Source: Candidatus Nomurabacteria bacterium (GTDB lineage Bacteria > Patescibacteriota > Minisyncoccia > Phycocordibacterales > UBA9973). From it: a DNA stretch of 44,287 nt. Positions 1 through 44,287 of this stretch are shown in pieces. Numbering within the stretch: the first letter of the stretch is position 1; each line of letters begins with the position of its first letter. The stretch spans positions 134,221 to 178,507 of the forward strand of contig CALRAL010000002.1 in assembly GCA_943350875.1 (NCBI GenBank), written 5' to 3'. A program made the translations under genes and the position numbers. Below the pieces are notes generated by a model. The model saw only the letters and a list, made by a program, of their open reading frames with translations. It was not told where the DNA came from and searched no databases.

Positions 1-1142
1 TTTGCAAAAGCTATGTCTTCTGATTTTAATATTTCTAAATTATTAAATAAAGCTGAATAATCTCCACCGAAATTTTTCAGCACAGAATTCTTCACTCCAC
101 GGTCGAGCATAATGTCCCCAGCGAAAGAAAGCCGTACAAAATTCTGTCCGATAACTTCCGTCTCCCCATTTTCTTTTTGTTTTACCCAAGCCATCTGTGC
201 ATCAGATTCTTTGCCAAAGTACACGTTACTATTTAAATATTTCAAAATGTTTTTTACATCTTTATATCGGTCGGGGCTGTGAAGTATCATGATAGCAATA
301 TTTCTCACACCTTCTTTTGATAAGGGAACAGAGAAGGTAGAAATGACAGTTTGACGAGCTGGATCAGTATATCCACTTTTGCCACCCAGGTATGTCTTAT
401 CTCTTAAAAATTGATTATTACTAAACCAACTATGTTTTTTAGTAATATAACTTTGTTTAGTTGTTTTTTGAAGGATATCGTTACTTTTTGCCTTTATATA
501 TCTAGCAAGTTTAAATAAATCAAAAACAGTGGAGATATTTTTTTCTGAAAGCCCGCTTGGGTCTAGGAAAGAAGTGAAAGCCATGCCGAGCTCTTTTGCT
601 TTATCATTCATCTTTTGAATAAAGTCACTCCTATTGTAATTAAGAGCTATGGCTTCTGCTGCGTCGTTACTTGATTCTAAAAGTAGTGGATAAAACAAAT
701 CTCCCAATCTTATTTTCTCATTCAAACGAAAATTACCATTTTTCCCATACGTATCTAGGGCTTTTTTGCTCATTACAACTGCGTCTTCTTCTTTATAATT
801 TTCTTTTGCCACTGTAGCAGTCATGAGTTTCGAAACCGAAGCGATAGGGAATACTTTATCCTGATTCTTCTCCAAGATCATTTTTCCATTATCTAAATCT
901 CCCACAAAGTACGCATCTGCATCCACGAGGGGCTTTTTACTTGGATCTTTTATAAAGTAGAAATCCTCTGGCACAGTGTCTATAACAGATGCAGACAGTG
1001 AATCATTTGGAACATTTTCTTTATTTCCAATTTTCTCATAGCCAATGCTTTTGAAAATAAATAGGGCAAAAAATACTCCTATTATTACGGAGCCCATAGC
1101 CCAGATTCCAAATTTTATCTTTCCGTTTATATCATCACTCAT
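1..1142 (-). CDS. D-alanyl-D-alanine carboxypeptidase (peptidase S11) fused to a CapA/PGA_cap metallophosphatase-like domain; runs off the window start
   Basis: Not in the ORF track; translated by hand from ATG 1142, which overlaps the rnr stop (ATGA). N-terminal TM, SxxK (PIASVSKLMTA), SxN (LESSNDAA), DPSGL, KSG (GGKSGYT), then RLSFAGDIMLDRGV typical of CapA. Confidence 0.85.
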   Translation of the reverse strand, partial: MSDDINGKIKFGIWAMGSVIIGVFFALFIFKSIGYEKIGNKENVPNDSLSASVIDTVPEDFYFIKDPSKKPLVDADAYFVGDLDNGKMILEKNQDKVFPIASVSKLMTATVAKENYKEEDAVVMSKKALDTYGKNGNFRLNEKIRLGDLFYPLLLESSNDAAEAIALNYNRSDFIQKMNDKAKELGMAFTSFLDPSGLSEKNISTVFDLFKLARYIKAKSNDILQKTTKQSYITKKHSWFSNNQFLRDKTYLGGKSGYTDPARQTVISTFSVPLSKEGVRNIAIMILHSPDRYKDVKNILKYLNSNVYFGKESDAQMAWVKQKENGETEVIGQNFVRLSFAGDIMLDRGVKNSVLKNFGGDYSALFNNLEILKSEDIAFA

Positions 1143-3103
1143 ACTAAAGCGTAATCGATTGTTTTTCTTTCTAAATCAACTCCTTTTACTTTTATTTTAA
1201 CATTTCCGCCAAGTTTGTATTTTTTCTTTTTCTTTTTTCCAACCAATTCCATTTTTTTCTCATCATACACATAAAAATCATCCTTTATATCTCGCACACG
1301 CACGAGGCCTTCACATTTTGTTTCTATCTCTTCCACATATATACCCCATTCTGTGACTCCACTTATCACTCCGTTCCATGTGGATCCGATTCGAGAAGAC
1401 ATATATTCTACTTGTTTGTATTTTATTGAGGCACGCTCGGCGTCGCTGGCACGTTTCTCTTGTTCAGATGAAACTCTGGAAATCTTCTCATATTCCTGTA
1501 ATTTGTCCCGACCTATTTCTTTATTCTGTATGTGTTGTTCTAAGAGTCTATGAATTACGACATCTGGATAACGTCTGATAGGGGAAGTGAAATGTGTGTA
1601 ATATTTAAATGCTAGGCCGTAATGCCCAATATTTTTGGTAGAATAAATGGCTTTGGCCATAGAGCGGATGACTGCTCTTTGTACTGTATCTTTTTCATTG
1701 GTTTTAATATTTTCTAATATTTTATTTATCTCATGAGAGGGGATGATGCCGTCTTTCAGCGAGACTTTGTATCCAAGACTTCGCAAAAAGAATGCTAGAT
1801 CCTCCATTTTCTCTTTACTTGGTAAATCGTGTACCCTGTATATAGATAGAGTGTTATCTTTTTTACCCTTACCTTTTTCAAAATCATGAGAAAGTTCTTC
1901 AGCTACTTTTTTATTGGCCAAAAGCATGAATTCTTCAATCAATCTATTCGAATCTCCCCTTACTTTTTTAATTACTTTTGTTGGTACTCCTTTTTCATCC
2001 AAAACGAATTTCACTTCTTCTTGGTCGAGAGACATGGCTCCGTTCTCAAACCTCTCCTTGGTCATTTTCTTGGCCAATTTATTTAGAATAGAAAGTTCTT
2101 TATGGAGTGGTAAATTATCTTTTTTAATTACTTCTTCTGCTTCTTCATATGTAAATCGCTTTTGTGAATGTATCACGGTTTTGCCAAACCATTTACTTTT
2201 TACTCTTGCATTTTTATCTATTGTGAAAACTGCGCTCATAGCAAGGCGGTCTACATTTGGCATTAAAGAGCACAAATCATTTGAAAGTGCTTCAGGAAGC
2301 ATAGGTATAGTACGGTCCACAAGGTATACAGAAGTACCCCTATTTTTTGCTTCTTTGTCGAGTTCACTACCTATCTTTACATAATGTGACACGTCTGCGA
2401 TGTGTATGCCTATTTCAAATTCCTCCCCTCCTGCCTGAGGAGGGGAATGAGGGGTGGCGGGAGAGATTATTCGAAATGATATTGCGTCATCAAAGTCTTT
2501 CGCATCATATGGATCAATAGTGAAGGTGAGTGTTTTTCTAAAATCTTTTCTTCCTCTGTAGTCTTCTTCTTTTATCCCACTTTGTTTAATTTTCTTTGCT
2601 TCATCTTCTACTTTGTGAGGGAAGTCAGAATCAAAACCTTTCTCAATGGCTATCGAAAGCATTTCTACATTGTTGTCTCCGGGTTTACCTAGAATCTTTA
2701 TTACTTTTCCTATTGGAGACTTCTCACTGTCTTCCCAGGAGACTATTTCCACAAAAACCTTTTGTCCTACTTTTGCTCCATGTAATGATTTCTCAGGCAC
2801 TAAAATATCCGTGTACATCTTTGTATCGTCTGGTTTTAAAAATAGTATTCCGTCCTCTCTTTCCAATACTCCCGCAAAGCTATATTTTTCTCTATTTATT
2901 ATTCTTGAGACTTCACCATAGCTTTTACCTTCTTTTTTGTCCCGAAGAGCTATCTCCACCGTGTCTCCATTTAAGGCAGTATGTAGGTATTTTGGCTCTA
3001 TTTCTATGTCTTCTTCTTGTCCTAAGATTTTGACATATCCTGTGCCTTTGCTGTTTATAGATATAGTCCCTTGTATTTTACCTGTCCCGTTAGAGGTTTT
3101 CAT
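1139..3103 (-). CDS. rnr: Ribonuclease R (RNB family)
   Basis: Cold-shock domains, TIDPYDAKDFDDA, HIADVSHY, YTHFTSPIRRYPD, C-terminal S1 domain. Confidence 0.95.
   Translation of the reverse strand: MKTSNGTGKIQGTISINSKGTGYVKILGQEEDIEIEPKYLHTALNGDTVEIALRDKKEGKSYGEVSRIINREKYSFAGVLEREDGILFLKPDDTKMYTDILVPEKSLHGAKVGQKVFVEIVSWEDSEKSPIGKVIKILGKPGDNNVEMLSIAIEKGFDSDFPHKVEDEAKKIKQSGIKEEDYRGRKDFRKTLTFTIDPYDAKDFDDAISFRIISPATPHSPPQAGGEEFEIGIHIADVSHYVKIGSELDKEAKNRGTSVYLVDRTIPMLPEALSNDLCSLMPNVDRLAMSAVFTIDKNARVKSKWFGKTVIHSQKRFTYEEAEEVIKKDNLPLHKELSILNKLAKKMTKERFENGAMSLDQEEVKFVLDEKGVPTKVIKKVRGDSNRLIEEFMLLANKKVAEELSHDFEKGKGKKDNTLSIYRVHDLPSKEKMEDLAFFLRSLGYKVSLKDGIIPSHEINKILENIKTNEKDTVQRAVIRSMAKAIYSTKNIGHYGLAFKYYTHFTSPIRRYPDVVIHRLLEQHIQNKEIGRDKLQEYEKISRVSSEQEKRASDAERASIKYKQVEYMSSRIGSTWNGVISGVTEWGIYVEEIETKCEGLVRVRDIKDDFYVYDEKKMELVGKKKKKKYKLGGNVKIKVKGVDLERKTIDYALV
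2424..2446. repeat. GC-rich hairpin inside rnr, in frame
   Basis: TCCCCTCCT-GCCTG-AGGAGGGGA; falls within the peptide ATPHSPPQAGGE. Confidence 0.65.
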
Positions 3104-3243
3104 AAATTATTAACAATGTTTTAATTATAATACAAGACATATATAAAGTTAGCTCTAATGGGAGTTTTTTCTTTCACTTTATAAATATAACACAAAAAGA
3201 CTAAATTGTTTGCCTTTTTTAGTTTTTATGCTAGTATAAAAGA

Positions 3244-3552
3244 ATGTTAAAAATAAGATTACAGAGGATAGGTAGGAAGAATGACCCTTCATTTAGGGCG
3301 GTTTTGACTGATTCAAAGAACAGCACAAAGAGCGGAAAGTTCTTGGAAGTTGTCGGTACATATAATCCAAAAGCTGGAGTGACGGTTTTTAAGTCAGATA
3401 GGATAAAATATTGGATGAGTAAAGGCGCAAAGCTTTCTGATACAATGCACAACTTTATGGTGCACGAAAAAGCGATTGAAGGTAAGAAAATAAATGCATT
3501 GCCAAAGAAAAAGCCAACTCAAAAGAAAAAGGAATTGAAAGCTAAAAAATAA
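3244..3552 (+). CDS. rpsP: 30S ribosomal protein S16
   Basis: MLKIRLQRIGRKNDPSFR...GTYNP...YWMSKGAKLSDT. Confidence 0.97.
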   Translation: MLKIRLQRIGRKNDPSFRAVLTDSKNSTKSGKFLEVVGTYNPKAGVTVFKSDRIKYWMSKGAKLSDTMHNFMVHEKAIEGKKINALPKKKPTQKKKELKAKK

Positions 3553-3657
3553 CTTGCCTCTAGGTGGGTAGGTTGTATATAATATACAGCAAGCAGTGCA
3601 ATTAGTAATTTTGGTCGTAACACTGTATTAATTAAAAATATTTATTTCTGAAAATCC

Positions 3658-3984
3658 ATGAAAGAAAATGATAAGGAATTTCTAGAATACGTGGTGAAGG
3701 CTCTCGTGGACAATCCGAACGATGTCAAACTCGATCGTACTGTCGATGAAATGGGTGTACTTATTTCTCTCACGGTGAATCCTGCCGATATGGGCAAGAT
3801 CATCGGTAGAATGGGGAACACTGCCAAGGCTATCCGCACACTTCTGAGGATCATCGGCATGAAGAATAATGCTCGGGTGAACCTAAAGATCAATGAACCA
3901 GAAGGTAGCACTCGTCCTATGAGTAATCCTTCAAGTTCAATGAAGACTGTAGATCAAGCAATGGAAGATTTGAAAGGAATCTAA
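3658..3984 (+). CDS. khpA: KH-domain RNA-binding protein KhpA (YlqC)
   Basis: LVDNP...DMGKIIGRMGNTAKAIRTLL (GxxG KH motif); located between rpsP and trmD. Confidence 0.9.
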   Translation: MKENDKEFLEYVVKALVDNPNDVKLDRTVDEMGVLISLTVNPADMGKIIGRMGNTAKAIRTLLRIIGMKNNARVNLKINEPEGSTRPMSNPSSSMKTVDQAMEDLKGI

Positions 3985-3988
3985 AAGA

Positions 3989-4014
3989 ACTCCGTCGCTC
4001 ACGAGCGACGGAGT
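3989..4014. repeat. CCGTCG-family palindrome, possible terminator
   Basis: ACTCCGTCGCTC-AC-GAGCGACGGAGT, 12-bp arms. Confidence 0.65.
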
Positions 4015-4073
4015 AAACAAAAAAGACAAACTGTGGTATAAAGATACTACAGTTTTTCTTTTTAAACCAACAT

Positions 4074-4766
4074 ATGCGTTTTTATATAATTACAATTTTT
4101 CCTAAGATGTTTGATTCATATTTAAAGGAATCTATTTTAGGGCGAGCCATAGAGAATAAACTAATTTCAATAAAATTCTACAATCCTAGAGATTTTATAA
4201 AACCTGCCCGCAATGCTTACAGCATAGCTGTTGCAGGCGGGGCACTCCAAAATAATTATAAACCAGTAGATGATAAGCCATATGGTGGAGGTCCTGGAAT
4301 GGTGATGAAAGCCGAGCCCGTAGTTCACGCAGTGAACAAGGTTCTGAACGCAGTGAAGGGCAAAAACAAAAAAATTCTCATTATCAATTTTATACCTAAT
4401 GCAGAAAAGTTTACAACTGAACTTGCCAAGAAAATTCCTAAAAAATACACAGATGTTGTTTTGATCTGTGGCAGATATGAGGGCATAGATGCGCGAGTTG
4501 ACAAGATTTTGAAAACCCAAAAAATCTCAATCGGGGATTATGTTTTGACTGGAGGAGAATTACCAGCGATGGTGTTGATTGATTCCATTTCCCGTCAGAT
4601 TCCCGGGGTGCTCGGTAAATATGAATCATTGGAAGAAGAAAGAGTGTCTTCAAGTGAAGTGTATACTCGTCCAGAAGTTTTAAAATACAAGGAAAAAAAT
4701 TACCGAGTTCCCAAAGTTCTCCTCTCTGGGAATCATAAAAAAATCGAAGATTGGAAACAACGTTAA
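4074..4766 (+). CDS. trmD: tRNA (guanine-N1)-methyltransferase
   Basis: VDDKPYGGGPGMVM, LICGRYEGIDAR, SIGDYVLTGGELPA, YTRP, VPKVLLSGNH. Confidence 0.97.
   Translation: MRFYIITIFPKMFDSYLKESILGRAIENKLISIKFYNPRDFIKPARNAYSIAVAGGALQNNYKPVDDKPYGGGPGMVMKAEPVVHAVNKVLNAVKGKNKKILIINFIPNAEKFTTELAKKIPKKYTDVVLICGRYEGIDARVDKILKTQKISIGDYVLTGGELPAMVLIDSISRQIPGVLGKYESLEEERVSSSEVYTRPEVLKYKEKNYRVPKVLLSGNHKKIEDWKQR
4203..4244. repeat. Palindromic in-frame insertion in trmD
   Basis: CCTGCCCGCAATGCTTACAGCATAGCTGTTGCAGGCGGGGCA, an imperfect stem-loop encoding PARNAYSIAVAGG. Confidence 0.65.
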
Positions 4767-4767
4767 A

Positions 4768-4788
4768 TACACAGGCAACGCCTGTGTA
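4768..4788. repeat. REP-like hairpin (AGG-N5-CCT family)
   Basis: TACACAGG-CAACG-CCTGTGTA just after the trmD stop. Confidence 0.55.
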
Positions 4789-4848
4789 AGTGATTTGCTA
4801 CAGTATACTGTAGTGAATTGAAATAGTTTGGAATTCAGGAAAGTCGAT

Positions 4849-4876
4849 TTGACAAAAAATATAGGAGTAGTATACT
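4849..4876 (+). promoter_or_regulatory. Sigma-70 promoter for rpoB
   Basis: TTGACA-16 bp-TATACT upstream of rpoB. Confidence 0.6.
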
Positions 4877-4957
4877 CTCTTTACTGATTGAGTTTCGGAT
4901 GTATTTCTATTCATTATAAACTAAGCCTTAAAAGGCGTTTTTGTGTTTAATTAATAT

Positions 4958-7900
4958 ATGCAAAAAGAAAAAGCGCGTCCGAAGAAGTATTTCTCAAGGT
5001 ATAAAAAGCCTTTAATAGAATTTCCAAATTTAATAGAATCTCAAATAAAATCTTTCAAATGGTTAGTGGAAGATGGTTTGAAGGAAGTCTTTAAGGAATT
5101 CTCTCCGATCAAAGATTATTCAGGGAAAAAGTTTCAGCTCGACTTCACTTCTTTCTCTCTGGGTGAATCAAAGTTTGATGAAAATCATGCAAAAGTAAAT
5201 AAGCTCTCTTATCAAGGACAACTAAAAGCGAGAGTCAAGCTTACGAATAAAATTTTAAATTCTGTCAAAGAACAGGAGATTTTCCTATCCGATGTTCCCC
5301 TTATGACAGCCCATGGCACATTTATCATCAACGGAGTAGAACGGGTGATAGTGCCACAGCTGGCAAGAAGCTTTGGAGTATTTTTTACAGAATCAGAAAT
5401 AAAAGGTAAGAGGTATTTTGGAGCTAAAATAATTCCTGCTCGCGGAGTATGGATCGAAATAGAATCAGAATCCGACGGAGCAATTTATATAAGAATAGAT
5501 AAAAAGAGAAAGTTTATTGCCACTGCCTTACTCCGAGCTATGGGCTATGAGACCAATGAAATGATTTTGGAAGCAGTCAAAGGTAATCATGCTCTAGAGG
5601 AAACTATAAAGGCTTGTTTGGCAAAGGATACTGCCAAGACAAAAAGTGATGCATATATTGATATATATAAGCGTCTCAGAGATGGGGATTTGGCCACAGC
5701 TGATAATGCTCGTGAATTTATCGATTCTTTATTTACCGATGAGAGATATGACCTTTCTCCAGTAGGACGATTTAGATTTAATAAAAGATTTGAGAAGGGG
5801 ATGACAGAGACAGACCTCGCTCGCAGGACTATTTCCAAGGATGATTTAATGACTGTCATTGGTAATATTGTGCTTTTAAACAACACTCCAGATGCAAAGT
5901 CCGATGATATTGATCACTTAGGGCAGAGACGTGTGAGATTTGTTGGTGAGATGCTTCAGCAAAAAGTTCGTACTGGTATGATGCAGATAAAGAGAAATAT
6001 CCAAGATAGGATGTCTATCATAGATGTAGACACTGCGATGCCTATCGCTATCATCAACCAGCGTCCGATTCAGGCTCGTATCAAAGAATTTTTCACTACG
6101 AACCAACTTTCACAATTCATGGCTCAGGAGAATGTGCTTTATGAAATAGAGCATTTGCGTACTCTTTCTGCTCTTGGGCCCGGAGGACTCACTCGTGAAC
6201 GGGCAGGACTCGAAGTTCGTGACGTGCACCCTAGCCACTACGGAAGAGTTTGTCCTATTCATACACCTGAGGGTCCAAACATCGGTCTTATTTTGCATCT
6301 TTCAACTTACGCAAAAATAAATGATTTTGGAATAATTGAAACTCCTTATATAAAAGTAAAAAATGGAAAAATAACTGGTGAAGTTATCTATTTAAATGCG
6401 CTTGAAGAAGAAAAGTATAACATTGCACATGCTGGTACCCCTTATGATGAAGATTTTAAAATAACCACAGACAGAGTTGAAGCAAGAATAAAAACAGAAC
6501 CGGGGACTGTCTTTCCTGGCGAAGTTGATTTTATAGACGTGGCTACAAACCAAGGATTCTCTATTGCCACCTCGATGATTCCTTTCTTAGAACACAATGA
6601 TGCGAACCGTGCTTTGATGGGATCAAACATGCAGAAACAGGCAGTACCTTGTGTCTTGCCTGAAGTTCCATTAGTAGCTACGGGTATAGAAGAATTAGCC
6701 TCGAGAGATTCTGGCAGACTCGTTATAGCAGAAGAAGATGGTATAGTCTCATATTTAGATGCTAAAAAGATAGTAGTAAAAGGCCTCGCCCATAAGGCTA
6801 CGGCCGAGGGTAAAAAAGAAATAACTTATCCTTTGGTGAATTTTCTTAGAAATAATCAATTTTCTGTATTTCACCAAAGACCAGCAGTAAATATTGGAGA
6901 TAAAATAAAGAAAGATGCTATTTTAGCTGACACTACAAGCACTAAAAATGGGCAGATTTCAATTGGTCAAAATATATTCGTAGCCTTTTTGTCCTGGTCT
7001 GGATCAAACTACGAAGACGCGATAATTATTTCTGAGAGGTTAGTGAAGAACAGCAAATTCACTTCGATTTATGTTGAAGAATTTATTTGTACAGTTCGTG
7101 ATACGAAACTTGGTCCTGAAATAACTACTCGTGACATACCAAATGTCGGTGAAGTTAAATTAAAAGATCTAGACGAAGATGGAATAGTACGAGTAGGAGC
7201 TGAAGTTAGAGAGAATGACATATTGGTGGGTAAAATTACTCCAAAAGGTGAGACAGAACTTACCCCTGAAGAGAGGTTGCTCCGCTCTATCTTTGCAGAA
7301 AAAGCTCGTGATGTAAAAGACACATCCCTACGTATGGAACACGGTAAGCGTGGACGTATCGTGGGAGTAAAAATATTCTCTCGCGACCTAGGGCATACAC
7401 TCGAAGCGGGAATAATTAAAAAAATAGTTATTGAAGTAGCTCAAGTTAGAAATATCTCAGTTGGAGATAAGCTCTCAGGTAGACACGGGAACAAAGGTGT
7501 TATTTCTACTATATTGCCAGAAGAAGATATGCCATATGGAGCAGATGGAACACCAGTAGATATAATACTTTCACCGCTCGGTGTGCCTTCTCGTATGAAC
7601 TTGGGACAGATTTTTGAAATCCATCTTGGCATGGCAGCGAATACTCTCGGTTATCAAGCAATAGTGCCTCCATTTTTAGGTGCTAAATATGAAGAAATAA
7701 AAGATGAGTTAAAAAAAGCAGGATTACCGGAGAGTGGTAGAGTAAAGCTTTTTGATGGGCGTACAGGGGATGCATTCGAGCAAGATATAGCTGTGGGATA
7801 CATGTATATGCTCAAATTACACCACATGGTAGAAGACAAGATACACATGCGTTCGATCGGACCCTATTCCCTCATCACTCAACAGCCATTAGGTGGTAAA

Positions 7901-8161
7901 GCTCAAGGTGGAGGACAAAGATTTGGAGAAATGGAAGTCTGGGCACTCGAGGGATATGGGGCATCTCATACTCTTCGTGAAATGCTCACGATAAAATCCG
8001 ACGATATCATGGGACGTTCACAGACTTTTGATTCGATAGTGAAGAATGAAAAGATAAAAGCGCCGAATTCTCCAGCTTCATTTAATGTTTTGCTAAATTA
8101 TTTGAGAGGTCTCGCTCTGGATGTAAATTTGAAAAAGAATTCAGATAAAGATTTAAGCTAA
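4958..8161 (+). CDS. rpoB: RNA polymerase beta subunit
   Basis: GDKLSGRHGNKG, SPLGVPSRMNLGQ, GGQRFGEMEVWALE. Confidence 0.99.
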   Translation: MQKEKARPKKYFSRYKKPLIEFPNLIESQIKSFKWLVEDGLKEVFKEFSPIKDYSGKKFQLDFTSFSLGESKFDENHAKVNKLSYQGQLKARVKLTNKILNSVKEQEIFLSDVPLMTAHGTFIINGVERVIVPQLARSFGVFFTESEIKGKRYFGAKIIPARGVWIEIESESDGAIYIRIDKKRKFIATALLRAMGYETNEMILEAVKGNHALEETIKACLAKDTAKTKSDAYIDIYKRLRDGDLATADNAREFIDSLFTDERYDLSPVGRFRFNKRFEKGMTETDLARRTISKDDLMTVIGNIVLLNNTPDAKSDDIDHLGQRRVRFVGEMLQQKVRTGMMQIKRNIQDRMSIIDVDTAMPIAIINQRPIQARIKEFFTTNQLSQFMAQENVLYEIEHLRTLSALGPGGLTRERAGLEVRDVHPSHYGRVCPIHTPEGPNIGLILHLSTYAKINDFGIIETPYIKVKNGKITGEVIYLNALEEEKYNIAHAGTPYDEDFKITTDRVEARIKTEPGTVFPGEVDFIDVATNQGFSIATSMIPFLEHNDANRALMGSNMQKQAVPCVLPEVPLVATGIEELASRDSGRLVIAEEDGIVSYLDAKKIVVKGLAHKATAEGKKEITYPLVNFLRNNQFSVFHQRPAVNIGDKIKKDAILADTTSTKNGQISIGQNIFVAFLSWSGSNYEDAIIISERLVKNSKFTSIYVEEFICTVRDTKLGPEITTRDIPNVGEVKLKDLDEDGIVRVGAEVRENDILVGKITPKGETELTPEERLLRSIFAEKARDVKDTSLRMEHGKRGRIVGVKIFSRDLGHTLEAGIIKKIVIEVAQVRNISVGDKLSGRHGNKGVISTILPEEDMPYGADGTPVDIILSPLGVPSRMNLGQIFEIHLGMAANTLGYQAIVPPFLGAKYEEIKDELKKAGLPESGRVKLFDGRTGDAFEQDIAVGYMYMLKLHHMVEDKIHMRSIGPYSLITQQPLGGKAQGGGQRFGEMEVWALEGYGASHTLREMLTIKSDDIMGRSQTFDSIVKNEKIKAPNSPASFNVLLNYLRGLALDVNLKKNSDKDLS

Positions 8162-8188
8162 TATTAAAAATAAATTTATACAAAATAT

Positions 8189-11100
8189 ATGAAAACTTTA
8201 AATTTAACTGAATTTGATCAAATTACATTAAAACTAGCTTCCCCTGAACAGATCAGAGAATGGTCATATGGGGAAGTAACCAAACCTGAGACGATAAACT
8301 ATCGTACAGGTAGATCCGAACGTGGTGGACTTTTTGATGAGAAAATCTTTGGACCGGAAAAAGACTATGAATGTTATTGTGGTAAATATCGCAGGATTCG
8401 TTATAAAGATATTATCTGTGAAAAATGTGGAGTGGAGGTGACTCGTTCTATTGTTCGTCGTGAAAGGATGGGGCATATAGAGCTAGGAACTCCAGTTTCA
8501 CATATCTGGTTCTTACGTGGAGTGCCTTCAAGGATGAGTATATTGTTAAATATTTCTGTTTCTGATTTGGAGAAAGTTATATATTTTGCTGGATATATCA
8601 TCACTAAAGTTCATGAAGAGGAAAAGCAAAAAATAGTATCAGATTTAGATAAAGAATACAAAGCAAAATTAAAAAATGCTAATGACGATGAAACTCGTGA
8701 GAAATTAAAGAACTTACTTTCTGTGACGAAGAAAGAAATAGCAGAGATTTACGAAGGAAAAGTTTTAAATGAAATTTCTTTTCATCATTATTCTTTGAAA
8801 TATGGAGTATGTTTTGAAGCAAATATCGGAGCGGAAGCCATTTATTCAATATTTAAGAATTTAGATTTGAATAAATTGAAAGCTCACACCGAAAAGATGC
8901 TTGAAACTGCAAGTACAGCAGATAAGGAAAAATTACAAAAAAGACTTTCACTGATCAGAGCGATGACGTATGCAAATATTCGTCCTGAATGGATGTTTTT
9001 GACTGCTATTCCTGTCATTCCTCCAGTTTTACGTCCTATGGTCGCGCTTGATGGTGGTAGGCATGCTACGAGCGACTTAAACGATTTGTATCGTCGAGTA
9101 ATAAACCGAAATAATCGTTTGAAAAAGTTACAAGAAATCAATGCCCCAGATGTAATATTGCGAAATGAGAAAAGAATTATTCAAGAAGCTGTGGATGCTC
9201 TGATAGACAATTCAATTGCTAAGCAAAATGATAACACTGCCATGAGTCAGTCTCAAAAGAGACCACTCAAATCTTTGTCTGATAATTTAAAATCTAAACA
9301 AGGTCTTTTCCGTCAAAACCTTCTTGGTAAGCGTGTGGACTATTCTGGACGTTCTGTGATTGTTGTCGGTCCTACACTCAAGCTCAATCAATGTGGTTTG
9401 CCAAAACACATGGCACTCGAGCTTTTTAGGCCTTTTGTCATTTCAAAGATACTTCAAGCAGAACTTGCATTTAATATCAGAGGGGCAAATAAGCTTATAG
9501 AAGAGCGTACTCCAGAAGTCTGGGCCATGCTTGAAGAAGTAATTTTTGGTAAATATGTTCTTTTGAACCGCGCGCCCACTTTACACAGACTTGGGATTCA
9601 AGCTTTCAATCCTATCCTTATTGAAGGGAATGCTATCCAAGTGCATCCTCTCGTATGTGCGGCTTTTAATGCTGACTTCGACGGAGACCAGATGGCAGTG
9701 TATGTACCACTTTCTGATGAAGCACAAATGGAAGCTAAAGAATTGATGGCGGCTAATAAAAACCTCTTAAAACCTCAAAATGGCGATCCAATAGTGCATC
9801 CTAGTAAAGACATGGTGCTTGGTGCTTATTGGATGACTAAAAATGTTGACGGAGAAAAAGGTGAAGGTAAATATTTTTCAAGTCCAAATACAGCTATCAC
9901 TGCTTATGAATATGGAATAATTTCTCTACGGGCAAAAATAAAAGTTTTAGCTACAGATACTCACAAATATAGAAAATTTGATGGGGGGATTTTTGACACT
10001 ACTGTAGGAAAAATTTTCTTTAACAGTATTTTACCAGAAGATTTCTCTTATGTTAGTGATGAAATGACTCAGAAAAGAATCTCTGTACTTGTCGATGAAC
10101 TTATCATGCATTATGGTGTAGACAGCACTCCAGTTTTACTAGATAAAATAAAAGCATTTGGTTTTAAATACTCTACAATTTCTGGTACTACTTGGGGATT
10201 GGATAATGTGAAAGTTCCTGCTGAAAAGGCAAGTATTGTAGCAAAAGGTAGAAAATCAGAAGAAGAAGTTGTTTCTCAATGGAAAGATGGTCTTTTGTCA
10301 GAAGATGAAAGATATCAAAAAGTTATCGGTATTTGGACTCATGCTAAAAAAGAGTTAGAAAAAGCTTTACCCAATACTCTAGACAAAAACGGTTCTGCTT
10401 TTGATTTGTTCACTTCAGGAGCTAGGGGTTCTATTGGTCAGCTCGTGCAAATGGCTGGAATGAAAGGGCTTATTCAAAACAACCAAGGTAAAACTTTGGA
10501 ATTTCCAGTTATTCCTAGTTATTATGAAGGGCTTTCTCCAATTGAATATTTCGTTATTACTCATGGAGCTCGTAAAGGAGCATCCGATACTGCTCTTAAC
10601 ACTGCAAAGGCTGGTTATCTTACACGCAGATTAGTAGATGTATCACAAGATGTAGTTATCACAGAGAAAGATTGTGGTACCAAAGAAGGTAAAATGGTAG
10701 GGCGTGAAGATATTTCTGGATTGGAGATTCCTCTTTCAAAAAACATCAGTGGCCGAATTTTGGCAGAAGATTTGAAAGATAAAAATGGTAAAGTGTTATA
10801 CAAAAAAGGATTCTTAGTGACTAAAGAAGAAGCTTATACCATAGAGGGCATGGGTTTTGAAAAAGTATTTGTTCGTTCTCCACTCACATGCAAAACTGCT
10901 CATGGACTTTGTCAGATGTGTTATGGGCTTGATTTAGGTAGAAATAAACTTGTTGATTTAGGTGAGGCAGTAGGTATCATAGCAGCTCAAGCTATCGGTG
11001 AACCAGGTACTCAGCTTACACTTCGTACGTTCCACGCTGGAGGAGTGGCAGGTACAGACATCACTACAGGTCTTCCACGTGTGGAAGAAATATTTGAAAA

Positions 11101-11797
11101 GAGAATTCCTAAAAATCCTGCGATAGTATCACAGACAGATGGTGAAGTATTTGAAATAAAAGACAAAGATGGAAAAGAAAAAATGATTAAAGTTTTGTCT
11201 GATTCAAAGATTGATGGTAAAAGTAATGAGATAGAGTACAATGCTCCATTCCACAGAGTGCCTATAGTGAAAGTAGGTGACAAAGTAAAGAAAGGGGAAC
11301 TTTTGACTGACGGTTCAGCTGATATCTCTGAGATATTCAAATATGGAGGCAAAGATATGGTTGAAGAATATATCATTCGCGAAATAGATAAAGTTTACGA
11401 ATTACAAAGTGCCTCTATTTCCAGAAAACATACAGAAATAATAATCCGTCAGATGTTCTCTAGAAGGAGAATAAAAGATGCTGGAGAGACGAATTTCTCA
11501 ATCGGAGATATTGTAGAAAATACAGTGTTGATAGAAGAGAATTTAAGAATGGCTAAAATAGGAGGTAAAGAAGCAAAAGCGGAAACTATAGCTCTAGGGA
11601 TAACGGAAGTTTCTCTCCGCACAAAGAGTTGGCTCTCAGCTGCATCGTTCCAAAATACAAATCGTGTTTTGATAGAAAATGCAATCAAAGGCGGGGTCGA
11701 CTCTCTAAGAGGCCTAAAGGAAAATGTCATAATCGGAAGATTAATCCCAGCTGGTACAGGATTCAAGAAGAATTTACTCGTAAGTGAGGAGGAATAG
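8189..11797 (+). CDS. rpoC: RNA polymerase beta' subunit
   Basis: NADFDGDQM catalytic motif, N-terminal Zn finger, [13 protein letters not shown]. Confidence 0.99.
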
Positions 11798-11807
11798 TTC
11801 GAAACAT

Positions 11808-13562
11808 ATGAACTCTCCCGTTCAAAAAATAAAGGAGAGGCTTTCGATAGAGGATGTAGTCTCTTCTTACATAAAATTAGATAGGATAGGCACAAATTTA
11901 AAAGCTAAGTGTCCTTTTCATAATGAAAAGACCCCCTCCTTTTTTATCTCTCCAGAGAGAGGTACATATTATTGTTTTGGGTGTGCAGCCAAGGGAGACA
12001 TATTTTCTTTTGTAGAAGAATTCGAGGGTCTTGATTTTAAAGGAGCTCTTAAGCTATTAGCCGATAAAGCAGGAGTTGCGCTTGAAAACTTTGATAAAGA
12101 AAAAGATGGTTTAGTTTTTTCAGAGAAGGAAAAATTATATAGAATAATGGAAGAAGCAACTAAATATTTCTCCCTAAACTTATCTAAAGAAAAAGAAATT
12201 TTGGAATATTTGAAATTACGCGGATTAGAAGACAAAACAATAAAAGATTTCAGAATAGGATATGCCAGATTAGAATGGAGGGAACTTTACTCTTATTTAC
12301 AAAAAAGAGGTTTTAAAGATGAAGAGATAGAAAAAGCAGGCTTAGCAAAGAAGACAGAAAAAGGGATGTATGATAGATTTCGTGGTAGAATTATGTTTCC
12401 GATTTCTGATTCTAGCGGTAGGGTAATTGCTTTTTCGGGGAGGATTTTTGTAGATGATGAAAAATCTGCAAAATATTTAAATAGCCCAGAAACTCTAATA
12501 TTCAATAAATCCTCTGTGCTTTTTGGTTTAGATAAAGCCAAAGATTCAATACGTAAAAATAATTTTTCTATTTTAGTTGAAGGACAGTTTGATCTGGTAT
12601 TATCTCATCAGGCAGGATACAAGAATACAATAGCGACTTCAGGCACAGCTTTGTCAGATTCTGTAGTTTCAAAGGAAAGTGTGGTATCTGGGTTGGGTTT
12701 GGTTCGTCGTCTTTCTCAAAATATAGTCTTAGCATTTGATGCCGATAAAGCCGGGATAAATGCTTCAAGTCGAGCGAGCAAAATTGCTCTATCTTTGGGG
12801 ATGGATGTAAAAGTGGCAAGTTTACCAGAGGGCGTAGATCCGGCTGATTTGATTTCTAAACAAGGGATAGACGCATGGAGAGAAGCTATTAAAGGTTCTA
12901 AACACGTAATAGAATTTATTTTGGATAGAGTTATAAAAGATTCTAGAGGTGATAAGCGTAAAGTGGGCTTGGGGATAAAAGAAAAGGTTTTGCCTTATGT
13001 AAATGTGCTTGAAAGCACTATTGAAAAATCACATTTTTTAAAGAAAATAAGTGAAACTTCGCAAATATCAGAGACTGCTATAATGGACGATCTAAAAAAG
13101 GTAGAGAAAGAATCTTTGCAAGAGAAAAAAGAAATTGAAGAGATAAAAAATATAACCAATAAAGTCTTTAGAAAAGATTATATAGAACGCAGATTATTGG
13201 GGATAATTTTATGGCAGAAGACCTTATTAGAGAAAAGTATTGATATAGATAATCTATTAAAAGAAGTATGTTTAGTTTTAAATAAAGATGAAAAACAAAT
13301 ATTAGAAAGCGCAAAAGACAACGCTTCGGATTTGATCTTTGAAGCTGAGATTTTTTATAAAGAAGATATTGATTTAAAAAAAGATGTGGAAGAGATGTTG
13401 ATTAATTTAAAAGAGGAGTATTTAAAAGAAAAATTGCAAAATAAAATGTGGGAATTGCATAAAGCTGAAGAAAATAAAGATGGACCACAATCAGTCAAGA
13501 TTCTACAAGAATATAAAATTCTATACGACCAGATACAAAATATTAAAAATAACAAAAAGTAA
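11808..13562 (+). CDS. dnaG: DNA primase
   Basis: [11 protein letters not shown] zinc-binding domain, [25 protein letters not shown] (VEG, FDADKAG). Start moved to ATG 11808 ([10 protein letters not shown]), after the rpoC stop. Confidence 0.96.
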
Positions 13563-13566
13563 AATT

Positions 13567-14781
13567 ATGAAGAAAAAAACAAAAATAAAGAAAGTAAAAA
13601 AGTTAATAAAGAAACAAGTAAAAAAAATTAAAAAAACAGTTAAAGTCAAAAAAGTGGTTAGAAAAGATAAAAAGTCAACAAAAAAGACAATTAAAAAAAC
13701 AACATATGCAGAGAAAAAGATAGAGGAGTTGGGAAGACTCTCAAACGAACTGATAGAAAAAGGCAGAAAAAGAGGGTTTATTACTTATGATGAGATATTA
13801 AAGACTTTTCCAGATATTGAGAATAATATTTTATTTTTAGATGAACTTTATGAAAAGTTTACAGTGGCAGGAATAGATATATTGGAAGGTGGTAACTTAC
13901 TTAATCTAGATAATGATGCCAGCGATGGAGATATGAACAAATCCACCATGCACGATTCCATCCAAATGTATTTAAAGGAAATAGGACAATATGCGCTTAT
14001 AAATGCCAGTGATGAAAAAGGACTTGCTAAAAGAATAGAGAATGGAGACGAAGAAGCAAAGAATTTACTAGCTCGTGCAAATTTGCGTCTTGTTGTGTCT
14101 ATTGCCAAGAAATATGTGGGTAGAAGTGCGAACCTGACCTTACTTGATCTTATTCAAGAAGGAAATTTGGGGCTTTTTAAAGCAGTGGAGAAATTCGACT
14201 GGACTAAAGGATATAAATTCTCTACCTATGCTACCTGGTGGATTCGTCAGTCTATCACTCGAGCATTAGCCGACCAATCTAGGACTATTCGTATTCCTGT
14301 GCATATGGTGGAGACTATTTCAAAATACAAACAAACACATAGAAAACTTAGCCAAGATCTCGGTCGTGAACCACTGGCAGAAGAGATAGCGACAGAGATG
14401 GGTATTCCAGTGGAGAAGATACATGTGATTGAGAATATTTCCCAAGAGACTATTTCTTTGGAACAGCCAATAGGGGATGACGATGATAAATCCACTTTGG
14501 AGAATTTTATTCCAGATGATAAGATCTTACGCCCTGACCAAGAATCCTCAAGGAGAATTCTGTCTGACCAGATTCGTGAAGTCTTAGATGAATTAAACCC
14601 AAAAGAGAGAAAAATATTAGAGATGCGTTATGGTTTACTTGATGGCATCCAACACACTCTTGAGAGAGTGGGGGAAGAATTCGGCGTGACTCGTGAACGT
14701 ATTCGTCAAATCGAAGCGAAAGTACACGACAAACTTCGCCAGCACGAAAAAATATCTCGTTTAAAAAACTATTTTGACTAG
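13567..14781 (+). CDS. rpoD: Primary sigma-70 factor with a Lys-rich N-terminal tail
   Basis: [62 protein letters not shown]. Start taken at ATG 13567, after the dnaG stop. Confidence 0.96.
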
Positions 14782-14788
14782 TTCCAGC

Positions 14789-14814
14789 AATTTAAGCAAG
14801 GGTAGTCCTTGCTG
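14789..14814. repeat. 26-bp direct repeat containing a REP-like hairpin, copy 1
   Basis: AATTTAAGCAAGG-GTAGT-CCTTGCTG, identical to 15519-15544. Confidence 0.85.
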
Positions 14815-14817
14815 GAA

Positions 14818-15495
14818 CTAAGGAGTAATTCTATTTTCGTTAAATATCTGTTCGTGTATTTTAAAATCTAATTCCATGTTTTTTATATATTCTGGAATCA
14901 GAGAAAAATCAAGAATAGTTGATTCTGGTCGATTGCTTTCTATAAAATCTTGGTAGCTGGAAAATCCATATTGTTCTAAAAAATTCTTAGCCTCTTTTTT
15001 ATTTTTAACACCATTTTCTTTCCACCCTTTATCAATTATTGAAAGTGGATTAAGATGCACATAAGAAAATATATACATATATTGTGATTCATTATTAATG
15101 TGTTCTGATCTGAAAGGATGGGTAAAAAGGGGACCGCTCCTTTCGTATTTAGTATTAAAATACATTGAATAAGCGGTTAAAAGTTTAGCCATAAATTTAC
15201 TTATACCGCCAGACTTATGTTCATATAAAATTAAGTGAAAATGATTTGGCATTAGACAATAACCTAAAATTGAAACAAGAGTTTTACTTCTTTTTTCTTT
15301 AAAAATATCTTTCAAATTATTTTTACTTGTTTGCAGAAAATTGTCCATTCTAAATGAATCAGTTTGGTTCATTATATACAATAGGGCGACAAAACGATTG
15401 TAGTCTTTTATATTAAGAAATATCTTACGTTTTTCTACTCCTCGAGAATATATGTGATAATATTCGCCTTCAACAAATGGGGTTTTTCTATACAT
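14818..15495 (-). CDS. REP-associated tyrosine (HUH, Y1) transposase, RAYT-like, copy 1
   Basis: YYHIYSRG, YCLMPNHFHL (HUH), YFNTKYERSGPLF, YVHLNP, FSSY. Start MYRKTPF at 15495, 6 nt after TATAAT. Confidence 0.9.
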   Translation of the reverse strand: MYRKTPFVEGEYYHIYSRGVEKRKIFLNIKDYNRFVALLYIMNQTDSFRMDNFLQTSKNNLKDIFKEKRSKTLVSILGYCLMPNHFHLILYEHKSGGISKFMAKLLTAYSMYFNTKYERSGPLFTHPFRSEHINNESQYMYIFSYVHLNPLSIIDKGWKENGVKNKKEAKNFLEQYGFSSYQDFIESNRPESTILDFSLIPEYIKNMELDFKIHEQIFNENRITP

Positions 15496-15518
15496 ATATC
15501 TATTATATATGGATATAA

Positions 15519-15544
15519 AATTTAAGCAAGGGTAGTCCTTGCTG
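15519..15544. repeat. 26-bp direct repeat containing a REP-like hairpin, copy 2
   Basis: Identical to 14789-14814. Confidence 0.85.
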
Positions 15545-15714
15545 AAAATACTGGAAATAAGAAACATTATATTTAGTTATCCACATTATTCTTTGACAAA
15601 AACTGTCGGGGGTAGTGTTACGGTATTACTATAATTTGGATTAAAAAATATGAAAGAAGAATTTAAAAATTATACTGAACAAAAAGAGATATCTTGAAAA
15701 TAGATACGGAAAGT

Positions 15715-15741
15715 AAAATACAAGGCAAGACCTTGTATTTT
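15715..15741. repeat. REP-like hairpin
   Basis: AAAATACAAGG-CAAGA-CCTTGTATTTT; same CAAGA loop as the hairpins at 22687 and 23385. Confidence 0.75.
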
Positions 15742-15774
15742 TAATCTCTCGTTTAAAAAACTATTTTGATTAAA

Positions 15775-16506
15775 TTATTTCAACACTTTGTCTATTTTTG
15801 CTGTCACTGTGTCAGTTGGGAGATAGCCGTCGATAGTATCTACGATTTCTCCATTTTTCAAGATGAAACCTTTAGGAGTGCCTGTTACCCCGATTGCCAC
15901 CCCGTTTGATTTTTGTTCCTCTACAGCTTTGGTATATTTACCGTTATCTAAGCACAAATTAAAACTAATAGTATTAAGTCCTAGAGTTTGGGCAAAAGAT
16001 TTTAAATTTGCGTTAGAAAATCCACCTGCATTCTCTCCGTTTTGATGATCAAAAAGATAATCGTGATAGTCCCAGAATTTACCTTGATCACCAGCACATC
16101 TAGCCGCTTCAGCTGATTTTATGGATTCATCTTTTTTGATTGAGTATTTGGGGGGTTTTATAAAAGTTCCTAGGAATGCAAAATCTCTGTAAACTAAATT
16201 AACTTTGCTTTCTGGTAAGTATTTATCTCTCAATTCTTTCTCAGCTTCACTGTGGAATTTCCCACACCATGGACACTGAAAATCCTCATACATTATTACT
16301 GAAATTTTTGCATTTAGGTCGCCCATTATCCTATCTTCTTTTGAAATAGGTGCTAATTCTGCTTTTTTTGGTTCATCTGCTTGTTTATTAGTTTTTCCAT
16401 TATTGGATTTAATCCATGTAAAACCCAGTAAAATAGAGCCAGAAATCAATATTCCAGCTATTATTATCGACATTTGCACTGTTAATTCATCCTTTTTGTT
16501 TTCCAT
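15775..16506 (-). CDS. DsbA-family thiol-disulfide oxidoreductase, membrane anchored
   Basis: N-terminal TM, YEDFQCPWCGKF (CxxC), GVTGTP cis-Pro motif. Confidence 0.92.
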   Translation of the reverse strand: MENKKDELTVQMSIIIAGILISGSILLGFTWIKSNNGKTNKQADEPKKAELAPISKEDRIMGDLNAKISVIMYEDFQCPWCGKFHSEAEKELRDKYLPESKVNLVYRDFAFLGTFIKPPKYSIKKDESIKSAEAARCAGDQGKFWDYHDYLFDHQNGENAGGFSNANLKSFAQTLGLNTISFNLCLDNGKYTKAVEEQKSNGVAIGVTGTPKGFILKNGEIVDTIDGYLPTDTVTAKIDKVLK

Positions 16507-16643
16507 TTTTTATTGATTAATTATTAATAGTTATACACCTAATTAGTGTAGCATATATTTTTATTATGTTATAATAATTATATTAAAAAGGTCTTTTTAT
16601 AAATTAACTTTTCCGTAATAAGCGGGAATAAATTAAAAGAATT

Positions 16644-16922
16644 ATGTGTACTAAAAATGGTAGTTGTACTATGAGTATGATTGGTAAAGTTTTGCTTATC
16701 GTCGGTGGTATCAACTGGGGTTTGGTAGGTTTGGGGACACTTTTACAAAGTGGTAGTTCTTGGAATGTAGTAGAGATGATATTTGGTCCTGTTTCCACTC
16801 TTACAAGTATTATTTATGTCTTAGTTGGTATTGCTGGTGTGATGAAAATATTTGGTTGTAAGTGTAGCAAGTGTATGAGCTGTACTTGTTCTACTGATGG
16901 AAACATGGAAAACAAGATGTAA
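16644..16922 (+). CDS. DUF378-family small membrane protein
   Basis: LLIVGGINWGLVG...IFG...IYVLVGIAG; Cys-rich tail. Confidence 0.85.
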   Translation: MCTKNGSCTMSMIGKVLLIVGGINWGLVGLGTLLQSGSSWNVVEMIFGPVSTLTSIIYVLVGIAGVMKIFGCKCSKCMSCTCSTDGNMENKM

Positions 16923-16953
16923 TTTATTTTCTCGCTTTCATTTTGTTTTTAAA

Positions 16954-16985
16954 CAAACCCCGTCGTAAGCTTACGACGGGGTTTG
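16954..16985. repeat. Perfect 32-bp palindrome (CCGTCG family), likely terminator
   Basis: CAAACCCCGTCGTAAG|CTTACGACGGGGTTTG. Confidence 0.75.
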
Positions 16986-17021
16986 CATTTGAGCCTTAAA
17001 ATGCTATATTATACTATAATT

Positions 17022-18269
17022 ATGACTTTTGTCGGAGAGGCGATATTTTACATCTTTTCTTTTTTATCCTTATATGTGCAGGTGTTTTTTTTGGTTACTT
17101 TTCTTGAAAATAAAGATAAGATAGTTGTTCGTAAGGGGGAAATCAAACTTGGCCATTATCCATCTGTGACTGTTATAGTTCCTTCTTTCAATGAAGAAAA
17201 TACGATTTACAAAACTGTGCTTTCACTTCTAGATTTAAATTATCCTAAAGATAAATTAAAAATTTTATTGGTTGATGATGGTTCTACTGATGGCACATGG
17301 AACATCATAAAAAAGTTTGACAATTGTCCAAACATAAAAATTTTTCAAAAAGAAAATGGTGGTAAATATACTGCTCTAAACCTAGGGTTGTCGCATCTTG
17401 AAACTGATTTTGTGGGTTGTTTAGATGCTGATTCTTTTGTAGAAAAGGAATCATTGATGCGTATTATGAGTTATTTTGAAAGAGATCAAGATACTATGGC
17501 GGTAGCTCCATCTATTATCGCTACTAATTCCAAAAATATAGTTCAAAAAGCACAAAAAGCTGAATACGAGTTAGTGTCTGTCTATATCAAGAAAATGCTT
17601 GGTTTTTTGGGTGCTATTCATATCACTCCTGGCCCCTTTACTATTTTTAAGAGAAAAGTTTTTGACGATTTAGGTCCGTATCGTCATGCTTATAATACTG
17701 AAGATATGGAAATAGCTTGTAGAATGCAGAAAAATCATTATAAGATAGAACAGTGTAACGATGCATATGTTTATACTAATACTCCACCGACGATTAAAAA
17801 GCTTTATAAACAAAGGGTACGTTGGATTTACGGATTTATAAATAATACGATAGACTATCGCAAGATTATTTTTAGGAAAAAATATGGCAATTTTTCACTT
17901 TTTACTATGCCTTCCAATATTATTTCTATCTTCGCCATCAGTTATCTTTTTGCTAGGATGATTTATGATTTTGGTGTCTTTTTGTCTTTAAAAATTACTC
18001 AGTTTGAAACTATCGGTTTTAATTTTCCTTCTAAGACTAATTTTCTTGATCCATTTTTTATAAACACTCACTCTATTCTTTTTATTTCTGTCGTATTGTA
18101 TTCTTTAATGATTTTATCCATTATGTTGGGGAAAAGGATGGTGGAAGGAAAATGGATTTTTTCTGTTAATATAGTATATTTTGTTATCATTTCTAGTCTT
18201 ACTGCCCCTTTTTGTTTTTTAAAAGCTATTTATAACACGATTATATCAAGACAACCAAACTGGAGATAA
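17022..18269 (+). CDS. Processive GT2 glycosyltransferase (PgaC/IcaA-like)
   Basis: VDDGSTD, GGKYTALN, LDADS, TED and QRVRW (QxxRW) motifs, TM helices. Start at ATG 17022 (MTFVGE). Confidence 0.9.
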   Translation: MTFVGEAIFYIFSFLSLYVQVFFLVTFLENKDKIVVRKGEIKLGHYPSVTVIVPSFNEENTIYKTVLSLLDLNYPKDKLKILLVDDGSTDGTWNIIKKFDNCPNIKIFQKENGGKYTALNLGLSHLETDFVGCLDADSFVEKESLMRIMSYFERDQDTMAVAPSIIATNSKNIVQKAQKAEYELVSVYIKKMLGFLGAIHITPGPFTIFKRKVFDDLGPYRHAYNTEDMEIACRMQKNHYKIEQCNDAYVYTNTPPTIKKLYKQRVRWIYGFINNTIDYRKIIFRKKYGNFSLFTMPSNIISIFAISYLFARMIYDFGVFLSLKITQFETIGFNFPSKTNFLDPFFINTHSILFISVVLYSLMILSIMLGKRMVEGKWIFSVNIVYFVIISSLTAPFCFLKAIYNTIISRQPNWR

Positions 18270-18284
18270 AATAAATTTTAAAAT

Positions 18285-18971
18285 ATGGAAAAGAATAATA
18301 AAAATGATTGGAAGAGATATTTAATTGTTTTTCTACTTACAGCAGGAGTTTTCTTGAGTGCCAGTTATATTAGTAATTACTTTGGCAATAAGAAAATTGA
18401 TCAATTAAAATCAATTCAAGATAATATATCTATTGATATTTTATCTTCAGAAACTCAATTTTCTTTACTCTCAGAACTTTCTTGCAAGAATGTTTCTGAT
18501 TCTGTCCTTTCCAATGAGCTTAATGAACTCGGAAGTAAACTAGAATGGGGGGAGCAAAACTTGGGAATGATGGATACTGTTTTATACTTGAAAAAGTATT
18601 ATTCACTTCTTGAAATAAAAGATTATCTTTTGACGAAGAAAATATCTGAACGTTGTAAAACAAAATCTGCATTTATTCTTTACTTTTATACTACCCCAGA
18701 TAATTGTAGTGAATGCAAAAAAGAAGATCTAGTACTGTCTTATCTGAAAGATAATTATCCAGAACTGAAGGTTTATTATTTTGATTACAGTACTGATTTG
18801 TCAGCAGTAAAGGCTATGCTTCATATATACAAAATAGAGGATACCAAGCTCCCAGCTCTTGTGTTAAATGACGATGTTTTGACTGGTTTTCATAGTGTCT
18901 CAGAACTTGAGTCACAAATCCAAAAATCTTTCAAATTTAAAGCATTAAAACTAAAAGAAAATAGTCAGTAA
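18285..18971 (+). CDS. Membrane-anchored hypothetical protein with a C-terminal thioredoxin-like CxxC
   Basis: N-terminal TM; LYFYTTPDNCSECK; LPALV cis-Pro-like motif. Confidence 0.65.
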   Translation: MEKNNKNDWKRYLIVFLLTAGVFLSASYISNYFGNKKIDQLKSIQDNISIDILSSETQFSLLSELSCKNVSDSVLSNELNELGSKLEWGEQNLGMMDTVLYLKKYYSLLEIKDYLLTKKISERCKTKSAFILYFYTTPDNCSECKKEDLVLSYLKDNYPELKVYYFDYSTDLSAVKAMLHIYKIEDTKLPALVLNDDVLTGFHSVSELESQIQKSFKFKALKLKENSQ

Positions 18972-18976
18972 ATAAT

Positions 18977-19859
18977 TTAAGGTATCATATTTACTACTTC
19001 ACAAGCGTAAAACATTGGATGAATATTTTTGCATCTTTCTTGGTAAAATTTTTGGGCTAAATTCCCAATATTGTCACCAAATGACAGGAAGGCTTTTACT
19101 TGGGAGATATATTTATGAATACTACTAACTTTTTCTGATAGTTCTGTCTTGTTTAATTCTATGGGTAATTCTTTAAATTCTATATTTTCTTTTTCTTTCA
19201 AATATGTATTCAAACTACCCATTTGGGCTAAAGCAAACTGTCTGACATATGGGAAATCTTCATAAATAAAAAAATGTGTATTTGTTTGTGTATTTTCTTT
19301 AATTACACCCATTAATGCGTCGTGCATTATCTGATGATCAGGGTGAGTAATCTTTTCTCCAAATGTCGCTGGACCATATATATAAAGTTCCCTGTTTTTA
19401 TTATTTTCAATAATAGATTGTATGTTTTTTATTATATTTTCTCTAATTATTTGGTTTTCATTTGTTTTTCTATATTGAAAATCTGGGTAATCATAGTTTT
19501 TAATAATTGCACCAAAAGGTATCAAAGCTTTTTTATTTTCTTTTGTTCTAGCCAAAACTGCTTCATCACTATCAGAAAAGCCAGATATTTTATCCCAATT
19601 TGTGTGTATTATTTCTGTGGGTCTTTTTGTAAAAAATGTTGCGACTTCGAGCTTGTGTTCACGTTTTGCCATCAATCCTCCCAAAGAAAGCACTCCATCA
19701 TCAAAGTGAGGCGACAAAATTATATCCAATGCTTCTTTCTTTGAAATTTTATTTTGAGTTGGCTTTAAAACTGCTGGTTCTTTTTTATTTGAATAAACAT
19801 AAAAAGCTCCATATATAAATATAGAAATTACAAATAGTATTATAATTTTTTTTATTCAT
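18977..19859 (-). CDS. PIG-L/LmbE family deacetylase; 5' signal-anchor region separated from ATG 19859 by a +1 frameshift in an A8 run
   Basis: SPHFDDGVLSLGG, HPDH, YEDFPY, YISQ. The frame stays open upstream through a TM segment to 19855. Confidence 0.8.
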
Positions 19860-19870
19860 ATTATTTCTAG

Positions 19871-19943
19871 AGCCGGCAGGGGGATTCGAACCCGCGACAT
19901 CCGCTTTACAAAAGCGGCGCTCTACCAACTGAGCTATGCCGGC
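19871..19943 (-). tRNA. tRNA-Thr(TGT)
   Basis: GCCGGCATAGCTCAGTTGGTAGAGCG CCGCT-TTTGTAA-AGCGG ATGTCGCGGGTTCGAATCCCCCTGCCGGCT; CCA not encoded. Confidence 0.96.
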
Positions 19944-19983
19944 GTATCTATTTTATTTTAAACAACTAAACTGTCATCTAACT

Positions 19984-20391
19984 TTACTCAATTCCTTCTT
20001 CTTTCTTTATCTGATGCTTTATCTTTCTAATCTTGTGTTTGTATTCGGAAATCATTTTAAGGAACTTGGAACTTTCTTCTTTTAATTCTCTTTCTTTTTC
20101 TGGAATATATTTTGTCTTTATATCATTCAAAACTGCTTTTGCATCTTTATATTTATTTTTAACAAAACTTGAGAACAATACATAAGTTCTGACTGTCTTT
20201 ACTGTTATATTATAGCCATGTCGCCTTACATTGTTTATAGTTATATATTTTAATTCTTTTAAATCTGGCATATCAACTCTAAAGTCATCATCCATCTTTG
20301 TGTTACCCTTTCGAAGGAGGATTATTTTTTTTCCAACTAAGAAACTAATTCCTATTATAGACCCAAAGAATAAAATTAAGAGAAAATACAT
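19984..20391 (-). CDS. Hypothetical protein with an N-terminal TM helix
   Basis: 135-aa ORF co-oriented after tsf; hydrophobic N-terminus. Confidence 0.75.
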   Translation of the reverse strand: MYFLLILFFGSIIGISFLVGKKIILLRKGNTKMDDDFRVDMPDLKELKYITINNVRRHGYNITVKTVRTYVLFSSFVKNKYKDAKAVLNDIKTKYIPEKERELKEESSKFLKMISEYKHKIRKIKHQIKKEEGIE

Positions 20392-20403
20392 ATTTTTTTT
20401 AAA

Positions 20404-21180
20404 TTAAACAGAAACTTTCTTGACCTCTTTTATCTTAGCTTTTGCTTTTTCTAAAAGTTGTCCCACTGTCTCATCTCCATTCTTAATAAATGGTTGGTCT
20501 AATAGTGTCTTTTCTTTGAAGTATGTTGATATTTTACCCTCAAGCATCTTTTTCTTTATATCTTCTGGTTTATTGATGCTGGCTACCTCTTTGCTAAATA
20601 TTTCTTCCATCATTTTTATAGCATCAGTATTTATGTCATTCTTTGATATGTATTCTGGTTTCATAGCTGTGATGTGCATGGCTATATCTTTAGCAAGTTC
20701 TACATTCCCTCTTTCAAGACTTACTACTACACCAGATTTGTTGTTATGTACATAGCTACCCAATACACTACCTTCTACTATATATACATCCCCGAGTTGT
20801 ATATTTTCTCCAGTTTTCTGAATTACTCCATCTATCATGTTTTTAGCATCTACTTTCATTTTTTCTATGTCGGATGTGAGCACTTCGTCAGCTAGTTTAG
20901 ATAATAGAGAAGTGAAATCTTCATTTTTAGAGACAAAATCAGTTTCACATTGTAGTGCCATCAATACTGCTTTATTACCATTTAATTTTATTACTACAGC
21001 TCCGTCTTTTACTTCGCGGTTTGCTTTTTTAAGTGCTATGTCAGAGCTGGTTTTCTTTAAGATCGCGAGAGCTTTTGTCATATCACCCTCAGCTTCTTCG
21101 AGTGCTCGTCTACATTGCATTACAGAGATACCTGTCGCATCTCTAAGTTCTTTTACTAACTCAGTAGTTATTGTTGCCAT
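20404..21180 (-). CDS. tsf: Elongation factor Ts
   Basis: VKELRDATGISVMQCRRAL, CETDFV, DIAMHITAMKP, LLDQPFIK. Confidence 0.97.
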   Translation of the reverse strand: MATITTELVKELRDATGISVMQCRRALEEAEGDMTKALAILKKTSSDIALKKANREVKDGAVVIKLNGNKAVLMALQCETDFVSKNEDFTSLLSKLADEVLTSDIEKMKVDAKNMIDGVIQKTGENIQLGDVYIVEGSVLGSYVHNNKSGVVVSLERGNVELAKDIAMHITAMKPEYISKNDINTDAIKMMEEIFSKEVASINKPEDIKKKMLEGKISTYFKEKTLLDQPFIKNGDETVGQLLEKAKAKIKEVKKVSV

Positions 21181-21189
21181 ATTTTTTAT

Positions 21190-21903
21190 TTATGCCTTAG
21201 TTGGTACAGACATTATACCTGCTTTGTAGGCGTTTGCTATATATGTTGTAAATAATTTAATTGAAGGTATAGAAGCATCATTACCTACGATAGGGTAATC
21301 AATGCCTTTTATGTTTGAATCAGAATTTACAAGGGCTATTACTGGCACATCGTATTTCTTTGCCTCAGTAGCTGCTATGTGTTCTGCTTTTGTGTCTATG
21401 ATAAACAATGCGTCTGGAGTTTTCTTTACACCCACTAAACCGGAATAATATCTGGAGAGTTTTTCCATTTTCTTTGCCATAACTACTCGTTCCTTTTTTG
21501 TATATTTTTCGAGGCTTCCTTCTGCAGAATCTTTACGATAATTCTCAAGGCTATTTATTCTCTTTTTTATTTCTGTAAAATTACTCAAAGTGCCACCGAT
21601 CCACCTCTCTACTACATAAGGCATATCTAGAGACATAGCGATAGTCGTGATTGTATCTTGAGCTTCAGGTTTTGTACCGACAAATAAGACAGTCTTGTTT
21701 TTTGCGCCCAGTTCTTTTACGAACTCCATAGCGCTATTTAGCATCATAGTGGTCTTTTCTAGGTTTATGATGTCAGTCCTGTTCTTTGTAGCTAATATAA
21801 AAGGAGACACAGAAGGGTGTCTTCGGGTCTTTGAATATCCGTAATGCGCTCCAGCGCTAAACATCTGTTCTATCAAAGTTTCGTCGTTTTCTACTTTTTG
21901 CAT
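21190..21903 (-). CDS. rpsB: 30S ribosomal protein S2
   Basis: AGAHYG, LFVGTK, RWIGGTLSNF, PIVGND. Confidence 0.97.
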   Translation of the reverse strand: MQKVENDETLIEQMFSAGAHYGYSKTRRHPSVSPFILATKNRTDIINLEKTTMMLNSAMEFVKELGAKNKTVLFVGTKPEAQDTITTIAMSLDMPYVVERWIGGTLSNFTEIKKRINSLENYRKDSAEGSLEKYTKKERVVMAKKMEKLSRYYSGLVGVKKTPDALFIIDTKAEHIAATEAKKYDVPVIALVNSDSNIKGIDYPIVGNDASIPSIKLFTTYIANAYKAGIMSVPTKA

Positions 21904-21909
21904 ATAAGG

Positions 21910-21938
21910 ATTCTAGCAGAAAGCTGATACTTTTGCAA
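21910..21938 (-). promoter_or_regulatory. rpsB promoter (near-leaderless)
   Basis: Minus strand TTGCAA-17 bp-TAGAAT, ending about 6 nt before the ATG. Confidence 0.6.
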
Positions 21939-21949
21939 CTTTGACCAAA

Positions 21950-21974
21950 AATTGCTAAGTCTTGCCTAGCAATT
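21950..21974. repeat. REP-like hairpin, inverted orientation
   Basis: AATTGCTAAG-TCTTG-CCTAGCAATT. Confidence 0.85.
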
Positions 21975-22656
21975 ATGGCCAAATTATTTCACCATATGAG
22001 TTATAAAGAGGGACTAAATTTTTTTCATATTCTGTTCCAATCAATCTATCTAATCTAGTTTTTAGCATTTTTATATATTGTTCATTTGAAAAACTAAAAG
22101 GTAAATTTATTTTGCCTGTTTCTGTTTTTCCTCCAATGGTTGGTATTTTGATAGATTTAGTATTCTTTGGATTTTCTAATTGAATAATATTTTTATTTAA
22201 AACAAGAGCGTGAATATTTTTAGGCATGATTTTTTTGTCATAAAAATTTTCAATATAATTTTTGTCTACAAGATTTTTTAGAGAAATATTTTTTAATCCT
22301 TCAAATGATTTTTTATCTAAATCTTTATCTAATAAAATTCCAACCTGACCGGCTTCTGGCCATGGATAATCACCATCTTTAAATGAATAAAGACTTGGAT
22401 CATATATAGTCATATAAGTAAAATTATGATTTTCCCAAGCTGGGTGATTAAATTTACCTCCATACTTCCAATGAACTTGTTTTCTATCTGAGATAGGGTT
22501 GATACCCTCTTTTAAAATTCCAGGTATATTTGGTATTTGGGTCCAGATCAAAAAACCTTCAAATTTTTCAATGTTAATTTTTTTTTGTTCGATTTTTTTA
22601 ATAATTCCTTCTTTTGTAGAATTCTTACTAAAACTAAGGTTCTCATTGAAATTCAT
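21973..22656 (-). CDS. Hypothetical protein, possible ADP-ribosyltransferase-like fold
   Basis: 227-aa AT-rich ORF; IWTQIPNIPGILKEGINP and IMPKNIHALVL motifs; C-terminal PLYNSYGEIIWP. Confidence 0.6.
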   Translation of the reverse strand: MNFNENLSFSKNSTKEGIIKKIEQKKINIEKFEGFLIWTQIPNIPGILKEGINPISDRKQVHWKYGGKFNHPAWENHNFTYMTIYDPSLYSFKDGDYPWPEAGQVGILLDKDLDKKSFEGLKNISLKNLVDKNYIENFYDKKIMPKNIHALVLNKNIIQLENPKNTKSIKIPTIGGKTETGKINLPFSFSNEQYIKMLKTRLDRLIGTEYEKNLVPLYNSYGEIIWP

Positions 22657-22686
22657 AAATATATCATAACATTTTATTTATATAAT

Positions 22687-22713
22687 AAATTGCTAGGCAA
22701 GACCTAGCAATTT
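22687..22713. repeat. REP-like hairpin
   Basis: AAATTGCTAGG-CAAGA-CCTAGCAATTT; overlaps the RAYT stop codon. Confidence 0.85.
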
Positions 22714-23367
22714 TTCATTGTAGCTTAACCAGCCAAAGACTTCTTCTTGAAATGTTTCTTTGTTTAGAAAATATTTTGGGAAAACTTTTATATTTAGTAT
22801 TTTATTTTGAACCCTCTCTTTTTCCAGGTAATCAAGATAACTTGAATATTTGTAGTTTTGTAAATATTCAAGAGTTTCTTTTTTATTTTTAATTCCATTT
22901 TCCTTCCAATTTTTATCTATTAATTTTACTGGATTTAAATGAATATAAGAGAAAATATATTTTAGGTATCTATCTTCATACAAATGTTCAGACTTAAATT
23001 TACCTTCAAATAAACTCCCGATTCTTTTGTATTTTTTGTTGTAATACATCACATAGGCGGTCATAAGTTTTTGCATAAATTTACTGATACCTTTTTCTTC
23101 TATCTGAGTGATAAGAATATGAAAATGATTAGGCATTAGACAATAAGAACCGATTGATACAATTTGTTTTCCTCTTTCAAAATCATAAGGACTTTCTCCT
23201 TTGGCCAGAGTAAAGATCCTAAAATCATTGGTGGAATTACAAGCGTACATAAGACTCAAAAAGCGGGAATAATCTTCATTATCATGAAAAATTTTCTGTT
23301 TACTATTACCACGATTGTATATATGATAATATTCACCATTGGCTAAATTTATTTTTCGAATAGACAT
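22693..23367 (-). CDS. REP-associated tyrosine (HUH, Y1) transposase, RAYT-like, copy 2
   Basis: YYHIYNRG, YCLMPNHFHIL, YYNKKYKRIGSLFEGKFKS, YIHLNP, YSSY; paralog of 14818-15495. Start at 23367 (6 nt after TATAAT) or 23373. Confidence 0.9.
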   Translation of the reverse strand: MSIRKINLANGEYYHIYNRGNSKQKIFHDNEDYSRFLSLMYACNSTNDFRIFTLAKGESPYDFERGKQIVSIGSYCLMPNHFHILITQIEEKGISKFMQKLMTAYVMYYNKKYKRIGSLFEGKFKSEHLYEDRYLKYIFSYIHLNPVKLIDKNWKENGIKNKKETLEYLQNYKYSSYLDYLEKERVQNKILNIKVFPKYFLNKETFQEEVFGWLSYNEKLLGLA

Positions 23368-23384
23368 AAACATATTATATGCCT

Positions 23385-23419
23385 AAAGAAATTGCTAGGC
23401 AAGACCTAGCAATTTCTTT
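23385..23419. repeat. REP-like hairpin
   Basis: AAAGAAATTGCTAGG-CAAGA-CCTAGCAATTTCTTT. Confidence 0.85.
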
Positions 23420-23426
23420 TGCAACT

Positions 23427-23455
23427 TTGACCAAAAGGGATTTTTCGGGTAGGAT
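23427..23455 (+). promoter_or_regulatory. proS promoter (leaderless)
   Basis: TTGACC-17 bp-TAGGAT, 6 nt before the ATG. Confidence 0.6.
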
Positions 23456-23461
23456 AGAGGG

Positions 23462-24715
23462 ATGAGACAATCTAAACTTTTTACAAAAACAAAAAAAGAG
23501 AGCCCAGAGGGTGAAGTGTCTAAAAATGCAGAACTCCTTATTCGAGGGGGTTTTGTGCACAAGGAGATGTCCGGTGTGTATAGTTATCTACCTCTTGGTT
23601 TGCGAGTGATTAAAAAAATTGAAAATATAATCAGAGAAGAAATGAATGGGGTGGGTGGGCAGGAGATCTTGATGTCTGCTTTCCAACCCAAAGAGAATTG
23701 GGAAAAAACTGGCCGATGGGAAAGTATGGATGACTTGTATAAGGTTCCAGATTCTTCGGGTAAAGAAGTAGCGCTAGGTCCTACGCATGAAGAGATAGTG
23801 GTGCCAATTTTAAAAAATTATATTTCTTCATATAAAGACTTTCCCATAGCTATCTATCAGATTCAAAATAAATTCAGAATGGAATTACGAGCAAAATCTG
23901 GACTTTTACGAGGTCGCGAATTTATCATGAAAGATATGTATTCTTTTCACACTAATAAAGAAGATTTTGAAAATTTTTATGAAAAGATGAAAGGAGTTTA
24001 CAAAAGTATTTTTAAAAGAATAGGTATTGGACATTTAACTTACATGACTTTTGCTTCCGGTGGGACTTTTTCGAAATATTCTCATGAATTTCAGACTATC
24101 ACTCCTGTCGGTGAAGATACTATCTATGTAGATGAGGGTAGCAGTGTGGCTGTTAATAAAGAGGTTTTTAATGATGAAATTTTGGACCAACTTGGTCTAG
24201 ATAAGGCTAAAATGGTTGAACATAGAGCTATTGAAGTCGGTAATATCTTTGATTTAAAGACTAAGTATTCAGTCCCTTTTGATTTATCCTATACTGACGA
24301 AAAAGGGGAGAAAAACACTGTTTTGATGGGTTGTTATGGTATCGGCTTGGGGAGGCTTATGGGTACAGTGGTAGAGGTGCTTTCGGATGACAAAGGTATT
24401 ATCTGGCCTGCGTCCATTGCTCCATTTTCAATACATTTGCTTTCACTCGGTGAGGATGAAGCGGTTTTGAAAGAAGCTGATAAAGTGTATGATGCTTTGA
24501 TAAAAAATAATGTGGAAGTTCTATTTGATGATAGAAGTGGATTTTCTGCCGGGGAGAAATTTGCTGATTCTGATTTGCTTGGTATTCCACTGCGTGTTGT
24601 AGTATCTGCGAGAAGTATTAAAGAAGGCGGAATAGAATTGAAAAAGCGCACGGAAGAAAAAGGGAAAATTGTTTCTTTAAATGAATTATTATCTTTGCTA
24701 GCACCTAAAAGCTAG
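23462..24715 (+). CDS. proS: Proline--tRNA ligase (short form, editing insertion largely absent)
   Basis: LGPTHEE, QIQNKFRMELRAKSGLLRGREFIMKDMYSF, MGCYGIGLGR, anticodon-binding domain. Confidence 0.95.
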   Translation: MRQSKLFTKTKKESPEGEVSKNAELLIRGGFVHKEMSGVYSYLPLGLRVIKKIENIIREEMNGVGGQEILMSAFQPKENWEKTGRWESMDDLYKVPDSSGKEVALGPTHEEIVVPILKNYISSYKDFPIAIYQIQNKFRMELRAKSGLLRGREFIMKDMYSFHTNKEDFENFYEKMKGVYKSIFKRIGIGHLTYMTFASGGTFSKYSHEFQTITPVGEDTIYVDEGSSVAVNKEVFNDEILDQLGLDKAKMVEHRAIEVGNIFDLKTKYSVPFDLSYTDEKGEKNTVLMGCYGIGLGRLMGTVVEVLSDDKGIIWPASIAPFSIHLLSLGEDEAVLKEADKVYDALIKNNVEVLFDDRSGFSAGEKFADSDLLGIPLRVVVSARSIKEGGIELKKRTEEKGKIVSLNELLSLLAPKS

Positions 24716-24735
24716 TATCTAGAACCTAACCTGAA

Positions 24736-25782
24736 ATGTTCGACAAATTCTACAAATTAATTTCAAATGACATTGGTATAGACCTTGGCACTTCTAATAC
24801 TTTAGTGTATTTGAAAGGGCACGGCATAGTCATTAATGAACCATCAGTCGTAGCTGTGAATATGAAGACAAATCAGATATTGGCTGTCGGTACCAAAGCC
24901 AAAGAAATGTTGGGCAGGACTCCAGGACATATCAAAGCAGTACGCCCCTTGGTAGACGGTGTTATATCTGATTTTGAAGTGACTGAAGAAATGCTTTCAT
25001 ATCTCATAAATAAAGCAGACAAGATGTTTAAGAAATGGGCGCGTCCGAGAGTACTCGTAGGGGTGCCTTCTGGTATTACGAATGTAGAGATTCGAGCTGT
25101 ATATGATGCAGCTCGTTCGGCTGGAGCGAGAGAAGTATTTCTCATCGAGGAACCAATGTCCGCGGCTATTGGTATCCGCTTACCAATCAAGGAGCCTGTG
25201 GGTTCGATGATTGTAGATATAGGAGGAGGCACTACAGATGTAGCAGTCATATCGCTCGGTGGTATTGTGAAATCAAAGAATTTAAAAATAGCAGGGGATA
25301 AATTAAATAACGACATTATCACTTATATGCGTGACGAGTTCAAGCTCTTGATAGGTGAGAGTACGGCTGAAAAAGTTAAAATATCCATCGGTTCTGTGAT
25401 TCCTGGTGGCTATATGGAGGAGGAAGTTCGTGGAAGGGATCTCCTAACAGGGCTACCTCGGGAAGTGGTAGTGAACGATGCAGACATTCGAGAAGCTATC
25501 TCTGGGTCTATTAAATGGTTGGTAGATGGGATAAAAGATGTGCTTGAAACTACTCCTCCGGAAATATTATCTGACATTATGTATCGAGGGATTTATCTTT
25601 CTGGTGGTGGGGCTTTGCTCTCAGGGCTAGATAAACTTTTACAAAACATTTTAAAGATACCAGTCTATGTTGTGGATGATCCTCTATCGGCTGTGGCTCG
25701 CGGTACAGGAGTGGTATTTGAAGATATTTTATCTTTTAATGAAGTTTTGATAAAAAATCAAGATGACTTACCTCCTAGATAA
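24736..25782 (+). CDS. mreB: Rod shape-determining protein MreB
   Basis: IGIDLGTSNT, EEPMSAAIG, VDIGGGTTDVA, GGGALL. Confidence 0.97.
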   Translation: MFDKFYKLISNDIGIDLGTSNTLVYLKGHGIVINEPSVVAVNMKTNQILAVGTKAKEMLGRTPGHIKAVRPLVDGVISDFEVTEEMLSYLINKADKMFKKWARPRVLVGVPSGITNVEIRAVYDAARSAGAREVFLIEEPMSAAIGIRLPIKEPVGSMIVDIGGGTTDVAVISLGGIVKSKNLKIAGDKLNNDIITYMRDEFKLLIGESTAEKVKISIGSVIPGGYMEEEVRGRDLLTGLPREVVVNDADIREAISGSIKWLVDGIKDVLETTPPEILSDIMYRGIYLSGGGALLSGLDKLLQNILKIPVYVVDDPLSAVARGTGVVFEDILSFNEVLIKNQDDLPPR

Positions 25783-26572
25783 AAAAGAAAAAAGGAAATC
25801 TATTTTCAATATTAGTATTTATGTTTTGGTTTTTTTAATTCTGATTTATTTTAGATCTAGTATTTTTAATTCTTTTTCTTATTTGAGCTCTGTGATTTTT
25901 AAACCAGTTTTAGTTTTTGGAAATAATATCAGTGATGAGTTAGCAGTATTTGGTTCATATTTAAAGTCTAAAAAATCTTTACTTTTAGAAAATGAAAATC
26001 TAAAGTCACAACTTCTAGAAAACAATGCTCAACTATCAAATTACAATTCTATTTTGGATGAAAATACAAAAATAAAAGAAATTTTAGGTAGGAAAAATGA
26101 AAAGATGAATTTGATTTTGTCTGCTATTTTAGCCAAGCCGAATCATTCTATTTACGATACTCTTTTGATCGATGTAGGGGCAAATAAAGACATAAAAACA
26201 GGGGATAGAGTCTTTGCCTTGGGTGATGTGCCTATTGGATATGTGGGGGAAGTTTATCCAAGTTCTTTAAAGGTAATTTTGTTTTCAAATCCGGGCGAAA
26301 AGATAGAAGGGATTATTTCGCAAAGTTTTACTGCTCTAGGTAAGGATGTTTCTGTAGAGTTAACAGGTCGAGGAGGGGGGAATTTTGAGATGATTTTGCC
26401 TCAAGGTTTTACTTTAGAAAAAGGTACAGATGTGGTTCTGCCTGGAATAAAGCCGTATGTCTTGGGTCAATTTAAAACTATTATTTCTGACCCTCGTGAT
26501 TCTTTCATCAAAGCCCTCTTTGTGAGTCCTGTAAACGTTCAAGAATTAAAGTTTGTGGAGGTGGAGAAATGA
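25763..26572 (+). CDS. mreC: Rod shape-determining protein MreC
   Basis: TM, coiled coil (ENENLK), LLIDVG..GD.V beta domain; directly after mreB. Confidence 0.88.
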   Translation: MTYLLDKKEKRKSIFNISIYVLVFLILIYFRSSIFNSFSYLSSVIFKPVLVFGNNISDELAVFGSYLKSKKSLLLENENLKSQLLENNAQLSNYNSILDENTKIKEILGRKNEKMNLILSAILAKPNHSIYDTLLIDVGANKDIKTGDRVFALGDVPIGYVGEVYPSSLKVILFSNPGEKIEGIISQSFTALGKDVSVELTGRGGGNFEMILPQGFTLEKGTDVVLPGIKPYVLGQFKTIISDPRDSFIKALFVSPVNVQELKFVEVEK

Positions 26573-26610
26573 CGAGATACTGAGCGAAGCGAACGTATTG
26601 AAAAATAATA

Positions 26611-27966
26611 ATGCATTTTAAAATTGAGAAAAAATTAAAGGGTAGTTTGGGGAGGGTGGGAACATTAGAAACTCCACATGGGGTGATACATACTCCAGCC
26701 TTTGTGCCTGTGGGGACCAAGGCAAGTATTAAATCTCTCACTCCTGAACAAGTGGAAGGCCTCGGTGCAAAGGTAATACTCGGCAATACTTATCATCTAT
26801 ATTTACAGCCTGGAGATGAGACAGTAGCTAAAGGCGGAGGTATAGGAAAGTTTATGAATTGGAATGGTCCCACGATGACGGATTCTGGAGGATTTCAAGT
26901 TTTCTCACTTGGAGTTGCCTATGGCAAAGAACTTTCAAAAATCACAAAAATAACAGATCCGTTATTTATAATTCCAGAGCGCTTTGATGACAGTGATGCG
27001 CCAAGGCTAGCAAAGATAGGACAGGATGGGGTTTCTTTCAAATCACATTTAGATGGTTCAATACATTACATCACTCCAGAGAAATCAATACAGATTCAGC
27101 ACAATTTAGGTGCAGATATTATTTTTGCCTTTGATGAATGTACTAGTCCTGCGGAGGATGTGCAGTATCAAGAAGATGCGCTGGAGAGGACTCATAATTG
27201 GGCGAAGAGGAGTTTGGAAGAACATTTAAAGCTTACCTCATTAAAATTTTCTGCCCCTGCGCCCTTCGCCGATCCCGGCAAGGTCGCCGTGGGACCCTCG
27301 GGGACAAAAAATTCTAATGAGGTTCACTTTTCTCCCGCTCTCTTTGGCATCGTGCAAGGAGGTAGAGACGAAAGTTTGAGGAAAAAATCAGCAAAATTCA
27401 TTAGTAGTCTTGATTTTGATGGATTTGGTATTGGAGGTTCGTTTACTAAAGAAGACATGTCTTCAGCTGTAAAATGGGTGAATGAAATATTGCCGGAAGA
27501 AAAGCCAAGACATTTGCTCGGCATCGGTGAGCCAGAAGACCTTTTTATGGGTATAGAAAATGGCGTGGATTTATTTGATTGTGTACTCCCGACTCGTCTT
27601 GGTAGGAATGGTACGATATACACAAAGAATGGAAAAATAAGCATTAGTAATACAAAATTCCGTGAAGATTTTAGCCCCATTGAAGAAGACTGCGAATGTT
27701 ATACATGTGGCGGGAAAAGGTCTTTCCTTGAGGAGGAGCAGAGCGACGGGAAAGGAGAGACCTTGAGGAGCCAAAGAGGTTATACCAAAGCTTATGTTGC
27801 GCACCTTTTCCATGGCAAAGAAATGCTTGCAGGTACTTTGGCTTCGATTCATAATCTCTATTTTATTATGAACCTAGTGAAAAAAATTCGTCAATCAATT
27901 TTAGATGACAATTTCTTTGAATTCAAAGAGGAGTTCCTAAAAGGGTATTTAAGTCAAATTGCCTAG
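26611..27966 (+). CDS. tgt: tRNA-guanine transglycosylase carrying two in-frame palindromic insertions
   Basis: TPAFVPVGT, NTYHL, TDSGGFQVFSL, GIVQGG, DCVLPTRLGRNG, CECYTC, HNL. Confidence 0.96.
   Translation: MHFKIEKKLKGSLGRVGTLETPHGVIHTPAFVPVGTKASIKSLTPEQVEGLGAKVILGNTYHLYLQPGDETVAKGGGIGKFMNWNGPTMTDSGGFQVFSLGVAYGKELSKITKITDPLFIIPERFDDSDAPRLAKIGQDGVSFKSHLDGSIHYITPEKSIQIQHNLGADIIFAFDECTSPAEDVQYQEDALERTHNWAKRSLEEHLKLTSLKFSAPAPFADPGKVAVGPSGTKNSNEVHFSPALFGIVQGGRDESLRKKSAKFISSLDFDGFGIGGSFTKEDMSSAVKWVNEILPEEKPRHLLGIGEPEDLFMGIENGVDLFDCVLPTRLGRNGTIYTKNGKISISNTKFREDFSPIEEDCECYTCGGKRSFLEEEQSDGKGETLRSQRGYTKAYVAHLFHGKEMLAGTLASIHNLYFIMNLVKKIRQSILDDNFFEFKEEFLKGYLSQIA
27235..27323. repeat. 89-bp inverted-repeat insertion in tgt
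   Basis: ACCTCATTAAAATTTTCTGCCCC ... GGGGACAAAAAATTCTAATGAGGT with a GC-rich core. Confidence 0.75.
27717..27764. repeat. REP doublet inserted in frame in tgt
   Basis: AAGG-TCTTT-CCTT ... AAGG-AGAGA-CCTT, inverted relative to each other. Confidence 0.7.
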
Positions 27967-28023
27967 GTGGCCTATGTGTGGTATTGCATTTTTTTGACAG
28001 ATTGCTATAATAGTTTTACTTTA

Positions 28024-29430
28024 ATGGACAAAAATAAAATTAAGAAACAGACGAAAAATTGGAAGAAATTCTGGAAACTTGGCGAGGATGAATTTAATAC
28101 TCAGTATTTTGACATCAATGCCAACGGTGAACTAGTGGTAAAAGAAGGATACTACCAGTACAACATAATGGACATAGTTAAAAAATATGGTACTACGACC
28201 GAAGTATTTTTTCCATTTATTTTAGAGAACAGAGTGCGAGATTTGATAGAACTTTTTAATGCTTACATTAAGATTTTAAATTACAAGGGTAGATTCTATT
28301 ACCATTATGTGATGAAATCTAATCAACATAGAGAATTTGTCTTACCAGCTATTGCGGAGGGGGCGCACATAGAAGTGTCTTCTGCTAATGAACTTTTTTT
28401 AGTAAAGAGAATGTTGGAGCAAGAGAAATTTAATCACAAAATAAGGGTGACTTGCAACGGACCAAAAACTGACCAATATATCAATTTGATCGAAGAACTT
28501 CGTGAAAAAGGCCTCATCATCATACCAATCATAGAAAACCGTGGAGAGTTGGAAAGATTAAAGAAATTCAAAGGAGAAGTGGGCGTACGTGTGAATTTGG
28601 ATTTAAAAGTGGATGCACATTGGGATAAGAAATATAATCATTTTGGTTTTGATGAAGAGGAATTAGTAAAAATTGGGAAGATAAGAAACCTTTCAATGCT
28701 ACACTATCATATCTCCACTCAGAATGAGAAGATTGAAGGTTTTGTGAAGCCACTCAAACGCGCTATAGAACTTTATGCTAAATTAAAAGAACAAAATCCT
28801 GCTTTGGACACTGTGAACTTTGGTGGTGGTATGGCTGTACCTTATGAAAAAAAGAAGAAAATGATTTCGGTCAAAAGTTTAGTCAACCAGATGATTAAAG
28901 TTGCCAAAAAAGAGAGTGATAAATTAGGAGTGAAGCATCCGAACTTGGTTTGTGAATGGGGGAGTTATTTTACAGCTCCATCACAAATTAGCCTCTTTAA
29001 GGTTTTAGAAGAAAAGGCTATTGGCAACAAGACTGATACTAAGTGGTATTTTATTGATGGGTCTTTCATTACAAACTTGACTGACACTTGGTCTGTTGTT
29101 CGTCATAAATGGCATTTTGCGGCAGCGAACCATTTGAATACTCGCAGATTACAAAAAGTCTGGCTTGCTGGTTCTACGTGTGATGCTGATGACAGATATA
29201 CAGCATCTGGGAACTATGTACTTTTGCCAAAAATTACTGAAGATAGTCCAGATTTGTACCTGGTAGTTTTTGATACTGGATCTTATCAATATACTTTAGG
29301 CAATAATCATTGTTTGCTTTCAAAACCAGCTCTCGTAGTATGTCAAAATGGGGAAGTGAAACTTTCACGCAAAAGGCAAACACCAGAAGAATTAGGAAAA
29401 ATATTTGGTTGGAATGGTGAACATAAATAG
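28024..29430 (+). CDS. Fold-type III PLP-dependent decarboxylase (arginine decarboxylase SpeA-like)
   Basis: HYVMKSNQ (PLP Lys), EVSSANE, CNGPK, LHYH, NFGGG, CEWG, GSTCDAD, TGSYQ. Start at ATG 28024. Confidence 0.85.
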   Translation: MDKNKIKKQTKNWKKFWKLGEDEFNTQYFDINANGELVVKEGYYQYNIMDIVKKYGTTTEVFFPFILENRVRDLIELFNAYIKILNYKGRFYYHYVMKSNQHREFVLPAIAEGAHIEVSSANELFLVKRMLEQEKFNHKIRVTCNGPKTDQYINLIEELREKGLIIIPIIENRGELERLKKFKGEVGVRVNLDLKVDAHWDKKYNHFGFDEEELVKIGKIRNLSMLHYHISTQNEKIEGFVKPLKRAIELYAKLKEQNPALDTVNFGGGMAVPYEKKKKMISVKSLVNQMIKVAKKESDKLGVKHPNLVCEWGSYFTAPSQISLFKVLEEKAIGNKTDTKWYFIDGSFITNLTDTWSVVRHKWHFAAANHLNTRRLQKVWLAGSTCDADDRYTASGNYVLLPKITEDSPDLYLVVFDTGSYQYTLGNNHCLLSKPALVVCQNGEVKLSRKRQTPEELGKIFGWNGEHK

Positions 29431-29433
29431 TTT

Positions 29434-29859
29434 ATGTCTAAAAAGAAGATAATATTTTTAATTATAGTTGTTGTCGGAGCATTTTTTTTGCTCTCTAGTA
29501 ATAATTTGCGTTATGTGAAAATAAATGGAGTCACTTTAAAAGTCAGTCTAGCTTTGACTGAGCGGGCACAAGAAAGAGGTCTTTCGGGGAGGGAGAGTTT
29601 AGAAGAAAATGAAGGGATGCTTTTTGTATTTTCACAACCAATTGCTAGGAACTTTTTCTGGATGAAAGAGATGAATTTCCCATTAGATATGATCTGGTTT
29701 GGAGCAGATAAAAAAGTAGTTTACATCAAGAAAAATGCCACTCCAGAATCATATCCAGAATCTTTTGGCCCCAATGAAGAGACGAAATATGTTCTGGAAG
29801 TAATTTCAGGCTTTTCTGATAAATATAATCTTAAAGAAGGAGATCTTTTAGAATTCTAA
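29434..29859 (+). CDS. DUF192-family protein
   Basis: ERGLSGRESL..NEGMLFVF, FWMKEMNFPLDMIW, YVLEV. Confidence 0.92.
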   Translation: MSKKKIIFLIIVVVGAFFLLSSNNLRYVKINGVTLKVSLALTERAQERGLSGRESLEENEGMLFVFSQPIARNFFWMKEMNFPLDMIWFGADKKVVYIKKNATPESYPESFGPNEETKYVLEVISGFSDKYNLKEGDLLEF

Positions 29860-31338
29860 ATTAGAAGGTGTATCGTTTTTATTACTTTTGAAATGAGTGT
29901 GTACTTTTTTGCTAGTTAGTATCAAATGTAAGATAAGGAGGACTAATATTGCACCACCGATGAGCGTATTCGGCATGAAGCTTGAGCCCAAGATAGCATT
30001 TGCAGCTAATTGTAGAGTAGAAGGCTCGCTCGAGGTCGGTGCTTTTTCCTCCAGATTTTCTGGGATGACTATATCAGATTTTATCTGAATTGGTAAATCA
30101 AGTATTGTTTCTTTTTCTTTTACCAACCCAACTTTCTTTGTGGTGAATGATAATATTTTCCCTTTGACAGTGATGTGACCATTGTTAGTGACTGCGCGAA
30201 AATAATAAGTGGTGTTTTCTTTTAGGTTTGTCAGATTTTTAGAAAAGATAGAAGCTGTATTGTTTGCTTCCTTGCTTCCACGATCTGACCCTGTGAAAGT
30301 TTTTAAATCATTTATAGTACCATATTCAAACCAGACAGAAGTTGGTTGTCCTCTTCCATTTATAAAACCGTTTAGTACAGCATATTTACTATTTATATTT
30401 GTTGCATTTGAGGTGACGATTAATGGAGTAGGGTACTGTACTCCAGCATTATTCGTATTATTTGGGATAATCCTTCCACCTCCACCAGAATAACCTCCCC
30501 CACCGCCAGAACCGCTCCCTCCTCCAGAGCCACCACCACCTCCACCTCCGCCCCCTCCTCCACCACCGCTTATCACAGCCAGTGTTTGGAATTTCGCTTC
30601 TTTTGTGATACTTCCAGTTTTATTTCTAGCAGTAATTGAGTGGATATAGACAGTTCTTGGTTTTAATTTATCCACGCTAAAAGACACAGTGACAGGAGTA
30701 GTCCCATTACCGATGTTTTTAGTTTCAAAAAGTTCACCTATTATTTTATCGAAAATAACTGCCGTATCTAAACCATTTGGATTCACAGAGACATTTATCG
30801 TCGCATCTGTTGTGTGTACTACATATGTTATAGATACTATATCTGGGACAGGCAAGGGCTTGGTAGTAAATGTTATAGATTTACCATCTTCCCCGTTTAT
30901 ATTTTGAGCTTTTATAATTAGAGTATAAGTCGTATCTGGGGTCAGATTTTTCATTTCATATTTAACTTTCACAGGGTTTACATCAGCTCCTATGTCTTGA
31001 TTTGGGAAGGGCCCCAGATCTAAAGGCATCCTAAAACTCACGTTTGTTTTCTCACCGTTTGGGTTGACGGAAGCTTCCAAAGTTGCTTCGCGCATATCTG
31101 GAGTCACTACAGCAGAGACAATAGTTGGAGCTAGTTTTGGTTTTGTTTCAATATTAGAGTAATAAGTTCCTCCACCTCCACCACTTGTGGCTGGTGCAGG
31201 CGCATGCTCAGCACTTCCGCCCGGTGTTACTACGGGGGTAGGAGCAGCTTCCGCGCTACTACTAGCCATTGCTTGGGCAAAATTATCTGGAACAATAAGA
31301 ATAATAAATAAAGTTGTAACTAATATTATTTTTTTCAT
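29848..31338 (-). CDS. Secreted/surface protein with FN3-like repeats, poly-Gly linker and C-terminal TM
   Basis: Signal peptide; repeated VNPNG...L.P.T.Y modules; WFEYG; C-terminal TM plus basic tail. Confidence 0.8.
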   Translation of the reverse strand: MKKIILVTTLFIILIVPDNFAQAMASSSAEAAPTPVVTPGGSAEHAPAPATSGGGGGTYYSNIETKPKLAPTIVSAVVTPDMREATLEASVNPNGEKTNVSFRMPLDLGPFPNQDIGADVNPVKVKYEMKNLTPDTTYTLIIKAQNINGEDGKSITFTTKPLPVPDIVSITYVVHTTDATINVSVNPNGLDTAVIFDKIIGELFETKNIGNGTTPVTVSFSVDKLKPRTVYIHSITARNKTGSITKEAKFQTLAVISGGGGGGGGGGGGGSGGGSGSGGGGGYSGGGGRIIPNNTNNAGVQYPTPLIVTSNATNINSKYAVLNGFINGRGQPTSVWFEYGTINDLKTFTGSDRGSKEANNTASIFSKNLTNLKENTTYYFRAVTNNGHITVKGKILSFTTKKVGLVKEKETILDLPIQIKSDIVIPENLEEKAPTSSEPSTLQLAANAILGSSFMPNTLIGGAILVLLILHLILTSKKVHTHFKSNKNDTPSNLEF

Positions 31339-32033
31339 ATATTTTTTAATTTTCTGAATGTTAATACGATAAATAAAATTATTAAGATTAATATAGACCA
31401 GCCTATAAGGGTATTGGGCAGAAAGTCATTACCAAAAATAGCGTTTGCGCCTAGCTGTGTTCCATCTATTATTTTAGCTTGGTTTACTTTTTTATCTTCA
31501 GTTGGAGAGGTGCTAGAGCTTTCTTTTTTAATCGTTTTTGGAATCGTTGTATTTGGAGTTATTTTATCATTTAACTTTGGTAGTTCTCCATCAATATGTA
31601 CGATCATTACGTCATCAGTATTATTTAGAGTCGGATTTGTAGGTATAAATGCTTGCGCTAATGTTGTGGCAGATATGACATTACTCCTGACAGTATTTTC
31701 TCCGTTGTCTGAGACTGCTCGAAAATAATAAGTAGTGTTTGGATTTAAATTACTGACAGTTTGGAAAACATAGGATGCGTAATTTGCTCCATTTACTAAT
31801 GTATGTGGAGTTTCGTTGTAATTTATAAAATAATTAGAATTACTGTATTCAAACCAAGCTGTTGCACTTCTACCGTTTGGGTTTATTGAAGCATTTAAGC
31901 TTATTCCACTTACAATAGGGGTGGCAGACACGGAAATAATGCTCGGGAATGATGCCTGCGCTATATTACCACCCACAAAGAAGGTGCATAAAAAAGCCAT
32001 GGTTAATATTGAATTTTTTACCTTTTTAGTCAT
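31335..32033 (-). CDS. Surface protein with one FN3-like domain and C-terminal TM
   Basis: Signal peptide; INPNG..WFEY..NLNPNTTYYFRAV; C-terminus paralogous to the adjacent gene. Confidence 0.8.
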   Translation of the reverse strand: MTKKVKNSILTMAFLCTFFVGGNIAQASFPSIISVSATPIVSGISLNASINPNGRSATAWFEYSNSNYFINYNETPHTLVNGANYASYVFQTVSNLNPNTTYYFRAVSDNGENTVRSNVISATTLAQAFIPTNPTLNNTDDVMIVHIDGELPKLNDKITPNTTIPKTIKKESSSTSPTEDKKVNQAKIIDGTQLGANAIFGNDFLPNTLIGWSILILIILFIVLTFRKLKNI

Positions 32034-32070
32034 ATATTACAAGTATAGCATAATAGAGTCTAAAAGTCAA

Positions 32071-32122
32071 CCCCGTCGCTCGCGAGCCCCGTCATTCGCG
32101 AATGACAGGGCGAGCGACGGGG
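32071..32122. repeat. Nested GC-rich palindrome (CCGTCG family) between divergent promoters
   Basis: CCCCGTCGCTCGC...GTCATTCGCGAATGAC...GCGAGCGACGGGG. Confidence 0.75.
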
Positions 32123-32163
32123 CTAAGTTTGCTATTTTGAGCCCTTTGTTATATAATGTATGG

Positions 32164-32464
32164 GTTCTTTATCGGATAGTTGCTCTCTGGCTTCGACTAG
32201 AGGGAGGAAAGTCCGAACACAGACTCCGACTTTGGTCGGAGAAGAGTAGCAGGTAACGCCTGCCGACAGTGATGTCGAGTTGCGAACAGTGACGAACCGA
32301 TTTAGTTCGGGTGAAACGGCTAAATACTTACTTCTGTGCAAGATCGTGCTCCGACGTATATCGGAGAGAATCGCTTGATCCGTCTGGTAACAGACGAGAC
32401 AGATAAATAACTATCGTCTTTTGCGAAAGCAAAAAATACAGAATTCGGCTTATAGATAGAGAAC
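32164..32464 (+). ncRNA. rnpB: RNase P RNA
   Basis: GAGGAAAGTCCG near the 5' end and ACAGAATTCGGCTTAT near the 3' end (P4); terminal pairing GTTCTTTATC/GATAGAGAAC; promoter TTGCTA-17-TATAAT at 32129-32157. Confidence 0.93.
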
Positions 32465-32472
32465 AAAAATAT

Positions 32473-32503
32473 GAAAAATCCTCCCCCAAAGGGAGGATTT
32501 TTC
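32473..32503 (+). terminator. Intrinsic terminator after rnpB
   Basis: GAAAAATCCTCCC-CCAAA-GGGAGGATTTTTC. Confidence 0.8.
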
Positions 32504-32608
32504 TGTCCATATTCATTTTCGCTTGCTTTTTTATTTGTTATATGCTATACTTCCTTTGTGAGTGTGTAAGGTAAGACTTATACATCAATCGTAAACAACA
32601 TAGGTGCC

Positions 32609-32639
32609 ACAAAAACCTGCCGATGAGGCAGGTTTTTGT
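32609..32639 (+). terminator. Intrinsic terminator
   Basis: ACAAAAACCTGCC-GATGA-GGCAGGTTTTTGT. Confidence 0.75.
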
Positions 32640-32691
32640 TTGACAAGAATTTTGTGATATAATTTTCTCAATGCTCTAAAGGCTGTCTTTT

Positions 32692-34662
32692 ATGATTTCA
32701 CAAAATCGAAAGTTATTTTTTTATAGTGTTTTTTTGTTGTTATTTTTAATACCAGGAAAATTTATTTTCTCTGTGGGTTTACCTTTACCTTTAGGATATG
32801 GAACTATCGATGGGACAAATGGTCAGGCTCTTACCCAAGATAATATAGAAGCTGACTTTTCTTGCGCTCAATGTGATGTCAAAGTTTATAATGATAAATT
32901 AACTGGTAGATTCTATCTTCCAGTAAACGGTGGTGGTTTTGTTGAACTTCATTCTTCAGATGATTCTTGGGGAGTTTTAAATGATGGTGAGGGTGTCTTA
33001 GATGGTATTGCTTACAGTACCACTTTGGGCCCAATTCTTTTTAGTTCTGATGTAAATCCGAATATAGCTGTTACCATTAATCCTACCAACGGAGAATTTA
33101 GTGGATATGCTTACAATGCTATTGTAGGTCCGATAAGGTTTGAATGTCCAGGTATGGCTTGCGTAAAGACTACTTGGCGCAAGATTGTCTTGCCTGTCCC
33201 AGTGAATGGTGCATGTGGTACAGCTGAGAAAACTTATCCAGCTTCTAGTACTAGCTATGGTACAGATACTTTTTGTACGTCTGGTGACAATCCTATACCA
33301 AATCCAACTTTTCCGACTTCTGATAATCCTTCAGCTTGGACTTGTGGAGGGCAGAATGGAGGTATTGCTGATTATTGTACAGCTCGATTGGAAGCTGTCA
33401 TTCATGAAAAAAATGAATGTGTAGCTTCATCCACTGAGTCTTGTAATAGTTCTCCAAATATTTGCGGTAAAATAAATTCTGGTAATAAAACTTGTAGCTC
33501 TTTAGGGCATTGGGGAGCTTGTACTGCAGTCACGCCTAGTGATGATCTGTGTACACTAGAACAAGTCGCTGTAGAACAAGAAAGATTGGCAGATTTACCT
33601 ATCCCACCAGAAAGTACTATTTCAGACTCAATCAAAACAGTTTTGCCAGATGAAGTCGCTTCCCAAATCATAGATGTTGTGAACCACCCTACCACTAACA
33701 CTGTTTCTACTTCTGTATCAGTGGTAGGTCTAGCTATCGGTTCCTCATCTTCTGCTACAGCTGTATTGTCTGTCGCTCCGACTGTGTCGAATTTCTTTGT
33801 CTTACCTATGCAACTTTGGAATTTACTCTTGAGCTTTTTAGGTATTAGAAAAAAGGGTAAGAAATGGGGAACTGTTTATGATTCCGTGACGATGCAACCC
33901 CTCGATCCTGTATATGTTGTTTTGAAAGATTTGCAAGGTAAAGAAATAGCGACTTCTATAACTGATCTAGATGGTCGTTATGGTTTTTCCGTCAAACCAG
34001 GAACTTATAAGATATCTGTAAATAAAGCGGATTATACTTTCCCTTCACAAAAGCTGGCTGGTCAGACCGAAGATGCTATTTACCATGATTTGTATTTCGG
34101 GGAGGATATAGTTGTGGGAGAAGAAGGAGGAGTGATAACAAAAAATATCCCAATGGACAGACTTAATTTTAACTGGAATGAATGGAAGAAGAATGAGCAA
34201 GGCCTTATGAAATTCTATAAATCTCGCGATAAATGGATTGCTAGGATTTCAAACTTCTTATTTATCTTTGGTTTCATGTTTACTCTTGGAAGCTTTGCAT
34301 TTAAACAAGTATTATTTAATTACATTATTCTAATTTTTTATATTTTTATTTCACTTGTCAGAAATATTAGTATTTTGAAAGTTAAAAAATCTGGTTCAGT
34401 TGTAGGGCTTGATGGCAACCCACTTTCTTTTGCTATTTTGAGATTTTATTCAGTAGCTATGCCGAACAATGAATTTGCCCATAGTATTAGTGATAAATTT
34501 GGACGTTTTTATAGACTTTTGCCAAATGGTGAATATATTGTGAAAATAGAGGAGAAAACAGGTGAAAACACTTACAGTATAGTCTTTACTTCAGGACCTA
34601 TCAAAGTGACGGAGGGTCTAATAAAGGATGACTTTAAGATTAATTTAGGGAAAAGTGGATAA
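32692..34662 (+). CDS. Multidomain surface/membrane protein with Cys-rich repeats and carboxypeptidase-regulatory-like domains
   Basis: Signal peptide, G(I/Y)AY..GPI.F repeats, VNGACG Cys-rich module, WGTVYDS...TDLDGRYGF...PGTY, TM pair. Confidence 0.75.
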   Translation: MISQNRKLFFYSVFLLLFLIPGKFIFSVGLPLPLGYGTIDGTNGQALTQDNIEADFSCAQCDVKVYNDKLTGRFYLPVNGGGFVELHSSDDSWGVLNDGEGVLDGIAYSTTLGPILFSSDVNPNIAVTINPTNGEFSGYAYNAIVGPIRFECPGMACVKTTWRKIVLPVPVNGACGTAEKTYPASSTSYGTDTFCTSGDNPIPNPTFPTSDNPSAWTCGGQNGGIADYCTARLEAVIHEKNECVASSTESCNSSPNICGKINSGNKTCSSLGHWGACTAVTPSDDLCTLEQVAVEQERLADLPIPPESTISDSIKTVLPDEVASQIIDVVNHPTTNTVSTSVSVVGLAIGSSSSATAVLSVAPTVSNFFVLPMQLWNLLLSFLGIRKKGKKWGTVYDSVTMQPLDPVYVVLKDLQGKEIATSITDLDGRYGFSVKPGTYKISVNKADYTFPSQKLAGQTEDAIYHDLYFGEDIVVGEEGGVITKNIPMDRLNFNWNEWKKNEQGLMKFYKSRDKWIARISNFLFIFGFMFTLGSFAFKQVLFNYIILIFYIFISLVRNISILKVKKSGSVVGLDGNPLSFAILRFYSVAMPNNEFAHSISDKFGRFYRLLPNGEYIVKIEEKTGENTYSIVFTSGPIKVTEGLIKDDFKINLGKSG

Positions 34663-34724
34663 CTTCGTATTGTTTATGTTATAATAAATAGAAGGTAATT
34701 AATTATTAGTTAACAATTAAATTT

Positions 34725-35771
34725 ATGTATCAACACATGTTCAACAAACATACAGTCATGTCATTTCTAGCATTATTAATAGCTCTGGGTTCTATTTTAT
34801 ATACTTCTACTGTCATAAGTGCAAGCAAGGCTGCTACTCCGAACTGTACTTATCCGGTCGGCACTTTACCTAGTGCTATAGACTCTAGATGTAATTGGAG
34901 TGATGTTAAAATAGGAACTAGTTCTACTGGCTTGGTACTTGGTTCTCCTGTTGGTACTTCGACTGGCTTTCAGGATAGGATTTTTGATGTCAATACTCGT
35001 GGTGTAAAATCTGATATAACCGGTTCTGTTATACACCTTGGGAAAGATGCTAGTGCTATTGTTAATGCCAATTTTAAATTTAATTCATCAAAAAATATAC
35101 TTTCTGTTTTAGGTAATATTTCTTCTGATTCTGCTCTTGCGACTTCAATAACTAGTGACAATACAACTATTGTTGCTGGATCGGCTAGCTTTTTGCTCGG
35201 AGGTATTAGTGATGTGAATCCAACTGGTTGGAAAATATCAACTGGAGGGAGTTCTGATGGTTTAGGTAATTTATCAATTCAAAAATTACAAGATGGGAGT
35301 AGCACTTTTGTTTTCTCAAAGAATGGTAATCTACTTTTAGACAGTTTAAGTGCAAACTTGGTGACATCTCCAAAGTTCTGTTTTGGCCCAGGGGATTGTT
35401 TTTCTAAATTACCTACTGCTGACTCTAGTGCCCCAACCGGCGATATTAATGTTTCAACTGTGACTGTTGAGAGATTGTGTTTTAAAAATAGTGGAGATTG
35501 TATCTCATCTGTACCTACTTCTAGCTCTGGTGGCTCTGGCTCAGATTATATAACTAAGATTAACAGTTATTTTAGAAGTATTGATGGCATAAAAGAATAT
35601 ATTGCATCTTTAGAAAAAGATGGGAATTATCCTTCAAATGTGGATACTATCAAGTCTTATATAAAAGGTTTGCCAGATACTACAACTTACAAGGATTTTG
35701 TCGGTAGTATAGATAATTTTGAAAATAATTACAATACTGTCCGAGATGCTCTTTGGTCTATTTATCCTTAA
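34725..35771 (+). CDS. Secreted Ser/Gly-rich hypothetical protein
   Basis: Signal peptide; two CF..GDC.S repeats. Confidence 0.7.
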   Translation: MYQHMFNKHTVMSFLALLIALGSILYTSTVISASKAATPNCTYPVGTLPSAIDSRCNWSDVKIGTSSTGLVLGSPVGTSTGFQDRIFDVNTRGVKSDITGSVIHLGKDASAIVNANFKFNSSKNILSVLGNISSDSALATSITSDNTTIVAGSASFLLGGISDVNPTGWKISTGGSSDGLGNLSIQKLQDGSSTFVFSKNGNLLLDSLSANLVTSPKFCFGPGDCFSKLPTADSSAPTGDINVSTVTVERLCFKNSGDCISSVPTSSSGGSGSDYITKINSYFRSIDGIKEYIASLEKDGNYPSNVDTIKSYIKGLPDTTTYKDFVGSIDNFENNYNTVRDALWSIYP

Positions 35772-35825
35772 TGATACAAATCATATTGCATTTTTACTAA
35801 AATGAGATAGAATGGTTCTATCTCT

Positions 35826-35898
35826 GGGCCGTTAGCTCATCTGGTAGAGCACCTCATTTGCAATGAGGGGGTGGCAGGTTCGAGTCCTGTACGGTCCA
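35826..35898 (+). tRNA. tRNA-Ala(TGC)
   Basis: GGGCCGTTAGCTCATCTGGTAGAGCA CCTCA-TTTGCAA-TGAGG GGGTGGCAGGTTCGAGTCCTGTACGGTCCA; G3:U70 identity pair. Confidence 0.97.
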
Positions 35899-37398
35899 CC
35901 CGATTGAATTTCCCCGCGAAAATGCGTCCGCGCTCCGCGCGGTGATGGGAAGTTCGGCAAGAAAAGAAAAGGGCGTTTTGAAATCCACGGAGAGTGCGCC
36001 TGCGCGCAAATGGCGGTTCGAGCCGATGGTTTTCAAAAAAGTTTTCATTTCCTCAAACTTTTTTGAAGAAGCGAGATTTTGTGCTTGGTTGGCTTGCAAA
36101 ATCCAGTTTCGCACGAGTTCGAGCCAATGATTTCCTTTTCGCTCAAAATCAGATAATTTTTCCTCCAGCGTTTTCTTTTCAGACATCAAAGCGTTCTTTT
36201 TCTGTTGAAACTCCGACAACTCAAAACCGCCGTCCAAGTATCCGTCCATGAGGCGGTCAATCTTTGCTTTGATGTCAGAAATAGAAAAACGCAGATTTTG
36301 AGCGAAAACTCCCGATGATTGGCTGTTTTCACTTTCCCACTCGGCGAGCTTGCCGAGATATTTGTCCCGCCATTCATCGGGTAAAGAAACCTTTTGACAA
36401 AGTTCTTGCACTTGTCGTTCAAATTCTTCTTCCCGCAAAAATTTATTTTCAGAACATTTAGTAATTTTGCTCTTGTGGGTGCAACGATAATAGATAAACT
36501 GCAAACCGCTTTTCTTGATATGTCGCTCGGCGGTTATCGCATAGCCACATTCCCCACAAGTAGCAAAATTGAGAAACTGAAAATTCTTTTTCTTTTGATT
36601 TTTGCGGGGTTTTCCATTTGCGACAAGTGCTTCCTGTATCTTGTCAAAAGTTTTCTTTGAAATCATTGGCTTGTGCGAACCCTGATGCACTTCGCCTCGG
36701 TAAGAAAAATATCCATAGTAAAAAGGATTTTTCAAAATATGTTCTACCGAGGCGAGTGCGAAAGGTTTGCCAGATCGTGCGCCAACCAAGCCAAGAGAAA
36801 ACATTTTGCGTTGAATCGCCGTGAGTGTATATTCGCCAGTGCTAAAAAGCTCCAATATCTCTTTTACTTTACGAAATGTCTTTTTGTTAGGTTCAATCGT
36901 ACGAAGTCTCGGTTCGTTAAAATAACCGATTGGAGCTTTTGCCGATAATTCACCACGGCGTATCTTTTGCCGTATTCCACGCAAAATGTTTTCTCTTAAA
37001 TTGTCGGTGTAATATTTTGCTTGTCCGAAAGCGACACTCAACATGAATTTTCCTTGTGGTGTCGCTTCGAACCAAAATGTCGGGAATTTTAGCGCAACAA
37101 TTTTTAGTGTATCCACAAAATATATGACCTTGCCACCGTCAATGCTATTTCTCGCCAAACGATCTGGATTCCACGCTAAAATTCCCGAGGCAGAACCTTT
37201 TTCAATTTCGCCAAGCATTTCGTTAAATATCTCACGACCAGGCTCTTTTGCCGTCTTACTTTCGTAATACTCACGAACGATAAATAATCCCTGTTGCTTG
37301 GCGTATTCCCGAAGCTCCGTCAATTGAGCCTCAATACTCAAAACTTGGCGTTCTTCATCTTCACTTGATTTTCTACAATAAATAAAATATTTGATCAT
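35854..37398 (-). CDS. Large serine recombinase (integrase)
   Basis: YCRKSSE catalytic Ser, DRLARN, recombinase domain (APIGY, ILKNPFYYG, HKPMIS), zinc ribbon CGECG...YYRC, coiled coil; the last codons are antisense to the tRNA. Confidence 0.95.
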   Translation of the reverse strand: MIKYFIYCRKSSEDEERQVLSIEAQLTELREYAKQQGLFIVREYYESKTAKEPGREIFNEMLGEIEKGSASGILAWNPDRLARNSIDGGKVIYFVDTLKIVALKFPTFWFEATPQGKFMLSVAFGQAKYYTDNLRENILRGIRQKIRRGELSAKAPIGYFNEPRLRTIEPNKKTFRKVKEILELFSTGEYTLTAIQRKMFSLGLVGARSGKPFALASVEHILKNPFYYGYFSYRGEVHQGSHKPMISKKTFDKIQEALVANGKPRKNQKKKNFQFLNFATCGECGYAITAERHIKKSGLQFIYYRCTHKSKITKCSENKFLREEEFERQVQELCQKVSLPDEWRDKYLGKLAEWESENSQSSGVFAQNLRFSISDIKAKIDRLMDGYLDGGFELSEFQQKKNALMSEKKTLEEKLSDFERKGNHWLELVRNWILQANQAQNLASSKKFEEMKTFLKTIGSNRHLRAGALSVDFKTPFSFLAELPITARSADAFSRGNSIGWTVQDSNLPPPHCK

Positions 37399-37449
37399 AG
37401 CTTCGGGAATTAAATTGATAAAAGGTTTTGCATTACACCGACAATTTCT

Positions 37450-37683
37450 AAATCTCGCTTCCCATCGGCTCCTGCGGTATTCCGCAGAATGAGCTTTAGC
37501 TCATAGAACCGCCATTTGCGCGCAAGCACGCTCTCTGTGGATTTCAAAACGCCCTTTTCTTTTCTTGCCGAACTTCCCATCACCGCGCGGAGCGCGGACG
37601 CATTTTCGCGGGGAAATTCAATCGGGTGGTGTGTCATTAACAAAGTCCGAACCTATTACGAACAAAATCCTGATGCCGACTAA
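37450..37683 (+). pseudogene. Inverted, decayed 3' fragment of the integrase including an uncut attP
   Basis: 37506-37629 is the reverse complement of 35896-36019 with about 4 substitutions. It continues ...GNSIGW-CVINKVRTYYEQNPDAD*. Upstream there is a deletion and a 34-bp insertion relative to the integrase. Confidence 0.8.
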
Positions 37684-37737
37684 TCGCACGCTCCGCGTGC
37701 GTGGTGGCTCGGAACTACCTCGTACGCTCTAAACAAT

Positions 37738-37887
37738 GGACTCGGTTTTGCGGAAGCAATTTTCTGGGGATATGGTTTCCGCAAAACCTCGGCTACTTTC
37801 GGATTTCGCAAGCGGAGGAGGAGGGGTCTGGGGAGGAATCCTCCGCTTGCTCCATCCGTTTTCTTTTGGCGAAATTCGGGGCGGACA
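37738..37887 (+). repeat. 150-bp structured inverted repeat, left copy
   Basis: Reverse complement of 43970-44119; internal hairpins GGTTTTGCGGAA/TTCCGCAAAACC and GCAAGCGGAGGA/TCCTCCGCTTGC. Confidence 0.9.
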
Positions 37888-37894
37888 TCACCCT

Positions 37895-37945
37895 ATTACA
37901 TTATACTATAATATTGGTGTATAATGTAATTGTTAATGCTATAAT
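37895..37945 (+). promoter_or_regulatory. Candidate operator plus -10 box for the cargo operon
   Basis: ATTACATTATAC-N12-GTATAATGTAAT perfect inverted repeat; TGcTATAAT 7 nt before ATG 37953. Confidence 0.6.
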
Positions 37946-37952
37946 GTGGATT

Positions 37953-38159
37953 ATGAAAAGTGAATCTGCGAAATTAGGCAAGAATTTAAAGCGTATCCGA
38001 ACAGAGAAAGGCATTACACAGGGCGATATTGTTCGAAATCTCGGCGTTAGCCGAAGTTTTATAAGCAATATTGAGAATGGGAAGACAAACCCAACACTTT
38101 CAACCATTACTAGTATTGCCAAAGCGCTTGGTGTTTCGAGCGATGAATTGCTAAAATAG
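37953..38159 (+). CDS. XRE-family HTH regulator (controller-protein-like)
   Basis: LGKNLKRIRTEKGITQ...SRSFISNIENGKTNPTLSTI...ALGV. Start MKSESAK; the ORF-track extension lies in the repeat. Confidence 0.9.
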   Translation: MKSESAKLGKNLKRIRTEKGITQGDIVRNLGVSRSFISNIENGKTNPTLSTITSIAKALGVSSDELLK

Positions 38160-38165
38160 AGACAT

Positions 38166-39485
38166 ATGCTTACCTTAGATACAAGAAAAATAATGAAAAC
38201 CTTTGTATCACTTAAACCGGAAGCGGTTTGGTCTTTTAAAAATGTTGCTCGATCGGAAACCACCGCTTTAACTCACAGCTATCACAGATACCCTGCAAAA
38301 TTTATTCCCAATATTGTAGAAAAGCTACTTAACGATTTTACAAAAAAGGGCGATTTAATACTTGATCCTTTTGGAGGATGTGGAACAACACTTGTAGAAT
38401 CAAAGAGGCTCGGACGAAGAAGTGTTTGTTTTGACATAAATCCAGTGGCTAAATTTATCGCCGAAGTAAAAGTAACTCCAATCAATCCAACAAAATTAAA
38501 TAGTGAGTTTGAAAAGTTACAGAGTAGACTTTCAAAAAAGAAAAAAGTTGTTTCAAATTACCACTTAAATAACGACAGAATACTCTATTGGTTCGATAAA
38601 AAAACGATTAAAGAATTAGATTTTGTCTATTCTGAAATCAAGAAAATAAAAAATAAAGACATAAGAAAATTTTTCTTGTGTGCTTTCTCGCATAACTTAA
38701 AAAATAGCTCTCGTTGGCTAATGAAAAGCATTAAGCCTACGATTGATAAAGATAAAAATATTCCATCTGTCGTAAAAAATCTTCTTAAGCATTCAAGATC
38801 AATGATTAAAAAGAACACTCAATTTTATTCATTGCTTAAAACGGAGGGTAATCTGAAAACTTCGGCAAAAGTGTTGCTTAGGGACTCAACAAAAAAGTTT
38901 TCCCTTAAAAATAATGAGGTTGATTTGATTATCACTTCTCCCCCCTATGTAACTTCCTATGAATATGCCGATCTGCATCAGCTTTCCTTGCTTTGGTTTG
39001 GCAACGACAAAAAAGACTTCAAGGGATGGTATAAATTTTCAAGCAATTTTACTGATTTTCGAAAAAACTTTATTGGCACAAGTTATAAGAATAAACAGAA
39101 AGGAGAAATCGGGAGTCAAATTGGCTCAAATATTACCGACAATCTTTACAGTTTGGACAAAGCACTCTCAAAAGATGTTTCAAATTATTTTATTGATATG
39201 AATTTAGCATTTAGAGAAATGCACCGCGTTTTGAAAAAAGGTAAACATGCCTGTATCGTGATTGGTAACACAGAGCTTAGGGGGGTTGCAATACTAAACG
39301 CAGAAGTAGCAACAGAACAAATGCTCAAGGTTGGTTTTAAGAATCCTCGCATAATTAAAAGAGAAGTTGGAAATAAAATGATTACCCCTTGGCGAGATAC
39401 TAATACAGGAAAATTTACCAGTATGAGGAACCCAAACAAGAAACATGCTTATGAATATGAGTATGTTCTCATAATGGAAAAATAA
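38166..39485 (+). CDS. Amino-DNA methyltransferase (probably N4-cytosine)
   Basis: YHRYPAKF, motif I DPFGGCGTT before motif IV TSPPY. Confidence 0.9.
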   Translation: MLTLDTRKIMKTFVSLKPEAVWSFKNVARSETTALTHSYHRYPAKFIPNIVEKLLNDFTKKGDLILDPFGGCGTTLVESKRLGRRSVCFDINPVAKFIAEVKVTPINPTKLNSEFEKLQSRLSKKKKVVSNYHLNNDRILYWFDKKTIKELDFVYSEIKKIKNKDIRKFFLCAFSHNLKNSSRWLMKSIKPTIDKDKNIPSVVKNLLKHSRSMIKKNTQFYSLLKTEGNLKTSAKVLLRDSTKKFSLKNNEVDLIITSPPYVTSYEYADLHQLSLLWFGNDKKDFKGWYKFSSNFTDFRKNFIGTSYKNKQKGEIGSQIGSNITDNLYSLDKALSKDVSNYFIDMNLAFREMHRVLKKGKHACIVIGNTELRGVAILNAEVATEQMLKVGFKNPRIIKREVGNKMITPWRDTNTGKFTSMRNPNKKHAYEYEYVLIMEK

Positions 39486-39488
39486 TTT

Positions 39489-41348
39489 ATGCCAAATTTT
39501 AACCTAAATGAATTAAGACGAGATACTATAAATAATAATCGCTATGAAAGGCGTTTGGCTAAACTTGTCTCAATGAATCAGGAAGTAGACAGGATTAAGG
39601 CTGTTGTGGAAAGTGCGGTTGATAATACTCAAAAAGGACAAAAGTCTTTTGTTATTTATGGTGAACCGCAAAGCGGAAAGACAGAAATGATGATTGCTTT
39701 AACAGCAAAACTCCTTGATGTTGGTTTTAAGATTGTGATTGCCTTGCTTAATGATAGTGTCCAACTTTTGGGACAAAACCTCGAGCGTTTTCAACGATCA
39801 GGTCTTTCTCCTTCTCCAAAAAAGTTTAGTGAAATTCTGCCGCCCGAAGTAAAAATTGGAGATCATCAATGGGTTATTTTTTGTAAGAAAAATTCAAAAG
39901 ACCTACATAAACTTATTCAAAAGCTAGATGGACACTCTAATAGAGTAGTAATTGATGATGAAGCTGATTATGCAACACCAAACTCAAAAATAAACAAAAA
40001 AGAGAAGAGTAAGATAAATGAACTAACAGAAAAATTGATTGGTTCGGAAGGTACTTATATCGGTGTTACAGCAACACCCGCTCGTCTTGATTTAAACAAA
40101 ACTCATCAAAATCAAAATGAGTTTTGGATTGATTTTCAGCCACATTCAAATTATACAGGGCAGGACATATTCTTTCCTGTTTCGACAGAAAATTTACCAT
40201 ATAGGCTAACTTTTTTACCGGACGCAGGCGATAACCCAAAACATTTACGAGAAGCATTGTTTAGCTTCATAGTAAATGTGGGATATTTAAACTCTGTTGT
40301 TAATGATCCAGAAAAGAATTACTCCATGCTTGTTCATACAAGTAGCAAAAAAGCTGACCATACAGTTGACTATAAACAAATTGTTAAAACTTTTGAAGTC
40401 TTAAAAGACGATAAAGATTCAAACCACGAAGCATACTTTAAAAGAATATGGGAAATTGCCAGTGCAAGGTACCCAGAACATGCAAATGAAATAACGAAAT
40501 ATGCTATTGGTCATATAGACAGAAATAACATTGTTGTAATGAATAGCGATAAAGAAGTAAACGCGGCAGATAATCGAACAGCGACTGATCCCACTGCTCC
40601 CTTTACTGTAGTTATTGGTGGAAATATTATTTCCCGAGGAGTTACCTTTAATAATCTTTTGTCTATGTTCTTTACGAGAGATGTTAAACATAAATTACAA
40701 CAAGATACTTATATTCAAAGAGCTAGAATGTTTGGTTCACGAAATGATTACTTAAAGTATTTTGAGTTAATAATTCCTAAATCGCTTTATTTGGATTGGC
40801 AAAAATGTTTTATTTTCCATAGATTATCTCTTGAATCAAGAAAGCAAGATAAACGAACGCCTGTCTGGCTTGATGGCGAAAGGATTACTGCTGTTTCTGC
40901 GGGTAGTATTGATAAAACAAATGTCGTCGTAGACAAGGGTGAAATGAGCTTTGAACTTTTCAATTTTGATAATGAAAATATTGAAGAAATTCTCAAGCAA
41001 AATATAAAACCAATTCAAAAAGTAAAAGCACTTTCCGAACTATTTGGGAAAAACTGCCTGCCTGATTATTTAATTAGTTATATAGAGGGATTTTGTCCAC
41101 TTGGCGATGAGTCTTTGGCGGTACACTCTCCAAAAACTATATCCGGATACACAGAAAAAGAGGGAGAAATGGATAAAAATACTATTACTCGTGCGAAAGG
41201 GTTTATTGGGGACAGAGAAATGGAATTAACAAAATATCCAAACGCAATCCATCACATCAATATTCTTTTTAACGATATAGGGAAAGCTCGCATTTTCTAC
41301 AGATACAGAGGCAGTATTCGTTTCTTAAAAACTCCTAGAAATATATGA
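39489..41348 (+). CDS. Z1-domain protein with an SF2-like ATPase N-terminus
   Basis: GEPQSGKT (Walker A), IDDEAD, GVTATP, SMLVHTS, IGGNIISRGVTF, DTYIQRARMFG. Confidence 0.82.
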   Translation: MPNFNLNELRRDTINNNRYERRLAKLVSMNQEVDRIKAVVESAVDNTQKGQKSFVIYGEPQSGKTEMMIALTAKLLDVGFKIVIALLNDSVQLLGQNLERFQRSGLSPSPKKFSEILPPEVKIGDHQWVIFCKKNSKDLHKLIQKLDGHSNRVVIDDEADYATPNSKINKKEKSKINELTEKLIGSEGTYIGVTATPARLDLNKTHQNQNEFWIDFQPHSNYTGQDIFFPVSTENLPYRLTFLPDAGDNPKHLREALFSFIVNVGYLNSVVNDPEKNYSMLVHTSSKKADHTVDYKQIVKTFEVLKDDKDSNHEAYFKRIWEIASARYPEHANEITKYAIGHIDRNNIVVMNSDKEVNAADNRTATDPTAPFTVVIGGNIISRGVTFNNLLSMFFTRDVKHKLQQDTYIQRARMFGSRNDYLKYFELIIPKSLYLDWQKCFIFHRLSLESRKQDKRTPVWLDGERITAVSAGSIDKTNVVVDKGEMSFELFNFDNENIEEILKQNIKPIQKVKALSELFGKNCLPDYLISYIEGFCPLGDESLAVHSPKTISGYTEKEGEMDKNTITRAKGFIGDREMELTKYPNAIHHINILFNDIGKARIFYRYRGSIRFLKTPRNI

Positions 41349-41836
41349 TCAGAGAATTTGAATTTTACCACGGAGCTGTTTTAGCAAAATTGCTCCATGA
41401 ATCAGGGCAAAGCGTAACGATTGAACCCTTTCCAAGTGAAAGTAACGCCTCTTATGTCGTTAATAAAAATATTGGTCTTTTTATCAAGCATTCAGCTAAA
41501 AGAATGTCACCTTGGAGATTTAGCTTTGCACAAGAACATCAGGACGAGATTTTAGAAATGAAAAATAAGTTAGGCGAGGTATTTTTATTATTAGTTTGTG
41601 GAGAAGATGGAATTGTATCTTTGAGTTTTGAAGAATTAAAAAGTCTACTTAATGAAGCCCATGACCCAGTAGAGTGGATAAGTGTTGCTAGAAATAAAAA
41701 TACCCACTACACAGTAAAAGGTTCTGATGGCGATCTCGGATACAAAATTAGCCACAAGGATTTTCCAAGAAAACTATTTGAAAAAGAAATTGTAAGTCCA
41801 GAGAAAAGAAGTAAGGTTTTTTCTTGGTTTAAATAA
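41345..41836 (+). CDS. Hypothetical protein, possible PD-(D/E)XK-like nuclease
   Basis: ATGA overlap with the Z1 gene; alpha/beta pattern with LFIKHS...PWRFSF. Function inferred from context only. Confidence 0.6.
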   Translation: MIREFEFYHGAVLAKLLHESGQSVTIEPFPSESNASYVVNKNIGLFIKHSAKRMSPWRFSFAQEHQDEILEMKNKLGEVFLLLVCGEDGIVSLSFEELKSLLNEAHDPVEWISVARNKNTHYTVKGSDGDLGYKISHKDFPRKLFEKEIVSPEKRSKVFSWFK

Positions 41837-41843
41837 AAATATT

Positions 41844-42281
41844 ATGAAAATCTACGTCCTTGGAAGCACATATTTTATGAAAGAGATGGTTGAAGCAAAG
41901 AACAAGCTTTGTGAGCTTGGAATTGATGGTTGGATTCACCCACACTACGAAGCCTTTGTCCGTGGTGAGAAAAAAGAACATCTTGCTCGATGGAATAATG
42001 GCGAAAAAGCCGCATTAAAAAGAGAAAACAATTATCTCAAAGTTCACTACAAACATATTCTTGAAAGTGACGCAGTTTTAATAGTGAATATCAAGAAAAA
42101 TGGCAAGGACAATTATATCGGTGGAAATGTGCTTATAGAAATGGGCCAAGCTTTTGTGAATGATAAGAAAATATTTTTGACCAACAGTATTCCAACAGAT
42201 AGTCCGTATGCTGATGAGATTATTTCTATGGACCCGATTTGTCTTGAAGGTAAGTTGGAGAATATTAAAAAATATATATGA
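41844..42281 (+). CDS. Nucleoside 2-deoxyribosyltransferase-like protein
   Basis: KIYVLGS; ILESDAVLIVN; YIGGNVLIEMGQAFVNDKKIF. Confidence 0.7.
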   Translation: MKIYVLGSTYFMKEMVEAKNKLCELGIDGWIHPHYEAFVRGEKKEHLARWNNGEKAALKRENNYLKVHYKHILESDAVLIVNIKKNGKDNYIGGNVLIEMGQAFVNDKKIFLTNSIPTDSPYADEIISMDPICLEGKLENIKKYI

Positions 42282-42832
42282 AAAAAGAATTATTAGAAAT
42301 TATAAATGAAAATGATGAGGTAATTGGTCTCGAAACTCGTGAGAAAATTCACAAAGAGGGTCTTCTTCATCGCGAAATACATATTTGGTTTCTAACTCCT
42401 AAAGCAGAGATCGTTTTCCAACACCGAGCAAAAGATAAAGACACTTATCCGGACAAACTGGATGCTACGGTTGGTGGACATGTTGAGCCCAAAATGTCTT
42501 ATGAAGAAACTGCTGTTAAAGAATGCAAAGAAGAAACAGGAATGGACATTGATTTGAATAAACTTGTCTTTCTAAGAAAGATAAGAAAGAAAAGTTTTGA
42601 TGAAGCCACTGGTTTGACCAACAATACTATACGTAGTCAGTACGCTTATCTTTTTGACGGTTCAATAAACGATTTACAAGTTGAGGATGGCAAAGCAGAA
42701 GGTTTTGAAGCGTGGAAAATTGATGACCTTTCTCATCTTTCGGAAGCTGATAAAAATAAATTTATCCCTCTAATTCTTCGCGAAGATATGCTTGATATTT
42801 TTAATAAAGCGAGAGAAATTTTAATTAAATAA
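42278..42832 (+). CDS. Nudix hydrolase (IDI-like subgroup)
   Basis: HKEGLLHR, QHRAKDKDTYP, Nudix box GGHVEPKMSYEETAVKECKEETG. Confidence 0.9.
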   Translation: MKKELLEIINENDEVIGLETREKIHKEGLLHREIHIWFLTPKAEIVFQHRAKDKDTYPDKLDATVGGHVEPKMSYEETAVKECKEETGMDIDLNKLVFLRKIRKKSFDEATGLTNNTIRSQYAYLFDGSINDLQVEDGKAEGFEAWKIDDLSHLSEADKNKFIPLILREDMLDIFNKAREILIK

Positions 42833-42835
42833 TTT

Positions 42836-43432
42836 ATGGAATTTTTTACTATTAAAAACATAATAGGAATTGTCGCGATTGCTTTGACTTTTATTGGTTA
42901 TGCTCCATATTTTCGCGATTTATTAAAAGGTAAAACCAAGCCTCATATTTTTTCTTGGTTTATTTGGGCAATTGTTACTTCAATAATTTTTGCACTTCAA
43001 GTTAGCGCGGGTGCAGGACTTGGTTCCGTAGTAACACTTGCTGTTGCTGTAATTTCTTTGTCGATTTTTATTTTAGGATTTAAAAATGGAAATAAGATCA
43101 TAAAAAAGGTAGATGTTGTCTTTCTTGTTTTGGCTCTGCTCGCAATGCCGCTTTGGTTAGTGATTAAACAACCAGTTCTTTCAATAATTTTACTTTCTAC
43201 AATTGACATGCTCGGCTTTGCTCCAACAGTTAGAAAATCTTGGAATGCTCCGTATTCTGAAACATTATCTTTGTATACAATCACAACATTTCGCCATGGG
43301 TTAAGTATTGTTGCTCTTGCTAATTACAATATCGTTACACTATTATTTCCTAGCACATGGGTAATCGCAAATGCTTTGTTTTCAATAATGTTAATAATTA
43401 GGCGTAAGAAAATTCCTAATCCTAATCTGTAA
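42836..43432 (+). CDS. Multi-pass membrane protein (PQ-loop-like duplication)
   Basis: About 7 TM helices; APYFRDLLKGKTKPH and APTVRKSWNAPYSE half repeats. Confidence 0.75.
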   Translation: MEFFTIKNIIGIVAIALTFIGYAPYFRDLLKGKTKPHIFSWFIWAIVTSIIFALQVSAGAGLGSVVTLAVAVISLSIFILGFKNGNKIIKKVDVVFLVLALLAMPLWLVIKQPVLSIILLSTIDMLGFAPTVRKSWNAPYSETLSLYTITTFRHGLSIVALANYNIVTLLFPSTWVIANALFSIMLIIRRKKIPNPNL

Positions 43433-43516
43433 GAAAGGGAGTCCCGCTCGCATCCCTCTCCTCCTCTGCGAGCGGGCTTGCGCGCGAACGGGAGGGTGGG
43501 TCAAGCGCATTTGTAT

Positions 43517-43882
43517 TCCGCCTCGGGTATTTCCGCTAGGAGCGTCCAGGGCTAAAGGACGAGCGCCGACGCAATAAGAATCTCTAAACTCTAAAATTAC
43601 AATAAGCTTGGATATGAAAACGAGGAAGGGGGTTGTGCGAGGGCGGACTCCGAAGGCACAAACAACGGAGGCAGGAACAGAAAATAATCACAAAACTTTT
43701 TAAAGCACTGAATACATAAAATTACATCTGCGAGGAGGAGACCGAAGCTGGGGGAAGGATTCCTTCCTTCCCCCAAACAGCGTCCTGCCCTCGCTCCCGC
43801 TCCGCAGAGCGGTAGAGCGAGGAATAGCAGGACACAAAGTAGTCTAGGCGCTCGTAGCCCTAGCGGAAATACCCGAGGCGGA
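43517..43882. repeat. 366-bp non-coding unit with 24-bp terminal inverted repeats (MITE-like or structured RNA)
   Basis: TCCGCCTCGGGTATTTCCGCTAGG (43517-43540) / CCTAGCGGAAATACCCGAGGCGGA (43859-43882). Confidence 0.7.
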
Positions 43883-43969
43883 TGCCGAGGGCTTATCTCC
43901 TTTAGACTTGGACAACCACTAGCAGAGAAATAGCCGAGACAATTTTATAGTATGATGTATTTGCATTTT

Positions 43970-44119
43970 TGTCCGCCCCGAATTTCGCCAAAAGAAAACG
44001 GATGGAGCAAGCGGAGGATTCCTCCCCAGACCCCTCCTCCTCCGCTTGCGAAATCCGAAAGTAGCCGAGGTTTTGCGGAAACCATATCCCCAGAAAATTG
44101 CTTCCGCAAAACCGAGTCC
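43970..44119 (-). repeat. 150-bp structured inverted repeat, right copy
   Basis: Reverse complement of 37738-37887. Confidence 0.9.
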
Positions 44120-44200
44120 GTATTGTATTCGTGCTTCCGTCCTTTTCCTTTTGGAAAAGCTCTGTGCTTCGCACAGAGGCGCTTCAGCGCAACGGATGCA

Positions 44201-44287
44201 CGATTAGTCCGCATCAGGATTTTGTTCGTAATAGGTTCGGACTTTGTTAATGACACACCACCCGATTGAATTTCCCCGCGAAAATGC
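44201..44287 (-). other. attP-type junction and 3' end of a further integrase copy (truncated by the window)
   Basis: Minus strand encodes ...AFSRGNSIGWCVINKVRTYYEQNPDAD*; matches 37600-37686 with one substitution. Confidence 0.75.

Follow-up and report, generated by a model that had tools for sequence, protein, structure and literature searches.

Introduction

RAYTs are widely regarded as domesticated, single-copy and immobile genes, and the Y1 elements of the HUH class as making no target duplication. HUH enzymes bind the 5' phosphate, linking it to a free 3'-OH, and IS200/IS605 elements have their insertion point 3' of a fixed tetra- or pentanucleotide, which their left end carries as well. 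The term 'REPtron' is said to come from Ton-Hoang 2012. The available passages of Nunvar 2010 (PMC2817692) report neither multiple copies nor a change of location for RAYTs, and describe IS200/IS605 elements as being without terminal inverted repeats and without a larger target duplication. Searches of open-access literature text yielded no description of a target duplication or passenger gene at a RAYT, and nothing on RAYTs in Patescibacteria.

Here we analyse a window (the whole stretch of 44,287 nucleotides) from the 646-kb genome of a lake-dwelling Candidatus Nomurabacteria bacterium, designated G000, in which a RAYT-like gene and a passenger gene, the cargo, lie between the essential genes rpsB and proS. 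In our main reading, to which we assign a probability of about 0.6, a mobile unit bounded by the hairpins REP1 and REP3 and carrying the RAYT-like Y1 gene plus its passenger inserted between the -35 boxes of rpsB and proS and duplicated 21 bp. RAYT-like modules of this genus are multi-copy, change locus between species and have strain-specific genes aboard, and six of them are bracketed by duplicated host sequence.

Results

Layout of the unit

The order across the unit is DR1-REP1(inverted)-cargo-REP2-RAYT-REP3-DR2, between rpsB and proS. A sequence-only reading had proposed this layout, and every feature was found where it had been placed:

21190..21903, minus strand: rpsB, ribosomal protein S2, left neighbour (Pfam Ribosomal_S2, E 1.7e-67)
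21910..21938, minus strand: rpsB promoter from the promoter scan; -35 TTGCAA (in DR1), 17-nt spacer, TG-extended -10 TAGAAT, 6 nt to ATG
21930..21950, no strand: DR1, left copy of the duplicated target, CTTTTGCAACTTTGACCAAAA; single copy in the relatives' empty sites
21951..21973, minus strand: REP1, terminal hairpin; stem weakened by one mismatch; opposite in orientation to REP2 and REP3
21973..22656, minus strand: cargo gene, 227 aa, predicted ADP-ribosyltransferase fold; no sequence family, fold closest to DarT
22671..22700, minus strand: promoter-like site for the cargo, a consensus match only; -35 TTGCCT in REP2, 18-nt spacer, TAAAAT, 14 nt to ATG
22689..22711, plus strand: REP2, middle hairpin; exact; overlapping the transposase gene at its final codons and stop (...LLGLA*)
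22693..23367, minus strand: RAYT-like Y1 HUH transposase gene (Pfam Y1_Tnp); the listed open reading frame extends to 23373
23374..23402, minus strand: transposase promoter; -35 TTGCCT in the loop and 3' arm of REP3, 17-nt spacer, TATAAT, 6 nt to ATG
23391..23413, plus strand: REP3, other terminal hairpin; exact; extended 15-bp stem that reaches 4 nt into DR2
23416..23436, no strand: DR2, right copy of the duplicated target, CTTTTGCAACTTTGACCAAAA
23427..23455, plus strand: proS promoter from the promoter scan; -35 TTGACC (in DR2), 17-nt spacer, TAGGAT, 6 nt to ATG
23462..24715, plus strand: proS, prolyl-tRNA synthetase, right neighbour (class II synthetase core, Pfam tRNA-synt_2b, and anticodon-binding domain, HGTP_anticodon)

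The hairpin-bounded unit comprises positions 21951-23415 (1,465 bp, ~1.5 kb). The direct repeat is perfect: DR1 and DR2 are identical at 21/21 positions at a spacing of 1486. The chance expectation within the window is 0.01 matches, two or more matches occurred in 0/100 shuffles, and the genome holds 2 copies in all with up to 3 mismatches allowed.

The REP hairpin has the sequence ATTGCTAGGCAAGACCTAGCAAT, which found matches in 0/100 shuffles. Folded as single-stranded DNA, the three hairpins reach -7, -10.4 and -15 kcal/mol with z values of -3.05, -6.04 and -7.90. REP1 abuts DR1 with a gap of 0 and sits after the cargo stop codon. Since the 28-nt arms at 21947-21974 and 22688-22715 show 96% complementarity, an inverted REP pair does enclose the open reading frame at 21973-22656, so that the proposed inverted pair around a whole gene is borne out. 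The orientation around the transposase gene has to be corrected: the adjoining REP2 and REP3 point the same way, and it is REP1, beyond the cargo, that is inverted. With up to 3 mismatches the genome contains 8 REP copies, of which 5 lie elsewhere than in the cassette. Such dispersal of the REP is expected for a RAYT, yet the copies are far fewer than in classical hosts.

Empty sites and intact promoters

That the unit is an insertion between rpsB and proS follows from 15 of the 16 same-genus relatives read, in which the two genes lie back to back without the cassette, 57-148 bp apart. The 16th relative carries a different rpsB-proS insert, a REP-less one with a NYN-domain gene, and the same unit was found at this place in none of the 16. 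In the closest relative, G021, tTTTTGCAACTTTGACCAAAA is present once in the 73-bp spacer and agrees with the 21-mer at 20/21 positions. The two query halves align to G021, G006 and G007 with an overlap of about 20-22 bp exactly at the DR; a host 21-mer has been duplicated. The comparison of rpsB-proS intervals, which the sequence-only reading had recommended, thus yields the cassette-free site and its single 21-mer copy, and the cassette-free relatives do not have two copies. The stretch occurs in three public lake-water runs (one study), two of them possibly its source; their contigs included no empty-site contig, DR joint or circle junction, a result uninformative either way, and the contig data gave no sign of a transposition intermediate or of polymorphism at the site.

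The -35 boxes of the two genes lie within the DR, with 17-nt spacers to the corresponding -10 elements, and consequently both promoters survive. The promoter scan recovered the two pairs that had been noticed by inspection, and their motifs and spacing recur, as judged by eye, in the spacers of 16 relatives. Both the rpsB and the proS promoter are intact, in line with the earlier proposal that the unit entered two overlapping divergent promoters and harmed neither.

The RAYT-like transposase and its promoter

The transposase, whose likely start is MSIRK at 23367, matches Pfam Y1_Tnp with E 1.1e-9 and 38.9 bits (cut-off 23). Its translation contains the HUH motif NHFHIL and the Tyr motif YIHLNP, i.e. 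the Y1 HUH domain with HUH motif and catalytic Tyr that is expected of RAYTs. The score against the NCBIfam equivalog REP_Tyr_transpos (NF047646) is 41.6 bits and lies below the cut-off of 80.

The transposase promoter is the best hit of the scan (10/12). The orientation of REP3 upstream of the gene is such that its loop and 3' arm would supply the -35 TTGCCT, and the same arrangement, a hairpin-borne -35 upstream of the RAYT, is present at 14/61 RAYT loci. As the -35 box lies inside the enzyme's own hairpin, binding of the enzyme to the hairpin could control its own synthesis. A hairpin doubling as a -35 box would be a simple and testable circuit of self-regulation.

The genome harbours 10 diverged RAYT paralogues, 9 of which show flanking hairpins of their own by eye, while C1:86741 shows none. 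The 14 closest orthologues in relatives are 57-77% identical. For 11 of these the genes on both sides match a place in G000 that has no RAYT; for the other 3 a match on both sides was not obtained. With 10 paralogues and with orthologues in different syntenic contexts, the single-copy, stable-location habit of RAYTs is not seen here. The GC content of the RAYT genes and the cargo is 26-29% compared to a genome mean of 35.6%.

The closest orthologue (77%), in G043, is located between cysS and metK; the corresponding junction of G000 is empty and 13 bp long. No repeat flanks the G043 insertion, which indicates that a duplication is either not obligatory or decays. The G043 gene is flanked by an inverted REP pair, whereas the two REPs next to the gene studied here, REP2 and REP3, share one orientation and the inverted REP1 comes after the cargo.

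Duplicated host sequence at other loci

Flanking repeats of host sequence, 21-207 bp long, are present at 6 of the 61 RAYT-like loci examined, 3 of them in G000. Each of the six preserves a promoter or a gene 3' end, and in 6/6 a hairpin lies within 5 nt of the repeat on at least one side (by eye). As a control, 147 open reading frames of 180-300 aa from this genome gave 0 exact non-hairpin flanking repeats above 15 bp. The duplicated repeat had been called unexpected for an HUH enzyme, with which the available passages of Nunvar 2010 agree (PMC2817692); at five further loci, too, duplicated host sequence is present on either side of such a unit:

14751..15772, minus strand: second DR-flanked RAYT module in the window; DR at 14751-14780 and 15743-15772, 28/30, corresponding to the last rpoD codons
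14782-14817, 15523-15544 and 15715-15741: hairpins of the second module, beside the RAYT paralogue
14818-15495: RAYT paralogue of the second module
226247/227931 on contig C1 of G000: repeat, 30/31, upstream of mraZ
Locus L039: flanking repeat, 75/82
Locus L033: flanking repeat, 121/122, 3' end of a gene judged PilB-like from its translation
Locus L052: flanking repeat, 174/207

The site at the rpoD 3' end is empty, with one copy, in G005 and G008, and RAYT modules recur after rpoD in G000, G014 and G019. At the mraZ site the homology of at least eight relatives runs through the left repeat copy. In three further genomes (L033, L037 and L047) the genes that flank a RAYT match the same stretch of G000, the PilB-like gene included. 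The passenger gene of L039 has no match in G000. A motif common to the two verified target sites, including a cleavage motif at the repeat ends, is not evident by eye in these two sites. DnaA boxes were set aside as an explanation: TTATCCACA occurs in 33 copies in the genome, only 2 of them within 100 bp of a RAYT and 0 in the cassette.

The cargo gene

The cargo has a GC content of 25.9% and is found in 0/80 other genomes of the genus; there is no second gene inside the cassette. Searches of Pfam and NCBIfam gave no match, PADLOC nothing convincing (one weak match, E 0.032) and a PDB profile search nothing usable (a single chance-level match). The structural model has a pLDDT of 85.4 and a pTM of 0.82. 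When it was compared with 48,161 chains, the top four were DarT with Z scores of 8.8, 8.4, 8.3 and 7.9, values near 8 being within the tool's typical range for unmatched models. The DarT superpositions comprise 132-140 residues at an rmsd of 3.4-3.6, and most of the 50 structural matches listed are ADP-ribosyltransferase-fold proteins. DarT1 is also the best Foldseek match in the PDB, with a non-significant E of 0.13 and none at E ≤0.001. The cargo is thus predicted to adopt an ADP-ribosyltransferase fold nearest to DarT.

A six-frame search of the genome gave no match to Pfam DarT (PF14487) at E up to 1. DarT is paired with an antitoxin, either the DarG macrodomain or NADAR; a macrodomain (Macro) was found nowhere in the genome. 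The alignment of the 16-member cargo family contains no invariant His or Glu; 15/16 members have no Pfam family, and one matches an unrelated family at E 0.014. The closest homologues of the cargo share 50%, 43% and 35% identity. A profile search with a 4-row cargo alignment detected no relative in the genome and metagenome contigs searched. When 401 genomes of the order were searched by profile, 3 distant C-terminal matches were detected, in frames of 264-345 aa, none with a RAYT nearby. The cargo and the transposase may have arrived jointly or separately.

Genes in REP-delimited slots

At least three cognate hairpins occur within about 6.7 kb at 18/61 loci. In 9 of the 12 slots listed, exactly one open reading frame (159-485 aa) fills the space between two cognate REPs beside a RAYT-like gene. 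These nine belong to unrelated families (PgpA, NADAR, PsbP-like, TPR, PG-binding; four without a Pfam family), and the three slot genes tested are present in 1/30, 1/30 and 0/30 other genomes of the genus. A second unit of G000 has the same layout, DR-REP-gene-REP-RAYT-REP(inverted)-DR. A RAYT was found beside neither of two slot-gene homologues in other genomes, and no cargo was seen to move on its own. The earlier proposal of gene capture by the RAYT/REP system thus gains nine further one-gene slots with rare genes, but not a cargo moving alone or slot-gene homologues accompanied by a RAYT; gene capture is suggested by these data.

Discussion

Mechanism and alternative explanations

We infer that the RAYT-like transposase does the moving. 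The same hairpin would begin the 5' end of each element strand, and the two 5' ends could be joined to two target nicks on opposite strands, at least 20 bases apart; gap filling would then produce the repeat. In a compact genome, mostly those insertions that duplicate an essential signal might survive. Tentatively, the RAYT-like enzymes of the genus may be active autonomous transposons of double-stranded, REP-bounded units, with or without REP-delimited passengers, whose 5' ends are joined to nicks 20-200 bases apart. The lack of a transposition intermediate or site polymorphism in the contig data and the occurrence of repeats at only 6/61 loci speak against our main reading, and repeat lengths of 21-207 bp are unlike a fixed enzymatic stagger.

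The variable length of the repeats, which are always host sequence, would also be explained by Campbell-type homologous integration, into the resident copy, of a DNA molecule (circular or linear) with the cassette and a piece of the rpsB-proS spacer already aboard. A related strain, for example, could have released such a donor by imprecise excision before it was taken up, and the repeat would reflect the extent of homology rather than a staggered cut. The older-looking pairs (75/82 and 174/207) differ as donor and recipient might, RAYT modules recur after rpoD in three genomes, the RAYT flanks of L033, L037 and L047 match one G000 stretch, and the G043 insertion, being DR-less, fits an incidental duplication. 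However, integration of this type requires a prior copy at the same locus, and none is present at rpsB-proS in the 16 relatives read. Moreover, 21 bp is short for RecA-type recombination, at or below the usual minimum, and three loci in one genome share similar repeats (21, 30 and 31 bp) with a hairpin within 5 nt of each by eye. We consider this route unlikely. It is far more improbable still that the 21-mer is the element's own sequence, as part of a longer REP unit or a terminal repeat, or a chance match. The extended stem of REP3 does reach into DR2, but the cassette-free relatives contain the 21-mer once in the same promoter context and it is absent beside all five other REP copies of the genome, while the expectation of 0.01 argues against chance; copy count, chance expectation and the relatives' single copies together contradict this explanation.

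A further view takes the cargo as one cassette of a dedicated, integron-like capture system, with the RAYT-like enzyme recruiting or relocating individual genes that lie between its cognate REPs. The 18/61 loci with at least three cognate hairpins, the single unrelated genes in 9/12 listed slots, the rarity of the cargo and the tested slot genes in the genus (0/80, 1/30, 1/30, 0/30) and the second unit of the same layout speak for such a system. Against it, no REP-gene-REP unit turned up at more than one place or away from a RAYT, both slot-gene homologues in other genomes lack a neighbouring RAYT, and the passenger of L039 lacks a REP on its outer side. Hairpins spreading into the adjoining spacers of a compact genome would in any case enclose genes. 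We regard dedicated capture as doubtful, somewhat more so than Campbell-type integration.

Returning to the insertion of a mobile REP-bounded unit, copying of 21 bp of a shared promoter at entry is not known for this class of transposases. If the enzyme is responsible, this would represent a new integration mode for HUH transposases and an entry route for foreign genes into genomes with almost no spare DNA, the landing signal being duplicated on insertion. If the tentative scheme of joined 5' ends is true, it would constitute a transposition pathway undescribed for HUH enzymes, in which long duplications let units settle in essential promoters and gene ends without damaging them.

Comparison with known systems

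The cargo resembles DarT, the ssDNA ADP-ribosyltransferase toxin of DarTG, in its predicted fold, and differs from it in having no PF14487 match, no macrodomain in the genome and no invariant His or Glu in its family. Members of the IS4-related IS1634/IS1549 group are unlike the unit in that they are DDE rather than HUH elements, end in ordinary terminal inverted repeats and lack REP hairpins.

With IS200/IS605 elements (e.g. IS608) the unit shares the Y1 HUH enzyme and hairpins at or near both ends, and at two of the loci the hairpins on either side have the direct orientation known from these elements. In contrast to those elements, which according to the available passages of Nunvar 2010 make no larger target duplication, it is flanked by 21 bp that relatives have as a single copy in the empty site; moreover its accessory gene is not tnpB. 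A target tetranucleotide common to the verified sites was not evident, though two sites are too few for a judgement.

The closest likeness is to RAYT/REP systems: a Y1 HUH gene lies between cognate REP hairpins and has its stop codon within one of them, the same hairpin has more copies in the genome (8 in all), the paralogues have hairpin types of their own, and the flanking pair of the G043 orthologue is inverted, as described for RAYTs. The unit differs from these systems in its score below the NCBIfam REP_Tyr_transpos cut-off and in its very few dispersed REPs. Its 10 diverged paralogues in 646 kb and the change of locus of orthologues between species depart from what the available passages of Nunvar 2010 (PMC2817692) report. 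Finally, the REPs adjoining the gene are direct with the inverted partner past a passenger gene, and the whole unit is enclosed by a 21-bp target duplication.

Layout of the cassette and its insertion site

The source genome G000 comprises 646 kb in 6 contigs (~36% G+C); the window falls in contig 2, and the public runs containing this stretch are labelled lake water metagenome. The interval between rpsB and proS has the layout and the 21-bp direct repeat (DR) that the sequence-only reading had claimed, with three REP hairpins, a cargo gene and a gene resembling a REP-associated tyrosine transposase (RAYT):

21190-21903, minus, rpsB, left neighbour
21930-21950, DR1
21951-21973, REP1, inverted, one mismatch
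21973-22656, minus, cargo ORF, 227 aa
22689-22711, REP2
22693-23373, minus, Y1_Tnp ORF
23391-23413, REP3, two bases from DR2
23416-23436, DR2
23462-24715, plus, proS, right neighbour

The two DR copies are identical (21/21) and a search of the G000 genome gave no third copy; the chance expectation is a mean of 0.01, with two or more copies in 0/100 shuffles. All three REPs are stable as single-strand hairpins, the stem of REP1 being weakened by its mismatch.

Across 40 relatives compared by DNA search, of which 24 belong to the same genus, rpsB and proS are adjacent in many; the spacer was read in 16. Fifteen of these spacers lack the cassette and measure 57-148 bp, while that of relative G019 (691 bp) holds an NYN-domain gene without a REP. 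The closest proS among those compared belongs to G021 (88% identity over the first 150 residues), where tTTTTGCAACTTTGACCAAAA is present as a single copy in a 73-bp spacer; close variants occur in G006 and G007. In all three genomes the alignments from the rpsB and proS sides share ~20-22 bp, exactly at the DR. Judged from these comparisons, the cassette is an insertion and the 21-mer duplicated host DNA, and the cassette-free site reconstructed earlier is an actual state in relatives. The NYN-domain gene of G019 (locus L015, 907-1398) lies between the -35 boxes of rpsB and proS, the same spot as the cassette, and is an independent insertion there.

In a promoter scan, rpsB has a TG-extended TTGCAA-17-TAGAAT and proS has TTGACC-17-TAGGAT. 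Because the DR contains both -35 boxes, each gene kept a complete -35/-10 pair, which supports the earlier proposal that the insertion preserved both promoters. Read by eye, the same boxes recur in the spacers of 16 relatives (L012-L030), most with ~6 nt between -10 and ATG; the two -35 boxes are 2 bp to about 600 bp apart across relatives, and 2 bp apart in both the reconstructed G000 site and G021. In G000 the -10 ends 6 nt before the ATG of rpsB (21903-21938), proS (23427-23464) and the transposase gene (23365-23402), and a Shine-Dalgarno sequence is absent at all three starts. This combination suggests that the messages may be leaderless.

The transposase family and its hairpins

The transposase matches Pfam Y1_Tnp, and its score does not reach the threshold set for the NCBIfam RAYT model. 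G000 encodes 10 paralogues (33-64% identity), and by eye nine have their own flanking hairpins with similar tops (AGG-loop-CCT), none being seen at C1:86741 (contig 1). In relatives, the orthologues (57-77% identity) likewise come with stems of their own, in direct or inverted pairs. Of the 14 closest, 11 are flanked left and right by genes with matches at a RAYT-free position in G000, for example cysS-metK, 13 bp apart in G000; a two-sided placement was not obtained for the other three. G+C content is 26-29% in the cargo and in all 10 RAYT genes, compared with 35.6% (sd 4.3) for the genome.

The minus strand of REP3 reads ...TCTTGCCT..., so that TTGCCT, 17 nt, TATAAT and 6 nt precede the ATG of the transposase (MSIRK), forming the top-scoring promoter-like site of the region. 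A hairpin-borne -35 is found at 14 of 61 RAYT loci (51 from 24 relatives and 10 of G000), all in the transposase's clade (51-77% identity), and REP2 supplies a weaker equivalent site to the cargo in the promoter scan. From this arrangement we infer that an enzyme binding its hairpin might regulate itself.

Hairpins also occur inside genes. The REP at C4:5538-5560 (L004, L110) lies in frame within the linker of an rsmA-like ORF, a linker whose length differs among relatives; that at C5:13793-13815 gives a glutaredoxin-like ORF its last codons (...LLGLA-stop), as REP2 does for the transposase. Nine loci have a cognate hairpin within the RAYT coding region: L052 (3391-3420), L051, L053, L056, L058, L062, L063, L069 and L084.

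Cargo and single-gene slots

Pfam, NCBIfam and PADLOC searches found no sequence family for the cargo, and 1.84 billion representative proteins contain 17 relatives besides itself. It was found in none of 80 other genus genomes and in 3 of 400 other genomes of the order, solely as distant C-terminal matches. Its predicted structure has high confidence (pLDDT 85.4). In a comparison with 48,161 chains, DarT takes the first four places (Z 8.8-7.9, the tool itself warning that values near 8 can be common), and ADP-ribosyltransferase folds make up most of the 50 rows listed; Foldseek alone gave no significant match. The G000 genome has neither a Pfam DarT match nor a macrodomain. Based on the model we name the cargo by its predicted fold alone, as an ADP-ribosyltransferase-fold protein.

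At least three cognate hairpins lie within about 6.7 kb at 18 of the 61 loci. Twelve slots were examined, each running from a REP beside a RAYT to another cognate REP; nine are filled by one ORF of 159-485 aa. The families are unrelated (PgpA, NADAR, PsbP-like, TPR, PG-binding; four without a Pfam family). Three G000 slot genes were found in 1, 1 and 0 of 30 other genus genomes, compared with 30/30 for rpoD. These slots fit a link between RAYT modules and strain-specific genes. The gene capture proposed earlier is plausible, but the slots only suggest it. Two homologues of slot genes turned up in other genomes, neither of them close to a RAYT. The NADAR-domain gene fills a slot in G043 (L047 3754-4311). 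This family is linked to reversal of DNA ADP-ribosylation, and its occurrence alongside the DarT-like fold in the cassette may be coincidence.

Recurrent flanking duplications

Most flanking repeats at RAYT loci are the hairpins themselves; host sequence is repeated at six of the 61.

Host-sequence repeats flanking RAYT loci (case; location; matching positions; repeated sequence)
A; cassette; 21/21; both -35 boxes of rpsB and proS
B; window 14751-14780 / 15743-15772; 28/30; rpoD last codons
C; L039; 75/82; downstream gene's promoter and leader
D; L033; 121/122; 3' end of a gene called PilB-like from its translation
E; L052; 174/207; a gene's 3' end
F; G000 C1 226247-226277 / 227931-227961; 30/31; upstream region of mraZ

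By eye, all six cases have a hairpin no more than 5 nt from a repeat copy, on one or both sides. As a control, 147 G000 ORFs (180-300 aa) were screened within 1 kb, and none is flanked by an exact repeat >15 bp other than a hairpin. In case B the left copy completes rpoD, and G005 and G008 have one copy followed directly by a convergent DsbA-like gene. In case F homology of at least eight relatives continues through the left copy, and the layout is that of A: DR, REP, 215-aa gene, REP, RAYT, inverted REP, 3 nt, DR. Case C encloses an additional 205-aa gene. The 55 loci without a host repeat, the closest orthologue included, argue against a fixed rule of duplication.

Case B is a second RAYT module in the window, inserted in the last codons of rpoD. 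Its left copy has two synonymous differences and keeps ...NYFD-stop; further features of the unit (14751-15772) are a DnaA-box-like 11-mer, a 15-codon ORF and a hairpin resembling a REP that shares the CAAGA loop of the cassette's REP. The case F unit (C1 226247-228540, L044) contains the closest paralogue (64% identity) and four cognate REPs; two slots delimited by REPs each hold a single gene, of 215 and 159 aa. The 11-mer TGTGGATAACT, the DnaA-box consensus plus CT, adjoins RAYT-module hairpins of four different lineages (window 15575-15585; C1 226267 and 227951; three copies each in L050 and L059, there within the repeated unit); in the whole of G000 the 11-mer occurs 10 times and the 9-mer 33 times.

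Possible origin of the repeats and comparison with known elements

Because the terminal REPs are inverted, both element strands would begin 5' with the same hairpin. An enzyme linked to each 5' phosphate could join this end to a target 3'-OH; with target nicks on opposite strands some helix turns apart, repair synthesis filling the gaps would create the repeat. Where a genome has so little DNA to spare, survivors would mostly be insertions duplicating the promoter or gene end they hit. We infer every step of this scheme. Its main rival, with which the sequence data are compatible, is homology-driven integration of DNA already carrying part of the target sequence. The contig 3 tandem complex shows that RAYT genes can also be surrounded by plain segmental duplications. 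There (C3 96000-101500, L043) tandem units of 2,262 bp contain two identical RAYT genes, interleaved with four copies of one gene's 3' end, taken from its translation as probably that of a peptidoglycan-binding protein gene, with repeats up to 312 bp.

Long variable target duplications (8-514 bp) are described for IS1549 and IS1634, with no mechanistic model given (De Palmenaer, 2008); those elements use DDE enzymes, whereas the cassette has an HUH enzyme. RAYTs are always flanked by inverted REPs and show no signs of IS-like mobility according to Nunvar (2010; PMC2817692), a description from which the present group departs. The cassette can be classed as a novel form of RAYT/IS200 element.
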